A stretch of 64,000 bases of DNA from Candidatus Poribacteria bacterium (lineage in GTDB: Bacteria; Poribacteria; WGA-4E; WGA-3G): NCBI GenBank assembly GCA_003635185.1, contig PYJA01000119.1, positions 2,115-66,114 on the forward strand. The letters are read 5' to 3'. Below the pieces are notes generated by a model. The model saw nothing but the letters and a program-made list of their open reading frames with translations. It searched no databases and was not told the DNA's origin. The stretch's first letter is position 1. The number at the start of each line of letters is the position of its first letter. Positions 1 through 64,000 of the stretch are shown in pieces. Both the position numbers and the translations under genes were made by a program.

Positions 1-197
1 GGCAGACGGTGAGGTTAGTATAAACCGATCTGATTTTAGAGTTAAATAGAACCAAAGTGTTCAAAAAATGGACAATAGTGTTCATTTTCTGACATTATTC
101 ATGCAAAATTCCAAGTTTTAGGACGAGAAAACCCATTAGATATTGGCATCGTATTTGCTATATATTAAATTAAACAACTTTTCATAGGAGAATAAAA

Positions 198-1319
198 ATG
201 AAATTTAAAAACTTGATCGGGTTAATGCTGGTGTTCCTTATGGTTGCAATCACCGTCCACATCAGCGCAGCCCCAAACCACGAAACAGGTCCTGTTAAAT
301 ATGAAGCCTTAAACAAACGCGTCATTGCAAGCATTGACAAAGGATTAGAATGGTTAAAGACACAACAAGGTGAAGATGGACTCTTTGCCGACCATCCTGG
401 AATAACTGCGCTTGCAATCACTGCATTTTTGCGGCATCCGCAGAAAAAATACTCAGATGAAAAACACCCGTTTATCCAGAAGGCAATTGATCGGTTAGTT
501 GCGATGCAGCAGGAGAACGGTGCTATTTACGATATAAACAAGCAACCTGCGCTGCCCAACTACAATACCTCTATTTCTGTGATGGCTCTTTCTTCAACTG
601 CAAATCCAAAGAAATATGAGAAAGTAATCAAAAAAGCACAAGGTTTTATAAAAGGTCTTCAGGTTCAAGATGAAGAAAGTGTGTATTATGGCGGTATCGG
701 TTACGGAAGCCGCGAATCCGTACACGATCTTTCTAACCTAAACCTTGCTATTCAAGCGCTGAAAGAGAGCGGGTCTGATGATGATGAAGTTTGGAACAAA
801 GCGATTAAATTTCTGGAACGCACGCAGAACCGTAGCGAAAGCAACGATCAGAAGTGGGCTGGCAACGATGGCGGATTTATCTATTCACCCGATGGTGAAA
901 GCAAGGCAGGCACAGATGAAGCTGGTAGTCCGCGATCCTATGCCAGCATGACGTATGCGGGGTTGTTGAGTTTTATCTACGCAAATGTAGATAAAAATGA
1001 TGACCGCGTGAAATCTGCTGTCCAATGGATTGGAAAGCACTTCACGGTCGAAGAAAACTACGGCATGGGCGCACAAGGTCTCTACTATAACTATCATACG
1101 ATGGCAAAAGCCTTGCGTCTATATGGAAAAGATACCATTATAGATGCCAAAGGTGTCTCACACGATTGGTACCAAGAACTCGCTGAAAAATTGATCAAGG
1201 TCCAAAAATCTGATGGATCTTGGGTGAACGAGAACAGCCGCTGGATGGAAGCACTTCCTGTGTTAGCAACCAGTTACGCTATTCTCTCGCTTGATACTGC
1301 TTACCCGAAAGAAAAATAA
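198..1319 (+). CDS. secreted prenyltransferase/squalene-oxidase-repeat (alpha/alpha-barrel) protein
   Basis: 373-aa ORF. AGGAG lies 8 nt upstream. N-terminal hydrophobic signal (LIGLMLVFLMVAITVHISA). Repeated Q..NG / DGG / DGSW motifs (QQENGAIYD, GGIGYGS, NDGGFIYS, KSDGSWVNE) are typical of prenyltransferase/terpene-cyclase repeats. Confidence 0.6.
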   Translation: MKFKNLIGLMLVFLMVAITVHISAAPNHETGPVKYEALNKRVIASIDKGLEWLKTQQGEDGLFADHPGITALAITAFLRHPQKKYSDEKHPFIQKAIDRLVAMQQENGAIYDINKQPALPNYNTSISVMALSSTANPKKYEKVIKKAQGFIKGLQVQDEESVYYGGIGYGSRESVHDLSNLNLAIQALKESGSDDDEVWNKAIKFLERTQNRSESNDQKWAGNDGGFIYSPDGESKAGTDEAGSPRSYASMTYAGLLSFIYANVDKNDDRVKSAVQWIGKHFTVEENYGMGAQGLYYNYHTMAKALRLYGKDTIIDAKGVSHDWYQELAEKLIKVQKSDGSWVNENSRWMEALPVLATSYAILSLDTAYPKEK

Positions 1320-1333
1320 AAAGAGGGATATGA

Positions 1334-1801
1334 GTGAAATTTAGTAAACCGTTTCAGGTAGGTGCTTTCTTAATGGCAGTCTTAACTTTCAGTATGCCTT
1401 TTGCTACGTTTGCCCAACAAACTGTGGTCGCGGCACAAGCTGAATCTGATGCTATAGCAGATGCTGATAAAGATGTTAACAAACCGCTATGGTTTGGTGC
1501 TGGATGCCTACTTTCAGGACTCGTATTTGTGCCTTTACCCGGTATATATACGAGTTGTCTTTTACCACCAATAGGGATTACTGGCGCTTATTTTTATCAA
1601 CCCGATCCTTCACCTGCACGTTTCATTGGAAAGTCCCCAGAGTATGTATCTGTCTATACATCAGCTTACAAATCAAAAAGAGGGAAGACCCAAGCCAGTA
1701 TGTCCTCTGCAGGATGCCTTACTGGCTGTGGTGCAATTGGACTGACACTTGTTGGAATTGGATTTGCATTATTAGATGATTTTGAGCTACCAGCAGAATA
1801 G
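1334..1801 (+). CDS. hypothetical secreted/membrane protein
   Basis: 155-aa ORF with a GTG start 5 nt after AGAGGGA. It has a signal-like N-terminus (FLMAVLTFSMPFATFA) and hydrophobic, Gly-rich central and C-terminal segments. No family recognised. Confidence 0.4.
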   Translation: MKFSKPFQVGAFLMAVLTFSMPFATFAQQTVVAAQAESDAIADADKDVNKPLWFGAGCLLSGLVFVPLPGIYTSCLLPPIGITGAYFYQPDPSPARFIGKSPEYVSVYTSAYKSKRGKTQASMSSAGCLTGCGAIGLTLVGIGFALLDDFELPAE

Positions 1802-1814
1802 ATTTTAACCATAC

Positions 1815-1843
1815 AAGGCGGATTTCTATATCCGCCTTTTTTG
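1815..1843 (+). terminator. rho-independent terminator
   Basis: Stem aggcggat (1816-1823) pairs with atccgcct (1830-1837) around a 6-nt loop. A T-run follows, immediately after the 1801 stop. Confidence 0.7.
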
Positions 1844-1946
1844 TTTCTCCTATCTACACAACCCCCGAAATTGAATAAACCTATTTCTTGTAATAACGTT
1901 AAATACTCAATTTAAGATTTAAGGGTTATCCCAGGATTGAGAGAAA

Positions 1947-3248
1947 ATGCGTATACTTGAAGGGTTAAATGTTGGAATTACTGCAATTCGTATCAACAAG
2001 ATGCGTTCGCTGCTGACGATGCTTGGAATCATCATCGGTGTCGCCTCTGTGCTTGCCATGATTTCGATTGGCGATGGTGCTAAAGAAATTGTGTTACGTG
2101 ATGCCCAAAAACTCGGTGGAGCAAACCAGTTTACTATCTACCGCACATGGTATAAACGGGTAGGCACACAATGGGTCCGAATCCGTAGCAATGAGTACAT
2201 GAAGTACGGAGATGTGTTGGCAATTGAAGCGGAATGCCCCTCTGTGAAAGCTGTGACTCCACGGATCCCAGAGTGGAGAGGTGCGTTAATTGAAGCTGCA
2301 AGAGGTGTGCAAACTCGTGCAGGCTATAATGGCGTAGATGCCACCTATAAAACTGCAATGGATTGGGATATTCAAGAGGGCCGGTTTATTACAGACGAGG
2401 ATGTGGAAAATGCATCGTCCGTTTGTGTGCTTGGAGATGAGGTGGCGGCATCTCTGTTCGGCGACAAATCCCCTCTGGGACAGGAAATAAAAATTGCAAG
2501 AGGCGATGGACGTTATGACCGATGGGGACGAAGGGACAAGAAGCGGTACACAGAACGTTTTACGGTTGTAGGCACGATGAAACCGAGAGGCAGAAGTCTT
2601 CGATTCGGATGGAGTTATGATAACCTCGTCTTTATGCCGTTAACAACTACTCAGAAACGTTTTACTGGTAATGATAGGGTTCAGGATATTGTCGTCTATG
2701 CAAACACTGTTGAAGATGTACCGAAGGCGATTGAAGAGGTAAAAGCAGTTATCCGTAAGCGGCATAAAAACCAAGACGACTTCATCAGAATCTTTGATAT
2801 GCGTGAAGGCATGGCACAGCTGGAGAAGATCAGTAGGGTGATAAAAATAGCGTTGGGGAGTATTGCTGGTTTTTCGCTGCTCGTTGGCGGCATCGGTATA
2901 ATGAACATGATGCTTGTCGCTGTCACGGAACGGACACGTGAGATAGGGCTTCGGAAAGCGCTCGGTGCAACACGGTTTGACATCCTAATTCAATTCTTAA
3001 TGGAGGCTGTTGTGATGTGCGGTTTAGGCGGGTTGATAGGCATAGCTTTGGGGGTCTTTGCTGGACAAGGTATGGCACTTCTCGCTGTCAAGATCGCAAA
3101 AATTGTGCCTGAATGGCCTTCAGTTGTTTCAACGGAATGGGTGTTAATTTCTATATCCTTTTCAGCGTTGATTGGTATCTCATTTGGGTTGTATCCTGCG
3201 ATAAAAGCATCTTCACTTTCGCCTATTGAAGCATTGCGTACTGATTAA
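1947..3248 (+). CDS. ABC-type efflux permease, MacB/FtsX family (no ATPase domain), paralogue 1
   Basis: 433 aa. N-terminal TM helix (LLTMLGIIIGVASVLAMISIGDGA), then a large periplasmic domain, then a C-terminal FtsX-type 3-TM bundle with the ERTREIGLRKALGA motif. Confidence 0.85.
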   Translation: MRILEGLNVGITAIRINKMRSLLTMLGIIIGVASVLAMISIGDGAKEIVLRDAQKLGGANQFTIYRTWYKRVGTQWVRIRSNEYMKYGDVLAIEAECPSVKAVTPRIPEWRGALIEAARGVQTRAGYNGVDATYKTAMDWDIQEGRFITDEDVENASSVCVLGDEVAASLFGDKSPLGQEIKIARGDGRYDRWGRRDKKRYTERFTVVGTMKPRGRSLRFGWSYDNLVFMPLTTTQKRFTGNDRVQDIVVYANTVEDVPKAIEEVKAVIRKRHKNQDDFIRIFDMREGMAQLEKISRVIKIALGSIAGFSLLVGGIGIMNMMLVAVTERTREIGLRKALGATRFDILIQFLMEAVVMCGLGGLIGIALGVFAGQGMALLAVKIAKIVPEWPSVVSTEWVLISISFSALIGISFGLYPAIKASSLSPIEALRTD

Positions 3249-3250
3249 AT

Positions 3251-3994
3251 CTATTCCCCGGGCATTCCATTATAAGTGCGTCCGTCTAATTCTCTTCCTG
3301 TTTTTGATTTACGTGTGCCGCCCCACTGCTTAAAGAAAAAGGGCACTCCATCTCTTTTACACTGATCTCGGATTTCAACAACCCATTTCTTTTTCATTTC
3401 GCGTGCGCCAGGGCCAGACTCTCCACCCACGATCACCCAATCTATACCGCTCAACTCCAAATCTGGTAGAGGACCAATAAGCGGTTCAAGCGAAAGGAAT
3501 TTAATTTTTGCATCCGTTTGACGTAGATCGTCAATCCGATCCATCACGCGACTATCTTCAACACTAACCCCCATCCAAACGTTTGAAGGCCACGGCAACT
3601 TCGGGCTAAATTCCAGCATCCGTGATGCCCGCTTCGTCAATATTTGGAATTGATGCCAATTCGCCTCCTTCATAACAGAAAAGACTTCTTGTATAAAATC
3701 CAATTTGATTTTTTCGTGAAACAGATCACTCATGGAGTTAACGAAAATTCTACGTGGTTTTTTCCATTTTAATGGCTCATTAAGCAGCGTGTAAACAGGG
3801 CGTACTTTTCTTGTCCATTGTGGACCTGCTTTTGTGTTTTCTGCTAACCCTTCGTAAGCCATGCCTGGACCAGAAAATCTTGCTGCAATGCGTTCGGCAT
3901 AACAGAAGCGGCAGCCTTCAGATACACGGGTGCAGCCGCGTACGGGGTTCCACGTAGATTCAGTCCACTCAATACTTGAGGATAGGGTTGCCAT
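3251..3994 (-). CDS. DUF5131 / phage Gp37-Gp68 family protein (three-Cys motif)
   Basis: 247 aa. The N-terminal signature IEWTESTWNPVRGCTRVSEGCRFCYAE (Cx6Cx2C) is characteristic of the Gp37/Gp68 family. The stop is convergent with, and 2 nt from, the permease stop. Confidence 0.8.
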   Translation of the reverse strand: MATLSSSIEWTESTWNPVRGCTRVSEGCRFCYAERIAARFSGPGMAYEGLAENTKAGPQWTRKVRPVYTLLNEPLKWKKPRRIFVNSMSDLFHEKIKLDFIQEVFSVMKEANWHQFQILTKRASRMLEFSPKLPWPSNVWMGVSVEDSRVMDRIDDLRQTDAKIKFLSLEPLIGPLPDLELSGIDWVIVGGESGPGAREMKKKWVVEIRDQCKRDGVPFFFKQWGGTRKSKTGRELDGRTYNGMPGE

Positions 3995-4064
3995 TCATTT
4001 GTCTCCTATAGAAACTCATATATTCATTTATGATTTTGAAAACTACTTTTCAGTTTATGTAAGA

Positions 4065-4958
4065 TTATGACGGATCTAAAATATGTTGCGCTATTCTGAC
4101 CGCTGTTTGAGCACCACGTGGATTTCCTGCTGCAAAACACAACAGGTACAATGGAACATTCTTTGAATTGCGTAGAGAAAGCGGATTTGTTGCTACTCCA
4201 GCAAAGATTCCCTGTAGTCGTTTTATAAAGTATTGTTCAATTTCTGTAAATATATTACCTACTTTTTCCCATCGTTCCTCTTCACCAAATAGTGAATTTT
4301 CATGAGCCAGTTTGTAGAATATCTCATACCAATCTTCTTCACCAAAAAACTTGTATAGTTTTTCTCGAATAGCCTCACGGATTTCAGCATCCCTTTTTAG
4401 CAATCTATTGACGGTACCAATTGGGAAAAGCAACCATAAATCAATTGCTTTTGTGTCTGCAATTAATTTAATTGTTTCCCATTCCACCTGCATACCAAAA
4501 GGATCAAGAAATACTAATGCCCGATGTCGTTCCCAATTCTTATTACAAACATCAGTCAAATATTCATTTGCCTCTGTGAGTATACACTCAATACTATCTT
4601 TTGAGAACTCATCCTTGGGCAAAAATTCATCCCTGAGCTTCTCTAATTCGGAAAAATTATTCTTATCTTGTTCTATGAAAATATATTTTTTAAACGGTGG
4701 TTGGACTTCCAGAGCATTACGGGCAGAACCTTGTCGAAAGTTAACTACTTCTTGAGTGTCAAGTTCTGGAAACAGTGCCTCATTTGAGTCTTCATCAAGC
4801 ATAACTTCACGGTAACCAGTCCCTGCAAAGGCATCTATGTAAGCAAATTCAAATTGCTGTCTATTCATAATCGTTGTGTAAGCTTGAAGATATTTTCGCA
4901 CACAGTCCAACTTTTGCTCTGTCCAGTCTCCACCAAACGTTTGGCCAATATTATTCAT
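4065..4958 (-). CDS. tcmP: three-Cys-motif partner protein TcmP-like (methyltransferase-like)
   Basis: The ORF runs to 4970 (TTG), but ATG at 4958 is directly preceded by GGGAGAGGAA. Features: GGDWTEQKLDCVRKYLQAY N-terminus, SAM-motif-I-like YIDAFAGTGY, RsmD-like VFLDPFG. It lies 70 nt upstream of the DUF5131 gene on the same strand. Confidence 0.7.
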   Translation of the reverse strand: MNNIGQTFGGDWTEQKLDCVRKYLQAYTTIMNRQQFEFAYIDAFAGTGYREVMLDEDSNEALFPELDTQEVVNFRQGSARNALEVQPPFKKYIFIEQDKNNFSELEKLRDEFLPKDEFSKDSIECILTEANEYLTDVCNKNWERHRALVFLDPFGMQVEWETIKLIADTKAIDLWLLFPIGTVNRLLKRDAEIREAIREKLYKFFGEEDWYEIFYKLAHENSLFGEEERWEKVGNIFTEIEQYFIKRLQGIFAGVATNPLSLRNSKNVPLYLLCFAAGNPRGAQTAVRIAQHILDPS

Positions 4959-5000
4959 TTCCTCTCCCAATTTAAGTTAAACAGATTATCACCATACAAC

Positions 5001-5029
5001 ATTATACCTATTTAGTTAGATTTTGTCAA
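5001..5029 (-). promoter_or_regulatory. consensus sigma-70 promoter for the tcmP-DUF5131 cassette
   Basis: On the minus strand, TTGACA (5029-5024), a 17-nt spacer and TATAAT (5006-5001). This is about 40 nt upstream of the tcmP start. Confidence 0.65.
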
Positions 5030-5036
5030 ATAAGTT

Positions 5037-5213
5037 TATAACGACTTGTGCCAGTTAACTAATTGTTTTTGTAATTTTCACAGATATTAGGTGTTATCAT
5101 ATAAACATATCGTCCCTACGGACTGAAGAGCATATCAACCAATAGGAAACACGGACAAAACGTTTCGCTTATGTGAAATAACATTTTACATTAGGTTATT
5201 TAGCACAACTCGT
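5037..5213 (+). repeat. intergenic repeat family A (copy 1)
   Basis: About 177 bp, near-identical to 24829-25055. It contains the core tataaacatatcgtccctacgg(g)actgaagag with an internal gtccc-tac-gggac hairpin. Confidence 0.85.
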
Positions 5214-5426
5214 GTTTATAGATAATCCGTTCATTATTTTTACAATAAACCCATTTCCCAATTTTGACGTCAAAAAAGAGTAATTACATTCCAAAAAACT
5301 GTTAGCAAATTAAGGAAGGAGTTTGTACTGCCATCTTTTCTCAATTGTCCGAACCTTATCTGCTTTTTTCTGTCTAAATTACAAGGTATAAAAGGTTAAT
5401 CTTTTGAAAGTCTTTGGAGACAAGAG

Positions 5427-6728
5427 ATGCGTATATTTGAGGGGTTATCCGTTGGGATTTCAGCAATTCGCAGCAACAAACTACGATCATTGCTGACGAT
5501 GCTCGGTATTATCATCGGGGTTGCCTCTGTGCTTGCGATGATCTCAATCGGTGACGGAGCTAAGGAAATTGTGCTACAAGACGCACAAAAATTAGGTGGC
5601 GTCAACCAATTCACAATGTACCGCAGCAGTTACAGGCGTGTCGGTAGGCGTTGGATGCCGAACCGTAGCAACGAATACTTCAAGTACGAAGACGTATTAG
5701 CGATTGAAGCAGAATGCCCATCCGTAAAGGTAGTTGTTCCCCGAATTCCGGAATGGCGGGGTGTCCAAATTCAAACTAAAGATGGGTCTGAAACTCGCAG
5801 CGGTTATAACGGTGTGAACGCCTCATTTTCGGAAGCGATGGACTGGGGAATTCAGGAAGGACGTTTTATTTCCGATGAGGATATTGAAAACAAAGCGAAA
5901 GTTTGTGTTTTAGGAACTGAGGTCGCACTTAACCTATTTGGTAACAAATCTCCAATAAACCAAGAAATCAAAATCGGTAGAGGAGGCGGTAGATTTGATA
6001 GATACGGCAGAGGGGATCAGGTCCGGATCGCTGAACGTTTTACTGTCGTAGGAACGATGATGCCGCGGGGTAGAAGCCTTAGATTCGGATGGAACTTAGA
6101 CGATATGGTGTTTCTGCCGCTAACAACTGCGCAAGAACGTTTTACCGGTAACGATCATATTGTCATGTTATCGGTTCAAGCCAACACCGTTGACGATGTG
6201 CCGAAAGCAATAGAAGAGGTGAAAGAAGTAATGAGAAAACGCCACAAGAATCAAGATGACTTCTTTGACCTTAGAGATATGCGCGAAGGTATGGCACAGT
6301 TAGATAAAATCAGTAGAGTGATAAAAATAGCGTTGGGGAGCATTGCTGGTTTTTCTCTGCTTATTGGTGGTATCGGTATAATGAACATGATGTTGGTCGC
6401 TGTTAGTGAACGCACACGTGAAATCGGTCTGCGGAAGGCACTCGGAGCGAAACGTTTAGATATTATGCTACAGTTCTTGATTGAGTCCATTGTGATGTGT
6501 GTTATAGGCGGGGTTTTAGGTATTGGGTTAGGTTATCTTGCAGGTGAAGGTATGGCACTTCTCGCTGTGAAGATCGTCAAGATGGTGCCAGATTGGCCCT
6601 CAGTTATCTCTATGCAGTGGGTTATTATTTCGGTTTCATTTTCTGCGTTGATAGGTATCTCTTTTGGACTCTATCCTGCGCTAAAAGCGTCCGCACTTTC
6701 CCCGATAGAAGCACTGCGCACTGAGTAG
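5427..6728 (+). CDS. ABC-type efflux permease, MacB/FtsX family, paralogue 2
   Basis: 433 aa. Collinear with 1947-3248 without indels, and identical over long runs (LLTMLGIIIGVASVLAMISIGDGAKEIVL, DMREGMAQL.KISRVIKIALGSIAGFSLL). Confidence 0.85.
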   Translation: MRIFEGLSVGISAIRSNKLRSLLTMLGIIIGVASVLAMISIGDGAKEIVLQDAQKLGGVNQFTMYRSSYRRVGRRWMPNRSNEYFKYEDVLAIEAECPSVKVVVPRIPEWRGVQIQTKDGSETRSGYNGVNASFSEAMDWGIQEGRFISDEDIENKAKVCVLGTEVALNLFGNKSPINQEIKIGRGGGRFDRYGRGDQVRIAERFTVVGTMMPRGRSLRFGWNLDDMVFLPLTTAQERFTGNDHIVMLSVQANTVDDVPKAIEEVKEVMRKRHKNQDDFFDLRDMREGMAQLDKISRVIKIALGSIAGFSLLIGGIGIMNMMLVAVSERTREIGLRKALGAKRLDIMLQFLIESIVMCVIGGVLGIGLGYLAGEGMALLAVKIVKMVPDWPSVISMQWVIISVSFSALIGISFGLYPALKASALSPIEALRTE

Positions 6729-6741
6729 GGGATATTAAAAA

Positions 6742-8058
6742 ATGAATCTATTTGAATGTATCATTTTAGGCATTACCAGTTTGCGGCGGAACCCATTACG
6801 TTCAAGTCTGACAATTTTAGGTATTATTGTCGGCGTAGGTTCAGTCGTCAGTATGGTCTCTGTTGGTGATGGGTCTTCTGCTATGGTGCTACGCGAGATT
6901 GAGCGGACAGGCGGTACAAAGATCATTGAAATCTATCGTGATGATTGGGATAAGCAGTCTGGCACGTTAAGTCGGGCAGCGGGTGAAGCCGTCAGGGGCA
7001 GGAGTCGTTGGCGTAGGAACCGTGCGGAGCATTTGGAAACAGATGATGTTTATGAAATTATAAAGGGTGCCCGCCGTATCGTTGACGCTGTGGGAGAAGA
7101 TGATATGCCCGGTTGGAGTGTCAGTTACAAAGGACGGAAGAAAGAATCCCGAATTGTGGCATCAACAGCAGGATATGATCGTTCTCATAACTGGTACACG
7201 TCAAGCGGTAGATTTTTCAACCCTGAAGAGGTAGAAGCTGCCAGCAGCGTTGCTGTAATCGGCTCAAAAATTGCAGAAGAGGTGTTTTTGAACGAAGACC
7301 CCGTTGGAAAAGAGATAAAAGCTTCACGTCCTTCTTATTGGCGCGGTAGGAGTGGCTTGTATGAGGTCCGCCTTAGAGTTATCGGTGTGATGGAAGAGAA
7401 AGGTGATGCAATGGATACAACTGGCTGGGATGACAGGTTTATCATTCCGATAACGACACTTCAAGACCGTTTCAAGGGGCGCCAAGATATTGAACGGATT
7501 CGCGTTGAAGCAGTGGAGGTAGATGATATTCCACAAGTAATTGCAGATGCAAAGCATATCTTAGGCAGAATACACAATAACACAGGTGAGGAATATAACT
7601 ATTGGACTGCCGAGGAGGAATTGGCTACTGCCGGTAAAGTCGGTTTGGTCATGAAAGCGTTGATGGGGGGTATCGCGGGTATCGCATTAATGGTTGCTGG
7701 TATCGGTGTGATGAATATTATGCTCGTATCTGTAACTGACCGCACGAAAGAAATTGGTTTGCGGAAAGCACTGGGTGCAACCTTCAATGATATCATCACC
7801 CAATTCCTGATTGAAGCATCTGTCCTCACCTTAGTGGGAGGAATTTTGGGCTCAATCTTAGGGGTATTTATGGGGCAAGGTACAGCTGCTCTCATTTCCA
7901 GGTTTGTGTGGGAAGGCAGCAATTGGCCCTCAGTGATTTCATTTGAGACAATGTTTATTGCGTTGCTTGTATCTGTCGCTATTGGTGTTTTCTTTGGGCT
8001 TTATCCCGCCCATAAGGCGGCAAAACTTACGCCTGTTGAAGCACTTAGAACTGATTAG
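6742..8058 (+). CDS. ABC-type efflux permease, MacB/FtsX family, paralogue 3 (divergent)
   Basis: 438 aa. Same architecture (N-terminal TM, periplasmic domain, DRTKEIGLRKALGA FtsX motif). Starts 13 nt after paralogue 2. Confidence 0.85.
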   Translation: MNLFECIILGITSLRRNPLRSSLTILGIIVGVGSVVSMVSVGDGSSAMVLREIERTGGTKIIEIYRDDWDKQSGTLSRAAGEAVRGRSRWRRNRAEHLETDDVYEIIKGARRIVDAVGEDDMPGWSVSYKGRKKESRIVASTAGYDRSHNWYTSSGRFFNPEEVEAASSVAVIGSKIAEEVFLNEDPVGKEIKASRPSYWRGRSGLYEVRLRVIGVMEEKGDAMDTTGWDDRFIIPITTLQDRFKGRQDIERIRVEAVEVDDIPQVIADAKHILGRIHNNTGEEYNYWTAEEELATAGKVGLVMKALMGGIAGIALMVAGIGVMNIMLVSVTDRTKEIGLRKALGATFNDIITQFLIEASVLTLVGGILGSILGVFMGQGTAALISRFVWEGSNWPSVISFETMFIALLVSVAIGVFFGLYPAHKAAKLTPVEALRTD

Positions 8059-8180
8059 ATCGTTATAAATGGTTAAACACACGGACAGGTAGGATTATAG
8101 ATTTCAGACCACTTACTTTTAAGAAGTGTCCGTTTGTCATATATGGTAGATTTTAGAATTAAGTTAAACACGGTTAAAAC

Positions 8181-8244
8181 GTAGGAGGGAACTCCGATTC
8201 CCGACTATCAATGTGTTTTGTCGCGATTCGGAGATCGCTCCTAC
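8181..8244. repeat. palindromic repeat family C (copy 1)
   Basis: gtaggagggaactccgattcccgac...gtcgcgattcggagatcgctcctac forms an imperfect long hairpin. 43581-43643 is its reverse complement. Confidence 0.8.
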
Positions 8245-8309
8245 AGTGAACGTGTATATTTAATTGTATAATTCACCATACCTTCCAAACCTTATAGGAG
8301 GAATAAGTT

Positions 8310-10193
8310 TTGAAAAAGTTAATTATTACTGTTGCTATCATTGTCGTTTTGATTGGGGCAGTAGGATGGGTTGTACTCAGTCGTAACAAAAACGGAGTTG
8401 ATCCAGCTCTTGCTCCCAAAATTGAGCTCGTCAAACTTGGTGATTTCCGAATGACCATTAGAGCTACCGGCAATTTAGAACCACTTATTGACGTAGAAGT
8501 GAAATCTAACGTTGAAGGGGAAGTAATTGATCTCCTTGTTAAAGATGGTGATCCCGTTGAAGCAGGCGATATTTTGGTAAAACTTGACCCCAAAATATAT
8601 CAAGAGGACCAGAAGCAGGCTGAGGCGGATGTTAAGGCTGCTGAGGCGCAGCAGATGCAGGCGAAATTAAATATTGAACTAAAGAAAGAACGGTTGAACA
8701 GTAATCTTACACAGAAAGAAGCTGCTGTGAGAAGCGCTAAGGCAAATCTTGAAACAACCAAAGCGGAATCGTTGACACGGATAAGCTCCGCTGAAACCGA
8801 CATTCAAGCCACAAAGAATTCATTAGACCAAGATAAGATTGCTTTAGAACAAGCAAATATTTCACTTGAGCAAGCGAATTTAACACTTTCAGAATATGAA
8901 ACGTCGCTTACGTCTACAAAGGTTGCTTTAGACACTGCCAAATCAGAATTTGAAAGAAATAAATCTCTCTTTGAAGAAGAACTGGTTTCCAAAAAGACGT
9001 TGGAAGACGCAGAATCTCGGCATGCCAGTGCAGACTCACAATACAAAAATGCTAATAAACGGGTAGAATCACAGAAACAAACTATCAAATCACAAGAACG
9101 CACTGTTCTGGCACGTAAAACAGCTATTAAGACGCGTGAAGCACAGTTGCAATTACAAGAATTAAACCTTGAACACCTCAAAAAGACGCGTGAAAAGGCA
9201 GAAGAAGAGAGCCAAATTCGTTTGGATAATGCTGGAACACAGTTAAAGGAGCTTCAGTTAACAATTGACAATGAGAAATTGCTAACAGAGCAATCCAAAG
9301 TCAGTTCTGATGCCAATCTCCTTCGTAGGCAAAGTAGTCTGAAGAATCAGGTGGAACGGCTTGGTTGGACGGTTATTAAGGCACCTATGTCTGGCACCGT
9401 TACACAACTTGAGATAGAACAGGGAGAGATTGTAACGTCTGGACGGTCGGCTTTTTCGCAAAGTCCTCCGATTATGACGATTGCAGATCTATCGAAAATG
9501 GTTGTCAAAACCTTTATCAACGAAGTTGATATGGAACGTCTTGAAGAGGGGCAAGCTGCAGATATCAAGATTGATGCTTTCCAAACAAAAAGATTTAAAG
9601 GTAATGTGTACGAGATTTCCCAAAGCGGTCAACAACAAGATAACATTATCTCGTTTGAGGTGATGATAGAGGTTGATGATACATCGGGGGACATCCGCCC
9701 CGGTATGAGTGCTGATGTTGACATCATTACGTACGAAGAAAAGAATGTCTTGCTGATCCCTATTGACGCTGTAATAAACAAGAATTCTGCTACCGTTACC
9801 GCCCAAGTGGGTAATACGTCTCCCTTCAAGGTAGGCAAATCGGTGCAAATGCAGACCCTTAGCGAGAAAATATTCAATGGAACTGTGCAATCTGTTGGAA
9901 ATGGAAGCGTTACAATTGACTTAAATCCTGCGCAACGCGGTATTGTTCCTGGTGATGCAACTGTTTCGCTTTTAATCAATGATCAAAAGAAGGCTGACGG
10001 TGTTTCGGCACAAGTAAATGTTTCAAGAGGGAAGTTTGTGATGTTGGACAGTGATGGCGGCAAAGGTGTTGAAACTGCTATTGAAACCGGCATGCAAAAC
10101 GAAACGGTTGTCATCGTCAAAAGTGGAATCACTGAAGGCGACCGAGTTATTTTACAACGCAGACAAAGACCACAGGGAGGATGGGGAAGATAG
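8310..10193 (+). CDS. efflux periplasmic adaptor (HlyD/MacA-type membrane fusion protein) with very long coiled-coil hairpin
   Basis: 627 aa. TTG start after AGGAGG. N-terminal TM anchor, lipoyl-like motifs (VEGEVIDLLVKDGDPVEAGDILVKLD; IKAPMSGTVTQLEIEQGEIV), and about 250 aa of heptad-rich Q/E/K/A sequence between them. Confidence 0.8.
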   Translation: MKKLIITVAIIVVLIGAVGWVVLSRNKNGVDPALAPKIELVKLGDFRMTIRATGNLEPLIDVEVKSNVEGEVIDLLVKDGDPVEAGDILVKLDPKIYQEDQKQAEADVKAAEAQQMQAKLNIELKKERLNSNLTQKEAAVRSAKANLETTKAESLTRISSAETDIQATKNSLDQDKIALEQANISLEQANLTLSEYETSLTSTKVALDTAKSEFERNKSLFEEELVSKKTLEDAESRHASADSQYKNANKRVESQKQTIKSQERTVLARKTAIKTREAQLQLQELNLEHLKKTREKAEEESQIRLDNAGTQLKELQLTIDNEKLLTEQSKVSSDANLLRRQSSLKNQVERLGWTVIKAPMSGTVTQLEIEQGEIVTSGRSAFSQSPPIMTIADLSKMVVKTFINEVDMERLEEGQAADIKIDAFQTKRFKGNVYEISQSGQQQDNIISFEVMIEVDDTSGDIRPGMSADVDIITYEEKNVLLIPIDAVINKNSATVTAQVGNTSPFKVGKSVQMQTLSEKIFNGTVQSVGNGSVTIDLNPAQRGIVPGDATVSLLINDQKKADGVSAQVNVSRGKFVMLDSDGGKGVETAIETGMQNETVVIVKSGITEGDRVILQRRQRPQGGWGR

Positions 10194-10238
10194 AAATAGC
10201 GAAGAACATAATCTCATAAACGTATTCTGTTAAAAAAG

Positions 10239-10280
10239 CAATCGACACCGAATTCACACGTAGGTATTCGGTGTCGATTG
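10239..10280. terminator. bidirectional hairpin terminator
   Basis: Perfect 15-bp stem caatcgacaccgaat / attcggtgtcgattg (10239-10253 / 10266-10280) between convergent genes. Confidence 0.6.
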
Positions 10281-10310
10281 TGTTAATCCAGATGTTCACA
10301 GATTAAGGTT

Positions 10311-11387
10311 TTACTTTTTCAGCGCTCCCCACGTTACTTTTTTTTTACCGCGTGGGGACACAGGCAACACATCATCACTGATCCAATCCACTGTTCCATC
10401 ATTTCCTAAATCGTCTGTTAACTGCGTGATCACATGTGTTTCTATATGATACTTATAGATATTGGCAGGTGGGAACACAAAACCGCGCGGTATCGGTTCG
10501 TTTAACGGTGTGCCGGGCTCCGCACAAAAAACAACCGATTTGCCATCATCCATCCAGTCAATACTAACTGGATACCAGTCCTTCGGTATCTGGAGCCGTT
10601 TGATGTTCTCTCCGTTGCGATCACAAATCATATACCGATGTGCTTTGTCGATCAGTGCGATCCCTACATTCGGTATTGGCTCCCAGGTATATTCCCGTTG
10701 TGTAAACACTATCTTTTTACCATCTGGTGACCAGCGCTGTTTCCATCGGTGAATAACCACTCCGCCTGCAGGTGGCTCCGGGACAAGTGGGCGTGGGTTA
10801 TGTCCATCCGCACCCATAATCCAAATCGTGTTCCCACCGCCACCTACGGCTAACGGTTTTGAGAATATAATATGCTTACCGTCCGGAGACCAATCGCAAA
10901 AGTTTGCATTGATATCCGCTATTGCTTTCATCTTTCCCGTTTCAATATTCAGCACGGTGATACTGGGTTTCTCTTTGTTGTCTATCCGAACTATCCTATT
11001 AAAAACGATAGATGTGCCATCCGGTGAAAATGATGTTCTCCCGATGGAACTCCCATCGTTTTCTGTGAGTTGCCGAATGTTTGTACCGTCCGGATTCATC
11101 AAGAAAAGGACAGAACCGCTAATCACTCGCCAGACTCCCTCCTCATCACGCCCAGCATCTCGGATGGATTTTTTAAATAAAATATGTTTACCATCCCGAG
11201 ACCAAGTGCAGGATCTCGGTCTTAACTTTTCAGATTCAGTGAGAAGCGTCTGGTTGCTGCCATCATCGTCCATCACGTAGATACCCGGCACCCCCTCACG
11301 TGTGGAGCTAAAAACGATTTTGGCATGGGCTGCTGTAGACAAAAGCAGTAGCAGGAAACAAAGAAAACCGACTTTTTGTAGGTGCAT
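10311..11387 (-). CDS. secreted PD40/TolB-like beta-propeller protein with C-terminal WG.LK tail
   Basis: 358 aa. Signal peptide (FLCFLLLLLSTAAHA). AKIVFSS...IYVMDDDGSNQTLLT and repeated SPDG motifs of PD40 repeats. Ends DWISDDVLPVSPRGKKKVTWGALKK. Confidence 0.75.
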   Translation of the reverse strand: MHLQKVGFLCFLLLLLSTAAHAKIVFSSTREGVPGIYVMDDDGSNQTLLTESEKLRPRSCTWSRDGKHILFKKSIRDAGRDEEGVWRVISGSVLFLMNPDGTNIRQLTENDGSSIGRTSFSPDGTSIVFNRIVRIDNKEKPSITVLNIETGKMKAIADINANFCDWSPDGKHIIFSKPLAVGGGGNTIWIMGADGHNPRPLVPEPPAGGVVIHRWKQRWSPDGKKIVFTQREYTWEPIPNVGIALIDKAHRYMICDRNGENIKRLQIPKDWYPVSIDWMDDGKSVVFCAEPGTPLNEPIPRGFVFPPANIYKYHIETHVITQLTDDLGNDGTVDWISDDVLPVSPRGKKKVTWGALKK

Positions 11388-11394
11388 GACTTTT

Positions 11395-11429
11395 CCTCAA
11401 AAAGAGTGGCAGGGGCACGTGTCCCTGCC
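11395..11429 (-). terminator. rho-independent terminator (minus strand)
   Basis: Palindrome ggcaggggcacgtgtccctgcc (11408-11429), followed on the minus strand by a T-run (ctcttttt). Confidence 0.6.
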
Positions 11430-11436
11430 GATACAT

Positions 11437-12513
11437 TTAGTCTGGATTGTCTGAAGATGTATTATGGCTTAACTTTTTCAGTGCCCCCCACGTTACTTTT
11501 TTTTTACCGCGTGGGGTAACAGGCAACACATCATCACTGATCCAATCCAGCGTTTCATCCCTGCCCGGATGATTCGTTAACCTTGTAATCACATGTGTGT
11601 GGAGATGATACTTATAGATATTAGCAGGTGGCCACTCCTCAAAAGGTGGTGGGAGTTCTCCTAAAGGCAGCCCGACATACGCACTAAAAACAACCGATTT
11701 GCCATCATCCATCCAGTCAATGCTAAGCGGTCGCCAGTCCTTTGGTATTCGTAGCTGTCTAACGTTCTCACCGTTGCGATCACAAATCATATAACGATGC
11801 GCCTTGTAGATCAACGCGATCCCTACATTCGGTATTGGATCCCAGGTGTACTCGTCTTGTAGAAACACAATCTGTTTACCGTCTGGGGACCATTTCGGCT
11901 CCAATCGGTGAATGACCACTCCTCCTGCAGGTGGTTCCGGGACAAGTGGGCGTGGATTATGTCCATCCGCACCCATAATCCAAACCGTGTTCCCACCGCC
12001 ACCAACTGCCACTGGCTTTGAGAATATAATATGCTTGCTATCTGGAGACCAATCGCAAAAGTTTGCACTGATATCCGCTATTGCTTTCATCTTTCCTGTT
12101 TCAATATTCAGCACGGCGATGCTGGGTTTCTCCTCGTTGTCTATCCGAACTATCCTATCAAAAACGATAGATGTGCCATCTGGTGAAAATGAAACTTTAC
12201 CGATAGAACTCCCATCGTTTTCTGTGAGTTGCCGAATGTTTGTACCGTCCGGATTCATCAAGAAAACGACAAAATTTGAGTGCCGCTTTGCACGCCTTTT
12301 AAACGCAATCTGTTTACCATCCGGAGACCAGCAATTGGAGTAGGATCTCAACGTTTTGGCTTCGGTGAGAAGTGTCTGGTTGCTGCCATCATCGTCCATC
12401 ACGTAGATACCTTGTACACCGTTGCGTTCTGAGCTAAAAACTATTTTTGCTTGCGCTGTGGTCGACGCAAGCAGTAGTATTAAGCATAGCAAAACAACTT
12501 TGCGTCCATTCAT
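11437..12513 (-). CDS. secreted PD40/TolB-like beta-propeller protein, tandem paralogue
   Basis: ATG at 12513 follows AAGGAG; the ORF-track start at 12549 is probably too early. Long identical blocks with 10311-11387. Carries VTWGALKK plus an 11-aa extra tail. Confidence 0.75.
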   Translation of the reverse strand: MNGRKVVLLCLILLLASTTAQAKIVFSSERNGVQGIYVMDDDGSNQTLLTEAKTLRSYSNCWSPDGKQIAFKRRAKRHSNFVVFLMNPDGTNIRQLTENDGSSIGKVSFSPDGTSIVFDRIVRIDNEEKPSIAVLNIETGKMKAIADISANFCDWSPDSKHIIFSKPVAVGGGGNTVWIMGADGHNPRPLVPEPPAGGVVIHRLEPKWSPDGKQIVFLQDEYTWDPIPNVGIALIYKAHRYMICDRNGENVRQLRIPKDWRPLSIDWMDDGKSVVFSAYVGLPLGELPPPFEEWPPANIYKYHLHTHVITRLTNHPGRDETLDWISDDVLPVTPRGKKKVTWGALKKLSHNTSSDNPD

Positions 12514-12523
12514 GGTTATGCTC

Positions 12524-12561
12524 CTTAAAAAAAGCGTGGCAGGGAACACGTGTCCCCTGCC
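12524..12561 (-). terminator. rho-independent terminator (minus strand)
   Basis: ggcagggaacacgtgtcccctgcc (12538-12561), followed on the minus strand by T7. It is a near copy of the 11408 hairpin. Confidence 0.65.
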
Positions 12562-12573
12562 GTTTAAAATGTT

Positions 12574-13368
12574 TTATGGCTCTGGATTGTCACTGGAATC
12601 AAACGTGTTCCAACTATCCACGTGTCTGTGGTCTAAACCCGTTATCATGTGGATATGTGCATTTAACTTATAACTTAGACCCTCTCTGATCAGTCCACCG
12701 ACGAAAAAATTGAGACTCATAGTATTAGCGGAGTGCGGACCATACGATCCGCCGGAAGCCACATTTTCGGTTGGTGCGTCATCTTCTAACGGATTTGCTG
12801 GTGCTTTGTCCCACATATGTTTGAACCAGGCGGAACACCAAACGGCATCATCGGATCCGTTATTGGCAGAGACATACCCCTCCATGATGATATTTGTTCC
12901 ATCAAAATAATGGCGTGTGAGCTCTACATAGCCAGAGACATCGGGGTGCTGTTGACCGCCACCCCCGTGTACTTCGGTTTCCCACTTCGGTTGAAACATC
13001 TTCACTTTGTAGGAAGCGGTGGTACTGCGAAATTCTTCAGCATCGGCATCCCATTCCCATACTTTCACACCGATCGTATACTTGCTTCCTTGAAGCGTAC
13101 CGGGTATTTTATCGTAAGGATAGTAGGAGGCGTAGTTTGTGGTTGAGTCTAATGTCTCACCGTGTACATGTGTGCCATCAATGGACCAACCGACATAATA
13201 AATCGGCTTATCGGTTCTCACGTACGCCATGTGGTACGTGTAACCACCATAAGAGGTGTCCTCCGTATCGGAGGGAAATTCCGTGATTTTAATCGCATCA
13301 CTCTGCTGAACACCGAGCAAGAGGGTACATATCGCAATCACGATTGTGGATAATTTCAAATACTTCAT
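12574..13368 (-). CDS. hypothetical secreted protein
   Basis: 264 aa. AGGAGAAAAAATG start context. Signal peptide (IVIAICTLLLGVQQSDA). Rich in Y/W/H/G. No family recognised. Confidence 0.5.
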   Translation of the reverse strand: MKYLKLSTIVIAICTLLLGVQQSDAIKITEFPSDTEDTSYGGYTYHMAYVRTDKPIYYVGWSIDGTHVHGETLDSTTNYASYYPYDKIPGTLQGSKYTIGVKVWEWDADAEEFRSTTASYKVKMFQPKWETEVHGGGGQQHPDVSGYVELTRHYFDGTNIIMEGYVSANNGSDDAVWCSAWFKHMWDKAPANPLEDDAPTENVASGGSYGPHSANTMSLNFFVGGLIREGLSYKLNAHIHMITGLDHRHVDSWNTFDSSDNPEP

Positions 13369-13464
13369 TTTTTCTCCTTTGTTTTCAGTAGATATACTCT
13401 CCCGAGCATATCGTTAAGTTGATCGAGTTCCCTTTCCTTGTTCGGTAGACCTTCCACCGGTTTA

Positions 13465-14375
13465 TAGTAAAGTCGAAAAATAAGTTTACATTTTCTGATA
13501 TTTATGTTAGCATTTATGATTATGGCATATTCAACAGATTTACGCAAGCGTGTTCTCGATTTTATCAATAACGGAGGTAGTAAAGTCGCTGCTGAACGCA
13601 CCTTTGGTGTCTCAAGAAGAACGATCTATAACTGGTTAGAGGCAGAAGACCCCCTCGCCTATGAAAAGCCGGGACCTAAAGGCCCCCGACACATTGATTA
13701 CGATGCGCTTCGCCAACATGTCGCTGATTTTCCCGATAGCACACAGATGGAACGGGCTACACACTTCGGAGTCTCCAAGAACTGTATCTGGTATGCATTT
13801 GGAAAACTTAACATCACGCGAAAAAAAAGACGTTAACGTATAAAGAACAGTGTCCAGAAAAACGCCAAGTCTATCTTGATGCGTTTGATCTTGAAGTTCA
13901 AGTTGGTGGTAAAACTCCGGTTTATGTTGATGAAAGCGGTTTTCCGACTTCACAACTGCGACGGTATGCTTATGCCCCGAAGGGTGCCTGTGTCCAAGAT
14001 AAAATATCGGGTTCACATCGGTATAAATCTACCACTTTGATTGCGGCTCGCATCGGAGATAGTTTTACCGCCCCTGTGCTTTTTGAAGGTGCCTCTGATG
14101 CACTTGTCTTCAATGCGTGGTTAGAGCAGCAGTTATGTCCTTTGCTTGATGAAACGCACGTTGTCATTATGGATAATGCGTCCTTCCACAAGGGTTCAGA
14201 GACGGCAAGGTTGATTGCGGAGACAGGTGCGAGTTTGCTATTTTTACCCCCGTATGCTCCAGAGTTGAACCCAATTGAGAAGGACTTCGCTAACATTAAG
14301 CGACAATATCAATACAACCCTGAAACATCTATTGATCAAATCATAAAAATGTATAATTAATTATGGGCTTTACTA
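13465..14375 (+). mobile_element. compact IS630-family insertion sequence (ISY100-like size), TA-flanked
   Basis: 911 bp. Terminal inverted repeats tagtaaagtcgaaaaataagtttac (13465-13489) and the reverse complement of 14351-14375 (tagtaaagcccataattaattatac) match at 19 of 25 positions. TA lies on both flanks (13463-64, 14376-77). Encodes an HTH plus DD35E transposase. Confidence 0.85.
13504..14360 (+). CDS. IS630-family transposase, two frames joined at an A8 slippery run (-1)
   Basis: The first-frame ORF 13504-13836 carries the HTH (RRTIYNWL). The -1 frame is open from 13812 to 14360 and carries VYVDESGF, IMDNASFH and ELNPIE (DD35E). The frames overlap at cgAAAAAAAAg (13821-13828). Confidence 0.8.
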
Positions 14376-15292
14376 TAAATAAACAAGAATATCCAATTCA
14401 AAAGTTATCTGTCCAAAAAAATGGCACTTACATCGTAACCATTGCTAAGAGCGACGATCCAACTTTTCCTTTCGACGTTTACCTTTCTGATAGAAGTGAA
14501 ATGCCTGCAGAAGAAAACACGCTAACACATAGGCAATTTACTGAGATACTTGATGTTAAGGTCTCAATATACGGAGATATTTTTTTCACAAACAATCAAA
14601 TAAGAACAGATATTCGCGGGGGACCGCCGCCATCGAGCGGTATCTATCTCATTCCAAATTATGATATAGAGGAATTTATTAATCCTGAATATCGCATAAT
14701 TAGCATACCTGGTCCCACCCCAGCAGATATAGTGGTCCTAAATAAAAAACATCTACTGTTAAAAGAAGTTAAAATACAGCGTGTCGCTCTGTCGCCGAAC
14801 AGATATCAAATTGCTTATGATACCGAAGAAGGCGTTTTTCTCTTCAATCTCAATACTGGAGAGGTTGTCCAAATTAGTCGGGGCGGAAGTTTTCCATCTT
14901 TCTCACCAGATGGTAAAAAGATCGCTTATGTTTATAGATATTCCGGATTCGCGCATGAAATTGAGATACTCTCAACTGATACACTGCGTTACCTGGGGAA
15001 CATAAGAGGACTTAAAAACCACGTAAAATTCTTAGACTTCAAATGGTCAAATGATGGAAAATATTTCGTCTACACAATATACGGCGGCGGAGCGGACCTT
15101 TTCAAGCAGATTCCGCCGGATACTTCATATCATAATTACGTAGTCTCGCTTGATGGAAAAGAACGGTTTCAGATTTTGGAAGGTATATTTGATAAGGGCG
15201 TGCCAATGTTTGATTGGGTAACGAGCGAAGTACCATATACTGTTGAACCCAAGAACCGACTGACCACCCTCTGGGGAAAATTGAAGCAGTAA
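14363..15292 (+). CDS. PD40-like propeller paralogue without signal peptide; ends TTLWGKLKQ
   Basis: 309 aa. FSPDGKKIAYVY / WSNDGKYFVY PD40 motifs. C-terminal tail DWVTSEVPYTVEPKNRLTTLWGKLKQ. Its ATG (14363) lies inside the IS630 right end. Confidence 0.6.
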   Translation: MGFTINKQEYPIQKLSVQKNGTYIVTIAKSDDPTFPFDVYLSDRSEMPAEENTLTHRQFTEILDVKVSIYGDIFFTNNQIRTDIRGGPPPSSGIYLIPNYDIEEFINPEYRIISIPGPTPADIVVLNKKHLLLKEVKIQRVALSPNRYQIAYDTEEGVFLFNLNTGEVVQISRGGSFPSFSPDGKKIAYVYRYSGFAHEIEILSTDTLRYLGNIRGLKNHVKFLDFKWSNDGKYFVYTIYGGGADLFKQIPPDTSYHNYVVSLDGKERFQILEGIFDKGVPMFDWVTSEVPYTVEPKNRLTTLWGKLKQ

Positions 15293-15353
15293 GTCGTAAA
15301 TTAGGTAATTATTTTTATAGTCCCAACTTAAATTCGTAAACTTCATATAGATT

Positions 15354-16250
15354 ATGACACAAAAATTAGAAACTCGCCGAATGGGACGGACTGAGATGCG
15401 ACCAAATGCATTAGCACTTGGTGCAGCATGGTTGTCCTCAAAACCGGATGAAGAGGTTATTAGTGCAATCAGAAAAGCAATTGGACTCGGTATCAACTAT
15501 ATTGACACCTACCCTGGACACAGGGAGCATCTTTGGGGTGAAGCACTTTCTGACGGTTTGAGAGAAAAAGTGTATCTGCAGGCAAAAGTCGGCACACACC
15601 CTGAACGTAGGAAAGATTTCTCCGCAGACGGCACACGGTGGAGTGTGACAAATAGTCTTAAAGACATGCAAACAGACTATCTTGATGCAGTGTTGATCCA
15701 TGACCCGTTGGATATGAAAAGTATATTAGATAAAGGACGCGCTTTGGATACGCTTCTGGAGATGAAAGATGAAGGCTTCATTCGGCATATCGGTGCGGGG
15801 GTGCGCTCTCACGATTTTCACAAGCAACTGATCGAAACAGGACATATTGATATTATACTTACCTTCTTGGACTATACGTTATTATCGCAATCTGTCGCGC
15901 AGACCACGTTACCATTAGCGCGCGAACACGATGTCGGCATTATCCTCGCCAGTCCTTTGGGAATGGGAAGTCTGACTGGTGCAGAACCAAACGTTGCAGA
16001 TGAACGGAGACGTAATCCCGATGCTGAACCTAAAGCATACTCTATGTGGAAATGGTGTCAGGAACGTGATGTTAATATCCGACACTTAGCGATGCAGTTT
16101 TGCCTCGCCGCACCAATAGATGGTGTTGTGATGTTCGGTCCTGCTGACAAAGCACAAGTGGAAGATGGGTTTGAAGCAGCTACAGCTGACATACCGGAAG
16201 AAATTTGGGAAGCGTTTGAAACGGAATTTGGTATCAAACGCGGAATGTAG
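15354..16250 (+). CDS. aldo/keto reductase family oxidoreductase
   Basis: 298 aa. GINYIDTYPG, DYLDAVLIHDP and HIGAGV motifs typical of AKR (TIM-barrel) enzymes. Confidence 0.75.
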   Translation: MTQKLETRRMGRTEMRPNALALGAAWLSSKPDEEVISAIRKAIGLGINYIDTYPGHREHLWGEALSDGLREKVYLQAKVGTHPERRKDFSADGTRWSVTNSLKDMQTDYLDAVLIHDPLDMKSILDKGRALDTLLEMKDEGFIRHIGAGVRSHDFHKQLIETGHIDIILTFLDYTLLSQSVAQTTLPLAREHDVGIILASPLGMGSLTGAEPNVADERRRNPDAEPKAYSMWKWCQERDVNIRHLAMQFCLAAPIDGVVMFGPADKAQVEDGFEAATADIPEEIWEAFETEFGIKRGM

Positions 16251-16309
16251 ATCACTTCAATTCATTGTTGGACAAGGTCCTTGTAACCCATCATTGTTAC
16301 TTTAAAATT

Positions 16310-17116
16310 CTATCCTTCTAATTTCACACCTACTACCAATTCTGATGCAAACTGTTTTACCGCAGTAAGCAATTTTGTTTCATCATCTTTATGTTTTTCA
16401 ATCACATTGATAATAGCACTTCCCACAATAACGCCATCAGCGACTTCTGCAACCTGTTTTGCTTGCTCAGGGGTGGACACACCGAAACCGACGCTGATCG
16501 GTTTGTTTGTGTGCTTGCGGAGTTCTGTTATCATCGGTGCTACTTCGTCTGATAACGTTGCCCGAACCCCTGTTACGCCAGTTAACGAAACACAATAGAC
16601 AAATCCAGTACTGACTGATGCGATACTTTGCATCCGTTCTGATGGACTTGTCGGTGCAATAAGGAAGATGGTAGCGAGGTTATGTTGTGGTGCAACTTCT
16701 AAAAGTGGTTGTGCTTCCTCTGGTGGTAGGTCTGGCACGATTATTCCATCAACGCCTGCATTTTGTGCTGCTTGGCAAAATGTTGATTCCCCCATACTAA
16801 AGATCGGATTATAGTAACTCATCAACGCGATAGGAATGTCTGTTTGCTGGCGGAGTGTTTTCACTATCTCAAGAATCTGTTGGAGAGAGATACGGTGTTT
16901 GAGCGCACGTTCGCTGGCACGTTGAATAGTTGGACCGTCTGCTATTGGGTCAGAGAAGGGGACACCGAGTTCTATGAGGTCAGCACCTGCTTGTTCAAGC
17001 GTCCGGAGGAGTTTCGCTGTTAACTCAGGTGTTGGATCTCCTGCACAGAGATAAGGCATAAATGCGCTGACACCTTGCTGTCGGAGTTGCTGAAATTTCT
17101 TGTCAATTCGATTCAT
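16310..17116 (-). CDS. trpA: tryptophan synthase alpha chain
   Basis: MNRIDKKFQQLRQQGVSAFMPYLCAGDP..., ELGVPFSDPIADGPTIQ, and GFVYCVSLTGVTG are classic TrpA motifs. The start is set at M25 of the ORF because the consensus promoter lies at 17160-17188. No trpB is adjacent. Confidence 0.9.
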   Translation of the reverse strand: MNRIDKKFQQLRQQGVSAFMPYLCAGDPTPELTAKLLRTLEQAGADLIELGVPFSDPIADGPTIQRASERALKHRISLQQILEIVKTLRQQTDIPIALMSYYNPIFSMGESTFCQAAQNAGVDGIIVPDLPPEEAQPLLEVAPQHNLATIFLIAPTSPSERMQSIASVSTGFVYCVSLTGVTGVRATLSDEVAPMITELRKHTNKPISVGFGVSTPEQAKQVAEVADGVIVGSAIINVIEKHKDDETKLLTAVKQFASELVVGVKLEG

Positions 17117-17159
17117 TATGTATGATTGTGTTTCCACTTTCTGATATTGAGTTTTCTCA

Positions 17160-17188
17160 ATTATACGCTGTCCGAATTGAGATGTCAA
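17160..17188 (-). promoter_or_regulatory. consensus sigma-70 promoter of trpA
   Basis: On the minus strand, TTGACA (17188-17183), 17 nt, TATAAT (17165-17160). About 45 nt upstream of the trpA ATG. Confidence 0.65.
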
Positions 17189-17222
17189 GTAAAGTTTGTC
17201 GGTGCGTTGAAATCTATTTTCG

Positions 17223-17251
17223 TTGCAATTTCTTTCAAAATTAGGTACAAT
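17223..17251 (+). promoter_or_regulatory. sigma-70-like promoter of the AbrB/PIN operon
   Basis: TTGCAA (17223-17228), 17 nt, TACAAT (17246-17251). 32 nt upstream of the antitoxin ATG. Confidence 0.55.
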
Positions 17252-17283
17252 ATTGGAAACAATTAATTTAAAGGAACTAAAAG

Positions 17284-17610
17284 ATGTCAGCGATTAGAAT
17301 TCTCCAAGATGGTCAGATCACTATTCCCAAACATATCCGTGATACTTTGGATCTCAAAGAAGGCGATATTGCGGAAGTGAGACTTGAGAATGGACAGATT
17401 GTGATTACGCCACACTTTTCCAGGGAAGAAACCTCCAAACTACGCTCAGAACCGGCGGTGTCGGCTTGGGATGAACTTCAACGTGTCATGAGCAGCGTCC
17501 ATGAAAAAAATAGAGGTGTGAGTGAAGCAGAAGTCGTCTCGGATGTACAACGTGCAGTCGCCGAATTACGCCAGGAAGAATATGAACGGAAAACTTCATG
17601 TTGTCCTTGA
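17284..17610 (+). CDS. AbrB/MazE/SpoVT-family antitoxin
   Basis: 108 aa. The N-terminal swapped-hairpin motif IRILQDGQITIPKHIRDTLDLKEGDIAEVRLENGQIVITP is typical of AbrB-type antitoxins. Overlaps the downstream PIN gene. Confidence 0.75.
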   Translation: MSAIRILQDGQITIPKHIRDTLDLKEGDIAEVRLENGQIVITPHFSREETSKLRSEPAVSAWDELQRVMSSVHEKNRGVSEAEVVSDVQRAVAELRQEEYERKTSCCP

Positions 17611-18013
17611 TAGCGTTGTCGCGGTAAGTGCTTTTCTTACCACAGGTTTAGCCTCTGAATTGGTGTTTCAGTGTCGGGAAAAGGTCCACCTTTACACTGC
17701 TGAAGAAATTTTACAAGAAATCCGCCATGTCTTGTTGGAGAAAGACCATATCCGGAAACGTTACGACTACTCACAAGCAGATGTGGACATTTTTCTGAAT
17801 AGACTGAGGGAAATTAGCGGAATAGTCAAGCAGTTGCCGGAAATTCAAGTCATAGAACGCGATCCCAAAGATGACATGATCATCGCTTGTGCTGTAGCCA
17901 GCTCTGCTGACTATATTGTAAGTCGTGACAAGCACTTATTGGATTTAGGAAAATACCAAGGCATACAAATCGTCACACCAGAAAATTTCATGCAGATGCT
18001 GAGAGAAATTTAG
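17582..18013 (+). CDS. PIN-domain toxin (TIGR00305-like)
   Basis: Starts at MNGKLHVVLDSVV (acidic D near the N-terminus). DPKDDMIIACAVASSADYIVSRDKHLLDL is the typical C-terminal PIN motif. The ORF-track start at 17522 is probably too early. Confidence 0.75.
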   Translation: MNGKLHVVLDSVVAVSAFLTTGLASELVFQCREKVHLYTAEEILQEIRHVLLEKDHIRKRYDYSQADVDIFLNRLREISGIVKQLPEIQVIERDPKDDMIIACAVASSADYIVSRDKHLLDLGKYQGIQIVTPENFMQMLREI

Positions 18014-18041
18014 TGTCTTCCGTGCTTTGTAGGCAGAAAAC

Positions 18042-18272
18042 TTAGCCTGTCGCTACGAGTGCATCTTGTACTTTGTAAGGCAATTCAAGAAAAATAAAAT
18101 AAGATTCAGGATACAAATAGTCTTCCTGAGATTCGTCAATGACTCGTAGGTATCCCTCTTTAGCCGCTTCTTCATCAGGCAGAATTCGATAGAATTTTCG
18201 CGTCTCAAGGTCTTCACAACCTTCGTTTTCAATGCAAAGTACAAAGTGAGTTTCTGATAGTTTCTTTATCAT
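18042..18272 (-). CDS. small conserved hypothetical protein (76 aa)
   Basis: Intact ORF downstream (minus strand) of the duplicated trpA promoter copy. Acidic protein (RVIDESQEDYLYPESYF). Function unknown. Confidence 0.45.
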   Translation of the reverse strand: MIKKLSETHFVLCIENEGCEDLETRKFYRILPDEEAAKEGYLRVIDESQEDYLYPESYFIFLELPYKVQDALVATG

Positions 18273-18389
18273 ATCTCACAGATTTGCCTATCTGGAACAA
18301 TTGTTTCAATATTCTTTATTGATCCAATGATTTCAAAGTGCATTGGTTATTATGAAATGTCTTTTTATATGGTTTAATGCACACTTGTT

Positions 18390-18512
18390 TTGTTGTCGGA
18401 GTTGCTGAAATTTCTTGTCAATTCGATTCATAAATATGATTGTGTTTCCACTTTCTGATATTGCGTTTTCTCAATTATACGCTGTCCGAATTGAAATGTC
18501 AAGGTAAGTTTT
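18390..18512. repeat. direct duplicate of the trpA promoter / 5' end (copy of 17077-17197)
   Basis: About 120 bp, roughly 90% identical by eye to 17077-17197. It includes a second TTGACA-17-TATAAT (18502-18474, minus strand) and the first 14 trpA codons (MNRIDKKFQQLRQQ). Confidence 0.85.
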
Positions 18513-18800
18513 GGATAGTGTAAATCTGAAATCAGCATCAAAACATCTTGGATTACTCAGTCCCTTTTTTTCCTCAAGGTCCGTTAAATCTTCAACTTCA
18601 GCGATATTCGCCAACATGCGAGAAGATTTGCATAACTCCACCTGCAGTGCAGCCAATTCGTCACGGAAAATGGCACGTTCAGTCTTGTCTTCAAAGTCTC
18701 CTGCCAAACTTTTTCATACATAAATCTAACACGCTATCATTTTGATGTCAATTCAATTTTGTAATCTCATAACCACTGAAGAATGACTAAACTTTTATAC

Positions 18801-18829
18801 TTGATTTGCGTCAAAATTGCCGATATACT
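18801..18829 (+). promoter_or_regulatory. sigma-70-like promoter of the TolC/adaptor operon
   Basis: TTGATT (18801-18806), 17 nt, TATACT (18824-18829). Confidence 0.5.
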
Positions 18830-18946
18830 TTATCAAAAAATTTAACGAAAATTTATGCTGAACTTTTACAATTCGTTATTGTCAAAAAAATTTAAAGGCT
18901 TGTTTAAGATTATAATCTTCCATAATATAAGTTTAAGGAGATGCTA

Positions 18947-20281
18947 ATGCTTCGATGGGGAATTGGGTTTACGTTTATCCTGTTTAGTCTTCAGTTTATG
19001 GTAATTCTTTGTGCGGATGCACAAGAGCCTACAGAAATTGACCTATCTCAACCGTTAACACTTGAACAGTGTATTCAAATGGGATTAGAAAAAGCAACGA
19101 GTATGCGAAATGCACGGTTGAGTCTTGCTATTCAGGAGTTACGTTTAAAAAATGCACGTGCCGGTTATTTTCCGACAATTACTTCTTCCGGTCGATATGA
19201 TTTCTCTGACCGTTTAGATTTCGGTTTTGAACGAGAAAACTACGATTTAGGATTGACAGGACGTTATACGCTTTGGGATAATGGACAACGTGAAGTAAAT
19301 TACGCACAGGCAAAAGAGAGTTTGATAGTTACAACGAACCGAAATGAGGGAATTAAACAGGGTTTAATTCTACAGATTACTCAAGCGTACTATGATGTCC
19401 TTAAAGATACAGAACTCGTTAAGGTGAGTGAAGATGTATTAGAACGATCCAGAGATAATACAAAACAGATCCAAGCTTTAGAAGAAGCAGGTGTACTTAT
19501 CCCCGCAGATGTTGCTACTGCAAGAGTCCGTGAAACAAGTGACGAATTGGGATTACTTAATAGTCAAAATTCGCTCCAGATATCACAAGCGACTTTACCA
19601 CGCCTTATGGGCTTAGACCCTGGACTGCTAATTACCGTAGCAGTAGATGAATCCTTCCAATTGTATCTGGAGCGCGGAACTATTGAGAAGATAGACATCA
19701 CTGTTGAAGAAGCGATACAGATAGCACTTGAAAATCGTCCAGAATTTAAGGAAACTGAAGCACAAATTAAACAACAAGAATGGAGTTTAACACTTTCAAA
19801 ATTACGACGTTGGCCGCAGTTGAGCGCAAACGTAAATTATAACGTCAACCTTGATGATTACCTGCATGAACGTCAAAATTTTTCGGATTTTCGGAGTTGG
19901 AGTGTTGGTGCATCGCTTAACTTTACACTTTTTGATGGTGGTATCTTGGGTAATCGCGTGAAGGAACTTAATATGCAGTTGGAACAAACACGCGAAAATG
20001 CAAGCGACTTGGAACGCTCGGTTGCGCTTGGGGTACGACAAAGTTATCTGAACCTAAAACGCAGCGAAGCCGCCGTAGAAATCTCTAATACACAGGTAGT
20101 TAACGCTAAACTCAGTTTAGATGTTGTTCAAGGGCGCCTTAAAGTCGGAAAAGCGATTCCACTTGAGGCGCTTGACGCACAAACAAGTTACGCGCAAGCA
20201 TTGACAAATCGGGTGAATACATTTTACGATTATAAAATTGCGCGAACACGATTACAGGATGCAATGGGGGTCCTAGAGTAA
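18947..20281 (+). CDS. TolC-family outer membrane efflux protein
   Basis: The ORF opens at 18941, but ATG 18947 has better spacing to AAGGAG (18935-40). Signal peptide present. Two-repeat OEP architecture with motifs LTLEQCIQMGLEKA and AQITQAYYDVLK. Stops 2 nt before the adaptor gene. Confidence 0.8.
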   Translation: MLRWGIGFTFILFSLQFMVILCADAQEPTEIDLSQPLTLEQCIQMGLEKATSMRNARLSLAIQELRLKNARAGYFPTITSSGRYDFSDRLDFGFERENYDLGLTGRYTLWDNGQREVNYAQAKESLIVTTNRNEGIKQGLILQITQAYYDVLKDTELVKVSEDVLERSRDNTKQIQALEEAGVLIPADVATARVRETSDELGLLNSQNSLQISQATLPRLMGLDPGLLITVAVDESFQLYLERGTIEKIDITVEEAIQIALENRPEFKETEAQIKQQEWSLTLSKLRRWPQLSANVNYNVNLDDYLHERQNFSDFRSWSVGASLNFTLFDGGILGNRVKELNMQLEQTRENASDLERSVALGVRQSYLNLKRSEAAVEISNTQVVNAKLSLDVVQGRLKVGKAIPLEALDAQTSYAQALTNRVNTFYDYKIARTRLQDAMGVLE

Positions 20282-20283
20282 TT

Positions 20284-22248
20284 ATGAAGATCGGCAAAAA
20301 ATGGTTGATTATCGGCACAGGTACTATTATTGTCATTGCGGTAGCGATAATAGGTGCAACCCGAATGAACTTTGGACAGAAGAAAGAAGATGACGAAGAT
20401 AAACGTGAGGTTGTACGCCGCGGACAATTCCTTGTAAAAGTCCAAGAATCTGGTACTCTTCGCTCCTTTATTGAAGTAGATGTCCGGTCGAACGTAGAGG
20501 GCGAAATAAAGGAAATTTTCGTTGAGGAGAGTGACACAGTTGAAGAAGGGGATCGACTCCTCAAAATTGACGATGAGCAGATTTTAGAGGATATGAAGCA
20601 AGCAAAGGCAAACCGAGATGCGCGAAGTGCTGAACGTGAACAAGCAGACCTTCGAATAAAGATTGCTGTGCAGCGCGAAAAAAGTGACATGTCGCAAGCG
20701 CAAAATTCTGTCGCGAAAGCTGAGGCGAACCTCCAATCCTTTGCCGCGAACAAACAACAACGCATTACTGAAGCGGAAACCCTCGTGGCAACTACGCAGA
20801 ACTTGCTGGACCGGGACCAAATCTCACTGAAGCGGGCGGAAATCTCTCTAACACAAGCTAATTTAACACTTGATAGAGCGAAGGCAAGTGTCACATCCGC
20901 CAAAATTTCCTTTGAGACAACCCAGTCCGAACACGAACGTAACAAAGAATTATTCGAAAAAGAATTAATTTCAAAGCAAGCATTAGAGCAATCCCAAAAA
21001 CAACTCGCTTCGACTAAATCCCAATATGAAACTGCACTGAAAGCGGTTGAATCCCAAAATGAAACAATTAAATCCGAAGAAGAAAACATCAAGCGGGAGA
21101 AAGTGGCAATTCAGAGCCGAGAAGCTACACTTGCCCTCAATAAAAAGAACGTTGAAACGGTCAAAGAATCTCAAGATGCACAGCAAAAGCAATTGAAAGC
21201 AGATTTAGAGAACGCACGCACCCGCCTTAAACAAACTGAAGCGACCACTGAGGAAGAGAAAGATCTCACAAAACATGCTAAAGTTAGCGCAGAAGCGAAT
21301 CTGCTGCAAGCAGAGAGCCGTCTTAAATCTCAGCAGGATCGTTACGAGTGGACAACGGTTAAAGCACCGATGTCTGGCACAATTACACGTATTTCTGTAG
21401 AAGAGGGGGAGATTATCACTTCAGGCCGGTCGGCATTTTCACGAGGGGAGGCAATCATGCGCATTGCTGACCTTTCGCAGATGATTGTCAAAACCCAAAT
21501 CAATCAGGTCGAAATCGGCAGGATAAAAGAGGAACAACGCGTAGAAATACGTGTGGATAGTTTTCGCAATAAAATTTTTAATGGTAAAGTGAGCGAAATT
21601 TCACCAAGTTCTACCCCACGTGGTCAAGGCGGAGGTGGTGTGATTACCTTTGAGGTTGACATAGAAGTCGAGATACCAGATAAAGAAGAATTTAAATTAC
21701 TGCCCGGCATGTCTGCGGATGTAGATATTATTGTCTTTGAAAAGCCTGATATTCTTCAGATTCCGATTGCAGCGGTTTTAAGTCCGGAAGTGTTTACTGT
21801 AAAAGCTACAGTAAATTCAAACGATCTTGGGCAGTTTAAGCAAGGACAAAAACTAAAAGTCCAAAACCTAATTGGCAAGCAATTTGGTGGACAAGTTACA
21901 AAGATTTCCCCATCGGAAACTCGCGGCAATCTTGAAATTTTGTTTGACGAACCCCCGAAAGGTATGCGTCCCGGCCCGACAGAAATCGCTATTGTAATTT
22001 CTGAAAATAAACGAATAACCAAAATAGAAGCGGAAATTAGGAGTGAACGACAGCATTTTGTTAAGCTTGACACAGGGGAACCCCAAAAAAATAAAGACGG
22101 TGAAAAAGGTGTTAAAACGCATATTAAAGTTGGTAGACGCAACAAAACACACTTTGAAATTATGCACGGTCTAAAGGAAGGCGATCGCGTCTTTGTGCCT
22201 TCTATGATGGAATTGACAAAGGGAGAAGAAAATAAAAGTAACAGATAA
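20284..22248 (+). CDS. efflux periplasmic adaptor (HlyD/MacA-type) with very long coiled coil, paralogue of 8310-10193
   Basis: 654 aa. TM anchor, VEGEIKEIFVEESDTVEEGDRLLKID and VKAPMSGTITRISVEEGEII lipoyl halves, and about 260 aa of coiled coil. Shares long motifs with 8310-10193 (ITSGRSAFS, IADLSQMIVKT). Confidence 0.8.
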   Translation: MKIGKKWLIIGTGTIIVIAVAIIGATRMNFGQKKEDDEDKREVVRRGQFLVKVQESGTLRSFIEVDVRSNVEGEIKEIFVEESDTVEEGDRLLKIDDEQILEDMKQAKANRDARSAEREQADLRIKIAVQREKSDMSQAQNSVAKAEANLQSFAANKQQRITEAETLVATTQNLLDRDQISLKRAEISLTQANLTLDRAKASVTSAKISFETTQSEHERNKELFEKELISKQALEQSQKQLASTKSQYETALKAVESQNETIKSEEENIKREKVAIQSREATLALNKKNVETVKESQDAQQKQLKADLENARTRLKQTEATTEEEKDLTKHAKVSAEANLLQAESRLKSQQDRYEWTTVKAPMSGTITRISVEEGEIITSGRSAFSRGEAIMRIADLSQMIVKTQINQVEIGRIKEEQRVEIRVDSFRNKIFNGKVSEISPSSTPRGQGGGGVITFEVDIEVEIPDKEEFKLLPGMSADVDIIVFEKPDILQIPIAAVLSPEVFTVKATVNSNDLGQFKQGQKLKVQNLIGKQFGGQVTKISPSETRGNLEILFDEPPKGMRPGPTEIAIVISENKRITKIEAEIRSERQHFVKLDTGEPQKNKDGEKGVKTHIKVGRRNKTHFEIMHGLKEGDRVFVPSMMELTKGEENKSNR

Positions 22249-22288
22249 TGGATGAATGTGGTAGGCAACAGGGTAGGATGGAGGGTTT

Positions 22289-24106
22289 ATGAACGTTCCT
22301 CAATTAGATCGATGGATTGGTAGAAATCAATTGAGTCCTGGTGAAATAGATAGTAACCGTTACTTAAAAGCGGTGAGTCTCTTTGCAGACACGGCTATAC
22401 AATACGGGCGGGATAGGGATAGTGGTAAAGATATGCCGCTCTTTGCCGACTGCCTACATATCGACCATCTCAAGGCACCCAGATCTATGACATCACACCG
22501 CTCGGGCACCGAGCCGAAACCGACGGTCTGGAGTTTCTTCCAAAATCAGCAGAACCTGATGCGGTTGCTTGCCTCTTTAAGCCAGTTCACAGGAGATGGC
22601 AAATATGTCTATGCCGCAGGAGAAGCCGCCGAATACATGTTTAACAACTACTGGTATCCAGAGAGTGGCGTTCTGCACTGGGGCGGACACGGTTATGTAG
22701 ACTTGGTAACTGGTAATACTTACGGCATGAAGGGGGTTGTCCACGAAATAGAGGACGTGTACCCCTACTGGGAATTGCTGAGAGCCGTAGATGCAGACCG
22801 GGGCGAGATGCTGATGAAAGGTATTTGGGAAGTAAATATGAAGGATTGGGATGCCTTACATTACAACCGACACGGTGATTTCAAAAAGCAGGTTGATCAT
22901 GCTAATACCTGGAACAGGCCTTGGAACGGATACAAAGAACCCAAAATCAGTGGAGATCTCTCGTTTATCAGTGTAGCACTGGATATGGCTTACGCCGCTT
23001 ACAGTTTGGGTTACCAAAAGCATGAGGAAGCACCACGGATTTGGGCAGAACGTCTCTTAAATCTGATAATAAAACAGCGGGATCCAGAGACAGGCATCTG
23101 GCCCAACCTTGTTCATCCGCAAAGTGCCAAACGCGGGTTGAACGTATTCGGTAGAAAGTATCCGCAGGCAACCGAACCGAGGGTCTATGTAGGCAATCAG
23201 TTGAACCACACCATTACGCAGATGATGGGTATGCTGACAATCGTAGAAAATGCCGCAAAGTATGGTCGCGTTGGTGAAATAATGCACATCAAAGAAGCGG
23301 TTACACAGCACATCATCGGTTTCCTAAATGCCTCCTACAATCCGAAAAACAACACACTGAAAAGCATTGTTATTGACGGGACGGATCTCACGGATTTTCG
23401 GATACAGGGACCTTTCAGAGATGCAAAGTTATACTTTGGTGCTAAAGAGGGCGGTGCATTCCTGCCGCAAAACATTACACCGCTTTTTACCTCCGTCTGT
23501 GCGCGTGGGTATCGGGTCTCCGAGGGTAAAACTGAATTCAGAAACTACCTACGTACGATGTTTAAAGCCTTCGGGATCGGAGACATCGGTGCTGACAAAA
23601 ACTCGCCACCGATGTTGAATTTTGGGACAACTGCTCTGGAACCCGCCTATATCTTCACATTGGTAGATCTGTACCGAGCGGAACCGAAGGCAGAATTTCT
23701 GGCAATGGCAGAACGAATCGGGGACAACCTGCTGCAAAGTAGACAGCATGCCGATAGTGGTCTTTTCACGCTTGAAGATGATTTTATATTCCACAGCAAG
23801 GTCATGGATAAACCTGAGTTACAGGACGGACATGAAGGGAAAACCGTAGCTGAGCTTCTGCAGGATACCCATAGAATCGCAAACCTTGACGCGATGGAGC
23901 CACTTGCACTACTTAGCATCTACGCCGCGCAAACCGGACAGTACAACATCATGCCCGAATGGACAGCTGGTGGACTTTACCTTAAGGTGAGCAGTGTAGG
24001 TCATATTGTTGGCAAAGAGATGCAGCTATGGTTTGATAAACCTGCACTCAAGCAATTTTACAAGGACAGTAATATCGACTGTACTTGGGATATAGATGAA
24101 GATTGA
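22289..24106 (+). CDS. hypothetical cytoplasmic protein, possibly an alpha/alpha-toroid (pectic-acid-lyase-like) fold
   Basis: 605 aa. GGAGGG lies 4 nt before the ATG and 40 nt after the adaptor gene. No signal peptide. The fold guess rests only on a weak resemblance of the N-terminal region (ADTAIQYGRDRDSGKDMPLFAD). Confidence 0.3.
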   Translation: MNVPQLDRWIGRNQLSPGEIDSNRYLKAVSLFADTAIQYGRDRDSGKDMPLFADCLHIDHLKAPRSMTSHRSGTEPKPTVWSFFQNQQNLMRLLASLSQFTGDGKYVYAAGEAAEYMFNNYWYPESGVLHWGGHGYVDLVTGNTYGMKGVVHEIEDVYPYWELLRAVDADRGEMLMKGIWEVNMKDWDALHYNRHGDFKKQVDHANTWNRPWNGYKEPKISGDLSFISVALDMAYAAYSLGYQKHEEAPRIWAERLLNLIIKQRDPETGIWPNLVHPQSAKRGLNVFGRKYPQATEPRVYVGNQLNHTITQMMGMLTIVENAAKYGRVGEIMHIKEAVTQHIIGFLNASYNPKNNTLKSIVIDGTDLTDFRIQGPFRDAKLYFGAKEGGAFLPQNITPLFTSVCARGYRVSEGKTEFRNYLRTMFKAFGIGDIGADKNSPPMLNFGTTALEPAYIFTLVDLYRAEPKAEFLAMAERIGDNLLQSRQHADSGLFTLEDDFIFHSKVMDKPELQDGHEGKTVAELLQDTHRIANLDAMEPLALLSIYAAQTGQYNIMPEWTAGGLYLKVSSVGHIVGKEMQLWFDKPALKQFYKDSNIDCTWDIDED

Positions 24107-24349
24107 GCCAAACCGTCATTGCTAAATCAATACTAAATGTGCCAAATACAACGCTCGTATTTAGCATTGATTGGGCAGATGCGGTGTTGATTCTGCTTAA
24201 GGTATTTTGTGCCTTCTAACATTTACACCCCGTCCCTACTAATATGAGGATGGATTTTGTCAAAACCTTACACACGATTTGTTGACTTCTTCTTGCACTA
24301 ATGTTAAAATAATATTAATTGATATTATCCGCTGAGAACGCAAACTAAC

Positions 24350-24463
24350 TGAAGATTAAGAAAATAAATCGGTCCTGTGGCGAGGTTAGGAAACCTCGCC
24401 AGCGGGGAGGTACACCTGCTTCGTGCAGACGGAAAGTTACCGAATTAATAAATTGATCTTCAT
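24350..24463. mobile_element. family B palindromic MITE-like element (right arm degraded)
   Basis: Termini tgaagattaagaaaataaatcgg ... ccgaattaataaattgatcttcat. Contains the perfect hairpin ggcgaggtt-agga-aacctcgcc (24379-24400). Confidence 0.7.
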
Positions 24464-24546
24464 ACAGTTTGCGCTACAAATATTGACTAATTATCAGCAT
24501 ATTTTCATTTAAGACGGTGTTTCTATGTCTAAAAACTTACGCAATA

Positions 24547-24826
24547 AGTAGTTTTGAGATTTTATTGATAAAATAATTAAGGAGATATAAAATGTTCAAG
24601 AAAATTGCAACAGGTTTGGACCCGCTTATGACGATAAACAGATAAAGAATGCTGTTGAAGTTTCAATACCTACTATTGAGAGAACGCGTCCAACCTTTGT
24701 GCTTGAGGGACGGACAGCCGCACTGACCGCAAAAAAGCGCACTGACACCCCAAACTAAAAGGTTGATGGCGAAAAAGAAGCACATCTTATCGCTTTAGTT
24801 GCTCAGCCCCTATTGTGGTTTTACTA
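24547..24826 (+). pseudogene. internally deleted IS630-family derivative retaining a transposase N-terminal remnant
   Basis: The left end agtagttttgagattttattg and right end ggttttacta (followed by TA) resemble the MITE termini. The interior translates to an IS630 HTH/linker remnant (..TIERTRPTFVLEGRTAALTAKKR..*KVDGEKEAHLIALVAQP) with an in-frame stop and a frameshift. Confidence 0.6.
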
Positions 24827-24828
24827 TA

Positions 24829-25055
24829 ATAACGACTTGTGCCAGTTAACTAATTGTTTTTGTTGTTTTCACAAATATTAGGTATTGTCATATAAACATA
24901 TCGTCCCTACGGGACTAAAGAGGGCGTTTATTTCCATTTTCTATAAACATATCGTCCCTACGGGACTGAAGAGCATATCAACAATAGGAAACACGGACAA
25001 AACGTTACGCTTATGTGAAATAATATTTTTCCAAAAGTTATTTAGCACAACTCGT
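24829..25055 (+). repeat. intergenic repeat family A (copy 2, with 51-bp internal duplication)
   Basis: Collinear with 5037-5213. The core tataaacatatcgtccctacgggact(a/g)aagag occurs twice (24891-24922, 24942-24973). Confidence 0.85.
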
Positions 25056-25106
25056 TATAATACTAAAATCTACTATATATACATTCCCTTGGAGTTAAGT
25101 AAGAAA

Positions 25107-26261
25107 ATGAAAAGAAATTTGCAATTCTCATGCAGTCGGATCCATCGACTACAGTATTTAAAAACCTCGTTGTTGGTTTGCCTATTCTACCTTGTTTTTT
25201 GCTTTTCTATTTCGAATGGAATTGCAGCAGAAGCAACTACAACAGCAGAAGCAGACAGGTTTCTTAAACAGTTGATCGGTGCTGAACATCACGGAATGGG
25301 GGGTAGTTTTGTTGGGGCAACCGATGGCGCAAACGCCCTTGGTAACAACCCTGCTGGGATCGGTATTGCTAAGGGAAACCGATTTGTAATTCACATGGCA
25401 CGTTTTCCACGTACCGTTGCCCTCCTTTCTAAACCAAATTTCAACGCAAACTACGAGGATTATAGTCAGTATGAACAGCGTGCTGCTGGTATTGAAACAT
25501 TGAATTGGGCATTTCCAATAGGTAGGTTCGGTACTATAGGTGTCGCTCTATCCACAGCACATGAAGGCTCCTTTCGCCGCGTCAACCACGAAGGAAAAGC
25601 ACTCAATAGTTTTCCAGAAAATAACCTTGCTATCGGGATCGGTTACGGTTTAAATTTTGGGGGAAACACTGTTGTCGGATTTGATGCAAAATGGTTGCGG
25701 TCTAAGGTTACTGACACTTTGGGTACCGAGCATTTCGGACGGGGTTACGCCTATAATGTCGGACTTATTCAGAAATTTGGAAACGCACTTCAAGCAGGCA
25801 TTGTCGTCCGTAATTTAAGTAATGGATTGTCGTTTGTTGATCCCACTATTCCAGATAAAATCCGCCGCGATGTTATTGCGGGTATAACTTATCAACGCGA
25901 AATTTCAAACATGTCTTTACGGCTCGGATTTGATTTACACCCGCCTTTTCGTGATGGCATCCGAGCGAACCTTGGTGCCGAAGTTTGGTTTCGCAACCGC
26001 ATTGGGGGTAGAATCGGATATCTCAGGGATACTGAAAAGCGTTACGCCTCGGCTTTTCTTTTAGAAGATGCTACGTTTGAAATGGAGGAGCGAAATTGGA
26101 AAGCAGAAGGGCTCTGCTTCGGATTTGGTGCACGGTTCGGAAACATTACACTAAATGCCGCTTATACCCCTCAATTCAAGCCGAGTGTATCTGCGGATGA
26201 ACGCATTCACATCGTCCAAGGCACCGCTGTCTATACCTTTTCAATTGGACAGGATTTTTAA
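25107..26261 (+). CDS. outer-membrane beta-barrel protein (PorV/UPF0164/FadL-like)
   Basis: ATG 25107 lies after GGAG (25091). Signal peptide (LLVCLFYLVFCFSISNGIAA). GMGGSFVGATDGANALGNNPAGIG motif, alternating beta-strand pattern, aromatic C-terminus (VYTFSIGQDF). The upstream 74 codons of the ORF run through repeat A and are rejected. Confidence 0.6.
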   Translation: MKRNLQFSCSRIHRLQYLKTSLLVCLFYLVFCFSISNGIAAEATTTAEADRFLKQLIGAEHHGMGGSFVGATDGANALGNNPAGIGIAKGNRFVIHMARFPRTVALLSKPNFNANYEDYSQYEQRAAGIETLNWAFPIGRFGTIGVALSTAHEGSFRRVNHEGKALNSFPENNLAIGIGYGLNFGGNTVVGFDAKWLRSKVTDTLGTEHFGRGYAYNVGLIQKFGNALQAGIVVRNLSNGLSFVDPTIPDKIRRDVIAGITYQREISNMSLRLGFDLHPPFRDGIRANLGAEVWFRNRIGGRIGYLRDTEKRYASAFLLEDATFEMEERNWKAEGLCFGFGARFGNITLNAAYTPQFKPSVSADERIHIVQGTAVYTFSIGQDF

Positions 26262-26276
26262 ACGCGCTTTGTCATA

Positions 26277-26332
26277 GTAGCACAATCTGTTAGATTGTGC
26301 ATATTAGCCCGCAAACTAACAGATTGTGCTAC
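26277..26332. repeat. family D double-hairpin repeat
   Basis: gtagcacaatctgttagattgtgc-atattagccc-gcaaactaacagattgtgctac. Related units occur at 29493-29547, 29601-29656, 30843-30897, and inside the MITEs at 42271-42326 and 58493-58548. Confidence 0.75.
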
Positions 26333-26450
26333 AAATATTGCGAAATATGCATCATTCTCTATAAAAAACGGTGTTTGCACGCCTAAAAACTTATAGGCAG
26401 CAACTTAGGTTATTATAGATGCAATATCCAATGTTATGGAAATATGAATT

Positions 26451-27053
26451 ATGTCAGGCGAGTACCAAACAATTGTCGGAATCGCTACCGCTAAACACGT
26501 AGTGAAAAAATCACGGTTTTATGGAGAAGCATCGGCAGTAAATAGCCACGATGCAGTCAAAAAATTTGTCGCTGATGTTAGATCACGGATCCGTCATGCT
26601 ACACACTACTGTTATGCTTATTGCATCGGCAGTGGCAATAAAAAGCTTGAATATGCTACTGATGCAGGTGAACCGGTCCATTCCGCAGGTCCTCCTATCC
26701 TCACGGCAATTCGTGCTACCGGATTATCTAATACGATAATTGTTGTCGCACGGTATTACGGTGGAACCAACCTTGGAATTGGTGGATTGATTAGAGCTTA
26801 TGGCACATGCGCACGCGCATGCCTTAAAAATGCAACTTTAGAAACCCGTACTTTTTATCACAACTTACACGTAAATGTTCCCTATTCTCATATAGGCACA
26901 GTCGTCACACTATGTAAACGCTTGGGTGGTCAAGTAACAAACATTGAATATGATCCAACTCCAAATATCGCAATTCAGATTCAGCAAAAAGAGTTAAAAA
27001 CTTTCAAAGCACAGCTTCAAAGTATTGGAATTACAAAAACAGAGTTACAGTAA
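26451..27053 (+). CDS. yigZ: YigZ / IMPACT-family (UPF0029) protein
   Basis: 200 aa. The VKKSRFYGEA...A.H.CYAY pattern and GEPVHSAG, RYYGGTNLG motifs are typical of YigZ. Confidence 0.75.
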   Translation: MSGEYQTIVGIATAKHVVKKSRFYGEASAVNSHDAVKKFVADVRSRIRHATHYCYAYCIGSGNKKLEYATDAGEPVHSAGPPILTAIRATGLSNTIIVVARYYGGTNLGIGGLIRAYGTCARACLKNATLETRTFYHNLHVNVPYSHIGTVVTLCKRLGGQVTNIEYDPTPNIAIQIQQKELKTFKAQLQSIGITKTELQ

Positions 27054-27080
27054 GTTTGTAGCTTATCGGAGGAATGCACG

Positions 27081-27512
27081 TTGAGCACAGTAAAATATAC
27101 AACTACGCACGAATGGATTGAAGTTGTTGGCACAGAGGGAACTATTGGCATAACAGAACGCGCCCAACATCTTTACGGCGAAATTATTTTTGTTGATGTG
27201 TCCCCTGAGCAAGAATGCGAACAAGGTGAAATTATTGGTAGAATTGAAACCGAAACCGGAGGAAACTTTTATCTCTATGCCCCCGTCGCTGGCGAGATTT
27301 ACGAAGTCAATACAACTCTTGAAGAAGATATTGAAATCATCAACAGTGTACCAGAAGGTGATGGTTGGGTTTGCAAAATCTACATCGACAATCTGAGTGA
27401 ACTTGACTCACTTTTGAATTTAGATGACTACGAAGACTACGAAGAAGATGAACTTGATGAAGGTGAGTACTTACCAGAAACTGATTTTTATGAAAATATT
27501 GATGATTATTGA
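27081..27512 (+). CDS. glycine-cleavage H-protein-like protein lacking the lipoyl-lysine, acidic C-terminal tail
   Basis: TTG start after GGAGG. THEWIEV..GTIGITERAQ..GEIIFVDV ... YAPVAGEIYEVN ... GDGWVCKI is collinear with GcvH. The E(S/T)VK lipoylation motif is replaced by IETETGG. The last 35 aa are very D/E/Y-rich. Confidence 0.7.
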   Translation: MSTVKYTTTHEWIEVVGTEGTIGITERAQHLYGEIIFVDVSPEQECEQGEIIGRIETETGGNFYLYAPVAGEIYEVNTTLEEDIEIINSVPEGDGWVCKIYIDNLSELDSLLNLDDYEDYEEDELDEGEYLPETDFYENIDDY

Positions 27513-28441
27513 TCACCACTGGAAGTAATAAAAATACGCCGAACAAGGCGCAGCTTCGGAACAGGAATAATGCTATCAACTTGATACCCCAAATCAACAA
27601 GCGGTTGACTGAGGTCACGGATATCAATAAACCCTGCTTTTGGCGCGCGTGTTCGTAGATTTCCCAAAATTTCAGTAGTCATGGTAGTATCTTTAACAAG
27701 ACTTATGCCATAAGGTAGGTCTGTAGCAACCACGTCAAATTGTCGTTGTATCGTCCGCGCATCGCGCAATTGAACATCAGCTGTGAGTCCGTAATGCTTC
27801 AGATTCTTGGTTGTTGCACCGACCATACGTGGGTTAATATCATAACCCGATGCTTGGATGCCGCAATGTGCTGCCGACAGGACAACCGTACCGGTACCAC
27901 AACACGGATCAAGCAGATGTTCACCGGGAGAAGCCACAAGGTTAACGAGAGCGCGCGCAAGCCTTGCAGGTAATGAGCTGGAAGTCACATGCGGACGCTG
28001 ATCATGTGCAACCCACAGGCCATCAGCTTCAGAGAGAAGTTTACCAAACCAAAGTTTATCGGGAGTTACAACGAGTAAAAAAACAACTCGCGGAGACGAC
28101 AAATTTGGCTTACCGCCAATGATACCTCCTATCTGATGTGCTAATGCCATGGAGTCAACATTCAGGGTGCGGGGCTTTTTAACAACTGACACCCGAAATC
28201 CATCTGCATGCAAATCTGCAGACCGAATATTCGCATAGAGCTCTGATACGCTTCCGGTTTCAAAGAGCACTTCAGTACAACTTTTGAGGTACGCACCTCG
28301 GCATACATCAGCACACATATCCGAAACTGTGATACCGGACGCATCCGGAGCAGCGCCCGTTAACGCAACCGATTCCGCTGATGCCAATTCTGTAAGTTGA
28401 GACGGAATCGCCATAAGATAGAGATATTTTTGTGTTATCAT
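27506..28441 (-). CDS. SAM-dependent N6/N2-type (UPF0020/Trm11-like) RNA methyltransferase
   Basis: LLDPCCGTGTVVLSAA (motif I) and VVATDLPYG (DPPY-like motif IV). The start is set at ATG 28441 (MITQKYL). Confidence 0.7.
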   Translation of the reverse strand: MITQKYLYLMAIPSQLTELASAESVALTGAAPDASGITVSDMCADVCRGAYLKSCTEVLFETGSVSELYANIRSADLHADGFRVSVVKKPRTLNVDSMALAHQIGGIIGGKPNLSSPRVVFLLVVTPDKLWFGKLLSEADGLWVAHDQRPHVTSSSLPARLARALVNLVASPGEHLLDPCCGTGTVVLSAAHCGIQASGYDINPRMVGATTKNLKHYGLTADVQLRDARTIQRQFDVVATDLPYGISLVKDTTMTTEILGNLRTRAPKAGFIDIRDLSQPLVDLGYQVDSIIPVPKLRLVRRIFITSSGDQ

Positions 28442-28563
28442 GTTTTCATGATAACACAAAAATCCAGAAACAACAATGTTAGAAAGGAACACTGCTGGTG
28501 AGGTTTCCTAACCTCGCCCCGTTGCACTATGCGGAAACAACAATGTTAGAAAGGAAACACTTG

Positions 28564-29400
28564 ATGCCAAAGACTGAAAAAATTAGGATTGGACATAGCC
28601 CAGATTCTGATGATGCCTTCATGTTTTATGCCCTCGCAAAAGGGCTTATTCCAACTGAACCGTTTGAAATTGTACACGTTATAGAAGACATTGAGACCTT
28701 GAACAAACGGGCACTCGCAGCTGAACTTGAAGTTACTGCGATTTCCGTTCACGCCTATGCGTATGTCGCAGATAATTACGCACTTATGCCTTGTGGCGCA
28801 AGCATCGGGGATCAGTACGGACCCCTAATCGTTTCTAAAACACCAATGGAAACCTTTACCGGTAAACGTATTGCGATCCCCGGAGAGATGACCACTGCTT
28901 ATCTGACAATGAAACTCTTCCAACCCCATGTTGAAACAAAAACGTATCGCTTCGACAAGATTATTGAGGCTGTCCAACAAGGCGAAGTTGACGCAGGACT
29001 CATTATTCATGAAGGGCAACTGACATACACACGTGAAGGACTTCACAAAATAGTTGATTTAGGGGAATGGTGGCACGAAGAAACCGGATTGCCACTACCT
29101 CTTGGCGCAAATGTTATCCGCCGCAATCTTGGGAACGAGAAAATTCGTCCTATCACATCTTTGTTAAAACAGAGTATTCAATATTCACTTGAACATCGGG
29201 AGCGTGGGCTTGAATATGCAATGACCTATGCACGTGACATGGAAACCGACCTCGCGGATAAGTTCGTTGGCATGTATGTTAATGATTATACTTTGGATTA
29301 TGGAGAAAGCGGCAGAAAAGCGGTACAGGAATTGCTCAACCGTGGTCATAAAGCTGGTGTGATTCCACATCGCGTAAATGCTGATTTTGTTGAACTTTGA
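28564..29400 (+). CDS. MqnA/MqnD-family (futalosine-pathway, periplasmic-binding-protein-fold) protein
   Basis: IRIGHSPDSDDAFMFYALAKG and DIETLNKRAL motifs of the VitK2-biosynthesis (MqnA/MqnD) family. ATG 28564 lies after gaaaggaaa. The upstream ORF extension runs through a hairpin repeat. Confidence 0.7.
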   Translation: MPKTEKIRIGHSPDSDDAFMFYALAKGLIPTEPFEIVHVIEDIETLNKRALAAELEVTAISVHAYAYVADNYALMPCGASIGDQYGPLIVSKTPMETFTGKRIAIPGEMTTAYLTMKLFQPHVETKTYRFDKIIEAVQQGEVDAGLIIHEGQLTYTREGLHKIVDLGEWWHEETGLPLPLGANVIRRNLGNEKIRPITSLLKQSIQYSLEHRERGLEYAMTYARDMETDLADKFVGMYVNDYTLDYGESGRKAVQELLNRGHKAGVIPHRVNADFVEL

Positions 29401-29492
29401 TGTGTGTATTATAATTCAAATTGCTATCTATAAGATTTTAGACAGGCAGATACCGTTTTTTATAGAGAATAATCCGTTTTTTGCAAGATTCC

Positions 29493-29656
29493 GTAGCGTC
29501 CACTGACAGTTTGCGCTGATTTGGCACAAACTGGAAGTTTGTGCTACAAGATGGCAACTTAGGTTACTATAGTAAAACCTATAATTAATGGGACACTTAC
29601 GTAGCGCAATCTGTCAGTTTGCGCACTCACATGCACAATCTGGCAGATTGTGCTAC
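29493..29656. mobile_element. two abutting IS630-type MITE fragments sharing a TA
   Basis: ...caacttaggttacta|ta|gtaaaacctataattaatgggacactt... The right end of one element abuts the left end of the next at 29568-29570. Each carries a family D double hairpin. Confidence 0.65.
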
Positions 29657-29687
29657 ATAAGAAAATCTGAATTGCAGGGGTTCTGCT

Positions 29688-29891
29688 ATGGACACAAAAC
29701 GCCGCAGAAGTTTTCAGTTAGAAGATGCGAAAGGGAATAAACTTGCTACCGGTGTTATCTATGATGAAGGCAATGTTCAGGTGTTATGGCGTATAGACTG
29801 TGGGTACACAGCTGAACAATATGCTTCTCTGAACCCTGTTTTAGATTTAATGCCGGGAGTTGCTGTGCTACGCCTCCAAGATTCCGAGTGA
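29688..29891 (+). CDS. hypothetical small protein (67 aa)
   Basis: The only support is the ORF plus a weak GGGG upstream. No family recognised. Confidence 0.3.
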   Translation: MDTKRRRSFQLEDAKGNKLATGVIYDEGNVQVLWRIDCGYTAEQYASLNPVLDLMPGVAVLRLQDSE

Positions 29892-29907
29892 ACATAGCAT
29901 TTCTCTT

Positions 29908-30780
29908 TCAACGAAGCCTTCGATCAGCCAACTTAATGATTTGCCCATTTTCCTGAGCAATATACATATAACCGAGTCCATCTAATGTTATCCCTTCTTG
30001 ATCATCACCCGGCAATAGGTAGCGTTGAAGATGTGTACCATCTCGTTTGAGTTCGACCAAAAGGTTTGTTGTATCACTGATTAACACAAGAGAATCTGCT
30101 TTTGCATTGTAGGCAAGTCCAGAAATATCCAAGAGGTTCATCTCAATATAACGAATAATGGTACCTTCAGCCTCTGTAGCGTTAGACGTAAGAAGCGGCA
30201 CACTTACTTCACATATAACCGAAGGTTCTCCGCCAGGTTTGCGACTAAATGATTGATTACCAATCCAAAATGTCCCGCCCTCCGGGTGTGTTGCATCTGG
30301 AACAAAAGTTATTGCTTCTATCCCCATACCTCCCTTTTTTAGGAGTGGTTTCCCTTCAAAAGTACGATTGATTTTAAATTCCCGATGGATCGTAAGTGTC
30401 TGCGGATCAATTTCCAAAATGGTTTCGTCATCCTCAACCGCTGCGTAAAGCCAGCCCGTTATCGGGTGAGTCGTAATTCCTTCCAGGTCAAGTGCTTGCA
30501 ACGCCTTCGTTTGGATAACCGTACCATCTGGACGAATTTCATGAATATGTCCCTCATCATCTACAACAAACAACGTTCTGCGTTCCGGGTGATAGGTTAC
30601 ACCAGACGGTTCAGTAATCGGTGTTTTGCTAATATTGCCCACCCAAGTATACGGAAGTTCAGTGGGTATCAAGGCAGCTTTCTCTTTCCGATCAGCGTCT
30701 TCTATCCTTATCAGAAAGTAGACCAGGAGCGCGCTGACACACATAAAGCAACATAAAACGAAAATTTTGTTATTACGCAC
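29908..30780 (-). CDS. SdiA-regulated/YjiK-like beta-propeller protein, membrane-anchored
   Basis: EPSGVTYHPERRTLFVVDDEGHIHEI, DLEGIT and GMGIEAITF motifs. GTG 30780 lies after GAGGA and gives MRNNKIFVLCCFMCVSALLVYFLI as a signal anchor. The ORF maximum extends to 30816. Confidence 0.6.
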   Translation of the reverse strand: MRNNKIFVLCCFMCVSALLVYFLIRIEDADRKEKAALIPTELPYTWVGNISKTPITEPSGVTYHPERRTLFVVDDEGHIHEIRPDGTVIQTKALQALDLEGITTHPITGWLYAAVEDDETILEIDPQTLTIHREFKINRTFEGKPLLKKGGMGIEAITFVPDATHPEGGTFWIGNQSFSRKPGGEPSVICEVSVPLLTSNATEAEGTIIRYIEMNLLDISGLAYNAKADSLVLISDTTNLLVELKRDGTHLQRYLLPGDDQEGITLDGLGYMYIAQENGQIIKLADRRLR

Positions 30781-30842
30781 AGTGTTATCCTCAATCTTTG
30801 GGTAGCAGCTTGTCAAAATATGAGGTCACGAATGGCTCAGCT

Positions 30843-30897
30843 GTAGCATAAACTTCCAGTTTGTGCGCTGATATGCATAAACTTCCAGTTTGTGCTA
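30843..30897. repeat. family D hairpin units in direct tandem
   Basis: gcataaacttccagtttgtgc occurs twice, separated by gctgatat. Confidence 0.7.
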
Positions 30898-31040
30898 CAA
30901 AATGTCCAAATAATTATATGCTTTACTATATTTCCAAAAATTCTTGTCCAAATGGTCTGCGCCAATCTCCTATTGTTAAAAAACTATCATATTTTTTTTG
31001 AGGTGTCAAGTACAAAAAGTAACATTTACTTCCTTTTACC

Positions 31041-31069
31041 TTGACAATCCCTTAAATCAATGATATAAT
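31041..31069 (+). promoter_or_regulatory. consensus sigma-70 promoter
   Basis: TTGACA (31041-46), 17 nt, TATAAT (31064-69). 50 nt upstream of ATG 31120. Confidence 0.65.
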
Positions 31070-31119
31070 AAATTAGTAAACTAAAATAGATACAATGACC
31101 TTCAGCGAAGGGGAAATAA

Positions 31120-32532
31120 ATGGCAAGCACACCGAGGTTAGTCGTCGAAGTCTTTGAACATGTCAATTTTCATGGACGCAAGATAACCCTCGTAGAATCC
31201 ATACCGAATACAACAGAAATAGGTGCCCAAGACGTAATCTCTTCTATTAAGATATACCAAGGGCCCGGTTTCACTGCGTCTCCGAACTACAAGGCAATTT
31301 TTCATGAACATGCCAATTATAAAGGCAGGCGATTGGTCTTAGCACCAGGATTCTATCCAAACATCCACGAGATACCTTACAATTTCGGTGATGCAATTAC
31401 AGCGATAAGTTTTAGTCCAGCTGCACATCCGACCCCGCCGGTGTATGGAGCAGTCCCTGTTGTCATAGAGGTGTTTCGTGATGTGGATTTCAGTGGTCAG
31501 CGGAGTCTTATCATGCGCGATGTCAGTTCAATGTTCGAAATCGGCATGAATGATATGATCTCTTCTGTCCGTATTCAGCGCGGTCCGAATTTTCCTTTTA
31601 GTGGATGCCATATCATCTTCTACGAACATGTCAATTTTGAAGGACGTAGGATCAACTTAGACTTAAACTCTCGCGAATTCCAGAAGTCAGTCAGGAATCT
31701 TCGCGAGCTACCCCACTCACAATCGTTTTCCGACATCATGTCCTCCATAAAGATTGTGCCGTTAGGTGTTTTCCGCGTGCTAATTGTTGTAGGTGATAAT
31801 CTAACGGGCGAACCCGCTGTTTTGCAATCTCTCACGACGCTTGAAGGTTTAGAATTTCAATATACAACAGTCCATATTAACGATAATCCTGATAACCGAG
31901 GCGACCCAAATAATGCGATAAAACTCTCCAATGTTACGCTCTCCAATTATGATATTATTTGGTTCACTTGGTTTGCCACGGGGCATGATGGAGAGTATTT
32001 TGTTGAAGACGCGGATGATGCGATCAAAGACTTCGTAAGAAAAGGTGGTGTTGTGTGGACATCCGCTATGGATAACAATATCGTACCACCTGATGGAGTC
32101 CACGCATCTGAAACGGCATGGCGTGGGGACTGGCTACCTGTAGATCGTCATCCTATTGATGTCGTTGGTGCTGAAGATGCCAACGTTACGATTACCGAGG
32201 ATGGGCAAAAAACAGGTATGTTTACATGGCCCCATAAGATCAATGTGGATAATTTGGTGACAGATGACCATTGGGTTACCAATGACCCAAGTTATCAAAA
32301 GTTGGTCGTTAGAGAAGACAATGGCGGCCCAATCGGCATCCAGTTACAGTGGGGGGACGGATACTACGTCGGTTTTGCCGTTGATACACGGGATGCCCAT
32401 AAAACCGCTGTCGCGAAACCTTTAATTGAAAATACACTCTGTTATCTTGCAAGTCTCGCGTGGCAAACCTCTCCACGCCAACCCCTCAAGGGACGTTATA
32501 GGACAAGCCAGAACAATGATATAATGTTCTAA
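31120..32532 (+). CDS. beta/gamma-crystallin (4 Greek-key motifs) fused to a GATase1/ThuA-like C-terminal domain
   Basis: Four repeats of V.EVFEHVNFHGR...ISSIKI type (FEHVNFHG, HEHANYKG, FRDVDFSG, YEHVNFEG, each followed by a conserved Ser). The C-terminal half shows VLIVVGDN...YDIIWFTW...KGGVVW, a pattern of class-I amidotransferase-like folds (weak). Confidence 0.55.
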   Translation: MASTPRLVVEVFEHVNFHGRKITLVESIPNTTEIGAQDVISSIKIYQGPGFTASPNYKAIFHEHANYKGRRLVLAPGFYPNIHEIPYNFGDAITAISFSPAAHPTPPVYGAVPVVIEVFRDVDFSGQRSLIMRDVSSMFEIGMNDMISSVRIQRGPNFPFSGCHIIFYEHVNFEGRRINLDLNSREFQKSVRNLRELPHSQSFSDIMSSIKIVPLGVFRVLIVVGDNLTGEPAVLQSLTTLEGLEFQYTTVHINDNPDNRGDPNNAIKLSNVTLSNYDIIWFTWFATGHDGEYFVEDADDAIKDFVRKGGVVWTSAMDNNIVPPDGVHASETAWRGDWLPVDRHPIDVVGAEDANVTITEDGQKTGMFTWPHKINVDNLVTDDHWVTNDPSYQKLVVREDNGGPIGIQLQWGDGYYVGFAVDTRDAHKTAVAKPLIENTLCYLASLAWQTSPRQPLKGRYRTSQNNDIMF

Positions 32533-32577
32533 CAAAAACATTTTTTGAAATGTAGAGTTTTACCATAGGAGAAATTA

Positions 32578-34686
32578 ATGCGTCTCATTCTTGCTGTTAT
32601 ATTTCTAATTGTCGTTGTATGTGCCATCGGGTATTTTGCCTATAATTTTCTGATGCCAGATGGTGATCCGAATGGTGATCAGAACCAAACCAACGAATCT
32701 AATGTCTTGCGCTGGATGGGTGTTATAGCCGTTGTCTTATTTGGAGCTTTGACTGTTAGTGTATTATCCGTTATCCGTTATAGGATACCGAAAGCAGATA
32801 TCGCCTTGGTCAGAACAGGTGGTGCGAGAGAGAAAATTCGTATCACTGGTGGTCTCTGGGTTAATACGATTATCCATGAAATCAAAGAGATCTCCCTCAA
32901 CACCATGCGAATTGAGGTGGTTCGCGAAGCCACTGATTCCTTAATTACCAACGATTTCAACCGAGCCGACGTTGAAGTCGTTTTCTATATTAAGGTTAAT
33001 CCTGATGACGATGAAATATTAAAAGCTGCCCAAGCCCTCGGCGATAAATCCATGACACCAGAAACTATCCGTGAATTAATTGAACCGATGTTGGATGGTG
33101 CGTTAAGAAGCGTCGCTGCCGAAAGTGAAATTCAAGACCTTCTACAGAAACGCCTTGAATTCGCTGACAACGTTCAAGATGCTTGCGGGGAAAATCTGAA
33201 ACTCCATAATGGATTGACACTTGATACCGTTTCCATTATCCAGGTTGATCAAACGCCTATGGAAATGCTCAATCCCGACAACCGATTTGACGCTGTCGGT
33301 ATCCGAGAAATTACTGAAATCACTGCCGAACAAGAGCGAGATAAAGAGGCTGCCATTAAAGCGAAAGATGTTGCCATTGAACAAATTAATGTTGAAGCCC
33401 GTATTCGGATCCTTGAAGCAGAACAAGAGCAAGCATGGGCAGAATCTGATCAACAGAAAAATATCGCCATCTATGCTGCGGAACGGGAAGCTGAAACCAT
33501 AAAGTTCCAATTTGAGATGGAACAGAGCGTCCAAGAACGTGAATACGAAATGAAGTTGGAGGTTGAACGCGCCCGTATTTCTCAAGAAGAAGGTGTCGCA
33601 TTACGTGAAGTTGAATTAGAATTAGAAGTTCAGACTGCAACATTCGCCCAAGAACAACAGGTGCAACAACGTGAGATTGAGAAAAATCTCGTCGTTGAAA
33701 CCGCACAAATTGACCAAAGCAAAGTTGTTCAGCTTGCTGAAATTGCACAACATCTTACTGTGCAAATGGAGAAAATTGAACAGGAACAGACAATTGAAGT
33801 TCGCGAAATAGAGAAGCAGCTGATGGTAGAAAAAGCACGCATCGCTCAGGAAGAGGGTGTGCAGTTGCGAGATGTTGAGCGAGACTTGACTGTATTGACT
33901 GCGAAGTTCGCCCAAGAACAGCAGGTGCAACAACGTGAGATTGAAAAGAACCTCGTCGTTGAAACCGCACAGATTGACCAAAACAAACATGTAGAACTTA
34001 CTGAAATCAATAAGTTGTTGACGGTGGAACAGGCCCGTATCGGTCAAGAATTACGTGTCGCGCTTACTGACGAAGATCGAAAGATCGATGTTGCCAATAA
34101 ACAGCAGCTTACAGCACTTGCAGAGAAAGAGCAGTTAGAGGCTGAGGCAGAACGCATGGGGGCGGAAGTCAATGTTACTGCCACCGAACAGATAAAAGGT
34201 GCTGAATGGCAACGGGATGTTGCAATCCTCGGTGCCGAAGCACAGGCACAACCAATTGAACGTCTCGCAGATGCTGTGTTGTCGGAAGCACGAGCCAAAG
34301 CACAAGGCGAAATGGCGGAATACGAAGCACGTAATGTCGCTGAACAACGGGTCCTCGTCCAAGAAGCTATCCTGGAACTGATTGAAGAAGCTCCGGATAT
34401 TATTGAACAAATGATGCGTCCCGTAGAGCAAATTGATAGCATCAAAATTCTTGATATGGGCAACAACGATGGCAAAGGCGGTATCAACCGAAGCAGCATG
34501 GGGCGTTTTGCAAATACGTTGCTTGACACAGGCGCAATTTCACCGATGCTCAAGGAACTTTTTAACTTTGCCGATGTGGATGCCGGGCAAATCGCAGACA
34601 AAATCGCAGAATACCTCGCTGATCTGGTTAACCGCCCAAGTGACGCTCCCGAAGTGCATGTAGATGTAGATGTAGATGCTGAATAA
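32578..34686 (+). CDS. flotillin-like SPFH/band-7 protein with expanded coiled-coil repeats
   Basis: 702 aa. Two N-terminal TM segments. SPFH core (IALVRTGGAREKIRITGGLW...DVEVVFYIKV...LDGALRSVAAE). Long E/Q-rich coiled coil with an 88-aa tandem duplication. Confidence 0.75.
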   Translation: MRLILAVIFLIVVVCAIGYFAYNFLMPDGDPNGDQNQTNESNVLRWMGVIAVVLFGALTVSVLSVIRYRIPKADIALVRTGGAREKIRITGGLWVNTIIHEIKEISLNTMRIEVVREATDSLITNDFNRADVEVVFYIKVNPDDDEILKAAQALGDKSMTPETIRELIEPMLDGALRSVAAESEIQDLLQKRLEFADNVQDACGENLKLHNGLTLDTVSIIQVDQTPMEMLNPDNRFDAVGIREITEITAEQERDKEAAIKAKDVAIEQINVEARIRILEAEQEQAWAESDQQKNIAIYAAEREAETIKFQFEMEQSVQEREYEMKLEVERARISQEEGVALREVELELEVQTATFAQEQQVQQREIEKNLVVETAQIDQSKVVQLAEIAQHLTVQMEKIEQEQTIEVREIEKQLMVEKARIAQEEGVQLRDVERDLTVLTAKFAQEQQVQQREIEKNLVVETAQIDQNKHVELTEINKLLTVEQARIGQELRVALTDEDRKIDVANKQQLTALAEKEQLEAEAERMGAEVNVTATEQIKGAEWQRDVAILGAEAQAQPIERLADAVLSEARAKAQGEMAEYEARNVAEQRVLVQEAILELIEEAPDIIEQMMRPVEQIDSIKILDMGNNDGKGGINRSSMGRFANTLLDTGAISPMLKELFNFADVDAGQIADKIAEYLADLVNRPSDAPEVHVDVDVDAE

Positions 34687-34789
34687 ATCACAGAATCTTT
34701 AGTCCCGCTGAATGCCAAAAGCGCATTCATAGCGTTGATTTGGTAGGGACGATATGTTTATAAAAAAACGTTGTCCCGTCACTTAAGCC

Positions 34790-36106
34790 ATGCGCCATCA
34801 AAGATTTTCTAAAACACAAAAACGCACCAAACAGCACAGATGCCGTACATGCCGTTCCGGTAATGGGAAACGTGCATGTCCTGCTCTCAGTAACATGATA
34901 ATTTGCCCAGAATGTTGTAGTGCCAAACGGGCGAAAATACCTGGATGTGACCATCGTTGTAAATACTATAGCCCCCTCATAGTGAAAAGCAGAAAAGTCG
35001 CCTCGCCTGAATACCCACTCCACTTGTGTCTTGTCAGTCGTTCACGAGATACCGGCATGCTTATTGTTGTCGGCACCCGCAAGAGGCCTGACGGAAATCT
35101 GAAAGCCATGTTTCTTCTCCTGGACCTCTGGAAAAAAGGAGTCCGAGATTGCTTTTACGATGCAAACCTTTCCGAAAAACAATTTGAACGCGCATGTCAA
35201 CGGTTCGGCAATAGTTATACTGAACCAGAACAAGCACTTCCAGAAGAGGAAGAAGAAGATACTGAACGAGAAGAAAAAAATGTTACACAAGAATTAATTC
35301 GTGTCCCAAGAAATACACTTATCATTGAAGCAGAAACTGCAATGCATTTTGATAACGGTGTGACGATTGTGGACGAGGCAGAAGCCTCTAACGGCAAAGC
35401 CATTGACAGCGCCAGAGGGGCTCGCAGTATTTATGACGTTTACATCCCAAAAACGGGCAAATGGTACGTATGGATTCGTACCTTTTATAAATCGGGCAGT
35501 CAAGACTCTTACTGGATAGGCATTGAAGATGTAGAGCCTTATCCTTGGGACGAACAAGGCGGCCCGAATGCAATCAAAATTTGGGCAGTTCCCGGCGACA
35601 ACTCTAAATGGAACCGTTGGATATGGGATACTTCAACACATCCACTCGGAAAGTCAATCCCCGGTTATTTTAACGTCAAACGACGCGGCTATTACCGCGT
35701 CTGGTCAAAAGGAAGAGAACCGGGGACACGGTTAGACCAAATCCTACTCACACGTTCTCGCAGATTTAACCCAGAAACCGCTTCCGAAGGCAAATCGATT
35801 CCCCTCAACACAGAGCTCCACCCGTACGAACCCGCAACCTTTGAAGAGTGTCAAAAATTAATTCGCCATGCAGTAGAGATTTCAAAAGCTGTTGAGACCG
35901 AGTTTCCATGGGAATTTAAATACTGGCTCCATGACATCTGGGGAGATATCCGAAAATTTCCTGAACCCGAGGGTTCACTCTATAAATGCCAAAAATGTGA
36001 AGCAGATTTGCCCGACCAAGCAGTGGACCTCATTAAACAACACGCCCATTCTGATGACATCCAATTTTATATCTTATGCAGAAAATGTGGTGGTGAATTT
36101 GATTAA
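34790..36106 (+). CDS. hypothetical Cys-rich (zinc-finger-like) protein with an inserted beta-sandwich/lectin-like domain
   Basis: 438 aa, no signal peptide. N-terminal CRTC..C..CPECC..C..C cluster and a C-terminal CQKC...CRKC zinc-ribbon pair. The central segment (IIEAE..GKAID...YVWIRTFYKSG..YWIGIED...RLDQILL) resembles carbohydrate-binding modules. Confidence 0.45.
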   Translation: MRHQRFSKTQKRTKQHRCRTCRSGNGKRACPALSNMIICPECCSAKRAKIPGCDHRCKYYSPLIVKSRKVASPEYPLHLCLVSRSRDTGMLIVVGTRKRPDGNLKAMFLLLDLWKKGVRDCFYDANLSEKQFERACQRFGNSYTEPEQALPEEEEEDTEREEKNVTQELIRVPRNTLIIEAETAMHFDNGVTIVDEAEASNGKAIDSARGARSIYDVYIPKTGKWYVWIRTFYKSGSQDSYWIGIEDVEPYPWDEQGGPNAIKIWAVPGDNSKWNRWIWDTSTHPLGKSIPGYFNVKRRGYYRVWSKGREPGTRLDQILLTRSRRFNPETASEGKSIPLNTELHPYEPATFEECQKLIRHAVEISKAVETEFPWEFKYWLHDIWGDIRKFPEPEGSLYKCQKCEADLPDQAVDLIKQHAHSDDIQFYILCRKCGGEFD

Positions 36107-36125
36107 CAGGTCTTCTGCATTCATA

Positions 36126-38258
36126 ATGTTCTGCTTGGGATGTCTCCTCGCGGCGACAACATTTAGTCTTGCTGCTCCTCCTAATCCCTATCTCTATTTT
36201 GACATCGATCCGGTTACCGGTGAAATGAAGCCGAAACCTTCCGCTGGGCAGAATTCTGAACTCAGCACCTCAAAATATTTACAAGCGTTGGATGGCTGTT
36301 GCTTCGCGAGAGAACAAAGCGTCCTACAACCGGATGGCATCGAATATGTCCTTGCCCTCAAAATCGATTTCAGTGATCAACCCGGCAAAAGAACCAGCGC
36401 GGAATTTAACGAGTATCTATTTGCAGAAACCGGTGTCTCCCTAAAAACCTACTTTCGCGAAAATTCTTACGGACAGATGGATGTGCAGCCGGGACCTGTT
36501 GGAGGTGTTCTCCCTGAAGGTAAAAAATGGATTCGTGCGCAGAAACCGATGCGTTATTATGGAGAAGGGAAAGGAATAAATTATGTAGAACGTTATAGAG
36601 AATTAGTCGCTGAGGCGTGTCGTGCTGTAGATGCAACCGTCGATTTTTCAAAGTACGATCGTGATAAAGATGGAGTCGTTGATCATCTCTTTCTCATTCA
36701 TGCGGGGAATGACGAAGCATCCTACAGTGCAATAGACCCGGTTAAGGCAGTTCATGATATCTGGTCAATCTTAACACCAAATGTCAATGTTATCGTTGAT
36801 GGTGTCCGAGTTGATACTGCCGTTGTTGTCGCCGAAGAACCAGATTTTGATAAACCCCACTTAGGCATCTACTTTCACGAATTCTTCCACGACTTCGGCG
36901 CGCCAGATGTCTACTTTTTTAACTTCACAGATGCTCGCGATCATAAATGGGGATTGATGGGGGCATTTGGTCCATATCAAGGGCGAGAAGCCTTTGGCTT
37001 AGGGGATGGATTAGCCCCCAGCCACATCATGGGGTACCTGAAATGGGACTTTGATGCTCGTCCGGAAAATGGCCGCCTCGGTTGGATTAAACCTGTTAAC
37101 ATCACGAAAAGCGGGCAAATATCTGTTCCAGCATTTGAACTGTCACCCAAAACAGATAAACTTTTCAAAATCGATATTCCACATACGCGGGAAACGCGCG
37201 CTACGACTAACAGAGAATTTTTTCTCATTGAAAACCGTCAGAAAAACTCCGGTGCTATTTTTGATACTCATCTTCCCGAATCTGGTATCCTCATTTGGCA
37301 CATTGATGAGACACAGGTGCGGGGCCCTCGTAGTTATGATGCCGCACAACAGATATGGCTTGAAGACCCAAATGATCCTGAACACCTCGGCATTCATCCC
37401 GATGATCCGGACATTATAGACATTGAAACCATTACTGAAGGCGCAGCCTACTCTGCAAATGATCACCAAACAGCGTTTACCCCAGGAACTCTACCCAACA
37501 GCAGTGCGAACGATGGAACACCAACCGGTATATCTATCACTAATATTGGTCCTGAAGGTCCAGTCATGAAGATACTCGTTTCATTTGGTGATACTTATGA
37601 ACCGAACAATACCGTAAAAACAGCGTTTCCTATTTTCTATAGTCAACCTTATTACTCCTTTTTATATGATGCTTCGGATACTCAGGATTCTTATAGAATT
37701 GAAGCTGCCGGTGGTGTAACAGTCCGCGCAACGCTATCAGATTTTCCAGCACATCTGGATTACCGTTTATCGCTCTTGACAATAACAGGAGAGACGTTAG
37801 CAATAGGTGAAAAAGCAGCTGATCTACTCGGCTATCAAATTCTTTACCAACCCCCTACTCAACAGATGTTATATCTCGTAGTAACATCTAATAGCGGATT
37901 CAGTAGCGTTGCGTCATATAAATTATTCGTAGAACAACTCGATCCCGAATCTTTTGCTCTTACACAGACCCGTGTTTACCCGAACCCTTTTCGTCCATCT
38001 GCATCAAGAATGACGTTTGCGTATCAACTCTCTGCCTCCCAGTCCGCAGACACTGTGTCCCTTGAAATCTTCACTATCAATGGGGAGAAGGTCTATAGTA
38101 AAACACAAGAAGATGTATTTTCCCCTGAAAAATTTCAGTGGGACGGTTCAAATCTGCGTGGAGAACCGCTCGCTTCCGGTATCTATATTTACCACATCGC
38201 TGCAACACAAGCAGATTCGGTTGTCCGACAAATTGGCAAATTTAGTATCCTCAGGTAA
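36126..38258 (+). CDS. secreted M6-family (immune inhibitor A-like) metalloprotease with PPC and T9SS/FlgD-Ig-like C-terminal domains
   Basis: HEFFHDFG zinc motif. KIDFSDQPG...YFRENSYGQMDV is typical of the M6 family. EPNNT...DSYRI pre-peptidase C-terminal domain. Terminal VYPNPF...GIYIYHI...GKFSILR sorting-type domain. The start could be ATG 36126 or GTG 36093. The ORF-track start at 35892 overlaps the previous gene and is rejected. Confidence 0.8.
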   Translation: MFCLGCLLAATTFSLAAPPNPYLYFDIDPVTGEMKPKPSAGQNSELSTSKYLQALDGCCFAREQSVLQPDGIEYVLALKIDFSDQPGKRTSAEFNEYLFAETGVSLKTYFRENSYGQMDVQPGPVGGVLPEGKKWIRAQKPMRYYGEGKGINYVERYRELVAEACRAVDATVDFSKYDRDKDGVVDHLFLIHAGNDEASYSAIDPVKAVHDIWSILTPNVNVIVDGVRVDTAVVVAEEPDFDKPHLGIYFHEFFHDFGAPDVYFFNFTDARDHKWGLMGAFGPYQGREAFGLGDGLAPSHIMGYLKWDFDARPENGRLGWIKPVNITKSGQISVPAFELSPKTDKLFKIDIPHTRETRATTNREFFLIENRQKNSGAIFDTHLPESGILIWHIDETQVRGPRSYDAAQQIWLEDPNDPEHLGIHPDDPDIIDIETITEGAAYSANDHQTAFTPGTLPNSSANDGTPTGISITNIGPEGPVMKILVSFGDTYEPNNTVKTAFPIFYSQPYYSFLYDASDTQDSYRIEAAGGVTVRATLSDFPAHLDYRLSLLTITGETLAIGEKAADLLGYQILYQPPTQQMLYLVVTSNSGFSSVASYKLFVEQLDPESFALTQTRVYPNPFRPSASRMTFAYQLSASQSADTVSLEIFTINGEKVYSKTQEDVFSPEKFQWDGSNLRGEPLASGIYIYHIAATQADSVVRQIGKFSILR

Positions 38259-38300
38259 TTTATTTAATTTTGGGACGCGTCCACTTCAAATAAAACTGTA

Positions 38301-38655
38301 CAGGGTTATTTAGTTTTAAGAGTTTTCCGTTATTGAGTTGGACTCAAAGTTAATGCCCCAGGCCGGTAGATGCGGTTTCTAACCGCACCATAGCCGTCAA
38401 TTTAGGGATAAATGCGTTGTGGCAGTGTCTTCAGTCCCGTCCGGACGATATGTTTATAGAAAAAATGTTGTCCTCCCCCTCTTGAATCTATAAACATATC
38501 GTCCCTACGGGACTAAATATGGGACAAGCTCAATGATAATAGGTACTGAACCATATTTAAAAATGCAATCGTTTTCTTAAATTGACACCTACCGGCCTGG
38601 GGTATATAGCAGGTATAAAAAATTCGTCCGAAAAACCGAAAACTAAATAACCCTG
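38301..38655. repeat. nested inverted-repeat mosaic (three concentric IR pairs)
   Basis: IR1 is 38301-38317 with 38639-38655 (cagggttatttagttttt type). IR2 is 38356-38369 with 38589-38602 (ccccaggccggtag). IR3 is the family A core, 38429-38460 with 38487-38518. Confidence 0.8.
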
Positions 38656-38745
38656 AAAACTGTATTATCTTGTTGACGAAAATTTGTGGGTATGGTATCT
38701 TAAAGTCACGTCTTATGACAAACAACTAATTAAGCTGCCATTTTC

Positions 38746-38856
38746 ATGAAGATTAATTCATTAATTCGGTCATTTTCTGTCCAATGCAAGCGTAACCTGC
38801 TGCTGGTGAGGTTTCCTAACCTTGCCGAATTACCGATTTATTTTCTTAATCTTCAT
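38746..38856. mobile_element. family B MITE-like element
   Basis: Termini atgaagattaattcattaattcgg ... ccgatttattttcttaatcttcat. Contains ctgctggtgaggtttcctaaccttgcc. Confidence 0.7.
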
Positions 38857-38887
38857 CATAATGGCAAACAAGGAGGCAATTTTATCT

Positions 38888-40018
38888 ATGAAATGGTTTA
38901 ATAGACAAACAAAATCTTGTGTGAGTGCGTTAAGATATGTAGGAAGGCGTTCATGCCAAAATAGGCAAATTAAGGTACAACACGGAAATTGGGCACTACT
39001 GAATCTGGGGATGCTCTTTTTGTTAGGACTTATCGTATCAGGTTGTGGTGGGCAGTCCTTAACAAGTATGTCTCCAATTCAGCCAGTACATAATATCGCA
39101 GATGCTTTAAATGATCCTTCCCCTGAAGTGGTTATTCCAGCAATTCCTTCCGAAGATCTGGCAAAGCCTGTTTTAGATAAACATGGACTACAAACAGTCG
39201 GTTTTCGCCTAGCCAAGGTGAACGAGGCAAACACTAAAGCATTAACATATATGCTTGCTTTTCCAGAGTACGCGTATTCTATTGACGATTGGAATAATTT
39301 TTTGACAGATTGGGCGGAGGTGGAACCACAGATTGAATTGCCCAGGCAAAACGAAGACCGGAAGAGAGTGGATGTCATACTTATCTCAGATAATCCACAG
39401 ACTTTTGAAGTACAGGCGAAACAAAATATTCTTACCAAAACACAAGATGGAATTACCGTTTCCATCTGTTATTGGCGTAGAGCCGATCTGGATCGGAAGT
39501 ATAATCGTGGGAACGCCTTTTCTCCCTTTTACGAGACTGAAACACTCAAACAAGGGGACAAAACGGATGTGTATTACGTGCAAATTACCAACAACCGAAC
39601 TGAACACATCATCTTTGATGTAAGAAAATGCACGGTAGTTGACCAGGGTGAAAACGTCTACCAAGGTCTTAATTACGAAGATTTAAGGCTACGGTTCTCT
39701 TATATGTCACGTGCCTCTGGGCTTTATGTAACAAACGGGCTTAAAAAAGCGAAAGAGATTTTGCTTGAAAAGCGAATGCACGTTGTAGAGAGGCAAGTCG
39801 GGGCACATCGTGTCGGTGTTGAGCCTGGAAAGAGTGCGGAGGGTTTCGTTCCATTTAGACAGGTTAAACGAAATGCTGTTGAACTTACCGTCATTCTGCC
39901 AATTGAAAAAGCCCCGCCTTCTGGAGGGATACAGCGTTACCAAACAGTAGAGTTTAAGTTTCCGTTTACCCACAGCAGAGGGATTCGGATTGTACAACCT
40001 GCGCCCCATCGTTACTAA
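38888..40018 (+). CDS. hypothetical lipoprotein
   Basis: ATG 38888 lies after AAGGAGG. Lipobox LIVSGC follows a hydrophobic stretch, although the n-region is unusually long. No family recognised. Confidence 0.5.
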   Translation: MKWFNRQTKSCVSALRYVGRRSCQNRQIKVQHGNWALLNLGMLFLLGLIVSGCGGQSLTSMSPIQPVHNIADALNDPSPEVVIPAIPSEDLAKPVLDKHGLQTVGFRLAKVNEANTKALTYMLAFPEYAYSIDDWNNFLTDWAEVEPQIELPRQNEDRKRVDVILISDNPQTFEVQAKQNILTKTQDGITVSICYWRRADLDRKYNRGNAFSPFYETETLKQGDKTDVYYVQITNNRTEHIIFDVRKCTVVDQGENVYQGLNYEDLRLRFSYMSRASGLYVTNGLKKAKEILLEKRMHVVERQVGAHRVGVEPGKSAEGFVPFRQVKRNAVELTVILPIEKAPPSGGIQRYQTVEFKFPFTHSRGIRIVQPAPHRY

Positions 40019-40088
40019 GCAGGCAATGAGTGCATCTAATACTTCTATTTTTTTAGGCTTACTATAAATACTTTTTCGTTTTCAACTG

Positions 40089-40132
40089 CAGAGGCGTTCG
40101 GTGTGAATAACCACATCGAACGCCTCTGTTTT
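40089..40132. terminator. hairpin terminator between convergent genes
   Basis: 12-bp stem cagaggcgttcg / cgaacgcctctg (40089-40100 / 40117-40128), followed by tttt. Confidence 0.65.
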
Positions 40133-40173
40133 AGAAGGTGGAAAATTGCCCTACAAAGCAGACAACCCGAAAT

Positions 40174-42156
40174 TCAGACAACAATATCACAAGGCGGCAG
40201 AGAATCTAAAAATGATTTGCCATAGCTACGAGTCCTGATACGCGAATCCAAAATTACTACGATACCCTGATCGGTTTGTGTACGGATGAGCCGTCCAAAT
40301 CCCTGTTTGAGACGGAGTATCGCTTCCGGTAAACTGAATTCCATAAATTCATTTCCCCCTCGTTCTTTGATCTGCTTGACGCGTGCTTCCATAACCGGAT
40401 GTGTCGGCACTTCAAACGGAAGTTTTGTAATAACCACATTACTTAGCGCTTCACCCCGCACATCAACGCCTTCCCAAAAACTGGAAGTGCCAAATAAGAC
40501 GGAATCTGTATCCTCACGGAACGCCTGTAACATATCTGTCCGTGAGAGTTCCCCGCCCTGTTTAAAAACATCAATACCCATTTCAGCGAGGTAGGGAGCA
40601 ACCTCTTCGTAAACTTCATCCATCATTTTGTAACTCGTAAACAGGACAAATGCTTTGCCATGCGTCAATTTGAGATAATGCTTTATTTCCCGAATGGCAG
40701 CGGGGATAAATTCAGCATTATTTGGGTCCGGCATAGAACGCGGAACGTGGATTTTTACCTGCTCCTTAAAGTTAAACGGAGAATGCAGCAGCAGTTCTCT
40801 ACATTCATTTATACCAACCCGTTTTTTAAAGTAATCAAAATTCCGATTCGTAGCCAGTGTCGCACTTGTCATCACAACGCTCTCTTTTACATCAAAAAGA
40901 TTCTCCTGTAACATCTGACTAACATTTATAGGTGTAGCGTTGAGAAGAATGCGGGGTGTCCGTCTTACCCTTGAAGTTTCTGCCCAGTAAAGATAATCTG
41001 TGTCAGATTGTCGAATCATCAGATCCAATTCCTCTCTGAGCCGCTTACACTGGTTGTAGGGCGCAGTCAGCTCCTGCTCATCGTCATCTGTTGCAGCATT
41101 ATCGTGTAGTTGTTTTAGTGTTTTTTCAATTTGTGATAAAGAAGTCTCTAATACATTTCCTTTCGGAAAAACCGCATCAACATTACTCTCATCAATTCGT
41201 TTTGTCGCGGTGTATCCGTCTATATCTGCAAAATACGCCGCAATCGTTTCGAAAAACAGATTAGCTTGTTCACGTGCTTCATCAACTGCATCAATAAGAT
41301 CTGCTGAGTTAAATCGTGTTGCTGTTCCACTGTCGTTCCGCTGGTTGTGGAGTGAATCTAAGTACCATTTGATTTTCGTATTGCTAATTTCAAGACTGGT
41401 ATGGTGCGTTGCGGTGGCTTCCAAATGATGTGCTTCATCAATGATTAGGTGATCATAGTCAGGGAGAATTCCCGCGGATGGATCGTTCTTTCGGATTGCC
41501 AAATCACTAAAAAGGAGATGATGATTGACGATAAGTAGGTCTGCTTCATACATCTCATTTCGCGCATTGAAATAGAAACAGACATCATACGTGGGGCACT
41601 TACGACCAAGACAGTTATCCCTATCAGATGCAACCTTATTCCAGACTTGCGGCATCGGCTGGACTGGTAGATCAGCGCGACTGCCATCGTCAGTTGTTTC
41701 TACCCACTTAATAATCTCCTGGATCTGATCAACCTCTTCCATCGTGTCAAATAGTGCTTGTTCGTAAACAAGTAAACTCTCTAATCGCCGCCGCGAAAGA
41801 TAGTTACTTCGTCCTTTTGCAAGGACTGCTTTGAAATCACGCGGAAGCACGTTTTCCAAAAACGGTATATCTTTCGTAACAAGCTGTTCCTGCAGACTAA
41901 TCGTATTGGTTGATACGACAACTGTTTGGTCTGTTTTGAGCGCAAGTGAGATGGCAGGTATAAGATATGCAAAACTTTTACCAACACCAGTCCCCGCTTC
42001 AACAATCAGATGTTCGGATGCCGCAAACGCACGAGCAACCGCGTTTGCCATGTGAAGCTGTTCCTCACGAAACTCGTATCCCGAAAGATGCTGCGAAATA
42101 GTACCGCCAGGACTAAAAATATCTTTAAGGGTTAGTGTTTTGGGTGTCTGTGTCAT
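40174..42156 (-). CDS. dinG: DinG/XPD-family ATP-dependent DNA helicase (Fe-S type)
   Basis: 660 aa. Walker A AGTGVGKS, DEAH box (IIDEAHHLE), four-Cys cluster (DNCLGRKCPTYDVCFY), and C-terminal helicase motifs (FWEGVD, QGFGRLIR). Confidence 0.85.
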   Translation of the reverse strand: MTQTPKTLTLKDIFSPGGTISQHLSGYEFREEQLHMANAVARAFAASEHLIVEAGTGVGKSFAYLIPAISLALKTDQTVVVSTNTISLQEQLVTKDIPFLENVLPRDFKAVLAKGRSNYLSRRRLESLLVYEQALFDTMEEVDQIQEIIKWVETTDDGSRADLPVQPMPQVWNKVASDRDNCLGRKCPTYDVCFYFNARNEMYEADLLIVNHHLLFSDLAIRKNDPSAGILPDYDHLIIDEAHHLEATATHHTSLEISNTKIKWYLDSLHNQRNDSGTATRFNSADLIDAVDEAREQANLFFETIAAYFADIDGYTATKRIDESNVDAVFPKGNVLETSLSQIEKTLKQLHDNAATDDDEQELTAPYNQCKRLREELDLMIRQSDTDYLYWAETSRVRRTPRILLNATPINVSQMLQENLFDVKESVVMTSATLATNRNFDYFKKRVGINECRELLLHSPFNFKEQVKIHVPRSMPDPNNAEFIPAAIREIKHYLKLTHGKAFVLFTSYKMMDEVYEEVAPYLAEMGIDVFKQGGELSRTDMLQAFREDTDSVLFGTSSFWEGVDVRGEALSNVVITKLPFEVPTHPVMEARVKQIKERGGNEFMEFSLPEAILRLKQGFGRLIRTQTDQGIVVILDSRIRTRSYGKSFLDSLPPCDIVV

Positions 42157-42240
42157 GTGTTTATCAAATGTTTAGCTATCAATTTATAATGAAGAAGGTG
42201 CGCGAATCAACGTTTTTTCCGTTTTTATCAAAAAGTAATA

Positions 42241-42390
42241 TAGTAAAACCTATAATTAATGGGACACTTCTGAGCATCAAACTGTTAGTTTGTGCAGATG
42301 CGGACACAAACTAACAGTTTGATGCTCAACACCCCGGTAGGTTCGGTTTCCTAACCGAACATAATGTCCAATTAATTCTAAAGTCTAATA
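42241..42390 (-). mobile_element. IS630-derived MITE (150 bp), TA-flanked
   Basis: Left end tagtaaaacctataattaatgggac matches the IS630 right TIR at 20 of 25 positions. Right end gtctaata. TA at 42239-40 and 42391-92. The interior holds a perfect 23-bp hairpin (gagcatcaaactgttagtttgtg) plus the hairpin ggttcggtttcctaaccgaac. It is an inverted copy of 58426-58580. Confidence 0.8.
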
Positions 42391-42553
42391 TAAGAGGGAA
42401 TTCCAAAATCGTGACGCAGGCAATTCGCGTATTTTTAGGATTATTCTTATCTGTTAAACTTTAGCAATAGGCGCGATTTACGCATTTCTACATATTTTTT
42501 AGTCTCGATTTCTGTTCCTCAACAAATTTGGTATTTTTTGTGCATTTTTTTTC

Positions 42554-42582
42554 TTGACAATTGATTTACAACATGTTATAAT
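42554..42582 (+). promoter_or_regulatory. consensus sigma-70 promoter with extended -10
   Basis: TTGACA (42554-59), 17 nt, TATAAT (42577-82), preceded by TGt. Confidence 0.65.
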
Positions 42583-42589
42583 TATATTT

Positions 42590-42947
42590 GACGTTTGGAA
42601 TCTACGCAGCGTGCGTGGGTTACGTCAGGGTGCTTCCTAATCGATTTAGGTTAGGGTGCGTTCGTTAGTGACACCATCACCAGCGAACGCTTGCACTGCC
42701 ATAGAAAGAAGTATGACAGCGCTGGTTAATATTATAACATGTAGACACCTTGTGTGCCATGTTATAATGTTAACCAGCCCCTATAGGGACAAATTAATAT
42801 AACCTTTCTTTGTTGGCGTATGCCAACACCCCTATAAGTCTGTCATCATTAGAATAATCAATACGCCGCGTATCGGCGTAAAGGAAATGCCTCTCTTCTA
42901 AACAGATAGAGGCAACCATAATCTATATAAAACAAAGGAGTTTTCTA
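42590..42947 (+). promoter_or_regulatory. long hairpin-rich 5' leader or candidate structured RNA
   Basis: About 355 nt between the promoter and ATG 42948. Contains a 21-bp stem (42721-42741 / 42758-42778) and further hairpins at 42658-42690, 42812-42827, 42863-42879 and 42889-42913. Confidence 0.4.
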
Positions 42948-43493
42948 ATGTTGAAACAGAGAGTCTTTCAAATCGCAGTTATCTTTGCTGCATTCATGAT
43001 GCTTAATTTAACGGTTCATAGTGGTGAACCTTGCAACAGATCTACCGATGTCGACAGCGGTGTTCGCCCAAACACTGGTGCCTACGGGTATGCAGAAGTT
43101 ATTGAAGTGGGATGGTATAAGCGTGGCAATGATTACTATGCCAATGTAACGTTATGGGGATACGTTGAGAACATCATGGGTCCTGGAACAATATCTGCGG
43201 CCATTCTGTATGATTTTCGGGTTATTGAACTGACCCCGAATTTCAATTTCAAAGCGCAGTGGTACGTTGCGCCTATTGAGGTAATTACGGCGCAACTAGA
43301 TCCATGTGAATCCCTTATGCCTTCTTCTTACACGAACGGACTGCATCTCCGTGGCGGTGATTGGCTGGCACGTAAGATAGTACGCGCTGAGACTATGATC
43401 AAGGCTGAAGCAAGAGCAGGGAAACGTGGAGAACTGGTCGACGAATGGGTCGCAACGGGATGCGTCGACAAAGTATTTCCAAGAAATGAATGA
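42948..43493 (+). CDS. hypothetical secreted protein
   Basis: 181 aa. AAAGGAG upstream. Signal peptide (IAVIFAAFMMLNLTVHS). An 8-bp hairpin plus T-run follows at about 43511-43545. Confidence 0.5.
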   Translation: MLKQRVFQIAVIFAAFMMLNLTVHSGEPCNRSTDVDSGVRPNTGAYGYAEVIEVGWYKRGNDYYANVTLWGYVENIMGPGTISAAILYDFRVIELTPNFNFKAQWYVAPIEVITAQLDPCESLMPSSYTNGLHLRGGDWLARKIVRAETMIKAEARAGKRGELVDEWVATGCVDKVFPRNE

Positions 43494-43580
43494 TTATTCA
43501 ACACGTTTTCTGCACAGGTGTCTTTATACAAGGCACCTGTGTTTTATAGTAAATTATGTAAATAAGTTTACATGTATTTT

Positions 43581-43643
43581 GTAGGAGCGATCTCCGAATC
43601 GCGACTAAACCACTAATAGTCGGGAATCGGAGTTCCCTCCTAC
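43581..43643. repeat. palindromic repeat family C (copy 2, inverted relative to 8181-8244)
   Basis: gtaggagcgatctccgaatcgcgac...gtcgggaatcggagttccctcctac. Confidence 0.8.
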
Positions 43644-43693
43644 ATATCATAAGTAAAGTTAATTCTAAAATTCACTATAAAAGGAGTTTTCTC

Positions 43694-44743
43694 ATGAAAT
43701 ATAAACCTTTTCAGGCTCGCTACCGGAAGCGTGCAATTCTCGCTGTTCTACTTCTTTTTGGCTTTCTTGTTTCGCAAAGTTCACACGCCAAAATTGTCTT
43801 TGCGTCGAAACGTAAAGACGCGGGCGATACCGCCTATCATATCTACGTGATGGAAGACAACGGTAGCAATGTCCGAAGAATCACAGATCCCGCCTTTTAT
43901 GATGTTAACCCTCATTGGTTCCCTGATGGACAACGGGTTGTGTTTGAAAGAGACCTGTCACGTGGGGATGGGACGCACTTCTGGACTGAATTTGTTATCG
44001 TTGATCTCAAACCCCGGGAGGAATATCATTTTATGGAAAATCACCGGACAGATATGTTTCCGAGGATATCTCCTGATGGGAAACGGCTCGCATTTTACAG
44101 CAACCGCTTAAAAGATTGGCATATTCATGTGGCAGACTTAGAGAGCGGTGCGGAAACGGCTATTACTGTGAAACACGCTGATTTAGGTTTCCCCAGCTAC
44201 ATGAATTGGTCCCCCGATGGGAAACAGCTTGTTTACCTACACGGGGAAAATGAAGTGGGAGAGCAGATATGGATCATGAATGCTGATGGCAGTCGTCCCA
44301 AGCGCCTCAGTCATCCGGTTGCAGGAGGAATCAATAGGGTCTTGAGGTATCCACCGAGTTGGTCGCCATCGGGTCAATTCATCATGTATTCAGAAGTTAC
44401 CCTAACGCCTAATTTCGACAAGGTAGGCCCTACACGGCTCATTTTCCAGAATGTGAGGACAAGACAGACCGATATACACAACTTTCCGAGGGATTATGCG
44501 ATCAACAACGGGTGTTGGATAAATGACCGCATAGTGCTTTTAAATATAAAAACGGGAGCGGGAGGAATTGATCCAGAAGCTAATTGGGAGATTTATAGAT
44601 ATGACCTTACCAGCAGAACATTGAGAAACCTAACGAAAGACCCAGCAAATGACTACGAGCCAGATTGGATTAGTGGGACGCTTGCTGTGTTTCCATTGGA
44701 TAAACTCACTATCCGATGGGCACACCTCAAGCAGCCGGATTGA
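43694..44743 (+). CDS. secreted PD40/TolB-like beta-propeller protein with C-terminal W..LK tail
   Basis: 349 aa. Signal peptide. AKIVFASKR...IYVMEDNGSNVRRIT and ISPDGKRLAF / WSPDGKQLVY PD40 motifs. Ends DWISGTLAVFPLDKLTIRWAHLKQPD. Confidence 0.75.
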   Translation: MKYKPFQARYRKRAILAVLLLFGFLVSQSSHAKIVFASKRKDAGDTAYHIYVMEDNGSNVRRITDPAFYDVNPHWFPDGQRVVFERDLSRGDGTHFWTEFVIVDLKPREEYHFMENHRTDMFPRISPDGKRLAFYSNRLKDWHIHVADLESGAETAITVKHADLGFPSYMNWSPDGKQLVYLHGENEVGEQIWIMNADGSRPKRLSHPVAGGINRVLRYPPSWSPSGQFIMYSEVTLTPNFDKVGPTRLIFQNVRTRQTDIHNFPRDYAINNGCWINDRIVLLNIKTGAGGIDPEANWEIYRYDLTSRTLRNLTKDPANDYEPDWISGTLAVFPLDKLTIRWAHLKQPD

Positions 44744-44993
44744 ATCATCCGCTAAATTGGAACCTCCCTATCAGGCGCGGTTTCCTAACTGCATCGGATA
44801 TCTCACAAATTACCTAATTTATTTTTTAATCTTCATCAGGCATTCATACCGTTGATTTGGATAAATCTGCGGTAATCCGCGATTCAGAAAATTAAACGGA
44901 AACCTAACTAAGAACACTGAATTTATAGTTATAGGGTTCGCTCTACCCAATCTACGATATTAATAAGTGCGAATTGGAGAAAAAACCTCAATT

Positions 44994-45764
44994 ATGGTAA
45001 ATAAAACGAAAGACAAATCGCCCACACCAGTTTTCGTCTCCTGGTCTTCAGGTAAAGATTCAGCGTGGGCACTCCATACCTTGCGGCAACACCCAGAACG
45101 ATACGATGTCCGCGGAATCTTTACCACCGTCACAAAGACATTTGACCGTGTCTCTATTCACTCCACACCTGCATGGGTTTTGAAACAGCAAGCAGAGAGA
45201 CTTGGCGTACCGTTGTATGAGATACCGATTCCATATCCTTGCTCAAACGAAATATATGAAGCAGCGATGCGAAAGTTTCTTGCAGAAGTAGAAGCGTTGC
45301 CTGATAATATAACCGCTTCACATTTCGCTTTTGGAGATCTGTTCCTTGAAGATATCCGCGCCTACCGAGAGGAGAAACTTAACGGTACTGGTTTCACACC
45401 AATTTTTCCGGTATGGGGTGAAGATACGACTTTACTTGCACAAAAAATGATTGCGTCTGGCATGCGTGCGATTGTCACTGCCCTCAATCCGACCAAAGTT
45501 CCCGCGGATTTTGCAGGACGCTGGTTTGATGCAGAATTCCTTGCAGATTTGCCCGATGATATAGACCCGCTCGGTGAAAACGGTGAGTTCCATACATGCG
45601 TTGTTGATGGACCGATGTTTCGCTCGCCAATTGCTGCAAAACCTGGGAAAATAGTACAGAGAGATATTGTTTCTGCCTCTAAAGACGAAGATGACAAAAT
45701 CCACACCAGTAGTCCTAATCCTCCGACTTATGTCTATGCAGACGTAGTACCTGTTGACACGTAG
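44994..45764 (+). CDS. Dph6/MJ0570-like ATP pyrophosphatase (adenine-nucleotide alpha-hydrolase, DUF71)
   Basis: PP-loop-like VSWSSGKDS near the N-terminus. GDLFLEDIRAYRE and GENGEFHT motifs of the diphthine-ammonia-ligase-like family. The start is set at ATG 44994. Confidence 0.65.
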   Translation: MVNKTKDKSPTPVFVSWSSGKDSAWALHTLRQHPERYDVRGIFTTVTKTFDRVSIHSTPAWVLKQQAERLGVPLYEIPIPYPCSNEIYEAAMRKFLAEVEALPDNITASHFAFGDLFLEDIRAYREEKLNGTGFTPIFPVWGEDTTLLAQKMIASGMRAIVTALNPTKVPADFAGRWFDAEFLADLPDDIDPLGENGEFHTCVVDGPMFRSPIAAKPGKIVQRDIVSASKDEDDKIHTSSPNPPTYVYADVVPVDT

Positions 45765-45815
45765 GTCAGGTTGAGGAACGAAACCCAACCTACAAGACTT
45801 GATCGGCGCGCTTAC

Positions 45816-45942
45816 ATGAAGATAAAAAAATAAATTGGGTAATTTAGCGAGGTTAGGAAACCTCGCCAGCAGCAAGTGTACATCTCTGCTGGCGAGGTTT
45901 CCTAACCTTGCCAAATTACCGAATTAATAACTTAAACTTCAT
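45816..45942. mobile_element. family B MITE, complete palindromic copy (127 bp)
   Basis: atgaagataaaaaaataaattgggtaatttagcgaggttaggaaacctcgccagcag - 13-nt centre - ctgctggcgaggtttcctaaccttgccaaattaccgaattaataacttaaacttcat. Confidence 0.8.
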
Positions 45943-46044
45943 CAAAGCGCGCCTACCGTTTGTGTGTAAGTCCTATTTGTGCAGAATTATGCACCCGATT
46001 CACCGTGTCGTGGCATCACTATAGGGTGAAATCGGAGGTGATCC

Positions 46045-48984
46045 ATGAAAAACAATGACATGCAATTAATCCACCGGACTCTTGATGGCGATGATGCTGC
46101 TTTCGCGGAACTTGTCCAAAAATATCAAAAACAGGTTCACGCGCTTGTGTGGCGGAAAATCGGAGATTTTCACATAGCCGAAGAGATTACACAGGATACA
46201 TTTCTGAAAGCATATCAGAAATTAAGCACGCTTAAGAAACCGCAGCGTTTTGCAAGTTGGCTTTATGTAATTGCAGCGAACCGTTGCAACATGTGGTTAC
46301 GTAAAAAGCATTTGCGTAAGCAGTTGTTAGCGGACAAGGACGTTGCACAACCCGAAAAAGCGAGCTATTCTGAGTATGTGCATGAAGAAAACGAGCGTAT
46401 ATCTGGAGAAGCACAACGCGATGTTGTCAAGAAACTGCTTGCGAAGCTTAGGGAAAGTGAACGCACCGTGGTGACGTTGCATTACTTCGGAGAAATGTCG
46501 TGTACAGAGATAGGCGCGTTTTTAGGTATATCCGCAAATACGGTGAAGAGTAGACTTCGCCGCGCACAGCAGCGTTTAAAAAGAGAGGAAATAATGATAA
46601 GAGAGGCTTTAGACAATTTCAAAATCTCACCAAATTTGACAGAAACCATCATGCGTGAGATTTCTCGGACCAAACCTGCTACACCGTCCGGCAGTAAACC
46701 GTTAGTGCCGTGGGCAGTAACTGCTTCTACGGTAGCAGTGGTGTTGCTCATGCTCGGTTTTGGAAATAGCAAATACTTGACTCGTTTTCAGAAACCTTAC
46801 AGTTTAAATGCCACCGCAGAGATAACGGTTGAGATCGTTGATGCGCCTATAGTCGCGAACTTAGAATCTAAGCCAATTGTGCGGAGGCAAATCGTAAGTG
46901 CTAACGCACTGGATAAGCTCAATAATCCTGAACAGCAACCGAATGATGCCTCGGAATATGATGAGTCAATTATAGATACTGCCCTTGATCTTGATGGAAG
47001 TTTAAGTTGTGTAGAAATCAAGGACAGTGAAACTTTAAACAATATTACGGAACAGTTGACGGTGTCGTTATGGATTAGACCGACCAGTACCCCAAACAGA
47101 TACGCTACTATTTTATCCAAAAGCGATCTGTGGGAAGACCGTATCACACATAGAAGTTTCATCATGTATTATAAAGAAAGTGGTTCAATCCAATTTGCTG
47201 CATCTCCCGACGGCGTAGGAGAAGCATCCCTTTATTCTCCATATAGCGTCATCAAACATAACACATGGACGCATGTGGCGGGAGTTATTGACGCAGAAAA
47301 GAATTACATGAAACTTTATATTGATGGAGTTGAAGTCAGTAGCAGAGATTTTAAATGGATTAAAAAGATTTATAAAAGCCATCTCCCACTACGTATTGGG
47401 TGGTCGCATGAAAATAGGCCTGCTCAGTCTCCTTTTGTCGGACAAATTGACGACGTGCGTATCTGGAACATTGCACGCTCTGATGCTGACATCCGAAAGG
47501 ATATGATCACCGAACTTAAGGGTGATGAACCCGGTTTAGTTGGCTATTGGAAATTTAACAAAATAACAGACGGAATCATCTCGGATATGTCACCAAATCG
47601 TAATGATGGTAGACTGGTAGGCAATCCAAAACTGACTGAATACATCCGTCCAGCTTCTGCCTTGACCGGTGAGGAGCAACTTGCAAAAGCAGCAGTTGCA
47701 TATCAAAAACTACTTTCTGATGGGACAAACTATTATGAAGCGTTCCGCTATCTTGCCGAAATATATATCAAAACCGAGCGTTTCGCGGATGCAGAAAAGG
47801 TCTATTTACGTGCATTAGAGGTAGACCTCACACAAAGCGAACAAAACGATGCAATTAGTGACCTCTGGAAACTATACGCTAAGAGAGATGCAATAGAGGA
47901 ATTCATTGCGCTCCTTGAAGAACTGAAACCAAGAATGGAAGGAAGTTCCGCTCTACACGAACTATTAGGTGATGCTTACATAGATGTTGGTGAAAAAGAC
48001 AAAGCTGAACTTGCTTATACACAGTGGATTAACATCCGAATAAAAGAGGTTGACGTACAAAATCGTTCAGCTGCATATCGCAATCTTGCTGAAGAACTGC
48101 TTAGGAAAAATCTATTTCCTGAAAAAGCGTTGGAATTGGCAGAAAACGCTTTCAATATGTTATCGGGGACAAAGTATAAGATTACTCTTGCACATGCATT
48201 TCTCGTGAATGAGATGTATGAAAACGCTTTCCAACGCATCCATAGTTTTCTAAACTCGGGATATTATGAATATACAGAGCGAGACATGTTCGCAAGGATT
48301 GTTAAAGCAGGAAAAAATATCAAAGACGAAGACGGATATGTCGAAATGTTAAACAATCTAATTGATGTTTCTGAATTAGATCTTCCTGCACAATTAAATG
48401 CCATCATGGCTTTAGCCCAATTCTATAAAGCAAATAACCAGCATGAAAAAGCTGATGCACTTATGCAAAAAACAGGTTTTATGACTGAAGATGCATGGAT
48501 GATTCTCGGGCCATTCGATAACCATGGCAGAATTGGCTTTAATACAGAATACATCCCAGAAAACTTACCGCAGATTGATACCACCGTAAAATACGATGGG
48601 AAAAATGGACAAGTCCGTTGGCAAAAATGTCCCGATGATTTCATAGACGGTTATATCCGGACTCTACCTAACGTTAATTGGAGTGTTGCTTATGCTTTCG
48701 CAACTATTCATTCTCCAGACGAACGGAAAGTTGAATTACGTTTTGACTCCGATGACCAAGGTAAAGTATGGGTAAACGGTATACAGGTGCATGCACATAC
48801 AAGAACTTATGCCACAGATATTGATAGAGACATTATTCCTGTGACGCTCTTTCCAGGAAACAATAGTATCCTCATCAAGGTGTGTGAAGAAACCAGAGGT
48901 TCGGGATTTTACCTGCGAATCACTGACGAAAATGGAAAACCTTTTGATGATTTAGTATTTTCTAATTCAGCTGGGGAACGCTAA
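46045..48984 (+). CDS. ECF-type sigma factor fused to TM helix, LamG, TPR and beta-jelly-roll domains
   Basis: 979 aa. Sigma region 2 (FAELVQKYQKQVHALVWRKIGDFHIAEEITQDTFLKAY..WLYVIAANRCNMWLRKK). Region 4 (RTVVTLHYFGEMSCTEIGAFLGISANTVKSRLRRAQQRLK). TM helix at aa 219-239. LamG motif (LYIDGVEV...FVGQIDDVRIWN). TPR-like helical repeats. C-terminal beta-sandwich. Confidence 0.8.
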   Translation: MKNNDMQLIHRTLDGDDAAFAELVQKYQKQVHALVWRKIGDFHIAEEITQDTFLKAYQKLSTLKKPQRFASWLYVIAANRCNMWLRKKHLRKQLLADKDVAQPEKASYSEYVHEENERISGEAQRDVVKKLLAKLRESERTVVTLHYFGEMSCTEIGAFLGISANTVKSRLRRAQQRLKREEIMIREALDNFKISPNLTETIMREISRTKPATPSGSKPLVPWAVTASTVAVVLLMLGFGNSKYLTRFQKPYSLNATAEITVEIVDAPIVANLESKPIVRRQIVSANALDKLNNPEQQPNDASEYDESIIDTALDLDGSLSCVEIKDSETLNNITEQLTVSLWIRPTSTPNRYATILSKSDLWEDRITHRSFIMYYKESGSIQFAASPDGVGEASLYSPYSVIKHNTWTHVAGVIDAEKNYMKLYIDGVEVSSRDFKWIKKIYKSHLPLRIGWSHENRPAQSPFVGQIDDVRIWNIARSDADIRKDMITELKGDEPGLVGYWKFNKITDGIISDMSPNRNDGRLVGNPKLTEYIRPASALTGEEQLAKAAVAYQKLLSDGTNYYEAFRYLAEIYIKTERFADAEKVYLRALEVDLTQSEQNDAISDLWKLYAKRDAIEEFIALLEELKPRMEGSSALHELLGDAYIDVGEKDKAELAYTQWINIRIKEVDVQNRSAAYRNLAEELLRKNLFPEKALELAENAFNMLSGTKYKITLAHAFLVNEMYENAFQRIHSFLNSGYYEYTERDMFARIVKAGKNIKDEDGYVEMLNNLIDVSELDLPAQLNAIMALAQFYKANNQHEKADALMQKTGFMTEDAWMILGPFDNHGRIGFNTEYIPENLPQIDTTVKYDGKNGQVRWQKCPDDFIDGYIRTLPNVNWSVAYAFATIHSPDERKVELRFDSDDQGKVWVNGIQVHAHTRTYATDIDRDIIPVTLFPGNNSILIKVCEETRGSGFYLRITDENGKPFDDLVFSNSAGER

Positions 48985-49016
48985 ATCCCGCACTAACAAC
49001 ACAGAGGAAGGACGTA

Positions 49017-49529
49017 ATGCGAAAATATTTGATTGGCTTATTGATAATGGGTATATCTCTAAGTCTTATTGCTTTGTCTTTGGAGGGTATACCCGGAAAC
49101 GAGACGACCCCTGTCCCAAAAATAAAGGTCTATGTGAAAGTCAAGGCAGAAACTGACGACATCAAAAAGCACGGTGAAGATGCTGTACTTGAGGCAATCA
49201 AGACACTTGATAATGTAGACCCCGTTTTAAAATACGATAAAGATGTCAGATACACGTTGACAATAGCATTCTTAGAACCCCGAAAGAGTCCGACAGAAAA
49301 AGTGGAAAACATCGCAGCATCGGTGCAGTTCATTCGTTATTTTGACAATAGCGTTCTTAGAAAACACGTAGCAACTGTAAACTGGGACTTTGTAAACCGT
49401 AAAACCTACAATCTGATAAATGACACTCAAATCGGGCTGTTACTATTTTCAAAACAACCCGGTGAAATGGAAAAAACGGCTAATGTTGTGGTGAAAACAC
49501 TACAGAAATATATTGCAGAAAACGAGTGA
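49017..49529 (+). CDS. hypothetical secreted protein
   Basis: 170 aa. GAGGAAGG upstream. Signal/anchor (LIGLLIMGISLSLIALSL). No family recognised. Confidence 0.4.
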   Translation: MRKYLIGLLIMGISLSLIALSLEGIPGNETTPVPKIKVYVKVKAETDDIKKHGEDAVLEAIKTLDNVDPVLKYDKDVRYTLTIAFLEPRKSPTEKVENIAASVQFIRYFDNSVLRKHVATVNWDFVNRKTYNLINDTQIGLLLFSKQPGEMEKTANVVVKTLQKYIAENE

Positions 49530-49773
49530 TATAACCATATTTTTTGGTACTACCATTCAAAATAACTTTGCTACAAACATTAGCAGACTTTGCAAAAGCA
49601 ATGGTGGAATTGAACTGTGGGATATTGAAACTGGAGACAAACTCACTACACTTGATGGGCATTCAGCACCAGTAGAGACGCTGGTATTTTCACCTGATGG
49701 CAAAACGCTTGTTAGTGCGGGATATGATGGCACAATTCTTGTGTGGGATTGGGAGGAAGTCCTCAAGGGTTAG
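49513..49773 (+). pseudogene. WD40-repeat gene remnant (C-terminal 1.5 repeats only)
   Basis: IELWDIETGDKLTTLDGHSAPVETLVFSPDGKTLVSAGYDGTILVWDW is a canonical WD40 blade. There is no upstream propeller and no credible start. Confidence 0.55.
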
Positions 49774-49884
49774 GGTTATTTAGTTTTAAAAACACTCAGT
49801 TATCAAGTTAACTGCAAGTTTAGGTTTTGAAGCATAATATTTTATCTTAGATACCTCGCTTTAAAAATAGCAGCAGTAGGATCA

Positions 49885-51648
49885 TTAATCCGGGTCATAC
49901 TCAGACGCTAACACATAAAGGAAGTGGCAAGTTAGTTTTGCTGTTTCTTTATTCTTTTGATTTTCTGAATCTTCTTGCCAATCAAATTCCAATCGTGAAC
50001 CTGCAGATAAGAAGATAGGTTTCTGGTAATAGTAAATATCTTGCCATTTAAAGTCTGATGCCTTAATCCAAAGCATCTTAATATCTTCACCTGTTGGGGT
50101 TTTGGCAACAATTCGCATTTCATGTTCATAAGTATTGATAGATGGATACACAGCGAAAACATAAACGTCGGATGTGAACTTGCATGAAGAGAACGCATTA
50201 TGCGGATTTAAATCTCTTGGTGCCTTAGTTAGTTGGTTTGTGAGAGTTACCTTATGCAACTGTGCTGTTTTCGGCGTTTTTGAAAAATAGAATCCTACCC
50301 GCAAACCGTTGTGTTCCTGATGATCTGCATTGTGATATGCTACGCTTAAGATTATATGCCTCTCCTTCGGCAACAGATACCCGACACCTTCTGGTAGAAG
50401 CACAGGAGCAAAACCAGGTGTACATACACCAGATGTACCCTTTTTTCTAAAATTAGGGTCTACTCCTATTGAAATTATAGGAGGTCCATTAAGTCTATCA
50501 GTTTGCATTGTAAAGATTTTTGAACCAACAGTTGCGGTAACACCACGCACTGTTTTATTTTTTTCTAATTGAAAATCTATTCCTCGTAAATAAATATCTT
50601 TTAGAAAATTATCTGTAATGACAATTGAGTTGTAGTAATTTCTATATTCCTCGGAGGTATCAATTATCCAATCTGGTTTTCCGAGTGGCCATACATTTGA
50701 AGATTGTGCAGTAGGTGAATCGTTGATTTTAGTGCCTTCTGGGGCACCTATTTTCACCCAATTTGCTATCATCTCAATTTCTGTTTCTGTGAGTCGTCGT
50801 TCGTTCTTGAAATCACCGTAACCACGTACCGGTTTCCACGGCGGCATCAGGCGCTTTTGTGTCTGTTCGCTAATTTTGGCAGCGTGTGTTTTCACATCGT
50901 CATAATCCGTAAATGTGAATGGTGCAATTCCATTCTGATGGTGACAAATTTGACAGTGTTTTTGGAGGATGGGTGCGATGTGTTCGCTATAGGTAATCTG
51001 CTTTTCGACGGGCAGGTCGGGGAGATGGATTGTGCATCCGAATGCCGCTGTCTCCTCCACAGGCACAAGTTTTCCACTGACGATTGCAACGAGGGCATCT
51101 TTCAAATAATGATGTTTTATCCGTGTTTCATAGCGATTATCGTCAATTGAGCCACGGTAGCGGAGAACACCAGACGTGTCAATTAGATGTGCTTGCGGGG
51201 TCATCGTTGCACCGATATGGCGTGCTAAACTACCATCTTTATCCTTCACAATCGGGAATAGGTATTCTGCCCTTGCAATATATGCCTTGACATCTTCCAC
51301 AGAGTCGTTTTCATTAGAATAGACACCGATAAGGGTAACATGTTTATCAGCAAATTCCGCATGCATCCGCTTCAACCGCATCGCGTATCTCTGTGCGACA
51401 GGACATTCTGTAGAGAGAAACACAAAGACAACCGGCCCCTGCTGCACGAATGAGGATAAAGTGTGTTTCTTGCTATGTAATGTTGTAAATGTAATATCCG
51501 ATATTTTACTACCGAGCGGTACAGTTCTCGATTGTGGCGATTTCTCTTGGATAACACGATGTTTTTTAGGTATTGTATAGTCTGCTTGTGCGTGTGCTGC
51601 TAATGGCAAAGCAAGTATGAGTAGGATAATTGCAATTTTGTGTGTCAT
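49885..51648 (-). CDS. secreted thioredoxin-fold (AhpC/TSA-like) - monohaem cytochrome c fusion with C-terminal beta-sandwich
   Basis: 587 aa. Signal peptide. Redoxin segment (VVFVFLSTECPVAQRY). CQICH haem-binding motif in HIAPILQKHCQICHHQNG...MPPWKP, which resembles the planctomycete PSCyt type. Confidence 0.65.
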   Translation of the reverse strand: MTHKIAIILLILALPLAAHAQADYTIPKKHRVIQEKSPQSRTVPLGSKISDITFTTLHSKKHTLSSFVQQGPVVFVFLSTECPVAQRYAMRLKRMHAEFADKHVTLIGVYSNENDSVEDVKAYIARAEYLFPIVKDKDGSLARHIGATMTPQAHLIDTSGVLRYRGSIDDNRYETRIKHHYLKDALVAIVSGKLVPVEETAAFGCTIHLPDLPVEKQITYSEHIAPILQKHCQICHHQNGIAPFTFTDYDDVKTHAAKISEQTQKRLMPPWKPVRGYGDFKNERRLTETEIEMIANWVKIGAPEGTKINDSPTAQSSNVWPLGKPDWIIDTSEEYRNYYNSIVITDNFLKDIYLRGIDFQLEKNKTVRGVTATVGSKIFTMQTDRLNGPPIISIGVDPNFRKKGTSGVCTPGFAPVLLPEGVGYLLPKERHIILSVAYHNADHQEHNGLRVGFYFSKTPKTAQLHKVTLTNQLTKAPRDLNPHNAFSSCKFTSDVYVFAVYPSINTYEHEMRIVAKTPTGEDIKMLWIKASDFKWQDIYYYQKPIFLSAGSRLEFDWQEDSENQKNKETAKLTCHFLYVLASEYDPD

Positions 51649-51686
51649 CGGTGTCCGCTGCTATTGGTATTTTTATGTGGCAATCG

Positions 51687-53297
51687 TTATTCTTCTATGA
51701 AACCGCGCAGGCGATGGCTTCTGACTGGATGGCGAAGTTTGCGGAGAGCTTTCGCCTCAATTTGGCGGATCCGTTCTCGAGTAACACCAAAAACGGTCCC
51801 TACTTCTTCAAGCGTTTTTGGGTAACCGGTCGTAATACAAAGGGCAGCAATCCGTTCACGAGTCGGTTCAGACAACAGTGGATTAACGGAATCGTCTTCA
51901 ATACCGAATCGGAGCATAATCACTTCTCGTTCCCGTTCAGTCAGATCGGCGAGTGCCTCTTGAATACGTTCTTTGAGGATGCTAAGTTCAGCTTCTGTGG
52001 CTGGTGACAGCACACTCGTATCTTCAATGAAATCCCCCAATTGGCTGTCATCATCATCGTCTCCGATTGGTGTTTCTAATGAGACAGTTTCCGGCACAAT
52101 CTTCAGAACTTCTCTAACTTTTTCCGCTGGAATTCCCATATCGGTAGCGAGCTCTTCAGGTGTAGGGCGACGTCCCAATTCCTGAATGAGTGAGCGTTCT
52201 GATCGCCTCATTTTATTTATTCTTTCATGCATGTGAACCGGAATACGGATAGTACGCCCCTGGTCTGCGATCGCACGACTAATACTCTGTTTTATCCACC
52301 AAGTGGCGTAAGTGCTAAACTTATAACCGCGGTGATAATCAAATTTGTCAACAGCTCTCATGAGACCGATGTTACCTTCTTGAATCAGATCGAGAAAATC
52401 AAGTCCAGGAGCCTGATGCCGATATTTTTTAGCGATACTAACAACTAACCTGAGATTCGCTTCAACGATTGCCATTTTGGCATCTTGCGCATTGGCTTCA
52501 CCGACACAAATTCGCTTAGTAGTTGCTTGAAGAGAGTCACGGGAGATACCGGCTGAGTATAAATACTGTTGGATTTCACGTTGGTAGCGGACAATATTAA
52601 TATACGCTTCTTTGGCAGCAACTGTTTTGAAATTATTAGCTTTGGCGTTAAGCCTTCCGTTCATCCATTCAGGGGGAATGTTATGTTGTTTTTGGAGCCG
52701 TGTGATTTCTTGTTCTCGTACACTAATATTCCGTTCAACCTCTTTGATTTGCCCTGAAATCTTGCTAATTTCTTCGCGGTCAATTTTGAGTTGTTCCAGA
52801 TGTTTAATAAAGGTAGCATGGCTTCCAACAGTTTCTAATTCCACGACTGAATTATTCTTAGCGGCTTCCTTGGCAGCAGCAAGATATTCCAGTTCTAAAG
52901 TTTCAATGGCTTCCATCATTTTTTCTACTTTTCCACGCAGCTTTCGCTCTTTATCACGGGTAGAGCTGCTTGAAACTGCCATATCAATAATATCAGAAGC
53001 CCGCCTTTTAGCAACGATAATTTTATACAGAAGTTTCCGCACCTCTGCGACAGCAAGGCGAGTTGAAAACGTAGCAACTTGTGCCTGGCGGATTCCCATT
53101 TCAATTTGCTTAGATAATTCAATTTCCTTATCTTTATCAATCAGCGGAACTTTTCCCATGTCGCGCAAATAGACTTTAATCATGTCCTCACGTTCACTGA
53201 TTTCCCCTGGAGCGAATTCCATAAAGTCATCAAATTCGGCTTGATCCACGTTATCAGATTCATTGAAATCAAGTAGATGTGTATTTCCTAAATTCAT
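51687..53297 (-). CDS. rpoD: primary RNA polymerase sigma factor RpoD
   Basis: 536 aa. Region 1.2 ([14 protein letters not shown]), region 2 ([44 protein letters not shown]), region 3, region 4.2 ([30 protein letters not shown]). Lies downstream of dnaG, as in the classical operon. Confidence 0.95.
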
Positions 53298-53424
53298 CAG
53301 TTAGTTCTCCTTTTGATGTCATTAGTAATGTCGGGGTTATCCTGTTCTTCGTTAGACTGTTGTAACAGTTTGAAAAATTTTCTATACAAAACCAAGACTG
53401 CAATTTGACAGGTTTACGAGTTTA

Positions 53425-53979
53425 CTAAGTGTCAAGATCATCGTTTCCTTCTGCTGAAGCGATAGCACGGGAAATACTTTGACGTATCCACCATGTAGCG
53501 TAGGTATTAAACTGGTAACCGCTTTGATAATCAAATTTGTCAATAGCTTTCATAAGACCGATGTTGCCTTCCTGAATCAGATCGAAAAATTCACGACCAT
53601 GAGTTTCCTGCCTAAATTTCTTAACGATGTTAACCACCAACCTGAGATTTGCTTTTACAATTGCCATTTTGGCATCTTGGGCATTAATGACGCTGGAGTC
53701 AATCTGCTTCGTAATAGCTTGTAGCTTATCGCGAGAGATGCAGAAAGTATTAATGTATTGTTTGATTTCGTGCTGATAACGGGCAATATTGAGATACGCT
53801 TCCTTAATAGCATCTGTTTCGAAATTATGGGTTTCGGCGTTGAACTCTCTATCAAACCATTCTACGGGGATATTATATTGCTTCATGAGGCGCGAAATTT
53901 CCTGTTCGCGTTCATTGATACTACGTTCAACTTCTTTAAACTGAAAATCGAGCGAGTGTGCATTTTCCAAAGTCATCAT
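53425..53979 (-). CDS. truncated rpoD paralogue (sigma-2 domain only); possible pseudogene
   Basis: The 184-aa intact ORF keeps the rpoD N-terminal 12 aa ([12 protein letters not shown]), then jumps to the non-conserved region and regions 2.1-2.4 ([42 protein letters not shown]), then stops. It lacks regions 1.2, 3 and 4. Confidence 0.6.
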
Positions 53980-55848
53980 TTAGTTCTCCTTTTCAGTATT
54001 ACCAGTAATTTGAGGGTTATCCATTTCTTCGTCAGCCTGCGAGGTAATTTGTGTCGATTCTAAAATATCTTTCTGAGCAAAGGCGCGCCTTTCATTTGAG
54101 AGATCAACGAGTTCCTTGAGTGTTTCAAGATCATCAACCCCTTCTGAGAGCGCGTTTGACCGGATACGCTGTTCAACATCTTGTAAAATAAAACTTTTCA
54201 GTTTCTTAAGACATCCCTTTATCCTTGCGTGGTGATTCGGAATGCTCGCTTTGTTGAGCAGTGCATTCGAGATAATGCTTTTCACGGTCTCATCCTCACA
54301 AGTATTCAGGATGTTTTGAATATCAACGTTTTCTTCGTCTTCGCTGATGTCCCAAAGCATTTGAACTATTTTTGCGAAGTGAGGATTTGTTAATTCTTGA
54401 TAATCCAATAGCGTTTTAATATCGGAAATCAGTTCTGGTGTTTGGATTAAAGATTGGACGAGTTGTAATTCAATTTGTTCACGCGGTGATAACTTTTTTG
54501 ATGTCGCCCTTCGGTTTGCAGCAGGACGCTGAGTCGGATTTTCTTTTAGTCCTAATTCTCGCAATTCCCGCCACAGTAATCCTTCGTCAATATCAAGTTC
54601 TTTAACAGCGTATCGGACATATTCTGTCCGTTCGACTCGGTTTTTGATATTCACAAGGATCGTGCTAATATCTTTGACAACTTGGGTTTTGACATCAGGA
54701 CGGCGGATATTCTTATCCTGAATTGCTGATTGAATTTGAAACTCAATTAGGTTAATTGCTTTGTCAATTAACTCGCTGAATGCATCAGCACCATTTTGCT
54801 TAACAAACGAATCTGGATCGTCACCTTTCGGCATAAGGGCAATACGCACACGGATATCTTCGCCGATGAGTCTATGCAGACCACGCTGCGCAGCTTGTAA
54901 ACCGGAAGCGTCACCATCAAAAACAATGACAACCTCAGGCGTATACCGTTTTAACAGTCTTGCATGTTCTTCGCTTAAAGATGTGCCAGACGCGGCTATT
55001 ACGTTCTCAATCCCGTGTTGATAGAGCATCAAAACATCCATATATCCTTCTACAAGAATAGTAGCCTGCTTTCGGGATATAGATTGCCTCGCTTTGTCAA
55101 GATTGAAAAGGATTCTGCTTTTGTCGTATAGAACGGTTGTGGGTGAATTTAGATATTTCGGTTGATGTTCATCGGATAACGCACGCCCACCAAAACCTAC
55201 AGGGACACCTCGAGCATTATAAATCGGAAATAGTATCCGATTCCAAAAACGGTCTTGAGGTCCCTGTTCTTCGTTCTTAATCAATCCTGCATCAACCATT
55301 TGCTGAACTGTCCACCCCTGATGCGTTGCTGCTTTCACCAAATCACGCCGTTGCGATTTTGCGTAACCGAGTTGGAAAAGTTGATTAGTTTGTGAAAGCA
55401 CACCGCGTTTTTTTAGATATTCGCGTGCTTGCTGACTATGCTGTCCAGTGCGAAGGAGTTCATGGTAGTATTTCACAGCAAATCTGTTAAGTTCACTTAA
55501 GTCGTTGATAAGTTTTTGTCGGGCACTGGATTTTGCATCTCGCGTTGGCAATGAGATATTCGCCCGTTCTGCAAGCCATTCAATCGCTTCCATGAAAGTC
55601 TTGCCTTCATGTTTTTGGAGGAAAGAGATGACATTACCCCCAGTTTGGCAACCGAAACAGTAGAAAATCTGTTTTTCTGGTGACACAGAAAAAGAAGGTG
55701 TCTTTTCTTCGTGAAATGGGCAGAGTGCTTGGTAATTCCGTCCCGCTTGTTTAAGGGCGACACCGCATTCAGATATCACGTCCACAATACTGTTTTGACT
55801 CTGAATTTCGTCAATTGTTTCGCGCGGAATATAGTGATTTGCTGCCAT
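53980..55848 (-). CDS. dnaG: DNA primase
   Basis: Zinc ribbon CPFHEEKTPSFSVSPEKQIFYCFGCQTGGNVISF, TOPRIM (EGYMDV, VIVFDGDASG), and a C-terminal helicase-binding region. Confidence 0.95.
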   Translation of the reverse strand: MAANHYIPRETIDEIQSQNSIVDVISECGVALKQAGRNYQALCPFHEEKTPSFSVSPEKQIFYCFGCQTGGNVISFLQKHEGKTFMEAIEWLAERANISLPTRDAKSSARQKLINDLSELNRFAVKYYHELLRTGQHSQQAREYLKKRGVLSQTNQLFQLGYAKSQRRDLVKAATHQGWTVQQMVDAGLIKNEEQGPQDRFWNRILFPIYNARGVPVGFGGRALSDEHQPKYLNSPTTVLYDKSRILFNLDKARQSISRKQATILVEGYMDVLMLYQHGIENVIAASGTSLSEEHARLLKRYTPEVVIVFDGDASGLQAAQRGLHRLIGEDIRVRIALMPKGDDPDSFVKQNGADAFSELIDKAINLIEFQIQSAIQDKNIRRPDVKTQVVKDISTILVNIKNRVERTEYVRYAVKELDIDEGLLWRELRELGLKENPTQRPAANRRATSKKLSPREQIELQLVQSLIQTPELISDIKTLLDYQELTNPHFAKIVQMLWDISEDEENVDIQNILNTCEDETVKSIISNALLNKASIPNHHARIKGCLKKLKSFILQDVEQRIRSNALSEGVDDLETLKELVDLSNERRAFAQKDILESTQITSQADEEMDNPQITGNTEKEN

Positions 55849-55903
55849 GGGGCACCTCCACTCTAAATCAATATCGGACTATTGCGGTGTGAAAACTATC
55901 GTC

Positions 55904-58369
55904 CTATTCCTTAAATTTAACAACTGTAACACCCTCTCCCCCTTCATTGGGGTGAGCGTATTGATAATTGGCGACGTGTGGATTCGCGTCTAATACCTTG
56001 TGAACTGCACTCCGTAATGCCCCAGTCCCTTTTCCGTGCAGAATCCTCACAGTTAATAAACCTGCAAGGTAGGCATCATCCAGATATTTGTCCGTAATGT
56101 CTAATCCTTCTTTAACAAGCATTCCGTGAATACAGAGTTCAGATTTAACTGAATTTGCTTTGCTATGCTGAATGTCTAAGACAGATGTTGAAAGATGCTG
56201 AGACTCTTTCTTTGAAAGCACTGAGTCGATATCATCGTGGGAAAGCTGCATCTGCATACTTCCGACCCGAATCTGTAGGGGTGTACTGCCCTGTTTAGTA
56301 ATTGCGGTGATCTCTCCAAATCGATTTAACTGCTTGATTCGTACTTTGTCACCAACATTGATGTTGAGTTTCACTTTTTTCGGTTGCTCTATGGGTGGGT
56401 CGGGTTTGAGTTGTTTTTTGGCGGTTTCGATTTTTGAAAAGGCATCGCGGATACTGGCTTTGGAGGCTTGTTCTCGACGAATGTCTGCAACTACACTGTC
56501 TACTGTTCGGCGGGCAGTGGCAACTATTTCAAGTGCTTCTTTTTCAGCGTTTTGGAGACGTGTTTGTTGTTCTGCCTCAAATGTTTCAATAAGCTCTCTA
56601 TGTTTCTGATACTCTGTTTCAGCGAGGCGGGTCTTTTCATGGAGTTGCTCGCGTTCTGTATCTAATTCCTGTTGCGTTTGTTGTAGTTGGATAAGTAGGT
56701 CTTCCACGGCGACATTATTGTTGCCTAAGCGAGTTTCCGCATCTGAAAGAATACGGGGAGGAAGTCCTAACTGTTCAGCAATTTTTATCGCATTACTACT
56801 ACCGGGAACACCTATTTTTAAGCGGTAAGTCGGTTGCAATGTGCTCCAATCAAATTCCATGGAAGCGTTTTCCATGTTATTCTGTGTGTGGGTATACGCC
56901 TTAAGCGCGCCATAATGGGTGGTAACGATTGTATTGACATTCCGTTCACTCAGCCAAGCTAAAATTGCCATACCGAGAGCAGTGCCTTCAGTCGGGTCAG
57001 TTCCTGCGCCAATTTCGTCTAATAGGACAAGCGAGTGTGAAGATTTAGAATCTTCAATTGATTTCAGCATCTCAGCAATTTTTGTGATGTGTGAGGAGAA
57101 AGTGCTAAGACTCTGCTCTATATTTTGGTCGTCGCCAATATCAGCAAAGACGCGATGGAAAATGGGAAGTTTGCTACCGGATGCTGCCGGAATATGTAAG
57201 CCAGATTGTGCCATCAAACACAATAATCCAACTGTTTTAAGCACAACAGTTTTTCCGCCGGTGTTCGGTCCCGTAATAACAAGTGTTTTGAAGTCTTTGC
57301 CAACACGGACATCTGTAGGAACAACTTTCGTTGGTAGTCTGTGTGTAATTTTTTGTTCTGAAGATTCTTCGGTTTTATCAAGTTCATCAGTTTTTTGTTT
57401 TTGGGATTGAATGTTGGCGCGGGTTTGGAATTCTAATAAAGGATGTCTTGCTTTTAACAGGTTCACTCTACCTCGCGTATTCAATTTAGGTTCAATTGCA
57501 TTCAGTTCAAAACTGAATTGGACTTTTGCACTTAAAAAGTCAAGTTCAGCGAGCAGCTCAAGCGCACATTCAAAATCAACAATACGTTCACGGAGGTGGT
57601 CTGTGAGTTCTAACAGAATCTTACGGATCTCACGATGCTCTGCTTCAACTGCTTCATGAAGTGCGTTGTTCATTTCAACTATTGCCAACGGTTCCATAAA
57701 ATACGTAGCACCGCTGGTAGATTGCCCCTGAACAACACCACTAAAAAATGCTTTGGCATCCTGTTTGATGGGTATCACATAACGGTTATTACGAGAAGTG
57801 ATAACCGATTCTTGGATCGATTTTTGGTGGTCTGGGGAACGGAGGATCGCTTCAAGTTTTTGATGAATATTCTCACGGATTTTGAAAAGTTTGCGGCGAA
57901 TCGCACGTAACTCGGAACTTGCGCGGTCTAAGACAGTCCCTTCCGGACTAATGCATGACCAAATGGATTCAACGATTTCGTCAAAGACAGGAAGTGACTC
58001 AATGATAGATAGCAGCCGCGGAAACTCATCACGATCCTGATTCTTGAATTTCTTTTTAATAGTCGAGGGGAGTTGTGCTACCTTTGCAATATTTAGGAAC
58101 TCATCCGGTTCTAAGATAGCGCCTGTTTTAGAAGCTTGCCGAAGTGTCTGACCAATATCCGTTAATCCATTTAATGGTATCTCGCCAAACTGCTGTTGAA
58201 AGATTTTCGCTTCAGAACACAACTTTTGTAAGTAATGAACTGTGTCAAGTGAATCAGAGGGAACAAGTTTGTCCACCCGCGCATTTCCTAACTCAGAAGC
58301 AGTGTGCCTTTTTAATAAGATTTTAAGTTTATCGTATTCTAATGCTTTCTCTACGTTAGGCAGCAACAT
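55904..58369 (-). CDS. mutS2: endonuclease MutS2 (MutS domain V plus C-terminal Smr)
   Basis: 821 aa. Walker A ITGPNTGGKTV, LLDEIGAGTDP, central coiled coil, and a C-terminal Smr domain (LRILHGKGTGALR). Confidence 0.9.
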   Translation of the reverse strand: MLLPNVEKALEYDKLKILLKRHTASELGNARVDKLVPSDSLDTVHYLQKLCSEAKIFQQQFGEIPLNGLTDIGQTLRQASKTGAILEPDEFLNIAKVAQLPSTIKKKFKNQDRDEFPRLLSIIESLPVFDEIVESIWSCISPEGTVLDRASSELRAIRRKLFKIRENIHQKLEAILRSPDHQKSIQESVITSRNNRYVIPIKQDAKAFFSGVVQGQSTSGATYFMEPLAIVEMNNALHEAVEAEHREIRKILLELTDHLRERIVDFECALELLAELDFLSAKVQFSFELNAIEPKLNTRGRVNLLKARHPLLEFQTRANIQSQKQKTDELDKTEESSEQKITHRLPTKVVPTDVRVGKDFKTLVITGPNTGGKTVVLKTVGLLCLMAQSGLHIPAASGSKLPIFHRVFADIGDDQNIEQSLSTFSSHITKIAEMLKSIEDSKSSHSLVLLDEIGAGTDPTEGTALGMAILAWLSERNVNTIVTTHYGALKAYTHTQNNMENASMEFDWSTLQPTYRLKIGVPGSSNAIKIAEQLGLPPRILSDAETRLGNNNVAVEDLLIQLQQTQQELDTEREQLHEKTRLAETEYQKHRELIETFEAEQQTRLQNAEKEALEIVATARRTVDSVVADIRREQASKASIRDAFSKIETAKKQLKPDPPIEQPKKVKLNINVGDKVRIKQLNRFGEITAITKQGSTPLQIRVGSMQMQLSHDDIDSVLSKKESQHLSTSVLDIQHSKANSVKSELCIHGMLVKEGLDITDKYLDDAYLAGLLTVRILHGKGTGALRSAVHKVLDANPHVANYQYAHPNEGGEGVTVVKFKE

Positions 58370-58425
58370 CGGTCTAACCTTCTTTTTATTGTATCAACAA
58401 GTCTATATTATAGAATTATCTCATA

Positions 58426-58580
58426 TAGTAGACTTTAGAATTAATTGGATATTATGTTCGGTTCGGTTAGGAAACCGAACCTACCACGGGTGTTGAGCAT
58501 CAAACTGTTAGTTTGTGTCCAATCTGCACAAACTAACAGTTTATGCTACAGAAGTGTCCCATTAATTATAGGTTTTACTA
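58426..58580 (+). mobile_element. IS630-derived MITE (155 bp), TA-flanked
   Basis: Ends tagtagactttagaattaattgg ... gtcccattaattataggttttacta. TA at 58424-25 and 58581-82. The interior is collinear with the reverse complement of 42241-42390. Confidence 0.8.
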
Positions 58581-58709
58581 TAAAGGAAAGCTGTGGATAT
58601 GAAAACCTCTCGCTACGATATAGGAGTTTTGTCAAATGAATATGAGATGTATTAAAATAGAAAGGAGAATATAAAGATTCTGCGATGCAAAAGCACCAAG
58701 TGCAACATG

Positions 58710-59726
58710 TTATCTCAAAGTGCGTTTGACATCTCCCCAAGTTGTAGTTAATTTATGTTTAGGTGCTACCGGAAGTATTTCATGCCTCCACCAAGAAATT
58801 CCAAAAATGCCCCCATCCACTTCAAACAACTGTTCAGCTTTGCCAGCAACAAGATCGTACAGGTAAAATGCCCCCCAGCGAGAGTAGATAATTGATTGAC
58901 CGTCGAATGACCAGTCTGTCCACATTCCGGTCTGCTTATCCACGTCAAACAGAGGAGTTATTACTCTCGTTTCAACATCAATTGTGTACATTGTATCGAA
59001 TTCTCTGTTCCATCTACGGAACAGGATTTTCTGCCCATCAGGCGACCAGACAGGATAGTAATCGATATTGAGTTCGGTTAATATTTCTATCTCTTTTGTT
59101 TCAAGATCTAAGAGATAGAGTTGTTCTAATCCACCTGGTCTTTCGAGCGAGAACGCAAGTCGTTTACTGTTCGGTGCCCAAGTGATTCCATAGAAAAAGA
59201 AGGTTCTTCCAAAGTGTGGTATAGCAGTCACCGCTTCCATTTCACCTGTCTCAATATCAAGAACCCAAATTTGGTTTTCTTGTTGCTGCTGTTCCCGTGT
59301 CCATCCGTTGAAAGCGAGTTTTTTTCCATTCGGTGAAACAGCCAAAAATCGATAGGTGCCGCTTATCTGTGTAATTTGTGTTTTCTTTCTGGGATTGTTA
59401 ATATCAATTGAAAAGATATGAGATTCGGCAGCGGCCAGCCGGATGAAGTAGAGCGTGTCACCTTTTGGTCCCCATGCCGGATACATGCCAGATTGATTTA
59501 AAGGGGTTGTCTTGAAGTCTCCATCTTCGGTGAAAGTTGTCATGTGAAGATTGTAATCTAATCTCCCCAGCTTTTGGTTAAATCCAGAGAGAGCATAAGC
59601 GATACGTCCCGTGGGCGCAGCCTCCACCGTGAAAGGTAGGCACAGAAGAACTAAAATTAATCCAAAACATAACCGTTTTCCTATTTCAACATTACAAACA
59701 CACAAGTGACGATTTTTATTTTTCAT
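58710..59726 (-). CDS. secreted PD40/TolB-like beta-propeller protein with C-terminal WG.VK tail
   Basis: The start is set at MKNKNRH (59726), overlapping the upstream TPR gene by 11 nt. Signal peptide (LILVLLCLPFTVEA). SPNGKKLAF / WSPDGQKILF PD40 motifs. Ends LPVAPKHKLTTTWGDVKRTLR. Confidence 0.7.
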   Translation of the reverse strand: MKNKNRHLCVCNVEIGKRLCFGLILVLLCLPFTVEAAPTGRIAYALSGFNQKLGRLDYNLHMTTFTEDGDFKTTPLNQSGMYPAWGPKGDTLYFIRLAAAESHIFSIDINNPRKKTQITQISGTYRFLAVSPNGKKLAFNGWTREQQQQENQIWVLDIETGEMEAVTAIPHFGRTFFFYGITWAPNSKRLAFSLERPGGLEQLYLLDLETKEIEILTELNIDYYPVWSPDGQKILFRRWNREFDTMYTIDVETRVITPLFDVDKQTGMWTDWSFDGQSIIYSRWGAFYLYDLVAGKAEQLFEVDGGIFGISWWRHEILPVAPKHKLTTTWGDVKRTLR

Positions 59727-60876
59727 TTGACACCCCGTTTTCAGTAATAGCGAGTCGATCATAATTCAGGACCGCTTTCTCATAAAGTTTGCTATTTAAG
59801 CCGTGCATATCAAATTCCACAACTCGGTTATAATTATCCAACGCAACACTTTGGGATCCAGATTTTTCAGACTTTCGTGCAGATTGCACATTGTTAATGA
59901 CCGTCGTTGCTGCTTCTTCAAAACGTCGAATACGTTTTCGGACATCCGATAACAACCCGCCACTGACATCTTTTTCCACCTTATACGCACGAATTACATC
60001 AGTATATGCCACAAGAGATTCAAAATATAGTTCTTCCGTTTCCTTACTTTCCGCCTTTGTGAGGTCTAAGGGATCTTCAATCATCGATGTAAGCAACTCT
60101 TTTGCCTCTTTAATTAAGTCTGAACTTTTCTGCTCAATTCCAGCATTAATCGTGTTTTGGAATTCGTCAATGATCTCCTTATAAGATGCCTGGGCACCTT
60201 CGATTGCATTCAATTTTTCATGGCAAAGTGCTTGATGAAATTTGGCACTGGTAAGAACAAATTGACGAATTTCTGGAGCCAGTTGAGGGGTAGTCGGAAA
60301 TGCCCGCGCCTCGTAAGCTGAAATCGCCTCAGCATAGTTACCTTCTTGTTCATAACAGTTGCCTATTGCTTTTTGTGCATACAAAGCGTAAATCTGATTT
60401 TCAGGTTGATGTGTTTCAACGACCTTTTCAAATTGTGCCCGTGCTTCCGGATATTTGCCTTGATAATAGAGGCTTTTAGCGAAATTATACCGTGCTTTGT
60501 TAGCCAAGGGTGTATTCGGATATTTCTCAAAAATTACCTGTAGTTTTTCTTCAGCATTTTGAAAGGTTACTTTTTCAGGTTTAGCTTCCTCTTCGCTGTT
60601 ATCTTCATCTTCACTCGGTGCTGAAACATCTAAAAAATTTGTTTCAGCTTCTTTATAAGTTTTAGTAGCATTAGCGAAATTTGCAGATGCTTCAGCGTAT
60701 ATTTTTTCCTGATTTTGCGTATAGACTAAATAACCGACTACGCCAACAATCATAATTGCAAGCGTTATACTGATGGTTATGACATTACTTTTCAGAAAAG
60801 TATAACACTGCAGAACTAATTCAATAAATTTATCTTCTTGGATTTCTTCTTTATTCAATCGCGTATTTTGTGCCAT
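59716..60876 (-). CDS. membrane-anchored TPR-repeat protein (YbgF/YfgM-like)
   Basis: 386 aa. One TM helix (ITISITLAIMIVGVVGYLVY) and TPR-like repeats (ARYNFAKSLYYQGKYPEARAQFEKVV; IGNCYEQEGNYAEAISAYE). Confidence 0.65.
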   Translation of the reverse strand: MAQNTRLNKEEIQEDKFIELVLQCYTFLKSNVITISITLAIMIVGVVGYLVYTQNQEKIYAEASANFANATKTYKEAETNFLDVSAPSEDEDNSEEEAKPEKVTFQNAEEKLQVIFEKYPNTPLANKARYNFAKSLYYQGKYPEARAQFEKVVETHQPENQIYALYAQKAIGNCYEQEGNYAEAISAYEARAFPTTPQLAPEIRQFVLTSAKFHQALCHEKLNAIEGAQASYKEIIDEFQNTINAGIEQKSSDLIKEAKELLTSMIEDPLDLTKAESKETEELYFESLVAYTDVIRAYKVEKDVSGGLLSDVRKRIRRFEEAATTVINNVQSARKSEKSGSQSVALDNYNRVVEFDMHGLNSKLYEKAVLNYDRLAITENGVSNEK

Positions 60877-60909
60877 GATTTCCTCGGTGTTTTATTCACA
60901 TTCAATTCA

Positions 60910-60981
60910 AGCGGGCGACGGGAATTGAACCCGCGACCCTCAGCTTGGGAAGCTGATGCTCTACCGCTGAGCTACACCCGC
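60910..60981 (-). tRNA. tRNA-Gly (anticodon CCC)
   Basis: The reverse complement GCGGGTG-TA-GCTC-AGCGGTA-GAGC-A-TCAGC-TTCCCAA-GCTGA-GGGTC-GCGGG-TTCAATT-CCCGT-CGCCCGC-T folds into a canonical cloverleaf. Anticodon CCC, discriminator U, no encoded CCA. Confidence 0.9.
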
Positions 60982-61064
60982 CCCTTATAGACAATTATAC
61001 CATATCTAATAGGGGTTGTCAAGATAAAGATGCAAAAGAAAACATAAATGGTTTAAGATAACGA

Positions 61065-61090
61065 AAGACGGGCAGTCTGTTACCCGTCTT
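61065..61090 (-). terminator. hairpin terminator downstream of the peroxiredoxin gene
   Basis: 8-bp stem aagacggg / cccgtctt, with a moderately T-rich tail on the minus strand. Confidence 0.45.
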
Positions 61091-61118
61091 TGTAGTCGTT
61101 ATGATGTCAAAATGTCGC

Positions 61119-61583
61119 TTACAGTTTGTCAAGTTCACTTAAAACTTGTTCTGCAGTCAGAGTATTGTCCGGCGGTGCATCTTCGACGTGTTTGAAAGCA
61201 ATCTTACCGGCTGCATCAATAATAAAAACGCCGCGTGTTGTTATGCCGACTTCTTCAAGTGCCATCCCATACTGTTTTGAAACTTCAAGATTCATATCCG
61301 AGAGCAGCGGAAAACCGATACCCCCAAGTGCTTCACTCCACGCTTTGTGTGCAAATTTTGAGTCGCGATTGATAGCAATCACATCCGCACCTTTTGCACG
61401 GATAGCGTCTAAGTTTTCATTAAAATCTGGAACTTGTTCTGAACACACAGGTGAAAAATCAAGCGGGTAAAATAGAAGGACCAGTTTTTTCCCTTCGAAA
61501 TCCGCCAACGTAACATCTGTATCTTCTTGATCTGTTGATCCTGATAAACTAAAATCTGGAGCAGCTTTTCCTATTTCTGCCAT
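61119..61583 (-). CDS. peroxiredoxin (AhpC/TSA family)
   Basis: 154 aa. KLVLLFYPLDFSPVCSEQV peroxidatic-Cys motif. GFPLLSD and TRGVFIID motifs. Confidence 0.85.
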   Translation of the reverse strand: MAEIGKAAPDFSLSGSTDQEDTDVTLADFEGKKLVLLFYPLDFSPVCSEQVPDFNENLDAIRAKGADVIAINRDSKFAHKAWSEALGGIGFPLLSDMNLEVSKQYGMALEEVGITTRGVFIIDAAGKIAFKHVEDAPPDNTLTAEQVLSELDKL

Positions 61584-61984
61584 TAAAAACCTCCTAAAAT
61601 AGTTTGTGAAATGCTAAATAATTTTCTTTATAAATGATACCACATATCAAAACAAAAACCAAATTAAAATTGGCAGAGGTTGAAGGAGATTGTGTCCAGT
61701 TTTCAGCGCTACACGTAGGGACAGGTCTTTCTGCCCAATCACCACCTTTTACCACATTTCCCCTTTCAACCACTGATAACGGATAGAATCTATCCTAACA
61801 GGAGGAACGATGTCCGATCTGTTCGAGCGTGAAGATATGAATTTTGTACACATTTCCGAAACCAGATTATGGTATAATAATTCAAGATTAGAAAAAGAAA
61901 GGTTTACCAATACCAACATCGTTCGGATTTTGCCACGATCAGCAAAGAACAACATCACCACATTCGGGTCTGAAGGAGCAATTT

Positions 61985-63688
61985 ATGTCAACTGACAGAA
62001 CATTCAAGTTTCATTCTACTGAAGGGGAGTTAGTGGTCTCCGCGATGCAGAATTGGCGTATTACTATTTTTGATGATGCAGCAGCTTCAGAAAAATATGC
62101 CGCCGAAGAATTCCAAAGATGGTTCAATCAAGCATCCCAGTTTACGTTACCACTTGAGACAGCCCAAGAAAGGACCAACCACAATGAAGGGCAGGTCAAT
62201 ATCAGCGCATCTGCGACAATGGATGAAGAGGAAATCCATATCACGGTTGAAAATAACCAAATTCAGGTCAGCGGAGGTTTACCGCGGGGTATCCTTTATG
62301 CGGTCCATCAATTTCTTGAGGAATTAGTAGGGTTCCGATTTTTAACTGCTGACCATACATATATTCCAAATGTGGGTGAGCTGAAAATACCTTGTGGTAA
62401 TTATACCTACAATCCACCGTTTTCATTCCGTTGGAGTTATTATCGTGAGAACTCGAATGTCCCAGAATTTGCTGCGAAACGCAAAGTCAACACTGTCACA
62501 GATGCTGAAAATCTCGGTGGAAAAACTGGTCAACAACTTATCAACCATTCGTTTCATGTGCTCGCCCCTTACGGCACATACGGCGAAAATCATCCAGAGT
62601 ATTACGCTTTAGTTGATGGCAAAAGAGACACCAATACCCACGGTGGTGGGCCGCAGTTGTGTGTTACCAACCCCGAAGTGATTGAGGTTGCTGCTGCGAC
62701 AGCAATTCAACGTCTCACCGATAATCCCAATGTTGCGAACATCAGTGTTAGCCAAGCAGATACAGCTGCATATTGCCGTTGCGAACGGTGCGAAGAACTA
62801 AACGCAGCGGAAGGAACACCGATGGGTTCACAGTTGACATTTGTCAACGCTGTGGCGGAACGTATTGAAAAAGTCCATCCAAACGTCAGAGTTGGCACAC
62901 TTGCATATTGGTATACGCGCAAACCACCCAAGACTGTTACGCCGCGGCACAATGTGCAAATTCAACTCTGTAGCATTGAATGTTGCACACTCCATGCTAT
63001 TGATAACCCCGATTGTGAACAGAATCAAGCATTTTGCGCGGATACAAACGAATGGGGGAAAATCTGTAATGACATCTGGATTTGGAATTACAATACCAAT
63101 TTTCGATCCTACGATTTGCCATTTCCAAATCTTCGAAGTATTGGGCCTAACGTCCGCTACTTTTTGCGGAACAATGCAAAGGGTGTTTTTATGCAGGCAA
63201 ATGGCAACGGGTTAACAGGTGAATTCTCTGATTTACGAAATTACTTAATTTCACGTCTCCTTTGGAATCCATATCTTGACGATCAGGCTATTTTAACCGA
63301 ATTTGTGGAACTTCATTACGGAACGGCTGCATCTGCTATCCTGGATTACATCAATTTTCTCCACGAAAATGTTGAAGCGAAAAACCGACACCCGCGATGT
63401 TTTCCGAGTCCAGCGGATGTCGGCTTAGACGCTGAGAGTGCCCAACGTGTGTTTGACTATTTCCAAGAAGCGTTAGCACTTGCTGCGAATTCAGAGATTC
63501 AAGCACGTGTTGAAAAAGCCTCTATTCCTGCTTACAAGGCGATGTTGGTAGCGGGCGGCGAAATTACATCGCAACGGCGGCGTGCTTTGATCGCTGAATA
63601 TATCGCTTTATGTAAACGCTACGGATTAACACACACAGCAGAAACGCAACCAGCTGAAGACTATTTTGAAGAGTTGCACAAGCAATAG
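61985..63688 (+). CDS. DUF4838-domain (GH20-like) protein
   Basis: 567 aa. HSFHVLAP...HPEYYAL, QLCVTNPEVIE, the ISVSQADTAAYCRCERC Cys cluster, and VGTLAYWYTRKPP are typical of DUF4838. GAAGGAG upstream. Confidence 0.65.
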   Translation: MSTDRTFKFHSTEGELVVSAMQNWRITIFDDAAASEKYAAEEFQRWFNQASQFTLPLETAQERTNHNEGQVNISASATMDEEEIHITVENNQIQVSGGLPRGILYAVHQFLEELVGFRFLTADHTYIPNVGELKIPCGNYTYNPPFSFRWSYYRENSNVPEFAAKRKVNTVTDAENLGGKTGQQLINHSFHVLAPYGTYGENHPEYYALVDGKRDTNTHGGGPQLCVTNPEVIEVAAATAIQRLTDNPNVANISVSQADTAAYCRCERCEELNAAEGTPMGSQLTFVNAVAERIEKVHPNVRVGTLAYWYTRKPPKTVTPRHNVQIQLCSIECCTLHAIDNPDCEQNQAFCADTNEWGKICNDIWIWNYNTNFRSYDLPFPNLRSIGPNVRYFLRNNAKGVFMQANGNGLTGEFSDLRNYLISRLLWNPYLDDQAILTEFVELHYGTAASAILDYINFLHENVEAKNRHPRCFPSPADVGLDAESAQRVFDYFQEALALAANSEIQARVEKASIPAYKAMLVAGGEITSQRRRALIAEYIALCKRYGLTHTAETQPAEDYFEELHKQ

Positions 63689-63799
63689 AGATAAGATAGC
63701 TACTATAACGTGAGTTCGGAAAAAAAGTAAGTATTTATGGTATAAAGAGAACCCCTTTAGTATAATGAAGTAATCCATACTTTATCAAGGAGTTCTCTA

Positions 63800-64000
63800 A
63801 TGACTATTGTATCACTTTTTTGTGAAATTGACGACTTTTTAATTGTGTATGAAAAATATAAAGCAGCGCATCAACTGCCCGCAAGCCAACGCCCTGAAAA
63901 GCGGGGACGCTCGCGCACTTTACATCCCAGTGAGGTGATGACGATCCTTATTCTTTTTCATCAAAGCGGATATCAAACATTGAAAGATTATTATGAAAAA
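63800..64000 (+). mobile_element. IS982-family transposase gene, 5' part (runs off the window)
   Basis: ATG 63800 lies after AAGGAG. My own translation MTIVSLFCEIDDFLIVYEKY...RTLHPSEVMTILILFHQSGYQTLKDYYEK matches the conserved IS982 N-terminus (LFC.IDDF ... SE..TI...FH.S.Y). It is absent from the ORF track because no stop occurs before the window end. Confidence 0.7.

Follow-up and report, generated by a model that had tools for sequence, protein, structure and literature searches.

The window, a 64,000-nucleotide stretch of Poribacteria DNA, contains a two-gene cassette on the minus strand between permease paralogues 1 and 2 of an efflux array. [quoted passage not shown] The features of the locus are the following:

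1947-3248, plus strand: MacB-type permease paralogue 1, with MacB_PCD and FtsX domains (Pfam)
3251-3994, minus strand: DUF5131 (Gp37/Gp68) gene, 247 aa, PF07505, with a non-canonical Cx6Cx2C motif, radical-SAM-like
3995-4064, minus strand: tcmP-DUF5131 spacer of 70 nt, with an AGGAGA ribosome-binding site ahead of the DUF5131 ATG, read from the sequence
4065-4958, minus strand: tcmP (three-Cys-motif partner protein), 297 aa from the ATG at 4958, from the open reading frame and TIGR04474
4959-5000, minus strand: conserved 5' leader, from an alignment upstream of tcmP in nine loci
5001-5029, minus strand: sigma-70-type promoter TTGACA-17-TATAAT, 12 of 12 consensus positions
5034-5220, no strand: MITE (5041-5213) with its 7-bp target-site duplication GTTTATA at 5034-5040 and 5214-5220
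5427-10193, plus strand: rest of the efflux array, with permease 2 (5427-6728), permease 3 (6742-8058) and an HlyD-type periplasmic adaptor (8310-10193), from Pfam

To assign both proteins to families, we performed profile searches. The DUF5131 protein matched PF07505 in Pfam (E = 2.4e-97; 325.7 bits against a gathering threshold of 28.9) over profile positions 2-243 of 243, and it also matched phrog_2045. TcmP of the window had no match in Pfam; it matched TIGR04474 with 209.5 bits (cutoff 53) over 260 of 263 profile positions, and the PF07505 three-Cys-motif gene expected beside a member of this family lies 70 nt downstream on the same strand. Among PADLOC models, TcmP matched PDC-M41A (E = 1.5e-114) and the adjacent DUF5131 gene product matched PDC-M41B (E = 3.5e-110). 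Exact-sequence look-ups of the window DUF5131, permease 1 and P0004 returned no record. The original prediction, made from the sequence, had described an opposite-strand two-gene unit between the permeases with IDAFAGTG, FLDPFG and Gp37/Gp68 motifs and had recognised it as a known recurrent pair. Both open reading frames are present on the minus strand as described and contain these motifs (YIDAFAGTGY and VFLDPFGMQ in tcmP; WNPVRGCTRVSEGCRFCYAE in the DUF5131 frame, 3251-3994), the profiles confirm the families, and the genes match the TIGR04474/PF07505 pair, for which we found no paper assigning a function. An alternative TTG start at 4970 would lengthen TcmP to 301 aa (open reading frame 4065-4970, minus strand); the ATG at 4958, with its ribosome-binding site GGGAGAGGA at 4960-4968, is the likelier start. 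In the closest relative the spacer between the two genes is only 12 nt, compared with 70 nt in the window, and the C-terminal tail of TcmP also differs.

Promoter-like sites are not in excess in the region as a whole (7 found, 7.0 expected). The site at 5029-5001, which had been predicted as a perfect TTGACA-17-TATAAT, is more than a chance match because it is kept in all related Poribacteria loci, even where the surrounding sequence stops aligning. An alignment of nine sequences from the permease-array clade shows no variation in the -35 box, and the -10 box reads TATAAT in all but L009 (TATACT). A similar promoter precedes tcmP in nine Poribacteria loci from two other genomic contexts and is absent from two divergent Poribacteria loci (L016 and L058) and from the six loci examined in other phyla. 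The leader carries a TTAA-N-TTAA palindrome, TTAACTTAA (minus strand, 4972-4980), in addition to the ribosome-binding site, and it may have a regulatory role; an Rfam search found no credible family over 3000-5600, leader included. With promoter, leader, tcmP and the DUF5131 gene in this order on the minus strand, the cassette is a self-contained transcription unit. In three Poribacteria contexts the two genes occur together with this promoter and leader; the promoter travels with the cassette.

Next, we compared the efflux array with that of related genomes. Permease 1 is convergent with the DUF5131 gene, their stop codons being 2 nt apart, and is orthologous to the second permease of a four-permease array in relatives. 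Permeases 1 and 2 are both 433 aa and align without gaps, and the gap between them is 2178 nt compared with 13 nt between permeases 2 and 3, all of which agrees with the original prediction. The two had also been called near-identical, which they are not: they share 76% identity in protein and about 72% in DNA, and permease 3 is only 37% identical to permease 2. In two sister-clade Poribacteria loci (L149 and L150), the array (MacB433-434-433-438-adaptor) is uninterrupted with the same flanking synteny, and both carry their own TcmP/DUF5131 pair elsewhere. The pair occupies the position that it has in the window in at least eight related loci, five of them from genomes of Poribacteria species and three from other contigs. 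Because of this shared position and the uninterrupted sister-clade array with the pair elsewhere, the pair is an insertion, but an ancient one: the cassette entered a MacB-type array of four permease genes, in opposite orientation to them, in an ancestor of this Poribacteria clade. Synonymous divergence of the pair is as saturated as that of the flanking genes (dS up to 1-2), and dN/dS across the related loci is 0.08-0.17 for tcmP and 0.06-0.10 for DUF5131. Since its insertion, the cassette has been inherited vertically under purifying selection.

Thus, of the predicted horizontally acquired module, the insertion into the array stands and a recent acquisition does not. The prediction had also named the contrary possibility of a vertically conserved operon partner of the permeases; the pair is vertically inherited at a fixed position, but its opposite orientation does not make it an operon partner. 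The source of the insertion looks to lie within the phylum, as DUF5131 identity is 76-92% among Poribacteria across three genomic contexts and 51-67% to other phyla. The insertion boundaries are not resolvable to the base, as outgroup spacers do not align. The window is a clean natural experiment, in which a cassette with its promoter can be studied with insertion site, empty site, age and selection regime all readable from relatives.

The repeat that had been noted as mobile-looking at 5037-5213 is a MITE (5041-5213) with terminal inverted repeats of 11 bp that match at 10 of 11 positions (ACGACTTGTGC and ACGAGTTGTGC); a second copy, at 24832-25055, has the 7-bp duplication TATAATA on either side. 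It lies 5 bp upstream of the -35 box, adjoining the cassette without being part of it. Because the same site is empty in three relatives (L001, L002 and L003), the MITE is separate from the cassette, a later and independent insertion that is unrelated to its acquisition. We found no match to the MITE in the phage collection or in 150 fetched loci.

The pair adjoins ABC transporter genes in two different Poribacteria contexts, one of them the MacB permease array of the window; this would suit a RiPP-like role, in which the pair would mature an exported peptide or another product and be functionally linked to the ABC exporters beside it. In the second context, seen in about six species, the pair follows an ABC ATPase and two roughly 12-TM permeases on the same strand at 64-96 nt (687 nt in L011). 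We regard this explanation as highly improbable. In the window, the pair runs against the permeases from a promoter of its own, the ancestral array functions in its absence, and the same promoter stands ahead of tcmP in the Poribacteria contexts (with the exception of L016 and L058), which argues for an independent unit. The open reading frame list of the window has no precursor-peptide frame inside the cassette, and outside Poribacteria the pair has restriction and defence genes beside it instead of transporters. There is also no sign, in the sequence context of this genome, of a functional link between the pair and the flanking efflux genes.

To assess what the two proteins might do, we performed structure searches, as had been proposed with the original prediction. 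The TcmP model (pLDDT 68) gave as its best Foldseek PDB matches Trm1 (3axs, E = 1.7e-5) and RlmJ/DUF519 (2oo3, E = 2.4e-5), followed by many other methyltransferases, with TM about 0.4 to the matches; its predicted fold is a class-I Rossmann methyltransferase fold of the exocyclic-amine type, like Trm1, RlmJ and RsmD. The structural neighbours include RNA methyltransferases (Trm1, RlmJ, TYW4 and RsmD), small-molecule methyltransferases and spermidine synthase. A BFVD fold search with TcmP returned generic methyltransferase folds only, and sequence and profile searches of the PDB yielded only noise for both proteins. Across 78 family members with identity down to 21%, motif I D42-x-F-A-G46-x-G48 (D42-A-F-A-G46-T-G48 in the window) and motif IV D152-P153 are invariant, and the third and fourth positions of motif IV are F/Y/C and G/A, compared with the P-Y of (D/N)-P-P-(Y/F). 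Trm1 also has D-P-F-G. TcmP diverges much faster than DUF5131, with 62% and 92% identity, respectively, between L011 and L017. We considered a single hypervariable target-recognition segment in TcmP and rejected it, as the variation is spread over residues 51-70, 96-145 and 186-245. A 552-aa protein (P0241) that appeared to be a TcmP-DUF5131 fusion is in fact a tandem duplication of TcmP and provides no Rosetta-stone evidence.

The TcmP fold raises the possibility that the pair modifies tRNA or rRNA, either as a housekeeping function or as a PrrC-like abortive-infection toxin that halts translation when neighbouring restriction is inhibited. This would agree with the top structural neighbours (Trm1, RlmJ, TYW4 and RsmD) and with weak Pfam matches among 46 TcmP relatives to the RsmD family (8 of 46, best E = 1.6e-4), TRM (2) and RlmJ (1). 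R-M-embedded systems such as PrrC can target RNA, and PDC candidates were proposed on the strength of embedding. We nonetheless find it quite unlikely: the radical-SAM partner belongs to a DNA-acting, lyase-like branch, the co-operonic Type III Mod/Res and Hma act on DNA, and no THUMP, PUA or S4 RNA-binding domain was detected by Pfam in the window protein or its relatives.

The three cysteines of DUF5131, C21-x6-C28-x2-C31, are 100% conserved among 126 homologues (39-92% identity), and a polar core is conserved alongside them. The AlphaFold2 model of DUF5131 (pLDDT 77) best matched spore photoproduct lyase (E = 2e-3, TM 0.41-0.44). Further matches were to lipoyl synthase, NifB and MiaB, which are radical-SAM partial TIM barrels, mixed with generic TIM barrels. 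DUF5131 does not have the canonical Cx3Cx2C and had no PF04055 (Radical_SAM) match at E <= 1e-3; RadicalSAM.org lists it as a radical-SAM subgroup, Megacluster-5-2 (PMC9477430). Together, the structure searches point to a methyltransferase fold for TcmP and a weak lyase-like resemblance for DUF5131.

The partnership itself is widespread. The order tcmP then DUF5131, with both genes co-directional and a median of 3 nt between them, is seen in 65 of the 80 best genome loci, which come from more than 12 phyla. Every one of the 58 IMG/VR viral contigs that encode a TcmP relative also has DUF5131 next to it, usually with the two genes converging. At 50% identity TcmP falls into about 4,300 clusters, and at 90% identity DUF5131 falls into at least 8,000; DUF5131 occurs in 181 phage genome records. 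A tblastn search, which found TcmP in 2 of the 181, had suggested that phages carry DUF5131 without TcmP; this was rejected, as the Gordonia phage partner is a divergent TIGR04474 member. Eight loci have, in place of DUF5131, a radical-SAM protein with the canonical Cx3Cx2C motif that belongs to the PA0069/Rv2578c (SplB-like) type, from which we conclude that TcmP needs a partner from this branch of the radical-SAM superfamily.

The pair may instead be a housekeeping DNA repair system, in which a lyase-like radical-SAM enzyme, like spore photoproduct lyase, would reverse a lesion that TcmP recognises, or whose base it flips, and which is kept because it is generally useful. We consider this unlikely, although several observations would suit it: spore photoproduct lyase is the top structural hit for DUF5131, the protein that can replace DUF5131 beside TcmP is SplB-like, the pair has been inherited vertically throughout the phylum with strong purifying selection acting on it, it has no defence genes around it in the window, and the promoter is strong, consensus and apparently constitutive. 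Repair would not lead one to expect the tight embedding between Type III-like Res and Mod, after Hma and in a prophage immunity region that we describe below. Also, the intact SAM loop and D-P motif of TcmP suggest catalysis beyond lesion recognition alone, and its faster divergence better fits a diversifying specificity component.

A radical-SAM protein in defence contexts could also be viperin-like, producing a small-molecule antiviral nucleotide (a chain terminator or signal) of which TcmP would methylate the substrate or product. Viperin is a radical-SAM defence effector, and such effectors are established, for example Ophion; TcmP also resembles small-molecule methyltransferases and spermidine synthase. 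However, there is no viperin similarity and no nucleotide kinase or phosphoribosyltransferase partner, DUF5131 groups with a DNA-repair-like superfamily branch, and the invariant motif IV D-P is that of amino-methyltransferases acting on nucleic-acid bases. We therefore regard this as very unlikely.

To determine which genes accompany the pair in other genomes, we examined its neighbourhoods and found it in Type III-like operons, after Hma, near BREX (with a canonical radical-SAM partner) and in a prophage immunity region. The order Res-like helicase, TcmP, DUF5131, with a Type III Mod methylase next, is found in five loci of different phyla; both flanks are present in L023, L029, L030, L045 and L048, L021 and L024 keep only one flank each, and in L024 and L045 the Mod methylase is one gene further on. 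The pair follows HmaA-B-C in two loci and a DrmD-like (DISARM-like) helicase in one, and lies upstream of a Type III restriction enzyme in another. BREX-1 adjoins TcmP and its canonical radical-SAM partner on a Nostoc plasmid, and in a 5.3-Mb genome with a 67%-identical TcmP the pair is among R-M genes. A TcmP gene of S. meliloti lies beside hna and shares its regulation. In Gordonia phage Fairfaxidum, the pair lies between integrase and immunity repressor as gp43, annotated 'methyltransferase' and a TIGR04474 member at 109 bits, and gp42, a DUF5131. The defence-island or R-M neighbourhood of the pair is real in other lineages.

The window itself is different. The 64 kb showed no recognised defence system, and the matches to PADLOC models are single components, of which those identified (DinG, DnaG and MutS2) look housekeeping; a defence island was therefore rejected. 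No Res or Mod gene flanks the cassette and no Type III component was matched in the window. The neighbours of the pair are the MacB permeases, the HlyD adaptor and a prenyltransferase-like protein, so the pair does not reside in a defence island here. The predicted defence or anti-defence module is thus supported by the neighbourhoods in other lineages and not by the neighbours in the window, and long persistence of the pair outside any defence island is evidently possible. Nor is the candidacy new: PADLOC already catalogues the combination as PDC-M41 (TcmP-like A, DUF5131 B), one of 145 PDC candidates, which were proposed by embedding in Hma, BREX, DISARM or Type I R-M, i.e., guilt-by-embedding (Payne et al., bioRxiv 10.1101/2024.01.29.577857). 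The window holds a new copy of a catalogued, uncharacterised candidate pair and no new system.

We give about an even chance to the reading that the pair is a module of two SAM-dependent enzymes that modifies nucleic acid and probably has a role connected with defence, kept vertically as a cassette in Poribacteria. By this mechanism, TcmP would bind SAM and probably select or flip the target base. The invariant Cx6Cx2C of DUF5131 probably holds a [4Fe-4S] cluster, with which DUF5131 would generate a 5'-deoxyadenosyl radical by cleaving SAM and use it for radical chemistry on the DNA or RNA targeted by TcmP, in the manner of the related spore photoproduct lyase branch, whose substrate is DNA. 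Judging from its locations in other genomes, the role of the pair may be phage-defence-related, as a self-marking modification or as interference with phage nucleic acid. A speculative possibility, which we hold tentatively, is that TcmP and its radical-SAM partner (DUF5131 or SplB-like) write a chemically new, radical-derived base modification on DNA or RNA, which bacteria and prophages would use for self-marking or phage blocking, with TcmP as the fast-diversifying selector and the radical-SAM protein as the conserved catalyst, and with a resident function across Poribacteria.

Several observations weigh against the modification module. Long vertical retention at fixed loci, with 76-92% DUF5131 identity across most Poribacteria examined, is unusual for defence and fits housekeeping just as well. 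DUF5131 has neither Cx3Cx2C nor a Pfam Radical_SAM match, and the modelled structural matches are weak (TM 0.41-0.44; pLDDT 77 and 68). The folds nearest to the TcmP model belong to methyltransferases of RNA and of small molecules, and RNA or a metabolite may therefore be what it acts on. There is no recognised defence system in the 64-kb window, and one Poribacteria-like genome has DUF5131 without TcmP. What makes the pair of interest is that it joins a non-canonical radical-SAM enzyme to a methyltransferase-like partner and recurs in operons for restriction and other kinds of defence; should it prove to write a new modification on nucleic acid or to be a defence effector, it would represent new chemistry in phage-host conflict.

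Finally, we compared the pair with known systems. Like Trm1, RlmJ and RsmD, TcmP shows the class-I fold in its model, and its D-x-F-A-G-x-G SAM loop and D-P-[F/Y]-G motif IV resemble theirs, but its sequence similarity is under the family thresholds, the model has an extra N-terminal helix and a C-terminal helical region, and its gene is in obligate partnership with one for a radical-SAM protein. DUF5131 is a neighbouring subgroup, within RadicalSAM.org Megacluster-5, of spore photoproduct lyase and the SplB-like/PA0069/Rv2578c proteins, the latter of which take its place beside TcmP in the eight loci above. It differs from these in its Cx6Cx2C in place of Cx3Cx2C, in its length (247 aa compared with 340), in the missing Pfam Radical_SAM match and in a fold likeness that is weak at TM about 0.4. 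A precedent for a lyase-like radical-SAM enzyme that installs or acts on a DNA base modification is gp53 of phage M6, an isomerase in thymidine hypermodification (PMC8989533). That enzyme has the canonical motif and belongs to a pathway of kinase, glycinyl-transferase and PLP-enzyme on 5-hmdU, genes that are absent here. DUF5131 weakly matches Radical SAM mobile pair A (TIGR04471, 87.5 bits), and the alternative partner of TcmP weakly matches pair B (TIGR04470), but the scores are far under the equivalog cutoffs of 355 and 410 and this identity was rejected.

The PDC-M30 and actinobacteriophage form, as in Fairfaxidum, resembles the window pair in DUF5131, which matches PDC-M30B at 5e-105, whereas the window TcmP matches PDC-M30A only weakly (about 5e-10) and is shorter than its phage counterpart of 398 aa. 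In the phage, the two genes converge and overlap within a prophage immunity region, whereas those of the window are co-directional. The likeness to PDC-M41 is closer, as both window proteins match its models almost end to end and their genes are adjacent on the same strand; the defining copies are embedded in defence systems, whereas the window copy stands alone in an efflux-permease array. To the TIGR04474/PF07505 pair, the window copy shows no structural difference: it scores far over both curated cutoffs, adjacency and the three-Cys motif are present, and it adds a conserved consensus promoter and a long vertical history in Poribacteria.

The opposite-strand two-gene unit that the original prediction placed between efflux permease genes is real and was correctly described; its ORFs, motifs, promoter and flanking permeases are all present in the window.

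1947-3248 (+): permease 1, MacB_PCD and FtsX domains
3251-3994 (-): DUF5131 gene, 247-aa ORF carrying WNPVRGCTRVSEGCRFCYAE
4065-4970 (-): tcmP, 301-aa ORF from TTG, carrying YIDAFAGTGY and VFLDPFGMQ
5029-5001 (-): cassette promoter, TTGACA-17-TATAAT, 12/12 consensus positions
5041-5213: MITE, terminal inverted repeats ACGACTTGTGC / ACGAGTTGTGC, 7-bp target-site duplication GTTTATA
5427-6728 (+): permease 2, MacB_PCD and FtsX domains
6742-8058 (+): permease 3, MacB_PCD and FtsX domains
8310-10193 (+): HlyD-type adaptor, downstream of permease 3
24832-25055: second MITE copy, 224 nt, flanking 7-bp duplication TATAATA

The DUF5131 gene product belongs to the DUF5131/Gp37-Gp68 family (PF07505, E = 2.4e-97) and also matches phrog_2045; a Pfam search gave zero matches for the TcmP of the window, which scores 209.5 bits against TIGR04474 (cutoff 53). 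The tcmP gene more plausibly starts at the ATG at 4958, where GGGAGAGGA lies just before, which would give a protein of 297 aa. The permease spacings had been quoted correctly (13 nt separate permeases 2 and 3, and 2178 nt separate 1 and 2), and permeases 1 and 2 are indeed collinear, aligning over 433 residues with no gaps, but at 76% identity they are not near-identical as had been claimed; permeases 2 and 3 share 37% identity. The C-terminal tail of the window TcmP differs from that of its closest relative and is shorter (...AQHILDPS; window 3995-4100 vs 10860-10945 of L004, L-numbers denoting genome segments around relatives), and the tcmP-DUF5131 spacer is 70 nt and AT-rich in the window versus 12 nt, with the longer TcmP tail, in the closest relative. 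This indicates a local rearrangement at the tcmP 3' end. Elsewhere in the window, 46045-48984 (+) encodes a 979-aa protein that combines ECF sigma-70 regions 2 and 4, TPR repeats and a Laminin_G_3/concanavalin-like domain, an unusual fusion architecture.

The perfect promoter reported upstream of tcmP is present, agreeing at 12/12 positions, and promoter-like sites are not in excess over the 2.6-kb region (7 found versus 7.0 expected); transcription from it would begin about 7 nt downstream of 5001. When nine sequences of the permease-array clade were aligned, the -35 and -10 boxes, a leader bearing TTAACTTAA and the ribosome-binding site were kept 5' of tcmP, and this conservation persisted where the adjacent DNA had ceased to align. 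Nearly the same promoter, AATTAACTTGACA-N17/18-TATAAT, lies 50-60 nt 5' of the tcmP ATG in nine Poribacteria loci from two other contexts, one downstream of an ABC operon and one in an R-M-rich region; such a promoter was not found at the divergent Poribacteria loci L016 and L058, nor at the six loci examined from other phyla. Because promoter and leader recur with tcmP across contexts, what is inherited or relocated as one unit is tcmP and the DUF5131 gene with their promoter and leader. The leader contains a TTAA-N-TTAA palindrome (4972-4980, -) kept throughout the permease-array clade, and the promoter spacer a CTAAC(A/T)AAA element (5007-5023, -) present in all three Poribacteria contexts; these two elements could be operators for some regulator.

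The repeat termed "family A" (5037-5213) had been taken as part of the cassette's acquisition, a reading that was not borne out, as 5038-5214 is absent from the equivalent site in L001, L002 and L003. The MITE inserted 5 bp 5' of the cassette -35 box, and its arrival is a separate event, later than the cassette. The second copy contains an approximately 30-nt internal duplication with a small GTCCCTACGGGAC hairpin and overlaps the start of a 458-aa ORF (24885-26261) with zero Pfam matches. A 20-30-nt hairpin core of the MITE also occurs alone at 38428-38510 and 34743-34762.

The closest genome, the 5.24-Mb chromosome OZ244889.1 of a Candidatus Poribacteria bacterium, encodes a TcmP with 96% identity to that of the window. 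The same placement, antisense between MacB permease paralogues, was found in at least eight loci (L001, L002/L004, L003, L005, L006, L007, L008 and L009), among which TcmP identity to the window drops to about 72%, and nucleotide alignment to relatives is collinear over 1947-5037 and 5215-8141. Where flanking sequence sufficed to read the order (L004, L005, L007 and L009), there are four permeases, arranged as P, P, [DUF5131, TcmP], P, P438, adaptor; the outermost of these is missing from the window. In relatives, this fourth permease (L002 12259-13560; L001 5094-6395) lies between a prenyltransferase-like gene and permease 1, and in its place the window has a 155-aa ORF (1334-1801). The cassette has descended vertically in this position under purifying selection: dN/dS against five relatives lies at 0.08-0.17 in tcmP, 0.06-0.10 in the DUF5131 gene and 0.02-0.06 in the permeases, and the dS of the DUF5131 gene follows that of the flanking genes, exceeding 1 in more distant relatives. 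Such low dN/dS, with dS tracking the neighbours, shows that both cassette genes are functional and diverged alongside those neighbours. Separately, tcmP has low GC3 in every relative (0.25-0.32 vs 0.30-0.44 for the DUF5131 gene and permeases; window, L001, L004-L007 and L009), a compositional oddity that remains unameliorated despite long residence, and compared with the closest relatives it shows a dS 2-3x below that of its neighbours (0.17 vs 0.45-0.49).

A sister Poribacteria clade (adaptor 65-68% identical) carries the orthologous array unbroken, as MacB433-434-433-438-adaptor, with the same flanks (a prenyltransferase-like gene upstream; metallo-beta-lactamase-fold, GNAT and DegT genes downstream). 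In the sister-clade genome PCPOR4, the pair is on a separate contig (L012), preceded by genes for an ABC ATPase and for two permeases of about 12 TM segments. Since the sister array is unbroken and the pair lies elsewhere, the cassette entered the array in the ancestor of the window's clade, and the insertion event is ancient. Of the proposed horizontal acquisition, therefore, the insertion stands and its recency does not, given at least eight same-position loci and dS above 1. The cassette probably came from inside the phylum, because DUF5131 proteins from Poribacteria are 76-92% identical across contexts (L016 and L058 are exceptions at 61-71%) versus 51-67% to other phyla.

TcmP relatives are encoded at at least 540 genome loci, and we counted linkage on the best 80. 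In 65 of these, tcmP is followed by the DUF5131 gene on the same strand at a median gap of 3 nt, and each of the 58 IMG/VR viral contigs that encode TcmP carries a DUF5131 gene next to it, mostly convergent and overlapping. At eight loci, chiefly cyanobacterial, DUF5131 is replaced by an adjacent canonical radical-SAM protein with a Cx3Cx2C motif, of the SplB-like PA0069/Rv2578c type. At five loci from different phyla, a Res-like helicase of about 1000 aa precedes TcmP and DUF5131, in that order, and a Type III Mod methylase (PADLOC MTase_III, 9e-274) comes immediately after or one gene beyond; L021 and L024 have one flank apiece of this arrangement. The pair also lies downstream of HmaA-B-C (two loci), downstream of a DrmD-like SNF2 helicase (one locus), upstream of a Type III restriction enzyme (one locus) and amid CfrBI, Type ISP and Eco57I genes in a 5.3-Mb genome (TcmP 67% identical). 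On a Nostoc plasmid, the radical-SAM and TcmP variant adjoins BREX-1, and in S. meliloti a TcmP gene adjoins, and is co-regulated with, the validated defence gene hna. In Gordonia phage Fairfaxidum, gp42 (DUF5131) is convergent with gp43, a "methyltransferase" that is a TIGR04474 member (109 bits), and both are located between the integrase and immunity repressor.

These contexts in other lineages point to a putative role in phage defence. Counting against that role here are the solitary location of the pair in the window, where its neighbours are efflux genes and PADLOC matches only single components (those identified being DinG, DnaG and MutS2 homologues), and its retention across most Poribacteria examined. 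Of the rival readings, DNA repair ranks first, then RNA modification, then an antiviral small molecule, and last a transporter-linked product. A second clade of Poribacteria (L011, L012, L015, L017, L019 and L026) has the pair downstream of same-strand genes for an ABC ATPase and two permease paralogues (about 520 aa, 10-12 TM segments), at a distance of 64-96 nt, or 687 nt in L011. Within the phylum, the pair therefore has ABC-exporter neighbours in two contexts that are unrelated to each other, which may be a coincidence or a functional link. In two identical loci (L144 and L145, 3948-8741), one on a 10.96-Mb contig and the other, from a second sample, on a 182-kb contig, DUF5131 comes straight after genes for an ABC ATPase and two permeases (56-nt gap) without tcmP; this is a natural variant that lacks TcmP.

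Sequence-level searches detected no solved relatives of TcmP or DUF5131. In its AlphaFold2 model (pLDDT 68), TcmP adopts a class-I methyltransferase fold, with top PDB matches to Trm1 (E = 1.7e-5) and RlmJ/DUF519 (2.4e-5), then TYW4, spermidine synthases and RsmD; in line with this, weak Pfam matches among 46 TcmP relatives were to the RsmD family (8/46), TRM (2/46) and RlmJ (1/46). Across 78 members down to 21% identity, K16, Y23, D42, G46, G48, D152, P153, R185, G206 and W210 are invariant, including the SAM loop D-x-F-A-G-x-G and motif IV D-P. The library protein P0241 (552 aa) is TcmP duplicated head-to-tail, with D-P-C-A replacing D-P-F-G, and could be either a genuine tandem fusion or an artefact of assembly. 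For DUF5131, the top match of the model (pLDDT 77) is spore photoproduct lyase (E = 2e-3, TM 0.41-0.44), followed by lipoyl synthase, NifB and MiaB mixed with generic TIM barrels; C21, C28 and C31 are conserved in 100% of 126 homologues (39-92% identity), as is a dense polar core. The partners differ in rate: DUF5131 is 83-92% identical where TcmP is only 58-64% in L010, L011, L017, L026 and L056 (92% vs 62% for L011/L017; 91% vs 59% for L010/L056), which suggests TcmP diversification or TcmP swapping. Faster divergence of TcmP would fit a diversifying specificity partner but is not proof of one.

We propose that the pair would be a two-enzyme, SAM-dependent nucleic-acid-modifying module, in which an amino-methyltransferase-like TcmP would choose the target and DUF5131 would be a radical-SAM catalyst like spore photoproduct lyase. 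For a DNA modification installed by a lyase-like radical-SAM enzyme there is a precedent in phage M6 gp53 (PMC8989533). DUF5131 is listed as the radical-SAM subgroup Megacluster-5-2, with spore photoproduct lyase adjacent at 5-3 (RadicalSAM.org, PMC9477430); unlike canonical radical-SAM proteins, its motif is Cx6Cx2C and it has no Pfam Radical_SAM match. Full-text literature searches found no paper assigning a function to DUF5131, TcmP, PDC-M41 or PDC-M30. The PADLOC PDC-M41 models match both window proteins (A, TcmP-like, 1.5e-114; B, DUF5131, 3.5e-110), and DUF5131 likewise matches PDC-M30B. These PDC systems originate in a "guilt-by-embedding" survey of 145 phage-defence candidates (Payne et al., bioRxiv 10.1101/2024.01.29.577857), and the window pair is an additional member of this catalogued candidate gene pair rather than a new kind of system.
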